Below are positions 1 to 64,000 of a DNA stretch of 64,000 nt, one piece after another. The stretch is from NCBI GenBank assembly GCA_013239625.1, contig MU053652.1:7835027-7899026 (forward strand). The letters are read 5' to 3'. The notes beneath the pieces are model-generated. The model was not told where the DNA came from. It searched no databases and saw only the letters and a program-made list of their open reading frames with translations. The position numbers were made by a program, and so were the translations under genes. Within the stretch, counting starts at the first letter, position 1. Each line of letters starts with the position of its first letter. Source of the stretch: Lama guanicoe (lineage: Eukaryota).

Positions 1-465
1 CTTTTCTGCTTGTGTAACTAACCATCAGACTTTGCTCTTAGAATCAACCTCACTTGAAAGAAAAGAATTAAAACTCAGTCTAAAGATCTTCAAAGGGGTG
101 GATTTAGTTAGACCCGAGTGCAGTCCTCCTACCCCTAAGCCATCTGCCTGTTTTTGGTTTAGAAAACGTTCACAGAATGATCACCTCTTCTGTTCATTTT
201 TTTGCACTCAACTGTTTTTGCGTATGCGCACTTACTCCAAATGATTAGAGGTGTTAGCATGGCAGTTCTGGTTTGTGTTTTGATTTGGTTTACTCCGTTT
301 TGATCAGGAAAACAGCAATACTGTCTAGTTAGAATAAGATGTCCTTTAAGAAACTAACACTTTACCTAAGGTGGAGGTAAGTTTGAATTATTTGTAGAGT
401 TCTTTCACTTCCTGGTTAATGTGTATGACCTTTCAACTTTGCCAACAGTGATTAATTGAAGAGAT

Positions 466-498
466 GATATAGATATAGATATAGATATAGATATATAG
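466..498. repeat. (GATATA)n repeat
   Basis: Read directly from the sequence. Confidence 0.85.
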
Positions 499-1302
499 TC
501 TGAAGTTACGTATTGAAGCCTCACTATATAACTTTCTCAGAAAAATCCAGTGGAGAATGGATGAAGTCTGGGCCCATCAGTACTGAGCCTACACGTTTCT
601 GTGCTCTACAGCACACCGAGGAAACAGGACAAAACGCGCTAGCCTGAGTCCAGCCTCAGCCACAAATCTGAGACGAGTTACATAGTCACTAACATTTTAA
701 TTTTTCTTTCTTTCTTTCCCTCTCTCTCCCTTCCCTCTCTCTCTCTTTAACACTCTATACATAGTAACACATTTAATCCTGATAATAACCCCAAGAAGTA
801 GGTAAAAGTATTGTCCCTATTTTACAGATACCGCACAATTCCTTTTTTACTTCAGGCCAAGCAAATTTCAGTTGAATCCCTCGGATTCAGATTTCAGAAC
901 CATATGTACTTCATTGGCAAAGTCCAGGAGGGCCTTAGTGCAGTGGTTGAGGTGAGGAAAAGAAACCAGTTGCACTGAGGCCCATGGGTTCTTCAGCTCA
1001 AGAGATCCACTTCATTAAAAGTTTGTCTTGGGTGATGTGTGAGTTGTTTATGGTGATCTTCCAACACTTAGAACAAAAATCTTTAAACTGGAGGAAGAAA
1101 ACTCTAGAAACTGCCCAGAGAGGTGTTACTGGAACCGAAGTTCCAAACCAGAGCTTTGCCTAAAATGAGGCTGTGGGCAGGAGTGAGAATTTTATACATT
1201 GCAGGGGGATATCGAGATGTTCTGGAGTCACTGGGGCATCTCAGATTATACCATTGGGGCCGACTGCTTGATTTATTGATTAAACCATCTTAAATGGAGC
1301 AT

Positions 1303-1478
1303 TTAGATAAACAACAAGTTTATACTGCACAGCACAGGGAACTATATTCAATATCTTATAGCAACCTATAATAAAAAATATGAAAAGGAATATATGTATG
1401 TATATGTATGACTGACACATTATGCTGTACACCAGAAATTGACACAACACTGTAAACTGACTATACTTCAATAAAAAA
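1303..1478 (+). mobile_element. 5'-truncated L1 3'UTR fragment
   Basis: agcacagggaactatattcaatatctt...aattgacacaacactgtaaactgactatacttcaataaaaaa; homologous to copies at 17000 and 30860. Confidence 0.85.
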
Positions 1479-1624
1479 TTTTTTTTCTAATGGAGTACTT
1501 ATTACATACACCAGCATGAAAGATATCACACAGAACAGGTTCTGCTCCCATGGAGTTTGCATTGTAGTAGGAGGAAACAGATGATAAGAAAATCAATTTA
1601 AAAAAACTTCCAAGTGATAAATTT

Positions 1625-1940
1625 TGTCTTCATCCTTTTGGGCTGCTATAACAAAACATCACAGACTGGGTAGTTCATAAAGAACAGAAATTTATTTCTC
1701 ACAGCTCCGCAGGCTGGGAAGTCTAAGAGCAAGGTGCCAGTATGGTCAGGTGAGGGCGCTATTCCGGGTTGCAGACTTCTCTCTGTCCTCACGTGGTGAA
1801 AGGGGGTCTCTTCTATAAAGGCACCAGTCTCTCATGAACTAAACCCCTCCCAGAGGCCCCACATCCTAATACCATCACAACAGTCATTGGGATTTCAACA
1901 TACGAATTTTGAGGGTATACACAATGTTCAGAGTGTAAAC
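1625..1940 (-). mobile_element. MaLR (MLT1/MST-like) solo LTR
   Basis: gggctgctataacaaaacatcacagactggg...aacagaaatttatttctcacag...cctaataccatcaca...atttcaacatacgaattt. Confidence 0.8.
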
Positions 1941-2233
1941 AAATGCTATTACAGAATTTTTAAAGAATGAGGAAGAGAGTAATCAGGGTTGAGAAAGCAA
2001 TTCTTGTCGATTTTAAAGCGTATAATATATAACGCTGACTCTTCAAGAGATTGTACCAGTTAACGTTTCCTCCAAAAATTAATGCTTATTTCCCCCATAC
2101 CCAAACTAACACTGTACTGTTATACCTTGTAAAGCCTGTGATGTTCAGAGTAATGTAAAAATGATATCTCATTGTTTAATAATTTATTTTGAGAAGTGAG
2201 GCTATGCATTGTTTCTTTGTTATAATTTTTGGT

Positions 2234-2380
2234 TATTTAAAAAAGACTTTCTTTTTGTTTTTTTGAGGGTGGGTAATTTGTTTGTTTGGTTGGTTGTTTA
2301 TTCATTTATTTTAATGGGGATTGAACCCAAGACTTCATGCATGCTAAGCATGCACTCTACCACTGAGCTATACCCTCCTC
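2234..2380 (-). mobile_element. tRNA-derived SINE, same family
   Basis: Reverse complement of GAGGGTATAGCTCAGTGGTAGAG...GGTTCAATCCCC; flanking direct repeat TATAATTTTTGGT at 2221-2233 and 2390-2402. Confidence 0.85.
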
Positions 2381-5300
2381 ACTTTTTGCTATAATTTTTG
2401 GTCTATCTACTTTTCCCAAGTTTGGGTTGCTTTGACTTGATTTGCCTGAGAGCTCTTTATATGTTAGGGGAATTAGTATTTTGTTTTAGTATTGAATTAG
2501 TATGTTGCAAATGTACTTTTCCAATTTGTGTTTTGACTTGTCCATGGTACCGTTTCCATGCAAATGTCAAGCTCCCTTTTGTTAATGTTTATTTCTAAAT
2601 ATTTGGAGACTAAAGGGGGCTTAGGGTGAGTTCCCCAGTAACAGACCTTAAGATAAGGTTTCATGTGCAAGCGATTTATTAAGGAAGTTTTTTCAGGAAA
2701 AAACTCTTAAGAGAATGAAAGTGGCAGAAAAAAGGGGATGAAACTAAGAAAGGGTGCAGTTTCACATAAAGTCCTGTGGAGGGCAGCATTAACCCAATCA
2801 TATGGAGGAGCCAATTAAGGGCTGCGGGAAGTGAAACCACACTGAATGGGAGGGAGGGAGGAGGGGAGGCTCACTGAATATGGGGGAGGGGATACACCAC
2901 AGACAATAAAAGGGACCTTGGGGGCATCTGTGTGGCCACTGCCAGTGTCTGTTATGTGGGTCAAGAGTCAATGAAAGGAAAGAATAGAGAAGCTCAAACC
3001 CAGCATTTGATTTCAATGTGGAAATTTCTTATTATTTACTTGTGATTAATGATTAAGCCAGATAACAGACGGAATCCACCCAGTAAGGACAGTTTAGTCC
3101 ACCCTGACCTAGTCATTAACTCAAGTGTAATTTGTTTTCTTTTCTCCTTCACCTCTTCCTGGATTTCCAGTCAGGCCTGATGGTGCCAGAGTTATTGGGA
3201 GAGTCAGTTTTCAGGAAGTTGAAGTCCAAGTGAGTAACTTTAGATGTAGATCTTGGGAGTATATGGAAGAGGTAATGGACTGAAGAGGGGAAGCTGAGTC
3301 TTGGTTAAGGAACACAGAATTCAGTCTTGCACCATTACTCCTAAGGGGCATCCTTGCTATATTTCTGGAGTAACTAGAAAATACTCCTTGAGATTGACTT
3401 TCATTATCATCGAAGACTATTTTCTTCTTGGAGGATGCAGAGGTTCCACTAAGAAAAAGTCATTCTTAAGCCTCTTGTGGAGTAAAATTTGATCTTATGA
3501 GGTAAGGATCAAGCTGAGAGCATTTGAAAGAATCTTATAACTCTTAAATGACCCACACTTATCTAGCACAAAGCATTACCCCATTAGTGGTTCCCTAGGA
3601 GTCAAGGCAGGGGATTGGGGAAAAATGGTAATGGGCTGGGGACTTTTTGGTAGGGTGATGAAAGTGTTCTAAAATTGAATGAAGTGATGGATGCATAACT
3701 CTGAGAATATCCAAAAAATCATTAAATTGTACACCTTATGGATGGATTGTATAATATGTGAATTATATCTCCATTAAGCTGTTACAATTTTTTTAAAAAT
3801 CCTTTCTGGAGAAAAGCAACCCAAATTTTAACACTTAGAATTCCCACAGACTAAGATCAACAAAATATGAGCTCATAATCAATGGTTAACAGGTACCCAA
3901 ATAAATAAATTACCATGACTGAGGTCAGCAAGTATAAAAAGCAATAGAATATAGAATCTCCTAGTGTTTAAGGAATTATAAACATCAAATATAAAATATT
4001 AAGTATCTATGTAAAAATATTAAACATTTAAAAGACGGAATCATTAAAATGATTAAACAAAAGGCTGTCAAATGAGGAAGCAGGATAAGCAGAAAAAAAT
4101 GCACACATAGACTCTAGTCTAAAACTATAAACTCTAAAGCCAGGCATAATGTATTAAAATGGGCCAGAGAGAAAAGATGGATTACTTATAAAGGGAGGTA
4201 ACCAGATAGAAAGCAGTATTATCATCAAAACAACAGAAAACTAGGATAAAGGGTCTACAAAATGCTAAGGGAAAATAACTGTCAATCTATATTTTTATAC
4301 CTATCAAAACTATCTATATTAAGAGTAAAATTAATAAATTATTAGATTGAAAAATAGAGAGTTCTCCCCCAGCAGACTTCACTAAGGAATTCTAAAAGAT
4401 GATCTTCAGTAAGAAGGAAAATGATCCTAGACAGAAGTTTGATATTCTAAAATGAAGGACCAAGAGATAAATATGCAGGTGAATCTAAACAAACTAAAAT
4501 AAAATATGTCTAGATGCAATAAAAATAATAATGATGTTTAATTTGGAAATTAAAAGGAAAAGAATTAAAATACTGGACAGAAATACAATTTAACTGGAAG
4601 GAAGTAAAGAAAGATGGGAGGAGGAAGGAAGGAAGGAAAGAGAAGCAAGTATCCCTGTGTCACAGCTCTTGCAACTCCTGAGAGCAACCTAGTTGTTTCT
4701 GCTGCTACTCGTAAGTTAGGAAGCACAGCTCCAATTAATGTTCTTCAAAAGTCACATTGTTTTTCTTTTCTTGTTATTTATTTTAATTTTTTTCACTAGG
4801 AATATATATTACAGTTGATTGGGGAGCTTTTTAAAAAATGTATGTGTTAGCTTAAGACTTCTGACTCCACAGTCGGTGATAAGCCCAGGAGTATTTGTTT
4901 TGGTGATTTTTATATGCATCTCCAGCCAGGAATAACTGAATTACTATTCTTTGTTTTAACAAACATTTTTTAATTGTCTCCTCTGTGCCCTGATTGAGCT
5001 TGACCTAGGAATGCAGTGGTGAACAAGACAGTGCCTACTGTTTAGGAAGTTCAAGTGAGTAGGAGGAGAAAAAAAATGAAGTGAAAAAAAGTATCCATTG
5101 TGCAGGATATAGTAATGGCAGAGATTCCGCTCTCTCCTGTTCCCTTTTTTGGTAATAATAGATGTTAATCTAGCCAAATGGCTGCCAGAAATAAAGACCA
5201 CATTTACTAGTCCTCCCTGCAGCTAGCTGGGGTCAAGGCACCATATTCTATCAAAAGATGTAAACTAATGCGTCATGTGACAGTTTCTGGGAAATTTTCT

Positions 5301-5401
5301 AAAAAAAGATTTATTCTGCTCGCTTGTTTTATTTCTTCTTTGTGCTGCCTCCATTCTGCTGCCTCAAATTTAGATGTGATAGCTAGAAAGTCACTTACCA
5401 T

Positions 5402-5695
5402 CTTTTTTTTTTTCAATTTTGTTTTCTATTGACATGTAGTTGGTTTACAATGTTAGTTTCAGGTATACAGCAAAGTGATTCAGTTACACATATATATGCT
5501 TTTTTTTCAGATTCTTTTACGTTATATATTATTAAAAGAAATTGAATATATTTCTCTGTGCTATACAGTAGGTCCTTGCTGTTTATCATTTTTATATATA
5601 GTAAAGTGTATCTGTTAGTCCCAAACTCCTATTTTATCTGTCCCTAACACCGGCCCTTTCCCCTTTGGTAACTGTAGTTTGTGTGATATGTCTGA
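5402..5695 (-). mobile_element. L1 3'UTR fragment
   Basis: T-run followed by tttacaatgttagtttcaggtatacagcaaagtgattcagtta...tgtgctatacagtaggtcct. Confidence 0.8.
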
Positions 5696-7357
5696 GCAAC
5701 TCGCCACCTTGAGATGATCAAGTAGTGAGCCTTATGATCCTTGTCCCAGTCTTCTTTGTAGAGCAGAGTCTTGGACTGTCTGCCTTCAGAGGGCAAAATA
5801 AACTAATATTTTTAGAGAATAAGGGCAGATTTCTTAAGCCCAGAGGGAAATATCGGTTGTGAGAATACACACAAACTAAAATCCATAAATGCTTCTAGGT
5901 GAAGGAGTGTAGCACCCTATAATACTTAGGTGCACAGACAGAGTGCAATAATTAGTACACTAGAAATACAACACTTACTATATATTTTGCCTTGACAGTA
6001 GAATTGTAGGTTATTTTAGGGTAGCAATAAACTTGCAGAAAATGATTTCTCTTGGTGTCTTAATAGAACAGAATGCAGTAAGTGGTCTCACTGATGACCT
6101 AAGACTTGTACTTTCCAGACACAGAGAACAGAGTACTCCGTCCTAAGTCTGCACAATAAAAATGGAACTTGAAGTGAGAAATTGGTGGTTTCTGAGCCTT
6201 CAGAGAGGAACAAAGTGTCAAGTTCATAAATGAATGTTGAGTTAACATTAAACATTTTCCAGGTCCTTAAGATTAGTAATAAAGACAAAGTAAGCAGTTA
6301 AGTTTATATAGCTAGCCCTCTGATAGAAACAAAAAGCATAATACTAACATTCACTTTTAAACGATATTTATTTTGTCCATTATTAAATTGTATTCTATAA
6401 CTTTAAGTTACGATAATGTAACAGCCGCTGCTCAAGATTTAGAATAAGAAAATAGCTTAAAAAGTGATAGCATTATGTGTTACTTTATATTTGATGTGCA
6501 TGGCTTAGTAATGGCTTCTTCCCTTCTTTCCTTCTGGTTCCCTTTCCTTGATGAAATTGTCATTTCCTTGAGCTTGGTCAATCACGCATGGCGTTTATAT
6601 CTAGTAGATGCTTAAGAAATTTTAGATTAGTTTAGCTATCTCCAGGGAGTCTTTCTAAAATGTAATTGGGCACACCTGGAACTAACATAACATTATAAAT
6701 CAACTATGTTTCAATAAAAAATAAAACAATAAAAATTTTTAAATGTAACTGGAAATATACTTCAAATGTGTAAGACTGAGTTTTCCTCAATTCGATTAGA
6801 GAGAAGTCAAAATAAAGCCTAAACAAGATATTTGTATTTTAGACTTCTTTTGACAACAGCATACAGAGAACTTCCTCATTCCTTTTTAAGCTGAATGCTA
6901 TCCCATTGTACAGATGTACTATAATTCATTTAAGAAGCCCTACATTGATATACATATGGGTTCCTTCTCCTCTTTTTTTCTTTTTCAATTTATTTGTTGG
7001 TAAAACTAGGTTATTTGTCCTGTAGCATTCACGAGGATCTGAATTTTGATCATTATATCCCTGACATGTTGTTCTCCATTTCCCTGTGAATTGGTACAGG
7101 CATGATCACATTTCAGTTTGAGTTCTGGAAGGATTTAGTCGTAGCTGTGCTCCATATTGTGATTAGGTAATATATGATGTCTGGTTTTACCTCTTTTTGT
7201 TATGTTAGTGGCCTCTGAGGATCATGCCTAGATCCATTATTAATTCATTAGGAATTGCAAAATAGTTATATTCTAATTCTATCACACCTTCCTCATTTAT
7301 TGGTTTGAATAAGAAGAAAATTTCCCTCCCCCACTGTTTGGTTACTCTGAGGTTTAT

Positions 7358-7659
7358 ACATAGTCATCTCTCAGTATCAGCATAGGGGTTGTTTCCAGGA
7401 GCCCCTGTGTACATCAGAATCCCAGGATGCTCAAGTCCCTTATGTAGAATGGTGTAGTATGGTCAGCCCTCCCTATTCTCTGGTTTCACATATGGGGGTT
7501 CAACCAATCTCAGACAGAAATATTGATCTGCAGTTGATTAAATCCTCAGATGTGAAATCTGCAAATTTGGAGAGCCAACTGTACATTTAGTGAAAAAAAA
7601 ATCCACATAACAGGTGGGACCCATGCAGTTCAAATCCCTGTTATTCAAGGTCACCTGTA
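7358..7659. mobile_element. MER2-like (Tigger) DNA transposon relic
   Basis: Termini tagtcatctctcagtatc...ggttgtttccagga and gttcaaatccctgttattcaaggtcacctgta; related copy near 59617. Confidence 0.7.
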
Positions 7660-8199
7660 GTTCACACAGGAAATGTATAATAAATGGTTGATTCCTGCTC
7701 TTTATTTACCAGGTTTCAGGGTAAGGAGTTGGTTCCATAACATTCTTCAGAGGTGATCTATGAAAGCCTTTCTTTGGTATCATTTTGATCTCATGGATTT
7801 AAATATATTTGATGTTTCAGTCCATTGCAGTTATTTCTTAAATGATTCTCTAACTTTCCCATCTTTGGCAGTGTCTCTGAGTTGGCTAGCGAGTACTTTT
7901 GATTTAATCCTAGTGACCCCTCATGGCATCCTTGCTTTATAGTATAATAAGATATTTCAGACGCATCTTGTACATTTCATGTCTCAGACCTGGAATCAGA
8001 CATTTTCCTAAGAGACCCTAGTTTCTTTTATTGGTAAATAATATTTAGATATTTAAAGTATGAGTTCTAAAGATGCCTTGCTAGTAGATGGGTTAATTTA
8101 ACAGTTTTTCTTCCATAGGGTCAAAAAAACCACTGACTGTGTGATACCCAAATCAGTATACTTGTGGGTTATATTTTTCTATAAATCAGAAAAAAGAAA

Positions 8200-9580
8200 T
8201 TTGGTGCAATGAACTATCAGAAATAGAAAGTAACAAAAAAAATCCTGTTTAAAATCACATTAAAAATAATAAAATACCTAGGAAAAAACTTAACCAAGGA
8301 AGTGAAAGACCTATACTCTGAAAACTATAAAACATTGGGAAGTATAAAGCATGAAGGAAACTGAAGATGATACAAAGAAATGAAAGATATCTCATGCTCT
8401 TGGATTGGAAGAATTAATATTGTTTAGATGGCCATACTACCCAAAGCATCTGTAGATTGAATGCAGTCTCTATTTTAATACCCATGAAGCTTTTTCACAA
8501 ATAGTCCTAAAATTCATATGGAACCCCAACAGATCCTGAATTGCCAAAGAAATCTTGAGAAAAAAGTACAAAGCTAGAAGTATCACCCTCCCAGACTTCA
8601 GACCACAAAGCTACAATAATCAAAACAGCATGGTATTGGTACAAAAACAGAATAGAGGACCCAAAAATAAACCCACACACCTATGGTCAACTAATCTATG
8701 ACAAAGAAGGTGAGAATATACCGTGGAGAAAAGACAGTCTCTTTAACAAATGGTGCTGGGAAAACTGGACAGCCACATGTAAAACAGTGATCTTAGAGCA
8801 TTTCCTCACACCACATATAAAAATAAACTCAAAATGGATTAAACACCTAAATGTAAGACCTAAAACCATAAAACTCCTAGAAGAGAATATAGGCAGAAAA
8901 CACTTTTTTTTCAAGAATAAAAAAGTAGTTTATTATTCTACTTTTAAAACAGATGGAAGGTGAAAAATGTCTATTTGGTATAATTAAGAAGATTAGTGAC
9001 ATGAGAGTAGGCAGAAAACACTTTGACAAAAACCCTAGCAAAAAATTTTTTTGGATCTGTCTCCTAAGGCAAAAGAAATAAAAGCAAAAATAAACAAATA
9101 GAACCTAATTAAATGTAAAGGCTTTTTTGCACAGCAAAGGAAACCGCTGACAAAATGAAAAGACAACCTATGAAATGGGAGAAAACATTTGCAAATGATA
9201 TGACCTATGAAGGGTCAATATCCAACATATATAAATAGCTCATACAACTCAATATCAAAAAATAATAAAAAAAATTGGTAGAAGGCTTGAATAGACATTT
9301 TTCTAAAGAAGACGTACTGACAGCTAACAGGCACATGAACAGATGCCCAGCATCTCTAATTATTAGAAAAATGCAAATCAAAACTGCAATGACATATCAC
9401 CTCACACCTTCAAAATGGCTATCATCAAAATGTCTACAAATAACAAATGTTGGGTGAAGATGTGGAGAAAAGGGGAACCCCCTGTACACTGTCAGTGGGA
9501 ATGTAAATTGGTACAGCCACTATGGGAAATAGTACAGAGGTCCCTCAAAAAGCTAAAAATAGAATTACCACATGATCCAA
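8200..9580 (+). mobile_element. LINE-1 ORF2 3' fragment, degenerate
   Basis: L1 ORF2 motifs: aaaatacctagga, tggattggaagaattaatattg, aacaaatggtgctgggaaaactgg; peptide LNRHFSKED...CKLVQPLWE across frameshifts. Confidence 0.9.
8907..9007 (-). mobile_element. ~100-bp 5'-truncated retrocopy of an unidentified polyadenylated RNA, nested in L1
   Basis: TSD TAGGCAGAAAACACTTT at 8890-8906 and 9008-9024; T-run 8904-8911; minus-strand AATAAA at 8934-8929, 17 nt from the tail. Confidence 0.8.
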
Positions 9581-10934
9581 CACATGGAAAATCCCACCCT
9601 CCCCAACTCTGCTCTCCATATTCTTTCCCATGGATCTAAACATCGGATATTAATTGCTTATTTGTATGTTGAATGTCTGTTCCCCCCAGCAAGAATATAA
9701 GTCATAAGAAGGCAAGGCTCTTTGCTTAGGTCAAGGATATATTTCAAAGCCTAGGACAGTGTCTGGTAAGAAGGAATGTTTAATAAATTGATTAGTGTAC
9801 GAATTGATTAATAGACGAATGGATGAATCAGGAAGGTGATACGAAAACTCTTCTCTGATGAAGTGACTAAATAGTGAATGTTTGATGTTTAAAAATCAAA
9901 AGTTAGAAAAATTGTTAATTAAATTTTGTTATATCCAGTTGATAGACTATTATGTGACCTTAAAAATGTTTAAATTATATTTATGAAGACTGAAATAAGG
10001 ATGAAAACTACTTATAAGATATGGTTAAGTGAAAAATACAAGACGCAAAAATATGCACATTATTATTTACAACCATGTTTTTAAAAAGTCTTCAGAAGAA
10101 AAGCTAGAAAGAAAAACACCAAAAGTTACCAGGATATGTTATAGTGATTATTTTTTCTATTTTATAAATTTTTCTATAATGTGCTTATATCATCTTTGAT
10201 ATGAAAATGAACTTCATTTTTAAAAAGTTAATCTATGCAATGCTATCTCTCTTTTATGGTATTATAAAAATGTTTTGTTTTGTTTGTATTTTACATTTAG
10301 AAATCAGACCTTCACAATGTCAGTAACCACTAACACGCAGGGACCCAGAGTTGAAAAGGGCACACCTGTATTGCAAATGTTTCACAGAAAGACAAAAGAG
10401 GCAAAGGAGGAGGTTGAATCAATCCTCATGCCTTCTATAATAGCATCATACCTGTCTTGAGTTTATCTTCCAAGTAGATCATCTCCAGGAGAAGGAAATC
10501 CTATCAATTGAACCCTGCCTCTCAAGAGAACACATGCACAAGTGACTATAAATACAACATAACATCAGAAAGAGGAAACTGCCCAAGACTCTGTTTTATC
10601 CAAAGTGTTTCCATTACTTTGGTGATCAAGGGAAGATAGTTGAAGATTAGCAACATGTCTTAAGCCAAATATGCATGAGATGTATTATTTCATTTATTTC
10701 TCAGAGTAATTCACAGAGGTAGGAACTATATTATCAGATTTCAGATGAGAAAATGGGAAATATAAATAACTTGCTCAGAATCACACAACCAGACAGATAG
10801 TGAAACAATGATTGAAATTAGATTCAAACCTACTCCAAAACCGTTACTCAAAACTCATACATGGGGACCAAAATCTCAACTATCTCTTGGTAGGATCCCC
10901 TTCCCAATAGCACTTCTGAGTCCCTTAAACGTCA

Positions 10935-10940
10935 TTTATT
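10935..10940 (-). terminator. Candidate HYAL4 polyadenylation signal AATAAA
   Basis: TTTATT on + strand about 780 nt past the stop. An alternative hexamer lies at 10693-10698. Confidence 0.35.
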
Positions 10941-11719
10941 AAAATATTGTTTTAGTAATGGTTTTTGCTTGCAAAAGACACCAATCACATTTTAATCAAC
11001 ATGGCTCTAGTTTCTACATCTAGGGCAAGGTCAACCTAGGAAGCACGAATACTATCCTGGAGCCTTTCACTGTACCTAGAGTTGCCAGTATCTGTGAGGG
11101 AGGGACTCACGGTGGGGGAGGGGGGGCGCCATATTGGAATCGATGCCTTTACCATGAGTAGACTACAGCTCCCCTCTCATTAGAAGTCATGTCAGGAGCT
11201 GGTTCTGCACACTTTCAGCCCAGACCTGAAGAAGTTTGAACCTACGGCTGTAACAGGGACTCTGCCTTCGGTCCTCTTTGGTGGACCAGGTGACCGCGTC
11301 ACACCCTGAGGTGATCCCATTTGTTCAATCAGATAATTACTTAGTAATTGGTCCTTAAGTAAACTGCTAGCTGGAATCCAGTCTTTGAAATCAATAACAT
11401 AATATTTATATGTGTACTTTCATGTATATACGTTCATATGAAGCTGAAAATATATTAGCTGTAGGTTAAATAGGTTTACAACTTAAACATTCCAGTAAGG
11501 AAGAAGAGTGCATTGAGTTTTACTCCTGGATCTGGTTTCTTAGCCCAGTCGCAGCCAAATAAAGCAATAGTTCCTGTTTATGTTAAGCGACATACCTAAT
11601 GCTAATTATGACACCTCCGAATGGACTTCATATGAGAAAAAAAATTGTCATCAGTTTCATCTCTTCCCTAAGTGATGCCTCTAGAGGCCACACAATTCCC
11701 TTTAAACTCAATTATCTCA

Positions 11720-12118
11720 CTACTGAATGTGCTGAGAACCAGCTGAAACCAGCAGACACAGTGTTATTAGTGAGGCAGAAAAAGAGGAAACCCCAGAGCT
11801 GCCATCAGCCATCTTCATTCCTCTGCAGTCGGCCCCTTCGTATCCCTGATAACAATGACAGGAGAATCTCTCCGCGAGCAGCGCCAGGTCTGTATCAGAT
11901 GCTTGTCCTTTCACAGTGAGCTCTCCATCCTCGGAGGCCTCTATGTGGTAGCTTGCAGGGTTCAAGTGAAGGTAATGAGGAGCTTTCCACACCTTCCTTA
12001 CGCATCTCCCGTTATTCCTGCAGAGGTGATGGCTGCACACCTCAGCGGCTCTGCTCACGTTGACTATGTACCTCCCAAAGTCGGAGCTCACAAACCGCTT
12101 CACCTTTGTACAGTTGAC
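11720..12118 (-). CDS. HYAL4: HYAL4 last coding exon (EGF-like domain and hydrophobic GPI-type tail); spliced protein 480 aa
   Basis: Acceptor ctacatttctag|GTC, in frame with ORF 11720..12103: VNCTKVKRF...CSHHLCRNNGRC...CHCYQGYEGADC...LITLCLLV. TAG at 11722-11720. Confidence 0.96.
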   Translation of the reverse strand, partial: VNCTKVKRFVSSDFGRYIVNVSRAAEVCSHHLCRNNGRCVRKVWKAPHYLHLNPASYHIEASEDGELTVKGQASDTDLALLAERFSCHCYQGYEGADCRGMKMADGSSGVSSFSASLITLCLLVSAGSQHIQ

Positions 12119-13719
12119 CTAGAAATGTAGAAACAAGGAGATTTTAGTGTTTTGGGGTTTTTTGGTTTGTTTTCTGATACTGATAGGGTTAGGGCATCTA
12201 GACCCACAAAGCAGCTCTTGGACTTGATTGAAACTGAATGGCTTGGTTCCAGCCCATGAACTCTTAGGCTCAGGTGCTATTAACACCCAGACCCAGACCA
12301 GAAAGGGTGAAGAGGTGGAAGAGGCAGGAGATGGAGAGCATGTTCTCGTAGGCCTAGTAACTGAATTTGCCCATGGGCCCCGGAGTCAACATATGTGACC
12401 TTGCCTTCTTCCAATATGCATCCTTGTTTAATTTCCTTCTAGCTCCCAAATGAATGGGTGTAAAGAAAAGAGGAACAAACCCAAATTAGAAATTGTGCCA
12501 GAGCTACTGTCCTCTGGCCACCTTTCAGGTATGTGTACCTCTCAGGGTTGTGTTAGAACCTGAATCATCACGTTCTACCAAATTATTGTTGACCGTCAAC
12601 CTGTAGCCTTCTGGATTTTCCTGTTGATTATGCTCAGCTATCAGCTGCCCTGGGGTCTAACCTCCTGTATACAATTCAAACACAGCAAAGCTTGGGAGGC
12701 TGCCCAGGTCATTCGTGTGTGTGCTTGTGCATGTGTGTGTGGTTCCTATTGCGTGTTCTAAACAGAAGCCACCTGGTTTGTGCACTTAGCTTCCTTTCCT
12801 GATGACACTCTTCTCTTGAGCCACCTGGGCTGTAGAGGAAATATCACACTGGGAGAATCGGGAATTGATCCTCTCAGTTTCTACCTAATTCTTACATGTG
12901 CACGAAGGAGACTTCTAACCTTATGTTGTCACAAATAGTTTCATGAATGATATCTCAGTAGCAACAATTCGCGCCTGTGAAATTCTAAGAATATCAGATC
13001 ACCATGAACTTGCAAAAAATTCAATTTAACAAAAAGCGTTCAAATACAAGTATTACAATTCAAGGCAAAATGCATGACACTGTAGAGAGAAAAACAAACA
13101 ACAGCTGAAAATATAGAAGAGATTGTGATGAATGTAGACTGGGGAAAACTGGAGTAGATAATATTTGAGCTGGGAGAAATTTGAAGAGACATAAATCTTA
13201 TTTTAAATGTTATTAATTTTCAGCTAATTTCTCCATAGAAGAAAAATCAGTTCAATGCAGATATTAAAAATTACCATCTGTTTCTACTTCTCAAAATACG
13301 ATCTCACACATTTTGTGCAATGGTTAAGTGAAAGAATTCCAGAGTCGGACTGCCTGTGGTCAGTGCCTGCTCCACTGCTAGCTAGCCTAACTGTTACCCT
13401 AGTTAGATTTCCTCTCTTGCTTCCTCATCTATAAAAAGGATGCTAGTCCCTACCTCATGGGGGTTATTACAATCAATAAACGAGCAAATCCAAAACAAAA
13501 ACGCACTTGACACAATCCAAGCATATAGTAAATATTCAACAAATGTCAGTATTATGATTACTGTCTTAACAAAAGTTAATCTTCATCGTGCTCCTTCTAC
13601 ATATCAGGCGCTAATTTGAGCTTTAATTCTAACGCAAGTTTAGATTGGATTAGAGTGAGTTCTATAGGAGAACAGACACTGTACATAATACGAACTATGC
13701 CGCCAAGGTCCTGTCTTAC

Positions 13720-13809
13720 CTCGGATGAAGTTAAGTTCATGTCTCCCCAAACAACAAAGCCCGCAGCTCCCAAGGCAGCACTTTCTCCAACAGTACTGAT
13801 GAGGTCTTG
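13720..13809 (-). CDS. HYAL4: HYAL4 coding exon 2 (90 nt, [30 protein letters not shown])
   Basis: Manual translation gives the conserved [12 protein letters not shown] motif. Flanked by ctccaatctag| acceptor and GAG|GTAAGA donor. Not shown in this frame in the ORF track. Confidence 0.96.
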
Positions 13810-15049
13810 CTAGATTGGAGAGGGTAGAGGTCATTATTCATATAAAGCAACCTGCCAGGGATTAGGGTTGGAAGCTAAATTCAATGTAATAGGATGAAAT
13901 TATTTTCCAGTTTCTGAGAGTAATGCAAATGTTAAATGAACCAAGGCTCAGAAATTACACTCTATAATCATATGGAAAGACATATTAAATGTGTATTTTT
14001 TAAACTCATGTTTTCCCAAACAGGATATTATTTTGAAGACAGTTAGCCTGTAAATAGCCACCAAAAGGTGTTTAGTCGAAGTTGACAGGGGGCACAGACA
14101 CATAAACCAGCCATAAGTATAGGACCTGAAAGAGAATCCGAAAGTTTTCCTTCTCCAAATATGAGGAATGCCTTGCATTCAGTCTTAGCTGAGTTCCCTT
14201 TCCAGTTTACAACCCTCTCCTGAGAACTTCACCTCTGCAGTGATTGAAGGGATTTTGTGATTTGATTCCAATATTAGGCAAAGGAACACAGTGTTAAGGG
14301 CCTGAAGGATCTGATTTGCTCCAGCCCTTATATTTGGTCCCTGAAATTATTTGTATTTAATTTCAAAGTACCTGACTTAATGGGCTTTATTTGTGATTCA
14401 TCCAGTCACGATAAGGTCACCAGGATTTTTCTCAATATGGCTAAGATAGATGAAAACAAAATTTCAGCAGGGAGAATGATGGTTTTGTAATCCTAAAGGA
14501 TTATTGTTTTAGTGTTTAAAGGTTAACGTGAATCTAGGTCATTTTAGAGGGAAATTAAAAGTTGAATGCGTACAGCTGGTTTCCTAAATTAAGTTTCTGC
14601 AGTTGGTTTTCTAAATAAGTTTGTTAAATTATAATATATCCTCCCACTCTTTAGACTACTAAGCATTCACCTTTTACTCCAAAGCTGAATTTCTGGCACT
14701 TATACGCTGGAAAATGTAATTGGGTGATTTGGTGGCAATTAAAAGCAGAACTTTAAACTGTATTTTGCCTTGGACATTTTATATGAATATCAGTACTTGA
14801 AAGAGAAATCTCCTTACCTGACACTTCATAGTCCACCCAAATGAAAGGTTTTACAATATCAGTTTTTAAAGTTTCTTTTTTCTGGGCAATTTTCTGATAA
14901 TTTTCAAAAAAAGGAAGAGGTTTTTGGTTTAAACTAATTTCCTTTCAGGCTCACATCGATTTCCATTTCCCACAACCATAGTTTCTGCTGACGTGACAGG
15001 AGGGGAAGAGTTATTGTGAGGCTCAAATAAGACAGTGTAAGCTAGTGTA

Positions 15050-16190
15050 AGCGGAACTCCCATCATAGACATCCTCCATTTCTGCTACAGGGCTTTTGAT
15101 CTCTAGCATTTCTTCTCAGATCTTTCTCAGAATTTCCATCTCTCTGCTGACATTATCCATTTATTCTTACGTCCATCCTACTTTGTCAATTAGAGCCCTT
15201 AGCATATTAATCTTAGTTGTTTTAAATTCCTGATCTGATCATTCCAACATCCCTGCTATCTCTGAGTCTACTTCCTATGCTTGCTCTGTCTCTGCAAGAT
15301 GCGTTTTGTAATTTTTTTCTTGATAGCTAGACGTGATTTAATTTTTTCCTGATAGGCAGATAGCTATCTGGCTGGGTAAAAGGAACTGCTATAAACAGGC
15401 CTTTAGTACCATGCTAGTCAGGTCGGCAGGGGATGGACGAGTTCCAGTTTTGGGAGTAGATCTCAGTCTTTGAGTGAGTCTGTGCCTCTGGACTGTGAAC
15501 TTCACAAGTGCTTCTCAGCTGTCCCCCCTCCTGTCCCAGCCTGCTTAGGTGGGAGTCTCACTAGATGGGGCTAGATTTGGGTATTTCCTTTGTTCCAAGT
15601 GGAAAACTAGAGCGAGCTGGAGCGGAGTATTTCCTTTCCCCCAGGTCAGTTAGGCTCTGATAAAACCTCAGTGGGTCTGACTCTTGTTAAATTGTTTCTT
15701 CTGAGGGCAGACCTTGTCCACAGAACAGAATGCTTTCGAGGGCTCGAGATGGTTCCTGTTCTCCTCCTCCTGCTAGGTGCACGAGAAGGTGTTCTCCAGT
15801 GTTCACTGTGAGGACCTGCTGAGCTCCTGGGGGAGGTAAAACTCACAGAAGCATTTCCCCCCTGCCCCATGACTGAGTCCCTGTGCAGTTTTCTTCTCTC
15901 AGGCTTGTCCACGCTGAGCTGCCAGCAGTTTCCCAATTACAGTTCAGGTTTCCCTACTCTGGCAGTGGTTCCCGCAGAGGTTTCTGCTCATGGTTTCTGA
16001 TCTGGGAAGCTGTGGTTCTCAGTATTCACCTGTCTGTCTCTCCAGTTTTGAGGGCAGCAATCTGCCCTGTGTCCACATTTCTCTTATTAATCTAAGAAGA
16101 GTTGACTTTTTTGGTTGGTTTAGTTTTTTGCTTGTTAGGACTGAGTGGCAACTTCCAAGCTTCTTACATGCTGAGCTGGAAACAAGAAAT
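15050..16190 (-). mobile_element. Old L1 (5'/ORF1-region-like) fragment in HYAL4 intron
   Basis: L1M-like antisense motifs (ctctctgctgacattatccat..., gttttaaattcctgatctgat...); no intact ORF. Confidence 0.55.
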
Positions 16191-16992
16191 TGCCCACGAA
16201 TTTCTTTGGGTTAGAGATTTGTCATCAGAGGAATGAGAGAGACAAAGCATTTACATTTTGTATTTATAGGTTATTGACCCATATGCAGTAAGGCAACCCC
16301 AAATGTCTGTGGTGGAAGCCACACCTTCTGGGGCTGGTATCAGGAGGGAGTGTTAATTTCTTTCCAGTGTGTACTTTAGTGTCATTATCAGAGGGTTTCT
16401 TGGGACTGATTCAAAATGGCAAGTCTTCTATATGTGTTGACTAGAGGTAAGGAGTCCTTAGCAGATATTAAGGCAAATTCCTCTACCAAATCAACTCACT
16501 GTCACCTTGCTGAGAGCTGAGTGTTGAATGAATCACAGAACATTTCTGTTTGGGGGGCCAAAAAAGCAAGGGCACTACTCAGTAAGGGGGGGTCACAGGT
16601 AAGATGCCTCTAGGGGTAAACTGGGACCACCTGAGAGCATGAGCCACATGAGTGACGTTACATGAAAGGAGAAATAAAGGAACATCACACACTGTCATAG
16701 AAGCAAATCCTCCAGGTCCCAGCACAGTGTAAGGCTGCTTTGCCCTGCCTATGGCTCTCAACTCACATCAAGGTTTTGGAAGTAGAAAGGAGGGGCACCC
16801 AGAGGACTCATTCTGTACAGCTGGGTTTCAGTCCTCGCTACTTCACTACAGTGCATGTAAGTAAGGAGCCCACAGTGGGGAACTGGAGCATCACTGGTGA
16901 GCTCCCTTTGTGTGTTGCCAGAGGGAATATTAACTAATTACTGGGGAAAACACCTCTAAATGTACATTCAAGAAAATCCCTGTCATTATTTT

Positions 16993-17280
16993 GTTCTTTC
17001 TTTTTTTTTTTTACTGAAGTATAGTCAATTTACAATGTTGTGTCAATTTCTGGTGTACAGCATAATGTTTCAGTCATACATATACATACATATATTTGTT
17101 TTCATATTCTTTTTCACTATAGGTTATTACAAGATAGTGAATACAGTTCCCTGTGCCATACAGTGGAAACTTGTTTATCTATTTTAAGTAGAGTAGTTAG
17201 TTTCTGCAACTCTCGAACTCCCAATTTATCCCTCCCCACCCCCTTTCCCTCCTGGTAACTGTAAGTTTGTTTTCTACTTT
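16993..17280 (-). mobile_element. L1 3'UTR fragment in HYAL4 intron
   Basis: Poly-T plus L1 3'UTR; direct repeat TCATTATTTT at 16983-16992 and 17281-17290. Confidence 0.85.
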
Positions 17281-19635
17281 TCATTATTTTTTAAAGTGTA
17301 GCATCAAGTGATATCTACCCTGCATTTATATGTCAGTGGTGTGAGCAATCTTTTGTGTGAAATGAGGCTTTACAGGTCCCATAGAATTCCCCCCCGCCAT
17401 GGCTACTGACTGCAATTTCATTCTTACGTATTCCCCCTGCAAGTTTAAGGCTCTGATTCTTGTTTAAAAGCAAGAGCTCTACCACAGGTACTTCTGTAGT
17501 GCTTCACATTTTTATTTCTATCTTCTCAGTATTTCCACGTCGGTAGGGCACGTAACATTGTGCTGTTTTGTAGATTAAGACAATGCAGCACTGAGGTCCG
17601 GAGAGGTGAAGAGGTTTGCTACTTAGTGGTAAATTGTTTTTCTAATCCTAATTATATGTGTGTACACACACACATTCTAAAATGTGGATATCTCTGGGAA
17701 GGCAGAAGTGGAAGGCATTACTAGTATTGACAGTTTGGTATAGGTAAATACCAGGTTTTTAAAAATTTGTGGACAGATTTTTATGGTGGATAGAATTAAA
17801 AATGGTGGCAAACTAGTGGTGCAAAACATGTGGAAATCCCTTAAGTTCAGAAAGTTTGCAGCATGAAACCATGGGGCTGACAAAGAAAACTGTTTCTGGA
17901 TGAGACCCTAACTGTTCCTTCTTTCCTTCGTCGTAACAGAAGCATTTCTGAGGCTGTAGCTTTTCAAGAAGGCACTTACCCTTAGTTTGCAGAATGTGCA
18001 GAATGTGCAGAATGTACCAGTAGTTTAATCTTTTGAAATGAACACTTTGTCCCTTAAAGTTTATTGTTTCTTCCAAAAGTAAATTTGTTATCACTAAACA
18101 AAGGAACTTGATTGAGCCAAATACAGAATAAGTTTCATAGAAGAAGATGGTGTTTAACTTTCAAGTCTAGAATAAAGACCATTTTGTAAAGATTTAGGTA
18201 ACTTTTTTAAACTTTCCAGTTAGTATTGGTTTCCTGTCATTCTGTCATTTGTTGCTGATTTTTCTGGATTGTATAAATATCAGTTCACAATAGAGAATCT
18301 TTTTCTTTACTCATCCTGTCAGTGGTGTTTGACGGCAGAGCGTTTACCAAGTCCTGATTTATTTGTGCCATTTCTCCCTCTGAGGAGTAAGCTCTGCTTT
18401 CTGCTCCACAGACACGTACTGGTTATGGCAGAGCCCTCACCGGGGTGTTTCCTGAGCCTTCTCCTTTGGATACCTCACACTCAGAACGTCTTTATATTTT
18501 AATACATGCTGGTGAATTGAAACTTACAATGGCAGAGAAAAGAGAAAGGTGATCAACCCCTAGTTTGCAGCAATATCTTAAAATACCACTGCATCGCAAA
18601 TGTGAAACCAGTCTCAAGTCTTATCATAGAAAGTTTACACATAATTATCCAGGTTCAAAAATTAGAGTAGCATCTTCTTTTACATTTTTACCTCTAGAAG
18701 TTTCCATTTAAGTGACTAGAGTAGCAAAGGAAGAAGGAAGGAGAGAAAATTCAGCTGAAAGTTCATCTATTTTAAAAATTACCCTCATGGTTTGTGCGCT
18801 CTTTGCATATGTGACTGAAGTAAAATCAACAGAATAAAACTTCTATTTGTGAGTTTTAACCTCAGGTTACAAAACCGTCTACTCATGATGAATTTATAAT
18901 TGAATTTAGAAACTTACACTGCTCTTACCAACTTTCCATTAGTTGCGGTCATAGAGTCAAGAATAAACCAGAGTTCTAAATCTGTAGTCACCTACTTTTA
19001 GCAGATTTATAACTCCCTTATACCTTAAAATTTTTTTAAATTTTAATTGTAGTAAAAAACACGTAAAATACACTATCTTAGCTATTTCAAAGTATACAAT
19101 TCAGTAGTGTTAACTATATTCGTGTTGTCGTGCCTCCTTTATACGTTTTGTCAAAGCTATCATGCATTAAAAAGAAAATACTTTTTTTTTCACTCTTGAG
19201 ATTTTTGACCGTGAGGCCAGAAGCAGAAATGCCTATAATTCTGCTTCCACATGTATGATGAGCAAACTACTCCATTTGAAAACCTCCTCTCTGATTTTCC
19301 GAACAGTTCACCCCCAGTCATCTCAATAACCTTTGCAAAAGGCCAGTTGTAAGGAAGCACAATCAGACTTGGGGCACTCGAGGGAGCAGTCGCTGCCATT
19401 TTATCTCAAGCCCTTCCCTCCTTACCTCATTCCTTGGAAGAACAGTAATGCCTAAAATCATCACGATTCAGTTTGCATAAATGAAGAGTCTAAGTGGATG
19501 ACTGCTCAAAGGAAGAATTATGCTCCTATCTAAAGGACAACTAATTGGGAATTTTCCAGAGACTATAACTGATAGACAAGTGTCTCATTTAGAGACAAGA
19601 GGAAATCCTCCTATTTCTGGCAAGGGGCATCTTAC

Positions 19636-20589
19636 CTTAGAAAGAAAGAATAAAGGTTCGTCTCTGTAGCCTAACCTAGTGTAGACGAATACCGGCAGAG
19701 CATAATCATGGGATGTCATGGTGGAGATCCGCATGGATTCATGCACCCGAAATTGCGAGAAACGCAGAATGTTCTCACTGCCTCTAGGAGATTTCCTGAC
19801 AATGACAGAAGGATATAAAGCAGCACTGCTATTCCAGAGCCAAGAGAGCTCGTTGTTCCTCAGCACTTCTTCTTTCGGGCATGACCCGGTATAGTTTGGG
19901 GCATAAACATTGTAATTGTAGCAATCGGGATATAAATAGTAACCCCAAAGGCCCTTGGGTCTGCTCTTAATTCCCAATTCGATGGTTTCCTTCATGAAAG
20001 CTTTCGCACTTTTTTCAAAGGTTGCTTTGGCTAAATATTCAATGTCAGCAGCTGATACATTCCTTTGCGTCTTAGAAATAAGGTTTTTTGACTTCTGTCT
20101 GTAGATATCTTTTGTGTTCCAGTTCCTGGCCCACTGGGGTCGCCAATATTCCCAGTCTATAACAGCAAGTCCACTGAAATCTTCAGAAGGAATGTAATAG
20201 TTAATGTCGTGGTCAGCTTTTTCCAGATGTACCTGCAAACTTATGTTCTGGGGGAGACCCCCGTTAATGGGAACTCCCTGTGATGTATACCAGGGGTAGT
20301 ATCCCAATCTGTTGACATAAAATATAGTGACATTTTGCCCCCTGGCCCCTGCCAGTGGACTTCCAATCACCTGAAACATTTTCAAATTTAGTCTTATGTT
20401 ATATTTTATCAAGCACTGATCTGTTGGAGCATTCCAGGCAGCTATGAAAGGTTTCCTTTGATAAATTGGAAGTCGGGCAGGTTTCAGGGAAGAGATAGGC
20501 TTCAGAAGGAAAAGTATGAGCAGACATGATATGAGACGTACTCGCTGAACAACACAAAACCGTAGTTGTCCTTCAGGTAACAGTTTCAT
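19636..20589 (-). CDS. HYAL4: Hyaluronidase-4 (chondroitin sulfate hydrolase), coding exon 1, 318 codons
   Basis: ORF MKLLPEGQLR...PFIAAWNAPT...GGLPQN...AVIDWEYWRPQWARNW (D145/E147)...YYLYPDC...YTRLGY, typical of GH56/HYAL4. Acceptor ccccacag|G at 20635; donor AAG|GTAAGA after 19636; phase 0. Confidence 0.97.
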
Positions 20590-20635
20590 GATAAGATAAA
20601 AATCTTATCTTCTGCTTTCATGCGCTCTGGAAGAC
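20590..20635 (-). other. HYAL4: 5'UTR part of HYAL4 first coding exon
   Basis: 46 nt between the cag acceptor (20638-20636) and the ATG at 20589. Confidence 0.75.
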
Positions 20636-20794
20636 CTGTGGGGAGATTTAATTTTCTGTTAGTGATAATTTTGAGGAAAAAGACTCAAAGGGATGGATAT
20701 TATTATTGTTGTTGTATATTTATATCTTCAAATTCATTTTATTTAAAGGTCTTAAAGAAGCCCACAAATAAAATGAGATATAAAAGCAAGTGTA

Positions 20795-21004
20795 GGGGGA
20801 GGGTATAGCTCAAGTGGTAGAGCGCACACTTAGCATGCACCAGATCCTGGGTTCAATCCCCAGTATCTCCTCTAAAAGTAAATAAGTAAATGAACCTAAT
20901 TACCTACCCCCCCCAAAAAAAACTGGGGAAAAAAAAAGAGTTCCTTCTTACCAAAAAGAAAAAAAGAAAGAGAGAGAGAGAGAGTAGAAAGCTCTTAAAA
21001 AAAC
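20795..21004 (+). mobile_element. tRNA-derived SINE (camelid Vic-1-like)
   Basis: GGGGGAGGGTATAGCTCAAGTGGTAGAGCG (A box) ... GGTTCAATCCC (B box); A-rich tail; TSD AAGCAAGTGTA at 20784-20794 and 21005-21015. Confidence 0.88.
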
Positions 21005-21665
21005 AAGCAAGTGTAGTGACCTAACTTCTATTCTAGGGCAACCAATGCAATTCAACTAGCATTCATGGAGCATCACATATAAAATGCCCAGGACACAAAA
21101 TGATTAGTATATGGTCCTCACCCTCAAAAAAACTCATGATCAAATAAACATGTAAAATAGTATTCACTACTATTGATGTTTTGGAAAATTCATCAAATCC
21201 CAGGCTCTGTGTTTAAGTACTTTATAAGTATTTATGTCATTTAATCTTGTAATAACTTTTGTTATTATTTCATTAAGTAAGCTGAATGTCTAGACACTTT
21301 CCCAGCCTTCCTAGGGTGCTGGACCATGGCCAGGCCAATTAGGTGCATCCTACTTTAGACTCTGAATTAAGATCTTGGAGATCAAAAGGGCTGAAAGGTG
21401 GTGGCGTCACTGCTAACAGAAATTCCAGTGTCCGGGAATGGCAGTGCATATACGGGCATCCAGATTCTGATATCCATGGTGTTAATGTTAAGTTGCAGCA
21501 TTGTCCTCATGGAACAGTACTTTTCTGCTCAGGTCAAAGGTTTCACTTGGTTGCTTACAACCAGCAACTCTAACTGATGGAAATTCTTTGCATAGAATCT
21601 GTGGCTTGTGAATATTTCCTCCTGGAAAGCTGATCACTGTGTGCAGCATGTTGTATGTAATTATC

Positions 21666-21818
21666 TGTTTTTTATGTTTTATTTACTTTTTAACATTTTT
21701 GATTGAGTTATAGTCATTTTACAATGTTGTGTCAAATTCCAGTGTAGAGCACAATTTTTCAGTTATACATGGATATACATATATTCATTGTCACATTCCC
21801 CCCCCCTCGCTGTGAGCT
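21666..21818 (-). mobile_element. Short L1 3' fragment
   Basis: Similar to the 3' end of the 30848 L1; TSD TGTAATTATC at 21656-21665 and 21819-21828. Confidence 0.8.
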
Positions 21819-22819
21819 TGTAATTATCATTTTTAACCACCAGGTGTCACCAGCCAAATCTTAGAGCATTTAGCAGGCCTAGGATGCTGAGGTAAACAAA
21901 AATTGTAGGTAATCTATAGAACTTTATTCAAAGAAGTTTAAGAAAAAAAAAGACGTATAAGAAGTTCTAAGTTAGCGGCTATACACAAAATATCAGTTTT
22001 TAAGAACTGTCGAGGTAAATAATTTCCTCATCCATTCATTGAATAAATATTTGTGTTCCTCCACAATACAAAGATGAGTAAGATTACTCTAGTTAGTAAC
22101 ATGAAATAGACTGAAGGTATAAATTATGGTCTGAAGAGAACAGTATTTTCAGGGGAGTATAATTTTAGAGTACAGTGAGAATTGTGGTCCTCAAAACTGC
22201 CCCTTATCTTTGAGGTTTTTTTTAAATTATATTCTGCCTCGGAGTAGGAAAAATGGATTTGCATAATGTGTTCATTCATAGGAAAAATTTTTTTCTTTAA
22301 ATTTAAAATTCAGTTTATGCTAGAGAAGGCTACATATGTATAGGGAAAAAAATCTATTCTACCAGAACATTTCCTGCTTTCGGTTTTATTCAAAACACAG
22401 CTTTCGCCTTTGGTCAGCCGCCTCATCGCCACTACAGAACACCCTCACTCATTTACTACAAAGTTGCCAAGTAACTTTTCTCCTACCCTGGACATTGGTA
22501 TTCATTCTCCTTACTCCAGTTAAGGAAAGGTTAAGGGAAGGTTCACATTCCACGGCTGGAGGCAGGCAGGGCTCCTGATAAAACGTGCAGGTGCACAAGG
22601 AATGCAGGCTAAATAAATAAGTAAAATCCAGCGCCTGGGTCTTCTGCTTGCGGTACGTCTCAGGTTGCTGCTTCTCACACAAGAGATCACGTCGCTGGTG
22701 ACCCCTCTGTCACTCTCCTAATTAAACATGGCTTGTGGGAGGAGATCCCCTCCGTTGGCACCTCCCAGACAATTTTCCCAAACACTCTTACCCTCACAGA
22801 GCTTAAATCCCTGCAGGGG

Positions 22820-23995
22820 ATATAAACAATAAACAAGGTGAGTAAATACACTACGTTTGAAGGTGATAATAGTAAAGAAAAAAATAAGCAGGGATTTGTT
22901 TTAAATGGGAAAGCCTTAGGAATCTGAAAAGAAGTAGTCTGAAAAGAAGAAAGAACTAAGCCTGGAAGATGTCTGGGGCAACACGGGCAAGGTAGCAAGT
23001 GCAAAGGCCCTGAGGCAGGAACATGCCTGCATGCGGTATTTAAGGAATTTCAAAAAGGCCAGTGACTAAGCAGAAGGGACAGAGAGGTCTTCCTCTTTCT
23101 CTTCCGGTCCCACACGATTCGGGATCTCCCGGCTCCGGTACAGGCATGGCCAAGTCGAAGAACCACACCACACACAACCAGTCCCGAAAATGGCACAGAA
23201 ACGGCATCAAAAAACCCCGATCACAACGATACGAATCTCTTAAGAGGGTAGACCCCAAGTTCCTGAGGAACATGCGCTTTGCCAAGAAGCACAACAAGAA
23301 GGGCCTGAAGAAGATGCAGGCCAACAATGCCAAGGCCATGAGTGCATGTGCTGAGGCTATCAAGGCTCTCGTAAAGCCCAAGGAGGTCAAGCCCAAGATT
23401 CCAAAGGGCAGCAGCTGCAAGCTCAGTCGACTTGCCTACATTGCTCACCCCAAGCTCGGGAAACGTGCTCGTGCCCGCATTGCCAAGGGTCTCAGACTCT
23501 GTCGGCCAAAGGCCAAGGACAAGGCTCAGACCAAGGCTGCAGCTACAGCTCCGGCTCCGGCTCCAGCTCCGGCTCCGGCTCCAGCTCCAGCTCAGTCTCC
23601 CAAAGGCACCTAGGCCCCCACAAAGGCTCCAGAGTAGAGGCTTTCATCTATTGATGTCAGGATGTAAGGACTTGTGTGACCCCTGGGCAGCTGTCTGCAT
23701 GGGGCTCATGTCTACCTGTGCTGTTTGTACAAATAAACCTGAGGCAGGAAAAAAAAAACAGAGAGGTAAGAGAGAGGGTCTTGTAAGGTCTTGTTAGGAC
23801 TCTGGTTTTCATCTAAGTGAGATGGGAAGGAATTAGAGTTTGGAGAGAAGGATGACATGGTCTGACTTGTGTTTAACTGGATTCCTCTGGCTGCTGTGTT
23901 GAAATATGCACAAGAAGGAAAGAGGGCAAGAAAGAAGAAGCGGGAAGCCTGTAAGGAAGCACTTGTAATTCAGGACAAAGATGAGAGCAGCACGA
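22820..23995. mobile_element. Ancient L2 fragment interrupted by the RPL29 retrocopy
   Basis: gcaagtgcaaaggccctgaggcaggaac...aggccagtg before the insert; gacatggtctgacttgtgttt...ctctggctgctgtgttg after it. Confidence 0.65.
23089..23757 (+). pseudogene. RPL29: Full-length processed retrocopy of 60S ribosomal protein L29 (ORF 23146-23613, 155 aa)
   Basis: Intronless [24 protein letters not shown]...; 5'TOP-like CTTCCTCTTTCTCTTCC at the insert start; AATAAA 23732-23737; A-run 23749-23758; TSD ACAGAGAGGT at 23079-23088 and 23758-23767. TAG at 23611 lies 8 codons before the likely original TAG (23635-23637). Confidence 0.95.
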
Positions 23996-26155
23996 TGCAG
24001 TTATTTAGAACTTCACACTATTTTTAACAATCACCAACACAGAACAATAATAATATTATAAATCTATAAATTCATCTTGCTAGTTTCGTTTTAATTTTGC
24101 TTGCAACTGTAGACTTCTGTTCTCATTTACACTCAGTGTTGCTTTTTCTTTATACAGCATTGTGGTTCAGACTAATTTTTAAGTTCAGAAAGAATACTCT
24201 GGGAAGGCTTTTAAAAACATACACACTCATCTCTTAATATTAATGTATTAGTGGAAGGAATTAATTTTCTAAGTCTACAGCTCTTCTGTTTCTCCTTTTC
24301 ATGATATTGGGATCTGTTTTCAAAATCTTTAAGATGCCAAGTGTCTGCCCCTAAATCTGTAAGGGTTTAAAAAGGTATCCTGAAGGTCATGATGCCATTT
24401 TTATTGGAAATTTTAAAATGCAACTTTTTATTTCCAAACCTTTAAAGTAGAAGTGATAAATGTTGTTGCCAATAATAAAGATATATGCACAAATATTTAT
24501 CAGAATGGAAGATAGAGCCTGCTTTCTCATAAAAGCTAATTAGAGAAAAAGCCAATAATACATTTCCGTTTTTTCTCTCTGGAGGATGTTATTGCCTTAG
24601 TCTGATTGTTAATAAATGTTTTATCCTGATGATCTTAAGTTCTTTTCTCATGAAATATCAATATTGTGAAAAGTGGCCCTAAGTATTCCAGCAGAAGAAA
24701 AAAAATGTATTTTAGTGTATAGAAGTTTCTCAATTAACTTTTTCCCATACATTTTTCTTAAAAACTTGATGTCTATTGGTTTACCATATAACCTACTATA
24801 TGGTAATATCTCTTTAAGTCCCACGATTCATCATTAGGTACTGAATTTTATTATAACTTCATTTCATGTCATAAGCAAAGAACATGAATGTCCCTCCATC
24901 TGAGTAAATTTGAGAACTGCTGGACTATCTTGATTGTACAAAACTGCTTCCTTTCCAGTCTTCCTAAAAATGAGCTTAAGTTTTGTCAATATATAAAAAT
25001 GACTATTTCAGTGTCACTTGTGCAAATGGGAAATTCACTCACTCTTCAGGGTGAAAGGCCACTTTTTTTATGTATCAGGAGCATTTTACAACCTGAAAGA
25101 GGATATCATTGTTTTTAGAGAAGACTATATACTTAGTCTTTGTCAAAAAGTACTACTTCTCCTTTAGGACTTGAAATTTCTTGCAGCCAAGATCAACAGC
25201 TTTCTTGGAAAAGCACACAAAGTCTTAGGATCACATTTTGAATAAAATGTTCCCACTATCAAACTGTTTTTAACTAAGCTCCTTAAAATAACATTAGGTT
25301 GATTTAAATCTTCAGCTTTCTGCTTGAAGTTTTTGAACTGCAAAGCAATCTAGTGGTCTTGCAAACGTTACTAAGGTTTTTTTTTTTTTTCAATGTCCAT
25401 TGTCAAGAATATAACTTAAAACACCTCCTTCCCCCAAAATATGACCCAAGCCATTGACCAGAAGAGCTGGGATATGAGGCAGGGTAAGCAGATGGGAACT
25501 AGGAATGGGGAGTGGGGGGTGACCTCAGGCCAAAGGACTGCAGTGGTATTAAAATAGGAGAGTTTGATCTGTGGTCTCCAGATAGCACACCTGAATGTCA
25601 GTCAGGGTACGGACTGGAGTGAAAGGGCAGGCACGTAAGAGGACAAAGGTTGTGACCAGCTCACACGGTTTTACTTTAGGTTAACGTGACTTAATTTCAG
25701 TTCCTGCCTCTGTCCTGACAGGAATGGCTTGGAAACGAGGGTTGGCCTGGCTTTGTTAATGGCACCCATTTCTCTGTACAAGCATACATATTTTAGCAAG
25801 GCAGGAAATTTGAGCAAGGTGAAATGTGCAAGCACTGACCCTAAACTGTTTGTAATGAAAAAGGACTAAAGAATGATGGTGCATTCCCAGTTGAAACAGA
25901 AAACTGGAAATTTCTCTCTGAATTACAAACACACAAAACCTTTTACTTAGAAATCCTGCTTTTATGTTATTCATTATTCTGTTGCCTTTCCAAGTTGGAA
26001 ACAAATGTCCATCATTAAGGGACTGGTGAAATAAACTATGGCTTTCCACACAGTGGAATGCTATGCAGCTGTAACAAAGGATGAGGTTGTCTCTCCATAT
26101 TGAGATGGATATTCACCAGATAACTTATTTTTTAAGATACATATTTGCATATTTG

Positions 26156-26158
<3 letters not shown>

Positions 26159-26210
<52 letters not shown>

Positions 26211-26215
26211 TATAC
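26159..26215. repeat. Compound (TA)n(CA)n microsatellite
   Basis: Read directly from the sequence. Confidence 0.9.
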
Positions 26216-26742
26216 TTAAAATATTTTTAAAGCTAGATATGTATAGGACCCTGCCATTATTTTTCTGAGAAAGGGATATATATGTGTATATATGTGTGTA
26301 TATATGTAAAATATATGTGTAAATATGTGATTTGTGTACTAAGGAATATCTCTGGAAGAATAATCAATAATTGATTACATTTCTTGCCTCCAGGAAGAAT
26401 TACTTGTGGCTAAAGGAGAGAAGTAGGCAGGGGTGGCTTGAGATTTTGGGAAGACGTAACTTCTGTTCGGGTTTTTGTACTATGTTGGTGTAACAGCTAT
26501 TTTAAAATATAAAAATTTAAAAAAACTAATAAAGTTCTCAACGAAACAAGAAAGAAGATGCACATTGGTTCTGACTATAAGGAATCAGGCACAGCTTCCT
26601 TAAAAAGATAACCTTTGAGTTGGATTTTATTACAAAGATCATTTTATATAAAGTTACTTGGGAAAATGGTATGCTTTTCTGCAATCTGGCAAGAAAAAGC
26701 CCTTTTCAGGAAATAAGAGAGGCCCTTTTTTTTGTAGTTGAA

Positions 26743-26796
26743 GTAGACGCCATCAGCCAGAGTTTTACCGTAGACGCCATCAGCCAGAGTTTTACC
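26743..26796. repeat. Perfect 27-bp tandem duplication
   Basis: GTAGACGCCATCAGCCAGAGTTTTACC repeated twice. Confidence 0.95.
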
Positions 26797-29700
26797 GCTC
26801 TATTCTGACACATGGGCATTAAGGGCTAATTGTAGGTTGTGTCGTTATCTACGGTGAAGAGAACTAGCAGTGGTTGATGGTTTATTAGATGTTCACTAGG
26901 AACACAGAAGATAGGCTTGAAGAAATTGATTAGTGTTATTATGCACCACAGAAGTCGGCACACAATATCACTACATTATTTATTATATGTGGGAAAACAT
27001 GCTGTAGAGTAATAGGCCTTCTCTGATCGTAAACAGTGCAAAACTCTATAGTTACAACAATAAAAGTATCTAGAGGGACTCGATATGAAAAAGATGCTTT
27101 GGTCGTTCGTTTTTATTTCCTTGACCATGTGTTAATTTTGGTGATTTATTCAACCAATGTTAAACAACTCAGGAAGCTAGACTTTACCTATTCAACTTCA
27201 GATCATTTTTTCTTATATTTTTTAAACCCTTCAATTCCACTGTATTTTATCCAATTGTACTCTTTTTGTACTCAAATTAACTTCTGACCTTTTATTTAAA
27301 GTTCTTCAATGTTTATGACATTGTTTTTAGTCTGATTCTTCCTCACACTTCCCTATTATAAATTCTTTCTCAAATGGTATTTCTTTCTTTGAATCTTGTG
27401 CAACTATCCTGGTGTGTTTACAACACAAAATAAGGAAATCTCAGTGCAATATAACAGAAGCCAGAATGGAGCAGAAGTTACACTCTCAGATTCCAGGGCC
27501 AGTTACCATCATCAGCACACTAGAGAAAGTTTCACTGTCTCCACCTATTCAATTTTTATTTGTCTTGTTTTAATTTGCCTTTACAGCATATCACAACACT
27601 ATCCTTTTAAGGGGTGACAAAAGTATGATGATAAATAATGATAGCATTTTATGTATCCAAATATAGCACTGATGTCTCTTCTTTATGAGCTGAAGTCTCA
27701 GCTTTCGAAAATTGTACCTGTGAACTTAAATCCTAATGTTTAAATCTGTGAAGACGAGATGGAATTTTGCCCACTCCTCCTTCCTCCACACCCCTCGGCA
27801 ACTTGATAGCCCTCTGATGATGGTTTCACCCAGGAGAGATTTTCTAACCAGCATGGCAATCCCTCTGACCTGGACCGCTCTCTCAGCACTCTGCTGACTG
27901 ACTCTGCTCAGCACTATAGCCTCACTTCCTGGTACTCCGTGGATTCATGCCTGAGTTTGCAGCACCCTTTAGCATGGCAACTAATGTTCCCTACCTGAAA
28001 TATCCCTGTCAACCTGCAGTAAACTTAGCTATAAACTGTCCAACCCATTGCAATTGAGCAATCTGAAAAGACTGTGGCACATGAAGAAAGCAGGAGCTGG
28101 TGAAATTATGTTTGTATTTTTTTTTTCACGTTTTAGGTTTGGATCTTTTATGATTAGCTCCCTAGATATCTCATATCTCGTAAAGCACTAGGCTTCTTCT
28201 TCAGGTACACCTGCTGGATGAATGATAAAAGTTCTTAGTGTTGCAGCTGAATGTGCCTGTCAGCCTGATCTCCACCAGGTTTCAATAACAAATAGTATGT
28301 ATTATAGTGTGACCAAGGAATTATGCTTTGTTTCTTAAACAAATTATAGTAAGCTGTTGAGACACCAAATACAGTAGTCATTAATTTGAATGCATTTGAA
28401 AAAGATCATCATAGAACTTGTTCTCTACTTTGGTTGCCCATTCACATGATACGAGAAGTGTGTTGCACTTGGATATTAGTAAAGAAAGCTGAGTTTCCGC
28501 ATTAATTATAGTAACATACACCAACCACAAATGTGAAGTAAATGCTTTCTCATACAATGAATTTTTAGTTTTCCCTAAAAAATAAGTTTATTTGCCCAAG
28601 ACCATTAATTGCATTCTGATTACACAAGCCATATAGCTTGGAAATATTTTGAAATAAATTTTGGTTTCCAAATGCAACCTTGAGAGAATCTCCTAATACA
28701 ATAAGGAAATTCGGAAGTGTTCCAGTCACAGTTCTGGGCTGGACTAAGGATGCAGTAAGGTTATTCTGGAATACCTATGACAAAGGGAGAGCAATTCGAA
28801 CTGAGGATAATAGTCAATTCTTGAACTGCCCAATATAGTATGTCTAAGAAAGAGTGTTCCTTGAAGAGTGGGATTTAATTTTTTATCAAACATGCTTGAT
28901 AAGAGGGAACATGGGATTCATTCATCTGGATCTATTGTGAACACTGGACCAACGCTTAGGTGAAAAGCTTCATTCTGTGAAATAGATAACTGGAGATTGC
29001 TCCTGTTAGAAATTCACAGCATGTGCAATTCTACTATATGTAGAAAAATTCAAGGAATGTGCTAAATTAAGGAGACTAAGTTTCAACAAGCAAGTAATTA
29101 TAGATGTTATAAATATAACTTCAATTACTAAATTAGCTAAAGGTTTTCCCCAAGGAAAAATCAGGTTTATTACTAAGAAAATAAGCTATATATCATGATT
29201 CTCAAAAACAAAGAATATGAACCCTGAATCTCTGCATATAAATTTTTTACAACTTGTTATTTTTTTAAGTTTTCTTAACTTTCTCCATTTAATACCTTTT
29301 CAAATCTTTGCTCCTGACTCCACTTAAACATTAAGAATCTATGAATACTTCAATGAGAGACCCTCTTTCTGTCATCAAACTGAATTCTAATTTACAGACA
29401 AGGCTGAAATAAATCACGTGACTAAACTCTCTCGGGTATTTCTACAATGTCAGTATTTATCAGTAAGCTAAGTACCTCAGTTAACAATGGTTCTAAGTTA
29501 GAGTTAGTTCCTCAGGAAATGAAGAAGTTGAAGATATTCATTTTCATGTCCTAAGCTATCCTATTCAAGTCATTTTTCAAAATTTTTCAGGATTTTTCGA
29601 ATTTTTCACTTTACGTTTGATGTATTTAGCCACTGAAGTAGACAGCTTTTGTTCTCCATCATTAGGAAATTTCTCAACTTTAAGATTTCCTCTCTCCAAT

Positions 29701-30692
29701 GGATTAAATAATTTAAGATTTATCTTTCTCATATTGTTTTGGTACTTATTCTTTCTTTCCTGGAAAATCTAAGTCTATCTATCTGTATGTTTATGTATGT
29801 TTATATCCTCTTCCTGATGATTGATTTTCTTATTTGAAGTGGCTGTTGACTTTCATCTCTAAATACTCAGTCTCTTTATTAGTATTTGGAAAGAAAGTTT
29901 AAAACCTATTCTTATGACCAAAAAAATAAGCATCCTCTGAACTATCTTAAATGTCATATACTTCCTAAAAGTGCAATGCTTGTTCCAAATAACATTCCTC
30001 TAATACTGCCCAATATAATAGGAATGGTAACTACAGAACATATCTTTTAAAATAGACTTTATTAAAGACTGTACAAAAATACAATTTTTATTACATAAAG
30101 AAATGCACTTACATTCTAAAGAAAAACATTTAGATGTATCAAGTTTGCTTGAGGGATTCTTCATAGCTATCAATTATTAAAAAAAATTAGAATTGTGCCT
30201 CTCTCATAAAGCCACGTGTTCTCTGGCTTATCCACAGTTAGTTTACTAACCTGCTTCAGGAAATACATTTTGATACCACTGTAAGTTAAGTATTAGGTTA
30301 TGATAACCCAACATACTGCAAAAAGCTACTTTTCAGAGAAATTGCACATAGAGAAGAGAAATGAAACAAGTCTTGAATAGTTATTAACATGAGAATCGTT
30401 CTCCAATACAAATTTATAATACATAAAAAATAAACTGGAATTTAAGTTCTATCTGTCAGCGACAAATGTATTTTTTTAGGATGTTAGCATCCTAAAAGCA
30501 AGCTCATAAAAGCAAGCTCACGTTTTGAAAGGTACTGCATTTGAAAAGTAAATAAAGTAAGTTAGGCCAGAAAAGAAATTGGGATACCTCAAGAAATGAA
30601 ACAAAATTAGTTTTCCTCTCCCTTCCCTGCAAAAGCTCATTTCTGAAAACAGTCCTTAAAATTGTTCAAACAAAATAAAAAGTGTATTTTAC

Positions 30693-30726
30693 CTTTGCTT
30701 TTGTTTGCTGCCGGTCCTTTAGTCAC
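30693..30726 (-). other. HYAL4: Probable non-coding 5'UTR exon of HYAL4 (34 nt)
   Basis: Minus strand reads tgctaaac (branch-like) ctctgctttgtatcag|GTGACTAAAGGACCGGCAGCAAACAAAAGCAAAG|gtaaaat. Canonical sites; resembles the HYAL4 leader as I recall it; no transcript evidence. Confidence 0.5.
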
Positions 30727-30847
30727 CTGATACAAAGCAGAGGTTTAGCAGCAAGAGGATTCCCTGTGGCTGTTCAGAGAAACATGTTATTACAGAGGTG
30801 ACTCAGTCCTCCAAGTTCAACTGGAGACTGGCATTACATCTCTCTGG

Positions 30848-32050
30848 TTTTTTTTGGGGTTTTTTTGAGTTATAGTCAGTTTACAATGTTGTGTCAACTT
30901 CTGGTATACAGCACAATTTTTCAGTCATACATGAATACACATACATTTATTTTCCTATTCTTTTTCACTGTGAGCTACTACAACATCTTGAATATATTTC
31001 CCTGTGCTATACAGTATTTACTTGTTAATCTATTCTATATACACTTGTCAATATCTACAAATCTCAAACTCCCAGTCTGTCCCTTCCCACCCCTCTTTCC
31101 CTTGGCAACCAAAAGATTGTATTCTATGTCTGTGATTCTGTTTCTGTTTTATGTTTAAGTTCATTTGTCTTCTTTCTTTTTAGATTCCACATATGAGTGA
31201 TATGGTAGGGCATTTTTCTTTCTCTTTCTGGCTTACATCACTTAGAATGATATTTTCCAGAGACATCCATGTTGCTGCAAATGGCATTATGTTGTCATTT
31301 TTATGGCTGAATAGTATTCCATTGTATAAATATACCACATCTTCTTTATCCAGTCATCTTTCGATGGACATTTAGGTTGTTTCCATGTCTTGGCTATTGT
31401 AAATAGTGCTGCTGTGAACACTGGAGTTCAGGTGTCTTTTTGAATTAGGGTTCCTTCTGGATATATGCCCAGGAATGGGATTGCTGGGTCATATAGTAAG
31501 TCTATTTTCAGTCTTTTGAGGAATCTCCATACTGTTTTCCACAGTGGCTGCACCAAACTGCATTCCCACCAACAGTGTAGGAGGGTTCCCTTTTCTCCAC
31601 ACCTTCTCCAGCATTTATCATTTGTAGATTTTTGAATGATGGCCATTCTGAGTGGTTTGAGGTGATACTTCATTATAGTTTTGATTTACATTTCTCTGAT
31701 AATTAGTGATGTTTAGCATTTTTTATGTGCCTATTGATCATTCATATGTCTTCAATGGAGAATTGCTTGTTTAGGTCTTTTGCCCATTTTTGGATTGGGT
31801 TGTTTTATTTTTCTTATTAAGTCATATGAGCTGTTTATACATTCTGGAGATCAAGCCTTTGTCAGTTTCATCTTTTGCAAATATTTTCTCCCATTCTGTA
31901 AGGTTGCCTTTTTGTTTTGCTTATGGTTTCCTTTGCTTTGCAAAAGCTTGTAAGTTTAATTAGGTTCCATTTGTTTATTTTTGCTTTTATTTCTATTGCT
32001 TGGGTAGACTGCCCTAGGAGAATATTGCTGAGATGTATGTAAGTTAATGT
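30848..32050 (-). mobile_element. LINE-1 3' end (ORF2 C-terminus, 3'UTR, A-rich tail)
   Basis: Minus-strand peptide [34 protein letters not shown]...YDPAIP; L1 3'UTR; T-rich tail at ~30848-30866. Confidence 0.92.
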
Positions 32051-34207
32051 TTATAACCGAAGTCAGACTCTCTTAAAAGCACATTGGTGTAAGTGACCAT
32101 TGCTTTCTGAAAATACCCAATTTAAATTCACTGACTTGAGAAGAAAGAAAGAAAACTTTGATTGAGACTTCAGCTGGAAAATAGAGAGGTAAAAATGATG
32201 GTACATTTAAAAGATTTCCTAGGGTGCTACCCTTGATGATAATGTAATAATTAACTGTTAGGGTGTTAGCTATCATCCTGAGTAGATACTTTAATTTACT
32301 AGAACCAATGGTTCAAGATGATGAACTGAGAACATGCATTTACTGTGTCATCTGCAGTACATGTCCTTAGAAAAAGTACAATGTAAAGCTGAAAACAAGA
32401 AGAGTGACATGACTCAAAGACCAAAACCAGATAGATTTGAATTAGAAAATTTTAAATAGTAGAAATTTACTTTGAAGGTATGAACCATCCCTTCCATTGG
32501 AGAGAGAAACCTTAAGCTCAGAGACAACAGATCCAAAACTCACAAGAGCATGGAGGACCATTACCATAGCAATCAATAACAATATTGCTACTCCACTGTG
32601 ACAGAACCAGTCAGACCATTCACCTTCCCAGAGTATGCAGAATGGAGGGTAAGAGAAACATTTGACCCCAGGTCATTTACAGAAAAACCTTCCCAGGTAG
32701 CGTTCAGAGTTTGGCTGTGGGACCAAATACAAAAGCAGAGCTAAACTGGATACAGCTGGGACTCCCCAGCAGGCAGAGAGGGGATGAAAAAGGAAAGGCT
32801 GCTGAGCCCTAGAGGGACTTGCACTTCTCTTCAATGATAATCTTCTCCTTACTTGGATGTTTGTCAGGGTTCCCACCAACCTGCCTGTTTTCACATGCTC
32901 CAGATGGAATCTTGCCAACATGCCTCAGCCCCCTTCACAGTCTACAACCCGTTCTCCCATTCAACCTAAGAGTCCTGTTGACTAAATATACCCAAACAAA
33001 TGCAGGAGGTTGGTGGGAGTTGGGGGGATCCCTATGACAGTTCTCAATCACTCTGGTCCTTCAGAAATACCAATGGATGGCCAAAGATCACATTACACAC
33101 ACAAGAAAGGAACTCTTTGGAATTAAAAATACGAGTGTCAGGGTATGGTGAAGACTAAACCAGTATTCTAGAAAAAAAAAACTGGACAAATCTATAATAC
33201 AAAGCAAAAAAGACAGAGGCTTAGAACACAGACAAGAAATGCAACACCGAGTATAGCTCTAGAAGAACTACGGTCCATCTAACAGTAGTTTCTTAAATCA
33301 ACAGGGAGAGTGAAAGAAAGGGAACCATTTGAAAAATAGTGAAAGGAAATTATCCTCAGCTGAAGACGAGAGTCTAAATTAGAAGAGCAAGCTAGACAGC
33401 TTTGTAAAGAATATCTCCAATAAACAAATAAACACAATGATGTGAATTTACCGAAGCCCAGAAACTATGGTTATGACATACTGCTTCTGAGATGAAGACA
33501 TATATCCCCTCTGATTTAAAAATGCGTGGTGAGGAACAGTTACAAGACTGGGAAAAACCAAGTATCTAATCAAATGTTTGTGTCCACATAAAGGGTACTG
33601 TGATATTTTTTGACAATTAATGGGAGGTAAGAAACAATGCTGCCCAAACAACAGACAAAATTCAGATAATTCAGGAACGAGATGGTCATTTTTACCGTTT
33701 CTAACAGATACTACCAATCATTTTAGAAAGTATGTTTCCTTTACTGAAGTGGTTTGTAGAATTTATAAGCTACTTTGCTTACATTTGTATCTTTTATTAA
33801 TGTCTCTAGAAAATTATCATAAGCATGGGAATGGAGTTTAAATTTTGATCTTTTATGTAAGAAAAATAGAGATGTATATGTTTGTCCTTGGATTAGACGT
33901 AATTGATGACTTCTTACTTTTGTGAGACAGTTGACTGAGCACAATGGTCTGGAAACCCAAACTTAAGCAAGTCAAAATAAATAACAAAAATTTAATGTTT
34001 TCCATAATCTGTTTTTAACTCAAATAGATTTTTTTTAACAAACAAAAAAAATGGAAGAATCTGTTAGTAAGAATCTATTCTTTTGGTTGCTATTAACTTT
34101 AAGTGAAATAAAATTTAACATTTTTTATTTGGAAAAAGTTAAGTGATTATTTGTGGGTAATAGGATTGGGGAGTTTCCTAGTTTCTTCTGTGTATTTTCA
34201 ATGTGTT

Positions 34208-34208
34208 T

Positions 34209-34239
<31 letters not shown>

Positions 34240-34243
34240 TTTT
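34208..34243. repeat. (TC)n plus poly-T tract
   Basis: Read directly from the sequence. Confidence 0.9.
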
Positions 34244-35529
34244 CCATCTACCTTAATCCTTGACTATTTTGGAGATACTGTGGATTTAAATAGTGGAGCG
34301 CAGTGATGTGTATTCTGTCCTTTCTAGATTTCCTGATTGGTGGGTAAAATTAGCTATATCTCTCATTCTCTCCATATCTTAATCTTCAAAATGGTGACAA
34401 TATTTATTAATATTTGCCTTACTGGAATTCATCGCATATCAAAACTCATCTAATAATCATTAAAAAAACTTATCACTGTAAAGATAGAAGGAGCTATTCT
34501 TTTCCAATAGTCATGGCTTATTTTACAACCTTAACAGTTGTAAAAACAGTTCTTGCTTGGGCACAAGAATCTAATTACTGTAATCACAGCCTTGGTGCAG
34601 CAAGATACCAAAAAAATAGGGGATCTTAGCAAACAGCCCCCAGTTTAGCTCACTAGATTTCACTGCTTCTTTAACTTTTACTTCTCTTGAAAATGAATAA
34701 ATGAATAGACAAAGAAATGAACTGAAGTCTGAATCTGAGTGTGATCTACTTACCAGCGTTCTATATGCCTGGATAAAGTGCATATGAAAGTGCAATATTT
34801 GGACAGTATCAGTCAGGAAAATAGCTTCCCTGACCTAAGAAGGGAAACGGCATTTGAGATCCTAGAATCTCTTTTGAGTCTTTATGAAAGAAAATGATCT
34901 GGATTATAACCAGGTCAGATCAAGGGGCCCTACGAAATTTTCAAATGACTTGCCATGCATTAAGAGCTAAAAGGAAATCAATTGCTTAGATACGGTATAC
35001 TGTAATAAGCCAGCAAATGTCACATCAAAGAAGTTCCTATATAAATGCCATCTTATGGGAGTCTAAACGGACTTAACCTTCTGATATTGACAATGGCCAA
35101 GGGAATTTCCAAGAGCCCGAGTGACACTTTGGATAAAAATCGATAATATACAGCATTCAGTATAAATTTCCTCTCACCCCATGACTCTGTATTCTGGGGT
35201 CACTTTTATCATTTAGGAACTTCCAATCCCTGGAGTGGTAACAGCTGTAACACAATGGTTGCCTTCTTTAGCTCCAGTGTTATTTTGTGACCCATGTCCC
35301 ACATGACTCTTATAAATTTCCCAATTTTCTATTAACAGATGGAGTCTCAAGACCGCTGTAGCAACGCCTAATCATAATAGATGCTCTTGTTATCTAATTT
35401 GTGTGTATTTATTTTTAAAAATAGTAAAATATAGATAAGTCTTATTTGACCCACTTTCCTCTGGAAATTTCTCTTAAATTATTTTTTTTAAAGTTACCTT
35501 TAATCCGACTCTTAGTTCAAATAGAGCTA

Positions 35530-36040
35530 ATTAATGACCTGGCTCCCCACTTCCCTCACTCATCCTCCTGCGTCAGCCACACTGGGCTTCTTGAGGTCCT
35601 GAAATCCTTCAAACCTGCTCTCAGTTACAGGCTTTTGCATTTGCTCTTCCCTAATCCAAGAATGCTCTTCTCAGACGTAATTGTGACCTGCATCTCATTA
35701 GGGAGCCATATCTGACGACCCTCGGTACAATTTCCAGGGAGGAATGCTCTTCTCAGACGTAATTGTGACCTGCTCCTCCTGCCTTCAGAGCATCTCATTA
35801 GGGAGCCATATCTGACGACCCTCGGTACAATTTCCAGGGCTCTCTCATCCCTTCAGTCTGCTTTATTATTCTCCACAGCACTTAGCATCATTTGATATAT
35901 ATGTGTTTGTCTGCTTTTAATTGTTTGTTTTCCCACAAGAATTTAAGTTCTCCAAGGACAGAGACTGCTACGTTCACATCCTTACCCTTAGTGCCTAGCA
36001 TGAGGTAAGCACCCAATACATAATTGCTCTATCAACGAAT
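35530..36040 (+). mobile_element. L2 3' fragment downstream of HYAL6
   Basis: cagccacactgg...ttttgcatttgctcttccc...agtgcctagca...taagcacccaataca...aacgaatg. Confidence 0.65.
35660..35839. repeat. Tandem duplication, 80 bp and 98 bp copies
   Basis: 35660-35739 matches 35742-35839 except that copy 1 lacks the 18 bp at 35773-35790. Confidence 0.95.
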
Positions 36041-36133
36041 GGAGCCAAGTACCCTTTTTTTTTAAACTTTAATGTCAACCAATATTATAGCAGTAGATTG
36101 AAGTATAAGAGGAAAAACAACATTTTCTGCTCT

Positions 36134-36283
36134 TCAGTATTTCAAGGAAAAATTGACATTGTAGTAGGGGGTAAAATAATTCAACAGAGTCACAGATAAA
36201 GTCATACTGAGAAAAACTGATAAATTAAAGTTAGCCACAGGCGCCCTATTCTTCCCGCTCAAAAACTGTGGAGAGTGTTCCCG
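36134..36283 (-). pseudogene. HYAL6: Ancestral HYAL6 C-terminal coding segment beyond the in-frame TGA (49 codons plus stop)
   Basis: Frame stays open: REHSPQFLSGKNRAPVANFNLSVFLSMTLSVTLLNYFTPYYNVNFSLKY, then TGA at 36136-36134. Contains a hydrophobic stretch analogous to the HYAL4 tail. Confidence 0.8.
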
Positions 36284-36580
36284 TCAAGACTCTCCATGCC
36301 AGCTCTCATAGCAGTGACACACAAACCCACCCTTCATGTCCTTTATTGTCCTCAGTTTATTGCCTGGAGACACGGTGAATCGCAAGCTCTTATTTAGGAC
36401 GTATTTCTTACTGCTACTTTCAGGCATGTGCAGATAGGAGGCAGATTCGGGTCTTTTTCGAACGCATCTCCCATTGTTGTTACAGAGGCTTCGACTGCAG
36501 AGTTTGGCTGCCATGGTCACGTTAACAGCATAATGGCCCAATGGCCCTTGGATAAACTTCTTCACCGACAAGCAGGTCTC
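36284..36580 (-). CDS. HYAL6: HYAL6 last coding exon up to the premature TGA (spliced product 435 aa)
   Basis: Acceptor tttttcctacag|GAG. ETCLSVKKF...CSRSLCNNNGRC...CHCYESWHGES, then TGA at 36286-36284. Confidence 0.9.
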   Translation of the reverse strand, partial: ETCLSVKKFIQGPLGHYAVNVTMAAKLCSRSLCNNNGRCVRKRPESASYLHMPESSSKKYVLNKSLRFTVSPGNKLRTIKDMKGGFVCHCYESWHGES

Positions 36581-37345
36581 CTGTAGGAAAAACAGAGATC
36601 TATTTAGATCACTCTCATAATGTGATTCCACTATCCTGACGTTTTGTTTTTGGTAAGGCTGAGGAGAAAGAGCATTTCAGTGGATTAATCATTCGAATGA
36701 GAGACTAAGCCCTTATAAAGGCATATACGTGATGAGTTCTTAGAGACGCTCCTTAAAGAGGTATTTATAGTAACACTTCAGAAAGAAAACCATTAATATG
36801 GGATGTGTGCCTTACTATCAAGAGTAGATTGTTAATAAAAGTTTAGATACATATTTTTTCCCTCCAAGGAGCATTTCTGTTATTGATAATCAGAAAATGA
36901 ATCATTTTCGGGGAATCCATCCTCCTTCGTGTGAATGAAAGGCTATTTATTTTTTAAATTTAGTCCTTTTTTTCTTTGTCACATATATTATATCATTTAA
37001 TCTACCAAAATTCTTGCAGAGTAGATTTTATTTCAGTACTGTTCTTTGAGATGGAGAAACAGAGACTCAGGGAGGTTAATTAACTTGCTCAAGATTACAC
37101 CCCTAGAATGTAAAAATGTGAATTCTCAAGGTTGTCTGATTGGAAAACCTGCGCTCTTTTCTACACTGCTACCAACCACAGTGGCTATTACAGAGCAGGT
37201 GCTCGAACGATGTTAGTCCCTGTAGTCTCTGAGCTTTGTTAAAGTCAAGTGAACAGAAAATCAACAACCATTTCTCTCCGGCATGAAAAGTTAAAACAAA
37301 ACCCAGTATTTAGAATATGCTTGAGATGGAGAAATCATGGCTTAC

Positions 37346-37435
37346 CTTTGAATCAGAGTATTCATAGCCTCCCCACAGTATTACTCCTGCTGCCCCCAGC
37401 GCGACGCTTTCACCAATTGTATGTACTAAGTCCTC
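37346..37435 (-). CDS. HYAL6: HYAL6 coding exon 2 (90 nt, EDLVHTIGESVALGAAGVILWGGYEYSDSK)
   Basis: Manual translation. Acceptor ctcttttctag| and donor AAG|GTAAGC. Same size and phase as HYAL4 exon 2. Confidence 0.93.
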
Positions 37436-40400
37436 CTAGAAAAGAGAGGGAACACAAGTAGTTTCTGCCAAACCATATTCAGTCATTGACAATTCAGTAA
37501 TAATCTCAGCCCATCAGCTGTGGTAAAGAACACGTTGAGATCAATATGTTTGTTTCTAAAACAAAGGACTATAGAGCAGAACTGGAAAAGGTTATTCTGC
37601 CTGAGATACTTACATGATAAATATTTATGATGTTCCAGGCAATATCCTAGACACAGAGAATAAGAAAATGAAACAGATTCCAGTTCTTGTCCTTGGTGGG
37701 CTGCTTTAGTGTGATGATTGAGACAGACGTGTATAATTACAGTGCAATAAGTTAAATTCTACATTAGCACCTACAAGACATACATAAGATTAGAGGAAGT
37801 GCTTAGTGCTGCATAGAAGAGTCCGGGAAGGCTTCCTTCAAGAAGAGGAATTTCAGATGGGTCTTTGAAAATGAGTATAAATTGATAAAACAGACTAATG
37901 AGAACAGAGTTTGGTATCCAGTGGGAAGAGAAATGGCAGAGGCTCATGTGTAGGAAAAAGCATGGTCCATCCAAGAAGTGCCAGTAACTCTTATGGTAAA
38001 AAGCACAGAGGATTGGGGGAGAAATAAAAGCATCTCAATCCTTGTGTGTATGTGGGATCCAAAAATAAGAGTCTGCTATGCTATTTTATTTTATTATGCT
38101 ATTTTAAAGTATTAGGACTTAAGTACAAAAAAAGTTTTAGTACTGGAAAGCCACACATTTGTAACTTTGATAGGAATTTTTGGCTGTCCCAGAAAAAAAC
38201 ATATTGAAGGGGGAAGTCAAGATGGCAGGCAGAGACCCCACTTAGGAGATGACAGAAACTGTTCAGCGAGAAATGATGAGGGCCTCAACAAAGGCAAGGT
38301 GAGTTCTTACAAAGCAGAGGGGATGGATTGTAGAGTCATTTGGAAATTAAGATGGATAAGTGTTAGTTATCCATCTTAATCCAAGGGAAGGGAGGCATCC
38401 AACTGACTCTCAAGTTGGGAAAGTAAGTAGATTATAGTTCATCAAGATGAGAAATGGAAGAGGTTATGTTCATGATTATAGACCAAGAGCAGAGAAGCAG
38501 GAAATAAGGAGAGATGAAAGACAGAGGGAAAGATTGATGGATAGTCTACATTCTTTCCTTCCCTGCAAGATGTGGAGAATCAGGGATCCAGTGCAAAGGC
38601 AACGTGTTCAAAGGCCCAGATAAGAAAATGGCCATGCTCAGCAAAGCTCCCCTGCATTAAATGACATCTCCAGTAACACCAGCACTTGTGTTTCACAACT
38701 TGTCTAAGTAATAAAATGGGAAAGAAAATCACTTTTCCAATATACTAATTAGTATTGCATACCTTAAATGAAAATCAAGTCTCTTGTTTAAATTGAGGCA
38801 TTTCTGAAAGAAAATATCCAGCAGAGTTGGTTTTAAGTGATTTCATAATTATAATACGAATAACATAATAAATGGTATGATAATGTAATGTTTAGACAGT
38901 AAGTGAGAAAGATCCATGGTATCTGTTGATCTGTGAAACATGCAGGGCAACAGGATAGTATTAAAACACTTCATTATAATATTACTCAGGTAATTCTATA
39001 GTTTTCATTTTCTGAAGTAGAGCTCAGAGGCAATACTTAGCCCATAATTTACTTTGAAAATCAAATAGTACAAAAAAAGGGACGGTTACAACATTAAAAT
39101 ATGGTTTATCTCATTCTTTCACTTTCTATCAAGACAAACTATCTGACTACATGGATTAGTGTTATTTTCTACTCTTATTATTACTAATAGCATATTGCAT
39201 CTGACACATGGTAGGCACTCAATGAAAAATTTTTAAATGAATAAATATAAATAAATAGTCTTTTTCCCAAAAGGATTTGAGAAAGTGACATGGTTTGAGA
39301 GATCTGTTTCGTGAGGAATAACTTATCAAGAAGACTTTGTAGGTATGACTGACTAACATCTTTAAATACCTGGAGAACTAACTTTCGAAAGAAGGATTTG
39401 ATTTATTCTATGTTGCACTGTAAATTAGAATTAGAACTAGTAGTGGTATGATGTTATCCAGAAGCAGAGTAGACTCAACACACTCAATAACTTTCTAGAA
39501 ATTAAGATTGTTCCCAAAAGGCAGTTTTCCTTCTGCAATAGGGAGACCCCCATCAAAAGATGCTAAAGCAGAGCTCAGGTAAGAAATGTTTGGATGAGTG
39601 GTGGATTAGATATCTCTGAGATCCTCCAACTTTTTGTCATAGTGCTATGATTCTTTTCCTCCTAAATTTCTTGAATGAACATTCCATTTTGAATAATACA
39701 GAGTAATCCTGCAATCATAGAAATGTCAGGTCTAATCAATCAGTGTTTGGGTCAATAGATTTTATTCTAAAATTTTTGAGGAAGAATTGATACTGAGCTT
39801 AAATGTCTTTATCTCAAACACATGTGATCTAAGAAGATGAACTGTATGTTATCCATCCAATGGCCTTTCTTCTGTGTTGGGTACTGTAATAACAGGATTG
39901 TGAGTTCACAGGTATGGAGGGAGATCAAAGGGCTTTCTCACCCAGCCACCCATTCAATGAGTGAATCCCTACAACAAGGTCCTGTCTAAATGACAATCTA
40001 GCTTAAGTTTGAACACTTCTAAGTGTCTATAAATTCATTAACTTCCAAACAAGCTCATTCCCACATCTTTGTGCTTCCCAACTTGTGTTAGGTCTAAGGG
40101 TAATAACCTACCTATTTATACAGATCACTTTTAATGCCTTGACACTCACCGCTAGATCACACTGTGGACTCTTAGAGATAAAATTAACAGAATCTATGTT
40201 ATTTTTCAATTAATCTAATCAACCAAAGCAAAAGTGCTATATACTGAAAATATCATTGGTTAATAATTTACCCAAGCTCTATTTTACACATTTTTGATTT
40301 AGTAATTTGCTGCTACTCTTTCATATTAAAAAGCTGATTCTGAAATTTCCCCCTGGTTAAAATTAATCTATCTGTTACATGATTTAACTTAAGCTTAACA

Positions 40401-40648
40401 ACTTAAGTTGCAGGGAACCCCTGTAAATGCTAAACTGGTAGGAATCATCATCTAAAAACTCTAAGTAAACATTGAATTGTCACACTTTCAGAATTGGCTT
40501 GACATTTGAAGAAAGATGTAGCTTTAATAATAGAATAATGTTCTATTGTTAAGAGAAAATAGCTTCCTAAAACATTTTTTTCCTAAACTTTACAGAATCA
40601 TTCAGCTAAATTTCCATTTTTTAATGTGTGACTGTATTTTTTTCTTAC

Positions 40649-41569
40649 CTGTGACAGAGCTTCAATACTATGCAAATAAAATGGTCTGGAAAAAATAAAA
40701 ACTGGCAAAACATAGTCATGTCTAGCCATGTCAGCAATTCTCATGGCTTCTCTAATTCGATAATGAACAAATTTCAAAGCATTTAAACTTGACTTCAATA
40801 TTTTATCCAAATATATTGAAGTATAAAGAGCTGTGCTTTTTCCCCATAGCCACTGGAGTTGGTCATTGCGGAAAATTTCATCACTCGGGCATTTACCTGT
40901 GTAGGTCTGTGGATTTATCCTATAATCATAATTGTAGCAGTCTGGATAGAGATAAAAGCCCCATAAACATTTTGGTCTCATTTCTAAAGCCAGTGTGAGG
41001 GTAGCATTCATAATACTCCTCCCAGCATTTTCAAATTCCTCTTGGGCAACTGTTCTTACTTTCATTGCTGACCAGTCAGGATGGTGGCTTCTAGTAAAGG
41101 CTAACGAGTAGTTTTTATATATTGTTCTGGCCCCCCAGTTTCTGTCCCATTGCGGCTTCCAGCTTTCCCAGTCAAGGACAACGAGACCTTCAGACCTCCA
41201 CCAAGGGACAGCCTTGGCAATGTCATCAGCGGTCTTCCGTAGGTGTTTGGAAAGGCTCATATTCTGTGGTATCCCTCCATTAAAGGGTTTCCCATCTCGA
41301 GAGAAATAAGGATAGTACCCTAATTCATTGGGGTAAAGAATGGCAATTGTTGATCCACTCTGAGTCTCCAAAGGGTTGGATATAATATTAAATAAGTGAA
41401 GGTTCAGATCCACACGGAAGAAGTGCTGACACTGCATTGTTGGGGCAGCCCAGAAAATGTTGAAAGGTTGTCTCTTGATCACCGGAGGCATTGCTGGCTT
41501 GAGGGCCGAATGAGTGAACACCGTGGAGAGCAGCAGCAGTCCGAACTGTGCCGCCCACGGGTTACTCAT
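40649..41569 (-). CDS. HYAL6: Hyaluronidase-6 / HYALP1 orthologue, coding exon 1 (307 codons)
   Basis: Signal-peptide-like N-terminus, PFNIFWAAPT, GGIPQN, VLDWESWKPQWDRNW (D133/E135), FYLYPDCYNYDY. Acceptor tcttatttttaag| at 41600; donor CAG|GTAAGA after 40649. Position upstream of HYAL4 on the same strand matches known synteny. Confidence 0.92.
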
Positions 41570-41762
41570 GGCTTGTAGTCTTCACCATTACAGCCGACTC
41601 CTTAAAAATAAGAAGAGGGAAAACAAGTAGACATGATGCAGTCAAACGTCCCTTCAGTGTTAGGGTACACGGTGGATAGCAGATCAAGTAAACTCATGGG
41701 AGTGTCTAAGCTGTTAAGTGGTACAACAAAGGATTTCTGAGATTTATTGATATCTTGGCCTA

Positions 41763-41824
41763 ATTTTGGGGTGGGAGGAGGTAATTCGGTTTATCGATTT
41801 ATTGATTTATTTAATGAAGGTACT
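41763..41824 (-). mobile_element. Truncated SINE 3' remnant
   Basis: Resembles the tail of the SINE at 20795 (aaataa...aacctaattacct...ccccaaaa) in reverse. Confidence 0.45.
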
Positions 41825-43535
41825 TAAGCTTAACTTATACTTTTATCTGAACAGGAAAGAAAAATGAACTTTTTTTAAAAAACTGGAAAAGTGGGAGAAG
41901 AAATCCTGTGAATAAAACCTGCATCTATGCAAACTCCTACCTACTAGCTCTTCTGGTTTTAATTTCCTGTAATTCCAACTATATTGACTTAAACCACCCT
42001 GTACTGACAAACCTTGGGTTTTAAGGGGAGCTAGGAAAAAAATAGCTCCTAATCCATTATTAGACAAGTGACCCAAAACAGGTCCTGCTGAAAATTAACA
42101 AATATTGGCATTTTAACCAATATTAAATCGAACAAAAAGAAATGTCAAATGGTACCAATATTAAGTAATAGCTTGCTTGCTTGCTGTTTGAAGTGCACTG
42201 GCTTCAAAAGTTTGTTCATTTGTTGGTTGGTTTGTTTATAAAGGACAGCAGTTATCCTTGGAAATAGCACAGGTTAAAATAGAAAACAGACAGAAATGGC
42301 ACTTACATATGGTAGATTATGGATTTTGGTGCTTTCATCTTTTCTCAGGTATATAAATAAGCCTAAAAACCTATAAGTTGTTTAGCTTCTTGGTCTTCCC
42401 GTGAAGAAACTGGACTGTATTTTCACCAGTCAGTTCCCTTGGCCAAGTCCCTTCTAAATAGTCAGTTGAGTCAAAAACTGCCAAAGAATCTTCCTAGACG
42501 AGGGCTGTCTAATGGTGCATTCCAGCCAATGAGATCTCAGCATGAAAGCAGGATGGTTGAAGTTACGAATCAAAATTATTTCATCATGTAAATATTCTTT
42601 TTAAATAAAGGAATCACAAATTTTTCTCTGATGCAATTAAACTCGGTGTCTTTTTAAGAGTCAAACATTACTTTTTGGGGGGTAGTAGCTCTTGCTGAAT
42701 TTATCTAATATATTAAATGTAGGAAAAGACCAAAATTTCATTTTAACTCTTGCAACATGCCACCCCAAGTTTATGAAGAATCTTGAGTAAGTCATATGCT
42801 CTCTGTAGGCTGAATTTTTATCAACAGCTGTGAATGATAATATACTCTTTTAAATAAAGTGGGTATTATTGATACAATTGACTTTATGAGGATTTTGTAT
42901 TATGGCACCAGATGAATCTCTAAGTCACCAGAAAGACTCCCCTTCCTTTATTTCCTCAACCACCAGATCTTAGGGTAACCCTCCACCAAAAAAAATTAAC
43001 AGTAAACCTTTTTTTTATGTCACTGTCTAGCATTCAGGGAAAATGTAAAAGCACCTATTATATATAAATATTACTCTTAACAGCCTTCTTCTCATGACAG
43101 CATGTACGGTGTATGTGGGTGTATATGCTTAATAAACTGTGACACGAAAAAAACTGTCAAATGTCATGTCACATTAAACTTTTGAGAGATAAAGGTACTA
43201 AAAAGCCAAAATATTGTGCTTTAATAAAATCCAATTACGAGCTTACTTTTCTAAAGGATTTTAATCATGTTTTCTAAATATATATAAAAGTTACAAAGTT
43301 ACACCCTCTATCTTTTTCACTAGCCTATGGAAAACTTATTACTTTAGCGTTAGCTTGGTCCTCAGTATGCATTTTATAACAAGCTTCTACTACAGTAACA
43401 AAATTATGCATTATGAATTGTTTGAATTTTTAAATATTATTATTTACCCATGATGCTTATGGAGATTTTATTTTATTTTCTAGCCATTTTTATTATTGAG
43501 GATATAACACTAGATTAAAATTTTCTGACTCATTT

Positions 43536-43551
43536 TATATATATATGTGTG

Positions 43552-43592
<41 letters not shown>

Positions 43593-43600
43593 TTTTTTTT
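43536..43600. repeat. Compound (TA)n/(CA)n/poly-T microsatellite
   Basis: Read directly from the sequence. Confidence 0.9.
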
Positions 43601-43699
43601 CCCCAACAAATCTTTATTGAGCATCAGATAAGTTTCAGGCAGAGAGCTAGGTCTAGTGATGCAATGGTAAAACCAACATTGCAAAGAGTTATAGATACT

Positions 43700-45000
43700 T
43701 AAATGGGGGATGCAAAACCATAAATCTCCCAGAAGATAACACAGAGAAAATCTAGATAATCTTGGGCATGACCATGACTTTTTAGATACACCAAAGACAC
43801 GATCTCTGAAAAATAGATTTGATAAGCTGGACTTCGAGAAAATTCAAATCCTCTGCTCTATGAAAGATACTATCAAGAGAATGAGAAGACAAGCCAAAGA
43901 CTGGGAGAGAATATTTGCAAAAGACACATATGATAAAGGATTTTTATCCAAAACCTACCAAAACTGTTAAAATTCAATGATAAGAAATTGAACAACCCAA
44001 TTAAAAAATGGGCAAAAGCTCTGAACAGACACCTCTCCAAAGAAGATATACAGATGACAGCTAAGCATATAAAAAGGTGCTCAACATCATATGTCATCAG
44101 GGAAATGCAAATGAAAACAATAGTGAGATACCACTATACATCTATTAGAATGGCCCAAATCTGGGACACTTGCAGCACCAAATGCTGGGGAGAATGTGAA
44201 GCAATAGAAACTCTCATTCATTGCTGGTGGAAATGCAAAATGGGACAGCTACTTTGGAAGACAGTTTGGCAGTTTCTTGCAAAACTAAACATACTCTTAC
44301 AATACAATACAGAATTTATGATTAGCAGTATTTACCCAGTATTAACCCAAATTACTTAAAAACATATGTCCACACAAAATCCTGCACAAAGGATGTTTAT
44401 AGCAGCTATATTCATAATTGCCAAAAGTTGGAAGCCACCAAGATGCCCTTCAGTAGGTAAATAAATGAATAAAATATGGTACATTCAGGCAATGGAATTA
44501 TTCAGCCTTAAAAAAGAAATGAGCTATCAAGCCATAAAAAGGCATGGAAGAAACTTAAGTGCATATTACTAAGTGAAAGAAACCAATTTGAAAAGTATTC
44601 CAAGTATATAACATTCTGGAAAAGGTAATGGAGACAGTAAAAAGACAGCAGTTTTCAAGAGTTAGGAAGGAGGAAGGGATAAGCAAGAAGAGCACAGAGG
44701 ATTTTTAGGGCAGTGTAACTACTGTATGTGATACTATAAAAGTGAATTCGTGTCATTGTGCATTTTTCAAAACCCATGCAATGTACAACATCAAGAGTTA
44801 ACTCTAACGAGAACTATAGACTTTGGGTGATAATGATGAGTCACTCTGAGTTCATCGATTGTAACCCATGTACCATTCTGATGTGGGATATTAATAGTAG
44901 GGGAGACTGCATGTGTGGAGGCAGCGGGGTATATGAAAACTGTGCTTTCTGCTCAATTTTGCTGTGAACTTAAAACTTCTTTTAAAAAAAGTCTATTTAA
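43700..45000 (+). mobile_element. Older LINE-1 (L1M-type) ORF2 end and 3'UTR
   Basis: Peptide [22 protein letters not shown]...HCWWKCK...LWKTVWQFL followed by an L1M-like 3'UTR. Confidence 0.88.
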
Positions 45001-47049
45001 ATGGAGGGAAAGTTATAGATACAATTGTATTCATGGGAGCTAGATTTGCAATAGAGAAAAGCTAGAAACAGCAAACACACGTGATCAATAAGGACTTTGT
45101 TAAATGTATTATGAAATATCTTATGTAGTTCCATCAAATAGTATGAAATATTTTTTCCCAGTTTCTCATTGTCTTTCTAATTTTTCTCTTGTTTTGCCAC
45201 GAAAACCTTAACAAGACAAAAGTCAGCTTTAAAGATGCCTATGGAGTAAACATTCCCTGCTTCTCCCTAAGCCACTCACATCCCCTCTTTCACCCTGAAG
45301 GATCCAGCAGCAGCCTAGTATTTGGGAGAAAGACACTGGAAAGAAGCAAAACACACTTCCCTTCTCTCATGGCAGATATGTTCCCAACGAACTTAAGCCA
45401 AAGGAAAAAGAAAAAAAAACTAAACTTGGAATTTAACTTTATAAACTTAACTAGTGACCTGAGTGCCAAAACATGGCCATTATAACTAGGGAATCCATGG
45501 ATGATGCAACTTTGAGGGGTTTGGTCTGATATTCAGTTTAATCTGATGGCATGTACTTCAGTAAGTCAGGGTTGTCCAGTAAGTAGCGAATGGAAGGGCA
45601 ATGGTCCCAAACAGCAATGAGGAGACACCTGTTCCTTCCCTGTCCAATAGGAGCTGACAGGTGAGAGAGAAAATAACCATCAATTAACAACACTGCAGGG
45701 GGAAAGGTCCTGGAGATGGATGGTGGAGATAATTGCACAAAAATGCAATTGTACTTAATGCCACTGAGCTCTACATTTAAAAATTGTCAAAATGGTAATT
45801 TATGTTGGGTTATTTTACCATAATTAAAAAATAAATTTATAAAGAGGGCTGCAGGGGAAACAGAGGACAGCCAGTTTTCTGTTACAGCAGGAAAGTAAAG
45901 AGACCATTCAGAAAAGAGGTGTATGATCTAGGGGATTTTGTTGAAGGCAGATTTTAAATGACAGAAGACATAGTGGCCAGGTAGGCCAGGTCGGCCAGGT
46001 CAGGGAGTGATGTGAATCTGGCTCCATGAGAGTGTCTAGAGAGGAAAACACAAGTGATAAAAATAACCTGGGAGTTTGGACTTTATGTGCTTAAGGCAGG
46101 ACGGAATGCGTTCTGATGGAGTCTTCACGGGAGGTAAACAATCTGTTCCAATTATAGCTTGTTTGTCCTTGGTATCTCAGATATTTTGTGGTGGGAAGTA
46201 TTGGGGAGAGAATGTCAATAGCATTCAGAGTTCTGTGGGCCTCACTTTCAGTTCTGCCAAAGACAGTGTCAAACGTGAGAAAGATGTGGTTTTACCCAGG
46301 TTTTTGTTATACGTGTTCTTCAACTGAAATGTGAACCAATTAAGATGGTTCTAAAAATACATGTGTGTATGTGCTGGCATAGCTCCAAATTCATATGTCG
46401 TGGAGATTTCATTCATTCTTTCCAATCAATGACGGTAAATCTTGTGATGTCTCCCAGAGAGAGATATTTTTCACATATGATGAAATCAACAACCACTAAG
46501 TTCAATATAAGAACACATTATCAACTTAGGATCCAGTAAAAAAAAAAATCTCTCTGGGGTTTACAACAAGTTTAAACCAACAAAGGTTTATAATTACATC
46601 ATAGAGCCTCTTAAAATGTGCTATGGGACATTCCAGGCATAAATGACATTTTCTCTCAAGGCAAGTCTTGTTTGTGTGAAAGTTGGAGCCCCATAGAAGG
46701 CATACAACATCAACAGATTTTTATTTACCCATAGGTTATTTATGGTTTTGATTTTCTCAGAGAGAGTAATAGTTTTCTAAAAAGAAAAACGAATGAAATA
46801 ATGATTAAAGCAGCTTAGACTCAATAGAGCACTTGTTCACATTCACCCATATTTCCAATTTCTAATAAAATAACGTCAGGTCAAATTCAAATTATTTATA
46901 TTTCCTACCAAAAAATAATAATAAAGAGGTAAAAAAAATTCTGTAAGAAGCTTATGACGGTGCAGACTTAGATTTTGGTTTGCTTACGTACATAGATTGC
47001 CACTGCATCAGTCCAATGGCCTCTTTGTTTAATTAATTTAGCAACATTA

Positions 47050-47421
47050 ATATTATTTCCTCCAAAAGGTCCAGGAGCACGGATGACTGCAGAACAACCA
47101 TTGGATCAACTGAAGGACTTCCTAGGGACTGGCTGGTCCCTTCCATTTCCCTAAATACCAGGAGCACATGGCTGGGGCTTTTACATGAAGCACGCTCTCT
47201 AAAGAATGGTGGAACTGAAAGAGCCAACCCTCAAATCACATGGTTGGTTTTCCTGTCAACCGATCCCCAAACCTAGGCTCCATCCGAGAGTCACCTCATT
47301 AACATAACAAAAGACATCTTTATTACTCCCACTGCAGGAAATTTCAAGAGTTTTAGGAGCTCCATGACAGATATGGGAGGAAAATCAAATATATATTTCT
47401 TACTATAACTCACAATACACA
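47050..47421. mobile_element. LTR relic (MER21-like)
   Basis: gagtcacctcattaacataac...aggaaatttcaagagttttaggagctc...caaatatatatttcttactata. Confidence 0.5.
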
Positions 47422-47424
47422 TTT

Positions 47425-47900
47425 TGGACTGCAATGTCTTCCTGGTTCATTGTTCCTTTTATGTTATATAAAATCCATCTCTGTCCTTTATAATACTCTT
47501 TGTCAGGAAGTCCACCTTGATTTTAAATTAGCTATTCTAGCTTCCCTATGCTTACTGTTTTCATAGTATACCCTTTCCCATCCTTTTACTTCCAACCTAT
47601 CTGTGTCCTTTCATTTAAATTGTTTCTTTTATAGGCAGCACGTAGTTGAGCCTTGCTGTTTTAATCCAGTCTGACAATTTCTGCTTTTTAACTGGTATGT
47701 TTAGTCCATTTGTATATGATGTAATTGTTCGTATAGTTGATTTTGAGTCTTTGACATTTCTACTTATTTCACTTTATATTTTCTCTTTTTTGTTCATCTG
47801 TTGTGCCTTTCTTTCCGTCTCTTGAGTTGATTGAATATTTTTTTTGTTGTTCCACTTTATTTTATCTACTGGCTTCTTAGTTATACCTCTTTTTATTATG
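47425..47900 (-). mobile_element. Old L1 ORF2-region fragment
   Basis: ccatccttttacttccaacctatctgtgtc...ataggcagca...atccagtctgacaat, characteristic of antisense L1. Confidence 0.7.
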
Positions 47901-48049
47901 CTGCTAGGAAAACCCACCCTCACCTCTGGAAGTGAGAATAGCTTACATTTATAATCTGTGAAATTATTATGTTTGAGGGGAAAACATTTTAATGTCTCAT
48001 AAGAGTCTGCTGATATAAAGAGATCAATAATGTCTTAGCTATAGCCAAG

Positions 48050-48405
48050 TGTCTTACTGAGTTCAGGCTGCTACAACAAAGCCTCATAGACTGGGTTGCT
48101 TGCAAACAACAGAAACATATTTCCCACAGTGATGGCAGCTGGAAGTCCAAGATCAGAATGCCAGCATGGTTGGGTTCATTGAGGTCCAGGGTTGTAGACT
48201 GCCATTGTCTCATATCCTCATGTGGCAAAAAGAGGGTGTGAAAACTGTCTGGAGTCCCTTTTATTAAAGCACTCATCCCATTCATGAAGGCGCCATCCTC
48301 ATGACTTGATTACCTCCCAAAGGCCCTACCTTCTAATATCATCACAGTGGGGGTTAGGATTTCAGTATGTGAAGTGTGGGGGCATACATATATTCAGTCC
48401 ATCAC
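48050..48405 (-). mobile_element. MaLR (MLT1-like) solo LTR
   Basis: Same motif series as the 1625 element, ending attcagtccatcac. Confidence 0.8.
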
Positions 48406-51400
48406 GCCAAGGTTCATAGAGATCCTAACACTCGGATTTAACAAATGTGATGGTTTACCACATTCACGGCTGTGCCTGATGCTAAAGGAAGATATCAAAG
48501 TCCCCTCCGCCCAAGAGGCCCAAAGTCTAATGTGTGTGGATGGTTGTCTATGCATGTGTGTAGCTACACGTACGAATGTGTGTGTGCATAGAATGGGGAC
48601 AGGGGAAATGGGGGACATATACATCCTAGTTAAAATACCAGGCAGAATAGCAAGAGCACTAATTTTTTCTCTTTTTTGAAAATAGCTGTTTTATTATAAA
48701 ATGAATGATCATTGCATTAAATACAGAAAAATAAAAGAAAAATTAAGATGAATTGTATTCTCATAACCTCAAAGATGTTTTCTCCGCAAAAAGGATGTTT
48801 CTGTAAGAAATTCTTACAGGAATTTCTCTACATGAAAATCCATGTTTTTACACATCAGAGCAGAGACTCTATTGCCCCTGAGTGTAGCATCAGGCAGTCC
48901 AGACCCCAAGGCTCCCTGTGAGCTCCTGGTGGAGCAGACGCTTATCATCAGAGAATGTTCAGGGACACTGGAACAGGAGTCCAAATGTATTTTCTGATCT
49001 CCATGTGTCCAGGACGGTGGGAGAAGGCATGAATCTTCCCTGTAGATAGGTTTCTAATTTGTAAGATCTGTGAGATGAATTCAGGCTCCCTGAAAGAAAC
49101 GGCTGGAGGTGGATACGGGACGAGTATTCTGGAAGGGTAGGTGGATTGAGCTCCTGCATCCAAAGTTTGGAGAGAACAGGTGACAAGCACAGTGTAAGGC
49201 CAGGCTTGATCATCTTCTGATCCCTCTTTGGCTCCTCCCTTCAAGAACTTGCATGATCTGGATAAAAGGGAATGGTGATATAGAAGAAAGCACTGTGATT
49301 CCTACCGCTACAGGGACCTATAATTTCCCCACAGAATTGAAAGCTTTTCTGCTATCTGGGGAGAGATAAGAGGGTCAGTATGCAGTGGAATGGAGTGGAT
49401 TGGTAGCCACACAGAGAAGGGCTGGGACAAACCCCTTGAGCAAACTGTGATAATGAGTCATAAAGTCAAAACAAAGAACATTTGAGCAGAAAGAATGCAA
49501 AGTTCTGATTAAACCAGAATCTTCCTTCTCCCTTCCTCTAGGACTCCTCAAGGTAAAAATTAGATGGGGCAATCAGTGAAATATTGAATATCTACATGAG
49601 GGGTTTCAGAGCACTGGAGTTTGTGTATTGTTACACACGTGAGACATTTATCCTCGATGGTGGGTGAAGTCAGGAAAAATATGTGAATAACCCTACTCAT
49701 CACACATTTCTTGAGAAAAAAAGTGTCATGTCATCTATGCCATTTACTACTGTGCTTTATTCACACCAGGTGGGTGGTGGCTTGTGACAATAATCAGCTT
49801 CGTTATAGATGGGGAAAAGCTACATTTTCTTAACATATATATAGTGTAGTAGGAGTCAGTTCTGAACCACAGTTTAAGGACATATAAATAACCTACAAAT
49901 TATATGGAGTTGAATCCTTTCCATAATTTAGACATACCCAGAGTACCGTCTGAGTTCAAAACATGAAGACATCAAAGGTGGTTAAGAAAATCTGGATAAA
50001 CTTCGAGCTGAAAGTGTTATTTAAGGCTTGAAGTTAAGCAGAATTTGAACAGACTGGAATTGCAGAGGAATTCCAGATGGAGGAAATACCAAAAGGAAAG
50101 ACACAGAGGAAGAAAGACAAAGGGTCTGTACAAATGGCACTAGATCCTGCTTTTGGGGATGTGGATATCTCAAGATGGAGAATTCTAGCAGGCAGTTAGG
50201 AATTTTTCTACAAGCTTAGAACTGGGAATCTTCCACGTGGAGGAGGTGGTTGACACGAAGGAGGCAAAATATCTACAGAGAAAAGATGAGACCAGAAGGT
50301 TTTGAGGATCACCTCAAAATTGAAGAAGGAGAGAAAATATCCAATAACAGAAAGAAAAATCAGAAGTCATGAGAGAATTGGGAGGACAGGACAGGACAGT
50401 GTGCCCCAGGATAAGGGACCACAAGCACTGAAAGAAGGCAAAGAGCTGTGGAGGATGAGAACCAAGAACAGACAACTTGCTGGGGCAATTAGATGCTGAC
50501 AGTGATCTTCACTGTAGCACTTTCAAAATAGCGATGGGTTTTATGAGTACATCAACTTAGTGAAGGCAGCCTCTTCCTTAGACTCAAATGCATGTGAGTC
50601 TGTGTCCTCTTGATGTCTCTCCCTAGAGACCCTTCAGCCAGAGTGAAGAGGAGATTCCTTTTCAAGAAAAGATGCCTGGGTGACGCAGACCTCTCGGCTT
50701 TGATATACTCAAGCAAATTTACTCCTGAAGAGCTGAAAGAACAAACTGACACTAGATTTAGAGTCATAGTAAATAACCAGGTGTGTGGAGCTGAAAATCT
50801 TTTAGTCCTGAAATACTAGCAGAGCCAGTTTTGACAGATTTAAGAGCTAGGCATAATGATGGCTGAAACAACAGTATATGACTGTAGATGTTTCATAACC
50901 TGAAAGATATATTTTATTGGGAATGGTACTGCATCTTTCCTTTTTATTTGCTAAGCCATCTTAGCTTTTCAAGCAGTTTGAAAACAGGCATTTGTGAATA
51001 TTTAGCTTTAGTATCTTTTGTTTCTGTCTTTAAAATTAAAGATTCAGTAGCATGGAAAGATCTGTAGGATGATCCAAAGTGACACATACTCAAGCTGCAC
51101 TCTTCTGTAGGGAAGTATTTAAAAGATGGCAAAAACAAAACAAGAACCTCCCAACTTGGGCTCCACAATTTCAGTTAGATTTTAATTTTTAGACTAACAG
51201 TAAGTGTAGCTCAAGAATACACAAAATAAGTAGATTGAACTTGATTTATTATTTCATAAAAGCCCCATTAGTGGATACAAAAAGGCAAGAACTAAATTTA
51301 AATTTTGTTAAACAGAGAATTCTCACAAACAGAGGAGGCATCTTTTGATGATATGTAAAAATGAGAAGAATGCTCTCCTTTAAAAAGAACTTTTACCTGA

Positions 51401-51807
51401 AGATTATGAAAAGATTTACAGTAGAAGGAGCTGGAGTGAAGAGAGGGATATTTTTAATTCTCCAAAATTCCATATGGACATTTAAAATTAGAATTATCAA
51501 GCAAAAAATATCATTTTATATAATATCAGAAACTTCTGTAACAAGCATCTGGGGAAATCTTTATTTTTGGAAGTATCAAGTATTACATTGGTTGCTTTGG
51601 CAGTGGTTATACTTGGAGATTACATGCTCAATTTCTTCTCCCAAACTCATCAATCAGCAAAGTCACTCCTCCTCGTCTGGGGAAGGGTAAGAGAAGAGGC
51701 AGAGAAAAGATAAAAGTATTTCTTCCATACTATTCTGGAAATTTCTTTCCTTTCAGGACACAAAAACCATGGGAAAAAAAAAAAATGTGTTCCTCTAATA
51801 CACGTCT

Positions 51808-51938
51808 ATAGGGTGACCAGACATTTTGGTGCGCTGGGGACAGGCACAATTACACCCATTGTCCCGGGGTGATATTAGCACACCTTTTAATTATCAAAAC
51901 TGTTCCAATTTGGACAATAAATTATACATGCACCTTAT
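51808..51938. mobile_element. MER96-like hAT MITE
   Basis: Termini tagggtgaccaga / tttggacaataaattatacatgcacctta. Confidence 0.55.
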
Positions 51939-51981
51939 ACATGGAGCAGCTGCTCTCTGTAGACCCAGGAGAAGTATAAAA

Positions 51982-52482
51982 CAGATCTTTCTCAACTTAC
52001 AATGGGATTAAGTCTCAATAAACCCGTTATAAACTGAAAATGTTGTTAAGTTGAAAATGCATTTAATATGCGTAACCTGCCGAACATCATAGCTTAGTGC
52101 AGCCTACCTTGAATGGGCTCAGAACACCTACATTAGCCTACAGCTGGGCAAAATCATCTGACACAAAGCCTATTTTATAATAAATGTTGACTGTCTCATG
52201 TAACTTATTCAATACTGTAAGGAAGAGGGAAAATAGAATGGTTGTATGGGTACAGGATGGTTGTAATATGGGTTGTTTATCCTTGCAATTGTGTAGCTGA
52301 CTGGGAGCTGAGGCACTGCCACCACCCAGCATCACAAAAGAGTATCTCAGAGTGTGTCGCTAGCCTGGGAAAAGATCAAAATTCAAAATGTGAAGTAGCT
52401 TCCACTGGCTGATGAATATTGCTTTTGCATCATTGTATAAGGCTGAAAAATCATGGGTTGAACCATCGTAAGTCAGGAACTG
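51982..52482. mobile_element. Tigger3/MER7-like DNA transposon
   Basis: Imperfect terminal inverted repeats cagatctttctcaacttacaatgg / ccatcgtaagtcaggaactg; internal cgaacatcatagcttag...cctacagctgggcaaaatcatct. Confidence 0.75.
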
Positions 52483-52487
52483 TTTGA

Positions 52488-52845
52488 ACAGATTGGTGGT
52501 TGCCAGATTTGAGGGGGGTGGCGAGGGAGGGGGAGAAATGCCTGAAGGGAGTCAGAAGGTACAAGCTTCCAGTTAGAAAACAAGTCATGGGGGTGTAATG
52601 TGCAGCACAGCGACCATAGTCAGCAATACTGTACTGCAGATTTGAAAGTTGGTAAGAGAGTAAGTCTTTCAAGTTCCCATCCCAAGGAAAAAGATATGTA
52701 ACTATGTATAGGTGACAGATGTTAATTAGACTTGTGGTCGAGATCATTTGGCAATATAGTCAAATTCTGAATCATTATGTTGTACACCTGAAATTAATGT
52801 AATGTTGTACATCAGTTATACCTCAATTTTAAAAAGTTTAAAAAA
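52488..52845 (+). mobile_element. L1 3'UTR fragment
   Basis: aggtacaagcttccagtta...tgttgtacacctgaaattaatgtaatgttgtacatcagttatacctcaat followed by an A-rich end. Confidence 0.8.
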
Positions 52846-55800
52846 GTTTTTAGTAGGTTTAACAAAATTTCTTCAAGTGTCAGACATGAAAATGAGAAAT
52901 AATATAAATAAGTGCCTAAATTGATCACATCTTCATGAGCCAACAAGGGATAGGAAATGGGTGGTGAGTAAAGGAAGATGAGTGAAGCTTATTCTTCAAG
53001 AAACTTATAATCCAGAGGATGAAACAGACATAGAAAATAACGTTGCATAATAAATTATATTTCAAAATAACACTGAGATTTAAAATGGATGACTATTACA
53101 CTAGAAAAAATTTTTAAAATGCAGAGAAACAGAGCGACTGCATTCTTAATTAAATCATACCAGATGATAGACTTATTTGATTTTTTAGTACCAAAAGAAA
53201 AGAAATCTCTATTTTTACTTTTAATGAATTCATGTACCCAAAAAATGTATTCAGAAAAAAAAATTGTCTTGGAATTGAAGTCAAAGAAAGAACTAATTTA
53301 AATGCAAGACGTTCATTGTAGAAAAATATGTCTGATAAAAAGAACAAAAAGAACAAAAAACATGGAGCCAAAATGAATATATAAAAAATGTTTAACAAAA
53401 ATGTTAACAAAGAGATTCATAATTGCCTTTCAAAGTACTATATGTTCTAAAAGATCTGGAAAAATGAGCTTGCTGATAAAAAAAAAAGTAGGGAATTGAA
53501 AATATTAGCTAAAAAGGAGCAATGAAAATAAGTAGGTTTTTTGGTACTGCTTTTTAACAAGAAAATTAAAGGAAATGTGCAATTAAGAAATAACAACGTC
53601 TTTACCTAAAACTGTGAGCGGAAGGAAGAGAGAAGAATTCACTGAATGTGAATCAAAGGGAAGTGGCATCAATGAACAATTCTGAGTTGTAGTGAGCCTA
53701 CTGATATACTTAGAGCTAACTGATAAATGCGGATGCCTCACCTGAGTTATTGCAGTGGCCTCTTACAAGTCTCCCAGCTTATGCTCTTGCTTCCTCCAGT
53801 CTAGTCACAACATGGCAACCATAGATAGTGTCCTCTGAAAACTTTAAATCAGATCACATCCCTCCTGTGCTCAAAGTTCTTAAATGATGCCCTATGTTCC
53901 CCAGGGTACATTATCCTGGAAGGCCCCACGTGATCTGGTCACAGTTACCTCTCGTACTTCCTCTCCTGACTTTCCCCTGGATCACGCTCTAGCCATGCAA
54001 GTACCCTTGATGTTCCTACAACAGACCAGACATGTGCCTCCCACAGAGCCTTTGCCCCAGCTCAGCAGTTCTCAGAGGATGCCCCAGGGATCTCTGTAAG
54101 TCCGCAGGACCTTCTCATAGGATCTGAAAGTTCAAGTATAAAACAAAAACTCAACAAATTTGGCAAGTGTAAAGGAGACCTGAGATGGAAACACTGAGAA
54201 TCACTGATCTAGCTAATCCACTCCAGCCTGGAGAGTTCTGCCTTCAGGTAACTGCTCAGCTCAGTCCCACACCTCCTTCAGGAGTGCCCTGACCAGCTCC
54301 TCTAAATCCCAGACTTCTGAGTCTCCCTTATATTTTCTCTTTTCCATGGCATGTATTGTCTTAAAACATACCATATAATTTACTTAAATATTGTATTTAT
54401 TTTCTACCTCTAGGACTCTAGAATGCAAGCTTCGAAAGGTGAACATCATGATCTGTTTTGTTCACCGATCTGTTCTGAGAGCATAAAAGAGTGCCTGATA
54501 CTTAGTGGGTGTTTGTTGAATGAATAAATGAATGATGAAGAGTTGATAAAAATACATTTCCAAGACATGCTGAAGTAATAGCTTTAGAAAATAAAGCAAA
54601 TGTTACATACAGTCTTCAAAATTTAGTAATTAGGGAAAATGCTTAAGTGTCTATAAATATCTAAAGAAAAAATAATAATAAAAAGCAACATAAGGACTAC
54701 AACTTTATCTGGAGAACCCATGGCAGAAAGAAAGAAGTATTTGAAAGGCCTTGTATCAGTAATTATATGCTCTGGTCTGGGAATGACACACACCACGTCC
54801 ATCACAACTCGTTACTCATTAGCTAGAACTAGTCACATGGCCCCACCTGACCAAAAAAGGGGATTAGAATGTACCCTCCTACCATTTACCTGAAGGCAGG
54901 AAGCTGGAAATATTTGATGACTAGCTCTACTACATGATGAACTGTGTTTCAAATTTGGTAAAGCAACTTCATACTCAAGATTAATAAAATTTCCTGTGAC
55001 ATTAGTTCAGAATATACAATGATTGCAAAAAGCAAATAATGCTAATTTCACTATAAATCATCAGTAGTTGTTTATTGACCTCTATAGCAGAAAGTAGGTT
55101 AAGATATGCTATTTTAGAAAAGAGAAAAGTGACGCTTACAAAGGTTATGTAACACAAATCACAAAATGACATTATTGGGATATCAACCAATTCTATCTAC
55201 AAAGCTCACGCTAAAATGCATTCTATTGAAATTTTCATAGTTAATCCTTACAAAGAAAATGAGTCAAGGATTCCAACACAATATGTAATAGAGGTGAATA
55301 TAGATAGACTTAAAATCTATACTAACAAGAGCCCCAAAGGCAAATAATCTGAAACAGAATCAAGTAATATGTTGTTCAGGAATGATGCAACAGGGCGGAG
55401 TATCTTTGCAGAGAGAAAGCTGGCATTATTCTGGGCATGCATCCAAGGGTTACAACCAACCCCCAAACCTGAGTAGCTTAACACAATGAGTTTATTTCTT
55501 GTTCACATGACATCTCCCATACGAGCTGGCAGACTTTCTGCTCCACACGATCTTTCAGAGATTCAGGCCACAATCATTTATAGCCTCACCAGCCTTAGCA
55601 TGCAGCTTCCTTAGGTGTTCTGTTAGAGGAGGAGAGAAACCAGCCACCTGCAAAGGCTTTTGACTGCCTCCCACTGCAAATAGTACACTTACATCCACTA
55701 ATATCTCACTGGCCAGAACTAGTCCTTATTCTTCAGTCCAAGGAAGCAATTCACAATCAGCCATTAGAGAAACAGAAAACAGCAGCAGAAAAAAAATTAA

Positions 55801-57459
55801 AGAATTGGAACAGAAAATATCCTACCTGCAGCGGAGTGTGAAGGAAGCTGAGGACAATATCCCTGCGAGGCTGACTGCGTTGTAGGGCACAGTAGGAAGC
55901 CTCGAGGGGACGCTCTTCCTCCCATCCTCTCCTGTTCCTGGCGGGGACAGAGGTGCCTATATCGGGAAACTGCCTCTGCTCGGCCGGATGGACGTTTTAT
56001 CTGGATGGTCTGGTAACCTGTGTTTTCTGCATCACTCTGGAGCTCCTTTCATGTCCCGTCTCTGTATTTATTCTGGCTCTGCCTGCCACCCCTCTTCCCT
56101 GGTGGTGAGTCATGAACTCCCAGGAGAGGGGAGATGGGGGCCAGGACAGATAGGGGAGCTCAGCTGGGCCTAGTACTCGTCATGCTAATCACAAGGTGGC
56201 CCGGAAATGCAGGAGAGCTAGTGGAGTGTTTGATCTGCCCCTGCCTCAGCCCCCTGAACGTGATTCACACATCCAGGTCCTTGCCTCTTCCTAATTTCAG
56301 CTCTTTCGTTTCCAAGGTTGCTTTTAAATTCAGGATAAATATATTATCCTTGTTTTAGAGATTGCTTTACATTTTGTGATTGAGGGAGACTATGGCAAGA
56401 TCTTTACAAAGTTTTGTTAAAGCCAAAGTTACAGTTCTAGTCATTGCAGGTAACTTTTGGGTTTATGTTTTAATGAAGCAGTGTTTGTTCAATGAGAACA
56501 CACCTTCCTCTTACACCTTTTAGGAGTAAGTCACCACTAGTAGCAGGGTGGAGCGTCTGGCGATTGCGTGGCTTCTATCAGCACAGCTTGCCCATGACCT
56601 TGGCCTTACTTCTGGTTTAAATACACAAGAGTAACTTCAGAGTTAAACATCTGAATGTGTTGCAACTGGCTTTTCAACTACAACTGGCAGGTTTCCATTT
56701 ACAAAATTCCTCATTACATTACAGAGTCTCTCTTGATTGTTATTCAAGAGTTTGCAAATTTGAATATGAACACGGGATACTTAAATCTACTGTAAAAAGT
56801 TACTTTAGAAATAAGTTGAGGTCTTTACAAAATACTAGGAAGTAGCACCATCTGGTGGGTAAGAGTGAAAGGAGAATTTGGAATTTGCTTATTAAGGAAT
56901 GTGTGGTTGAGGCCGCTTTTAAAACGCATTCTAATTGCCAGCGATATAATCAAGTTTCCAAACAAAAGCCTTTTGAGAGCGTTGGAATTGAGACCTGAGG
57001 AGTGAAATCCTCTTCTCAGGAAACAGGGATGAATTTTGTTTCTGATTGACGGCTGCTCACAGGAAACCCAGGTCAGTTCAAGTAGCCTGCGGTAATGATG
57101 AGAGGGTTATTTACAACCAGCCTGGGACTATTATTACCAAAAAACTGAGTGTCTTGCTAATGTTAGACAGTTTAAACGTGCTGGGCCAAGGCACTGAGTA
57201 TGGGCCTCCCATTCGCCTAGTAGTTATTAACAAGGAGTTACTAATAAATTACTAATAAGGAGTAGTTATGAGGAGGAAGCCCTTCCTCATACCTGTTTAC
57301 TGGCCAGTATCAGAAATTATTGGTGAGATTTTTGGACAAGAACAAGAAAAATAAAAGTTTAAGACTTTTCAGCTTTCCAGTGTCTGTACCTGATTTATTT
57401 ACCTGACATTTTCTCACAACATGAAGATTGTTTTGTTAACCTAAAACAAATACTTCTGC

Positions 57460-57750
57460 CAGATATTTCTCCAGCAAAGATAGATTTGTTTGAGATTAGT
57501 AAAGAATTGCAAGCATGGCAAGTCCTGTGTAAGTGCCCGCACACTGGAGAAGGAGCACGCTTTCAGAGGGGGAAAGGAAGTTGGGAGGGTGACAGTAAAC
57601 AAAGAGTCCATGGCTTTTTGTGGGCTGAGTCCTCGCCAGGAAAGAAGTCTTTCTTTTTCCCATTGGGCTCTGCTATCCCCTAGCTCCTCTCTCTGGTCTC
57701 CCCACCCTATTTAATTGAGGTTTCTGTTTATTCTTTTTTTTTTTTTTACA
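57460..57750. mobile_element. Probable ERV LTR fragment
   Basis: tttctccagcaaa...aaagaattgcaa...aaacaaagagtccatggctttt...ctgagtc resembles ERV1-type LTRs; family not verified. Confidence 0.4.
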
Positions 57751-58193
57751 GTCTCCTTGTGCAATTAAGTTTGGAGTTCTATTTGGCCACTTTTGAAAGG
57801 TGAACTTCATTAAACCGAGCAGCAATGTAATGAACCTATTCTGTATCCTACCCTGACACTTCCATCGCAGCTTTTTCTGTGATGTTCAGTAGCAATGAGA
57901 AAATGGTATACATGGTTTCTGATAAGGAAAGGTACAGGAACAGTAGCAAACAGATGTTGAAGCCTCATACAACATGTTACCCATCCATTTATCACTGAGC
58001 CTCATTAAGCCAGGCTCCTTGAAGGGACTGTTTTCATCTGACTTTTCCCCCTGTGCATATCAAAACCAAATGTATTTTATAGTATCCAAGTATGTAGAGC
58101 AAGAAGTTCCAATCAGCAGGCTTCTGTGGTCAAGAAAGATGGCCTAGCCTGGGAGATGAGATGAAAGCTCAGATCTTGCACCAGGTTACCTCA

Positions 58194-58455
58194 CTTTTTT
58201 TTTTTTTTGAGATCCTGTTACCCATTAGCTTTGCCCTCCCACCCGACCTGCATTTTCCATTCCTCTCACCCTATGTGACCACTAATCTACTTCCTATCTC
58301 TACAGATTTGACTATTTTGGACATTTCATATGAATGGAATCATATCATATATGGTCTTTGTGATTGGTTTCTTTCACTTAGCACAGTTTTCAAAGTTCAT
58401 CCATATTATAGTTTACATCAGCACATCATTCCTTTTTCTGGCTGAATACTATTCC

Positions 58456-58508
<53 letters not shown>

Positions 58509-58700
58509 CACATTTTGTTTATCCATTCATCTTCCAGTGGGCATTGGGATTATTCCCACCTTTTGACCATTATGAATAATACTGTTTTGAACATTAGTGT
58601 ACGTGTTTTTATGTGGACATATGTCTTCGATTCTCTTGGAATGGAATTACTAGGTCTTAGAAGTGGAATTATTAGGTTATATGTTAAGTGTGTTTAATAA
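58194..58700 (-). mobile_element. Old L1 3' fragment containing a (TG)n tract
   Basis: tggacatttcatatgaatggaatcata...ctttcacttagca...gaatactattccattgt, typical of antisense L1M. Confidence 0.75.
58459..58506. repeat. (TG)n microsatellite, about 24 units
   Basis: Read directly from the sequence. Confidence 0.95.
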
Positions 58701-59616
58701 AGACTGCCTGATTTTTCAATCCTGGCTCTATTTCTTTTCCTGTGTTTTTAGGCAAGTTATATCTCAATTACTTTATCTACAAAATGGAACCAACAGCACT
58801 TCATATGATTGTTTTAAAGATAAAGCAAATTACTGTGTAAGAGGCTCATAATATATTTATAAACATTATATAAGTGTTTCTTTAATATCAATTTCCAGAT
58901 CATCTTTCTTAAAGATTTTGTGAGAATCCTTAAGCCAGAATGACGAAAGGAATGGTCTCATGTTTGCTCAGCTCTGGACAACCCTTCCTGTGCTATCCCA
59001 GCTCTACTAAGCATTTTCTGTTTTCCCAGGATGTCTAACCCACATTGTTCTGTGTTTGAATTGTGGCTTCTTTTCTTCAGTGCCTTATAGGGATTAATAA
59101 ATAGTGCTTATTCCTTACACTGTTAAAAGACCAAAGTTCACCTCAATACGAACTTTTTAGAGGCTTTAGTTCCCTGCAATATAGTTTGCAAACAGTTGTC
59201 TTCCTTACTGCTTTACTTGTAAACTATGGGGAAGATTTTTAATTACTTGCTTGGCCCTAGACTCTTAACCTTAGTTTCTTACCCTGTGTCTCTGTCACAT
59301 GGCCCTGAAGGAGCCAGTTTCGTTCTGCTCCAGTTTTGGTAAAAAATTCCTTGCAATTTATCCTGTCAGTGGACACTTAGGTTGCTTCCATGTCTTGGTT
59401 ATTGTAAATAGTGCTGCTATGAACATTGGGGGGCATGTATCTTTTCAAATTACTGTTCCTTCCAGTTATATGCTCAGGAGTGGGATTGCTGGATCTGAAC
59501 ATCAGACTTGCCAACCCCTACAATGGCATGAGCCAATTCTTTAAAATAAATTTCTCTCTCCAACCAATATGGGTTATACATATATCATATATGTGTGTGA
59601 GTATACATACATATAT

Positions 59617-59760
59617 AGTCATCCCTCAGTATCTGTGGGGGGTTGGTTCCAGGAGCCTCCACAGGTACCAAAATCCATGGATACTCAAATCCCTTATATG
59701 AAATGATATCATACAATGAATACAGTTGGCCCTCCTTGTCCACAGATATGAAAGCTGACC
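59617..59760. mobile_element. MER2-like short DNA transposon relic
   Basis: tagtcatccctcagtatctgtggggggttggttccagga...ggatactcaaatcccttata, homologous to the 7358 element. Confidence 0.65.
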
Positions 59761-61338
59761 ATATGTGTATATATACATATATGTATATGTACACCTGCAC
59801 ACACACATTCACACACACACACACACACAAGCATCCTAATGGTACTGTTTCTCTGGAAAAGATGCTAATACAATAGTTGTTCTGAATGAAGAACTGATTT
59901 GACAAGAAAAATTTGTAAAGCAATCAAAGAAAACTCAGAAAGTACTATTTCTGTCTCAACCTGTTTTCTATTGGTCAATTTTTGAATATATATGAAGCAG
60001 CTGATATAGAATATGTTTCATGATAATACCTTCCATTCTCCCAATGAAGTATGCACACTTAATATACTCAAGTAGGAAACAAGTGAAACAAGGATGCTTG
60101 CTGTTGTTTGAGAGAGTTGATTTGCCTGTTGTGGCCTGAGTGTGTCCTTGCTCAAGGCATTCCCTGCATTCGGAATATTTTCCTCCTGGTCATCCTTTGT
60201 CCAAATGGCATGTAGCCCATTTTCTGAGGCACAGTTCAATGACTCTTCGAATCTAAAATGCCCAGTTCCTCCAGCTGAACGTTGTCGCTATCCCTTTTGA
60301 ACTCTGTTTCTCTTACAGTGTTCATCACTTTACATCCTGAATTATAGTGATTTGTGTGCTTGTGTTGTTCCCACCTCTAGAAATAACAATCTTTCGAGGG
60401 TAGTAGTTACTGATAAATCATAGATTTCCATCAGAAACTTCTGTAGCTCCTTGCTAAGATACCTTGATAAATACATGCTAAATAAATAGACCTTTGTGTG
60501 TCATTTTGGTCTCTGGAGTTTAAGCTCTTCTCTCTAATTTGTGCTACAATAAGTCCTATGAGTAATTTCTATCAGAGTGACTGTAATCATTCATATATGA
60601 TAGTGGTGAATATTTACTAGGTAGTGAAGGACTAAAAAGCAGCAGTGTGGGGTTTTAGCTATGAGCTTGCAAGTTGGTATCAGATGACATTTTAAATGAG
60701 GGAATTTTATGAACAGAAGTAGTAAAATCACACAGCCTTTGAAGTGTACTCTGGTGACCGTAAAGTTACCAAGGTATTTCCTTGTTCTCCCATGAACGTT
60801 CTTGATATTTATCAGTAGTCTGAACTCACTGCTAAATATGTAACAAAAGCAAAGGACAAGTATCTGTGTACCCATCAAATATTTCACTTTCAAATATATT
60901 TCTCTGCCCTCAATGAACAGTGTGTACTTTTCATCTGAATTCGGAACACTTTACTGACTTTGCATGATGTGAACAGACACGATGGCACAAAGAGATAGAA
61001 TGACTTCTCAGGGATAAAAAGCAGAAGTGAAATCTATTTTAGATTCCAGAATTTTAAAATTACTACTTAGCATATTCAGCAACCAGTATTCCTAGTATCT
61101 CTGAAAGAAAATTTTTGGGAATGGTATTATCGGTGAACAGAGATTTTTTTTGTTTGCGTTCTATTCAACTAGTTGTACACTTTATGCATCTAAAAGTTCT
61201 CAAAACCAGCACTACTGTAGAAGACAAGAGTAATAATACAAAAAACACTCAGGTCATTGATCCAATATTTATTCATTGATAATATCTAATAGCAGCATAT
61301 TGAGTGCTGAGGATACATCCATGAAGAAAACCTAGCAC

Positions 61339-62796
61339 CTGTCCGCCCCTCTCTCTCCCTCTTCGGAGATGGCCCGCATTATGTCTATGGAATGTGTACC
61401 TACTTTTAATCTGAGCACCCAACCCCCACAACTTGTGGCTTTTCTCTTGCCTTTCAATGTATCTCTCTGAATAAATCTACCTTCTCTCAATGGTGGCTCG
61501 CACATGAATTCTTTCCTGCACGAAGCCATGGACCCACACTTGGTAGGGCACGTCCCAAGGGCTCAGCCAAGACATGGGACTGAGCCCTCCTCATGCCCCA
61601 CGTCCGTTTTGCTGCATCATATCTCTGGTGTCCAACGTGGGGCATTTACATAAAGAAACAGGACTCAAAGGGCATAATCTCAATCTGCCGATTGGGTTAC
61701 GGCTCCCCTCTCTTTGGAGGGTGGCAGGGGGTTTCAATTAGCCCTTAAATACTGGCTGATGCTGCCTGCAGGATCTGGCAGAGACCAGCTCTCTAGCCGT
61801 GAAGGAGCCCACAGAGCCCAAGACTTTTCTCCTCTGGATCTTTTCTGTCTCTCCTCTATCACTCTATCTCTTTGGACTCAAGAAGATCCACCAAGGCAAC
61901 CACTCAGACATCCAAATTAAGACCACATGGCAAGTAATTGGCAGCCTGATTGGTCTTTCGTCGTTTCAGAGAGTTGAACTGCTGTTACAAAGGTGCTCCA
62001 TCACCAAGAAGATTCATAAGAATATTATGAAAGCACTTACAACAGTTCCACATCAAGATAACAGCTATGTGATCGGCTATGTGAAGATTCCAGGCCAAAC
62101 TGCACTTGGATGCAAAAACAAAAGGCTGTCCTGCACCTGGGGCCCCTAAATTAGGCATTCAGAGATTTTTACTCCCTGATAGGCAGGATCAAAGCCCCTA
62201 CTGAGCCTGGAAGTAGTTTCAGAAGATGGACCTTCGCCCCTCTGCCACCCCATAAGATTATGGGAGTAAAATCTCTGAGGGTGGAATGAGACAGGATGGA
62301 AGGGGGCAGGGCACAACCATTCAAGGAATGCCACAGCAATTAACATCAAAATGGTGAAAGATTCAACCCCCATTAAGCCTTGAGGCTCAAGACGGTGGGA
62401 GATGTGACTTCTAGCAGAGCTTGAGCTTCATTATACGCTCATTGTAATATATTATCATGGTGAATAACACACCCACGGGCACCATGGCAGTCCCAAGGCT
62501 AGCCACAAAAGGTCAAAGGGTGGCAAATGGCCAACCTCCTGGGAATCCCAGCCCCTTCCCCTTAGACTCGTCCTTCTACTTATTAGCATATGAAGCCACC
62601 AAGCCCGTAAAAGCCAGCAACACAGCGCCTCGGGGCCACCCCTCTCTCTCCCTCTTCGAGATGGCCCGCATTCTGTCTATGGAGTGTGTACCTACTTTTA
62701 AACTGGGCACCCAACCCCCCCCCCTTGTGGCCTTTCTCTTGCCTTTCAATGTATCTCTCTGAATAAATCTACCTTCACTCAAAAAAAAAAAAAAAA
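61339..62796 (+). mobile_element. Processed (L1-retrotransposed) ERV transcript: R-U5-PBS-short internal-U3-R-polyA
   Basis: Direct R repeats at ~61346-61490 and ~62639-62782. U5 ends ...GCATCA at 61619. PBS 61626-61643. A18 at 62781-62798. 15-bp TSD AAGAAAACCTAGCAC at 61324-61338 and 62797-62811. Confidence 0.9.
61626..61643 (+). promoter_or_regulatory. Retroviral primer-binding site, tRNA-Lys(CUU)-like
   Basis: TGGTGTCCAACGTGGGGC versus the Lys1,2 PBS TGGCGCCCAACGTGGGGC (2 C>T changes); 6 nt after the LTR-terminal CA. Confidence 0.8.
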
Positions 62797-64000
62797 AAGA
62801 AAACCTAGCACATAACCTCAAGAAGACCACTGAGTACTGGGAGAGTGGGGGTGGACACAGATACCAAACCGACTGGTAAATTTCGATTGTTGTTTAATGT
62901 TATTTTTCATTTTCCTGCTGTCAACTTACTGTGGCAGAATAAATGATCTCCTTTTCTATCTTGCATCTGAAAAGATGAGCTCTGTCCTCCCTTTCTATTG
63001 CAATCCGCCTTTCCCTGCTCAATAAATACAAACAGAGCTCTTCAGAAAGAAAGTTAAACTGTTCTGGATTCAGGCCCATTGAGGAAGATTATCACAGAAG
63101 GAGAATGGACAGAGGTTATTGACTGGAATTGAAGAAGAAGGTGATTGACACCTAGAGGAGATTTCCAAAGGTAGGTAGGGACTTGGGTTCTTATTCCCAC
63201 TTGAAATCTCAGTAAGTGGCAGGACCTCTGATAAGAAATGTATGTACACTGCTGGTGGCTCAATCTCTATTGCCACGGTCTTTTGAGCCTTGAAGAAGGC
63301 TCTGGGGCTGAGATGGCCTTGGAGGAAGGGTACTACACAAGCAACAGAGTAGCCTACCTTAAAATAGGTCGCACGGGCTTGAGCAATGAGCATGGCAACT
63401 AGGCAGCTAGAATGAACTCAGATCAAGAATCCTTTCTTCCATGATGATATAGGATGAACTCTGTAATAACCCCAGGAGTCATGAATAACCTCAAGGAGGA
63501 GCTTTCGAGTAAGTAACATTAAATATGTTGACAAGCGTGTTCAGTAAGTTTTTTTTGATTTTTCGAAATAAGGTAGTGTGATTTTTGTTTCACCCAAGTC
63601 TCATGGGGCAACTTCATATTCCTTACAGTCAGATAGATAGATAAGTACTAAAATGCGGAATGTACTGGGTGTTAGAAATGCTCATAAGAGAAAGCAACTA
63701 CCAGATTTCCTAGATTTTAAAACTTGTCTGGTCACTTTGGTATTTCTCTATTGGAATATGTCTTAAAACTGATGCATACCTTTACTATTTTCTTTGTTTT
63801 GCTTTAATTTTCCAAAAAAAAAGCTGTTATTTTATTTTATTTTAATAATGAGAAGGGATAATTTTCTTTTATATAAAAATATAAATATAAAAGGCTGACA
63901 TTTTTAGAGTCAAGGAAATATCATCATTTCCTGTAGGGAACTAAAGGAGACAGGAAGGTATCATAGAGGAACTAATTTTTTTAATAGATTCAAAAGATGA

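Follow-up and report, generated by a model that had tools for sequence, protein, structure and literature searches.

An in-frame TGA at the sixth EGF-like cysteine codon of a camelid HYAL6 gene: a candidate young nonsense allele

The closest described counterpart of the gene analysed here is mouse Hyal6 (Hyalp1), an orthologue with the same Cys pattern, which PMC9141766 describes as testis- and sperm-specific and as located on the sperm surface. In the same text the mouse gene is intact, no hyaluronidase activity is attributed to it, and in Hyal6-knockout mice fertility and sperm are reported to be normal, with no change in the hyaluronidase activity of the sperm; sperm hyaluronidases in general are described there as GPI-anchored, and some species are stated to carry stops in HYAL6 (PMC9141766). 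According to PMC2864566, two frameshift deletions have made human HYAL6 (HYALP1/HYAL6P) a unitary pseudogene, and other primates may have a disabled copy too. The human and camelid cases have in common the gene itself, its position adjoining HYAL4, and a copy disabled in one lineage and intact in close relatives (the chimpanzee 483-aa HYAL6 model is intact). They differ in that the human loss is fixed and consists of the two frameshift deletions (PMC2864566), whereas the camelid copy has a single nonsense base, in its last exon, which three of three other DNA runs lack, and shows no further decay.

Readthrough of UGA is best compared with the type II sites of alphaviruses, which have UGA-C and CGG in common with the HYAL6 site. 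The initial annotation had named UGA-CGG as a readthrough motif of some alphaviruses, and this agrees with PMC3159437, in which UGA-CGG and UGA-CUA are the consensus contexts of alphaviruses and of several plant viruses. A stem-loop about 8 nt downstream raises readthrough there up to ten-fold, and one group conserves the pattern xxA-stop-CGx-xxx-xxG (Firth et al. 2011, PMC3159437). Unlike these sites, HYAL6 has neither a conserved stop nor a 3′ structure nor the flanking motif positions. In yeast, UGA leaks at a background of 10^-4 to 10^-3 without any signal, according to a review (PMC13517186).

PH-20/SPAM1 (9jub) and HYAL1 (2pe4), for which structures exist, are paralogues and not orthologues of HYAL6; like HYAL6, they have a catalytic domain of glycoside hydrolase family 56 and, C-terminal to it, a Cys-rich region of EGF-like type. 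In the paper on the HYAL1 structure, the fifth EGF-like Cys is said to pair with the sixth. Reitinger et al. (2007) reportedly found no degradation of hyaluronan by mouse HYALP1, in contrast to SPAM1 and HYAL5. It was also observed that the PH-20 chain 9jub_A has 406 residues, that its alignment to the last HYAL6 exon reaches residue 404 at ...CSCYST, and that the chain apparently stops short of the sixth EGF-like Cys. Should its last residues be native, a member of the family folds without the sixth Cys, which bears on the folding of a 435-aa HYAL6.

The window (the whole stretch of 64,000 nucleotides that was analysed) carries HYAL6 and HYAL4 on the minus strand, with the HYAL6 exons (41569-36134) upstream of the HYAL4 exons (20604-11720); the features discussed are collected in Table 1. 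Joining of the three HYAL6 exons by their coordinates gave 435 codons, a TGA, 49 further codons and a second TGA, with GT/AG at all junctions, so that both protein lengths proposed in the initial annotation (435 and 485 aa) were reproduced; the positions that it gave on the minus strand for the TGA, the following CGG, the 49 open codons and the second TGA were likewise confirmed. Apart from the TGA, the joined frame has no lesion in its 485 codons.

Table 1. Features of the HYAL6 and HYAL4 genes in the window.
Feature	Position	Strand	Details
HYAL6 coding exon A	40649..41569	minus	ATG 41569-41567; 307 codons; donor GT 40648-40647
HYAL6 coding exon B	37346..37435	minus	30 codons (EDLVHTIGES...YSDSK); AG before, GT after
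HYAL6 last coding exon through TGA	36284..36580	minus	98 codons; EGF-like Cys pattern
In-frame TGA, codon 436	36284..36286	minus	sixth EGF-like Cys position; third base (36284) the sole letter of the codon at variance with the other runs
CGG (Arg437), first codon past TGA	36281..36283	minus	alpaca Cys-Arg, Camelus Cys-Gln
49 open codons and second TGA (36136-36134)	36134..36283	minus	normal C-terminal tail; natural stop of 485-aa protein
Hydrophobic stretch LSVFLSMTLSVTLLNYF, residues 457-473	36173..36223	minus	putative membrane-anchoring signal
Second variable tail site	36147	minus	X4 C (+), window G; TCC to TGC, Ser481 to Cys
HYAL4 large exon ORF	20604-19585	minus	
HYAL4 last exon	12118-11720	minus	ends ...FSCHCYQGYEGADCRGMK...

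Family membership was assigned with the Pfam profile Glyco_hydro_56 (PF01630), which matched exon A with an E value of 2.2e-112 (profile positions 1-279 of 335) and exon B with 5.2e-08. The catalytic Asp-x-Glu pair of glycoside hydrolase family 56 is present in exon A, within the motif LDWESW. The last exon aligned to PH-20 (9jub_A, E 8.7e-13) and HYAL1 (2pe4_A, E 1.7e-09), and its fourth and fifth EGF-like Cys are residues 425 and 427 (the latter at 36313-36311). The top protein match of exon A was a 485-aa alpaca protein named 'hyaluronidase-4-like' (P0001, 99% identity), followed by models of 454 to 500 aa from many mammals, among them 'Hyal6 [Phodopus roborovskii]' at 75%; murid and cricetid models matched exon A at 73-75% identity. 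Identity to the HYAL4 paralogue in the window was 44%. Because the best matches are HYAL6 models, identity to HYAL4 is this low and the gene lies directly upstream of HYAL4, it is assigned by sequence comparison as the camelid orthologue of HYAL6/HYALP1, a testis and sperm hyaluronidase-like gene that is otherwise intact.

Some public models fuse the two genes; one of 808 aa from Camelus ferus (P0130) runs HYAL6 into HYAL4, and in the 'hyaluronidase-4' models of hedgehog and aardvark (P0029, P0030) a front part resembling HYAL6 (75-78% identity to exon A) is joined to an end of HYAL4 type. Between HYAL6 and HYAL4, at 23146-23610 on the plus strand, lies an intronless frame of 155 codons with a Ribosomal_L29e match (E 6.5e-25) and an Ala-Pro repeat end, which is most likely an RPL29 retrocopy.

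The initial annotation had placed the TGA at the sixth EGF-like Cys by a gap-free alignment to HYAL4, and this was borne out by BLASTP, in which the TGA stands opposite a Cys of the HYAL4 in the window (GESXR against GADCR) without gaps nearby. Where the EGF-like region of family 56 has six Cys, the window has five, with TGA in place of the sixth and TGC at the same codon in sequencing runs X1, X2 and X4. The site was scored in a set of 134 homologous proteins, of which 23 had no F.C.CY motif (mostly exon A fragments) and one ended too early; in all of the remaining 110, from fish to mammals, a Cys lies nine residues past the fifth Cys. Proteins of exactly 485 aa with Cys at residue 436 were found in alpaca, Camelus bactrianus, C. 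dromedarius, C. ferus, two rhinos and four carnivores, and they align without gaps to the read-through translation of the window. To judge from these alignments, the ancestral state at codon 436 is Cys. The window and alpaca have ESWHGES-REHSPQF in common around the site, and the three Camelus proteins read EGWHGESCQEHSPQF, which marks the source of the window as an alpaca-like (lamine) camelid. Since alpaca has Cys-Arg at this point, the CGG context is a by-product of an ancestral Cys-Arg pair, the CGG being an inherited Arg codon older than the stop. That 49 codons stay open after the TGA is unsurprising, because the relatives end at the same 485 aa and these codons are simply the normal tail. 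The alignment of orthologues had been proposed as a means of dating the stop; alpaca, Camelus and all 110 homologues have Cys in it, and with TGC in the three DNA runs as well, the stop is private to the assembly.

The hydrophobic tail announced in the initial annotation is present as the stretch LSVFLSMTLSVTLLNYF, in which Kyte-Doolittle means over 11 residues reach 1.95. These 17 hydrophobic residues are followed by 12 polar ones at the C-terminus, and the hydrophobic stretch is kept across mammalian HYAL6 orthologues. In every protein comparison the tail has changed faster than the body. From Camelus, 6 of 49 tail residues and 11-12 of 435 body residues are different (Fisher p 0.004-0.006); against rhinos and carnivores the figures are 13-24 of 49 and 59-76 of 435. 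Four of the six differences from Camelus (residues 437, 476, 480 and 484) are common to alpaca and one is private to a camel sequence, and residue 445 is the sole tail difference between the window and alpaca. Because most of the differences from camel are thus common to alpaca and only residue 445 separates the window from it, the faster tail is read as a feature of the lamine lineage and not as decay after the TGA.

The last 12 or so HYAL6 codons (36134-36180, minus strand) are read in three frames among mammals (P0012-P0045, P0125, P0134). In frame 0 the window ends in TPYYNVNFSLKY, as do camelids, rhinos, carnivores and some rodents; its frame +1 (PPTTMSIFP) comes near the ends of primate, elephant, chinchilla and rat proteins, and its frame +2 (FYPLLQCQFF) near pig, peccary and guinea-pig models. 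Such a distribution implies repeated indels of one or two bases, located within the hydrophobic stretch or beyond it, and only weak constraint at the very C-terminus. The C-termini in three frames suggest that only the hydrophobic stretch is constrained, as would be expected of a cleaved anchoring signal.

For comparison with other sequenced animals, public sequencing runs were used, of which 20 of the 24 listed contain at least part of 36000-37500. Four were compared across 1501 bases, namely the DNA runs X1, X2 and X4, which carry three organism labels, and the RNA run X15; runs X7 and X9, with a fourth organism label, contain the stretch and lay outside the comparison. A single contig of each DNA run spans all 1501 bases and departs from the window at just 2 to 4 letters. 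At 36284 the window has T (+) and the contigs of all three DNA runs have G (+), which makes the codon TGC (Cys); contigs were compared throughout, from which a minor allele may drop out. Among these three labels the stop is therefore not fixed. Position 36284 is the sole site of the 1501 at which the window differs from all three DNA runs, every other variable site being common to the window and at least one run or private to another run. Private bases amount to one each in X2 (36789), X4 (36147) and the window (36284); X4 also has a deletion that is found otherwise only in X15. The window itself contains no N and no private indel in the 1501 bases, and past 36284 its tail has no private change relative to X1, X2 and X4.

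In the last exon, three residues set the alpaca protein P0001 apart from the window: 342 (L), 445 (R) and 454 (K). At the bases for these residues X1, X2 and X4 side with the window, so the alpaca reference represents a noticeably different haplotype of this exon. In the assembly from which the window was taken (2.05 Gb, 55,231 contigs) the stretch occurs once, as the window itself, and neither a second copy nor a haplotig was found there. Searches for further haplotypes gave 20 short proteins for the last exon with the TGA as X (best 74%, none camelid) and no match among metagenome contigs for a 31-letter pattern across the codon. The RNA run X15 covered no exon, its contigs being confined to the intron at 36855-37006 and to a repeat piece of 33 bases, and is uninformative on transcription. 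Its contigs in the intron between exon B and the last exon were of low depth. A piece of 33-42 bases at 37058-37099 recurs in other contigs of X1, X4 and X15 and is therefore a short dispersed repeat.

Signals for recoding were also sought. With Rfam, the region 33500-36700, which takes in about 2.8 kb past the TGA, gave four weak, unrelated hits and no SECIS element on either strand at E values up to 10. For the 150 nt from the stop the folding energy was -25.4 kcal/mol, and shuffled versions averaged -28.2 (z +0.80); of 200 shuffles, 156 folded as well as or better than the HYAL6 stretch, so that no stable stem-loop past the stop was detected in these 150 nt. Of the marks of programmed readthrough, UGA followed by CGG or CUA is present as TGA CGG at 36286-36281, and the conserved stop is absent, with Cys in 110 of 110 homologues and TGC in three of three runs.

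The reading to which we incline, with somewhat better than even confidence, is that the TGA is a real, young and unfixed nonsense allele of camelid HYAL6. That the base is a natural private variant is plausible, since such variants run at about one per haplotype over the 1501 bases, in which the window has neither an N nor a private indel, and the absence of any private change in the tail apart from 36284, relative to the three runs, speaks for a young age. A tolerated loss of HYAL6 is plausible by analogy with the mouse knockout and the human pseudogene. On the other side, T (+) at 36284 was found in none of the three other DNA runs, so the base has no independent confirmation, and change of an invariant Cys is what selection would remove and an error would not avoid, which counts against a real allele. 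An error of assembly or base calling, with TGC and an intact 485-aa HYAL6 in the animal and the stop only in the consensus, is accordingly a serious possibility, though we would place it short of an even chance. It would account for G (+) at 36284 in all three DNA runs (including X1 and X4, which are near-identical to the window and possible sources of its DNA), for the Cys of the alpaca and camel proteins, and for a TGA that is the sole lesion, at an invariant residue, in an otherwise perfect gene; the assembly, in 55,231 contigs, is fragmented. Yet the site lies outside any homopolymer (GTCTTGACGG), the window has no private indel and no other private base in its 1501 bases, and natural private variants, at about one per haplotype, are likely commoner than consensus errors in a decent assembly. 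The initial annotation had held that a Cys codon at this site would remove the observation; for the other animals this is what was found (TGC in three of three runs).

The remaining readings go beyond a single allele. A loss at the level of the species, in which the TGA would be fixed or common in the species of the window and HYAL6 a very young unitary pseudogene, is improbable: the three organism labels compared are within 2 to 4 letters of the window over 1501 bases and all have TGC, and neither a second lesion nor private decay past the stop was found, although the fourth label (X7, X9) lay outside the comparison and HYAL6 has been lost in human (PMC2864566) and carries stops in some species (PMC9141766). 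The first option of the initial annotation, a unitary pseudogene or null allele, is therefore divided, the null allele being best supported and the fixed pseudogene unsupported, given the absence of the stop from three of three DNA runs (three organism labels) and from the alpaca and camel proteins and the lack of any other lesion in 485 codons. A functional readthrough switch between a soluble 435-aa and an anchored 485-aa form, also put forward there, is very unlikely and has no support. It could draw on the viral UGA-CGG context, on the frame that stays open past the TGA and on the decoding of UGA, which is most often as Arg, Cys or Trp (PMC13517186); Cys had correctly been named among the inserted residues, a point that concerns background leak. 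Against it stand a stop that is not conserved and is TGC in close relatives, a CGG that is older than the stop and an open frame that is the normal tail, a fold of the 150 nt at z +0.80 where efficient readthrough at the viral sites depends on a stem-loop some 8 nt past the stop, and flanks of TCT and CAC where the viral motif has xxA before the stop and xxG as the third codon after it (PMC3159437). Selenocysteine at codon 436, which the initial annotation had not raised, is the least probable reading by far. A UGA aligned to the Cys of homologues is the classic signature of a selenoprotein, but with no SECIS match in the scanned 33500-36700 on either strand and TGC in close relatives it is excluded in practice.

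If the nonsense allele is real, it would have arisen by a single C-to-A change on the coding strand in the third base of codon 436, from TGC (Cys) to TGA. Last-exon stops escape nonsense-mediated decay, and the mRNA with this stop should do so too. Translation should then end after Ser435 and yield a product of 435 aa, which would miss the sixth EGF-like Cys (Cys436), leaving Cys427 unpaired, and would also miss the 49-residue tail with its hydrophobic anchoring stretch. A secreted, anchor-less 435-aa enzyme, as in the second option of the initial annotation, would be a direct consequence of a real allele; nothing shows that the truncated form is put to use. Because the sixth EGF-like Cys and the anchoring tail would be missing, the TGA allele is most likely a null or weak one, and since HYAL6 is dispensable in mouse and lost in human, it is by analogy probably harmless. 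Such readthrough as occurs would amount to the usual background leak at UGA-C. It is a long shot that the TGA allele segregates in lamine camelids and that its carriers, because the stop is UGA-CGG in the last exon, make mostly soluble 435-aa protein together with full-length anchored protein at the percent level, with Arg, Cys or Trp at residue 436; if true, nature would here have produced a leaky nonsense allele of recent origin that in part makes good its own defect.

A lone in-frame stop in one assembly, even in a suggestive context, should not be taken for a pseudogene, recoding or readthrough until other animals have been compared; for HYAL6, such a comparison removed the stop in three of three cases. 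The TGA, if real, would be one more loss-of-function allele, in one camelid animal, of a gene that is dispensable in mouse and dead in human, and would matter little.
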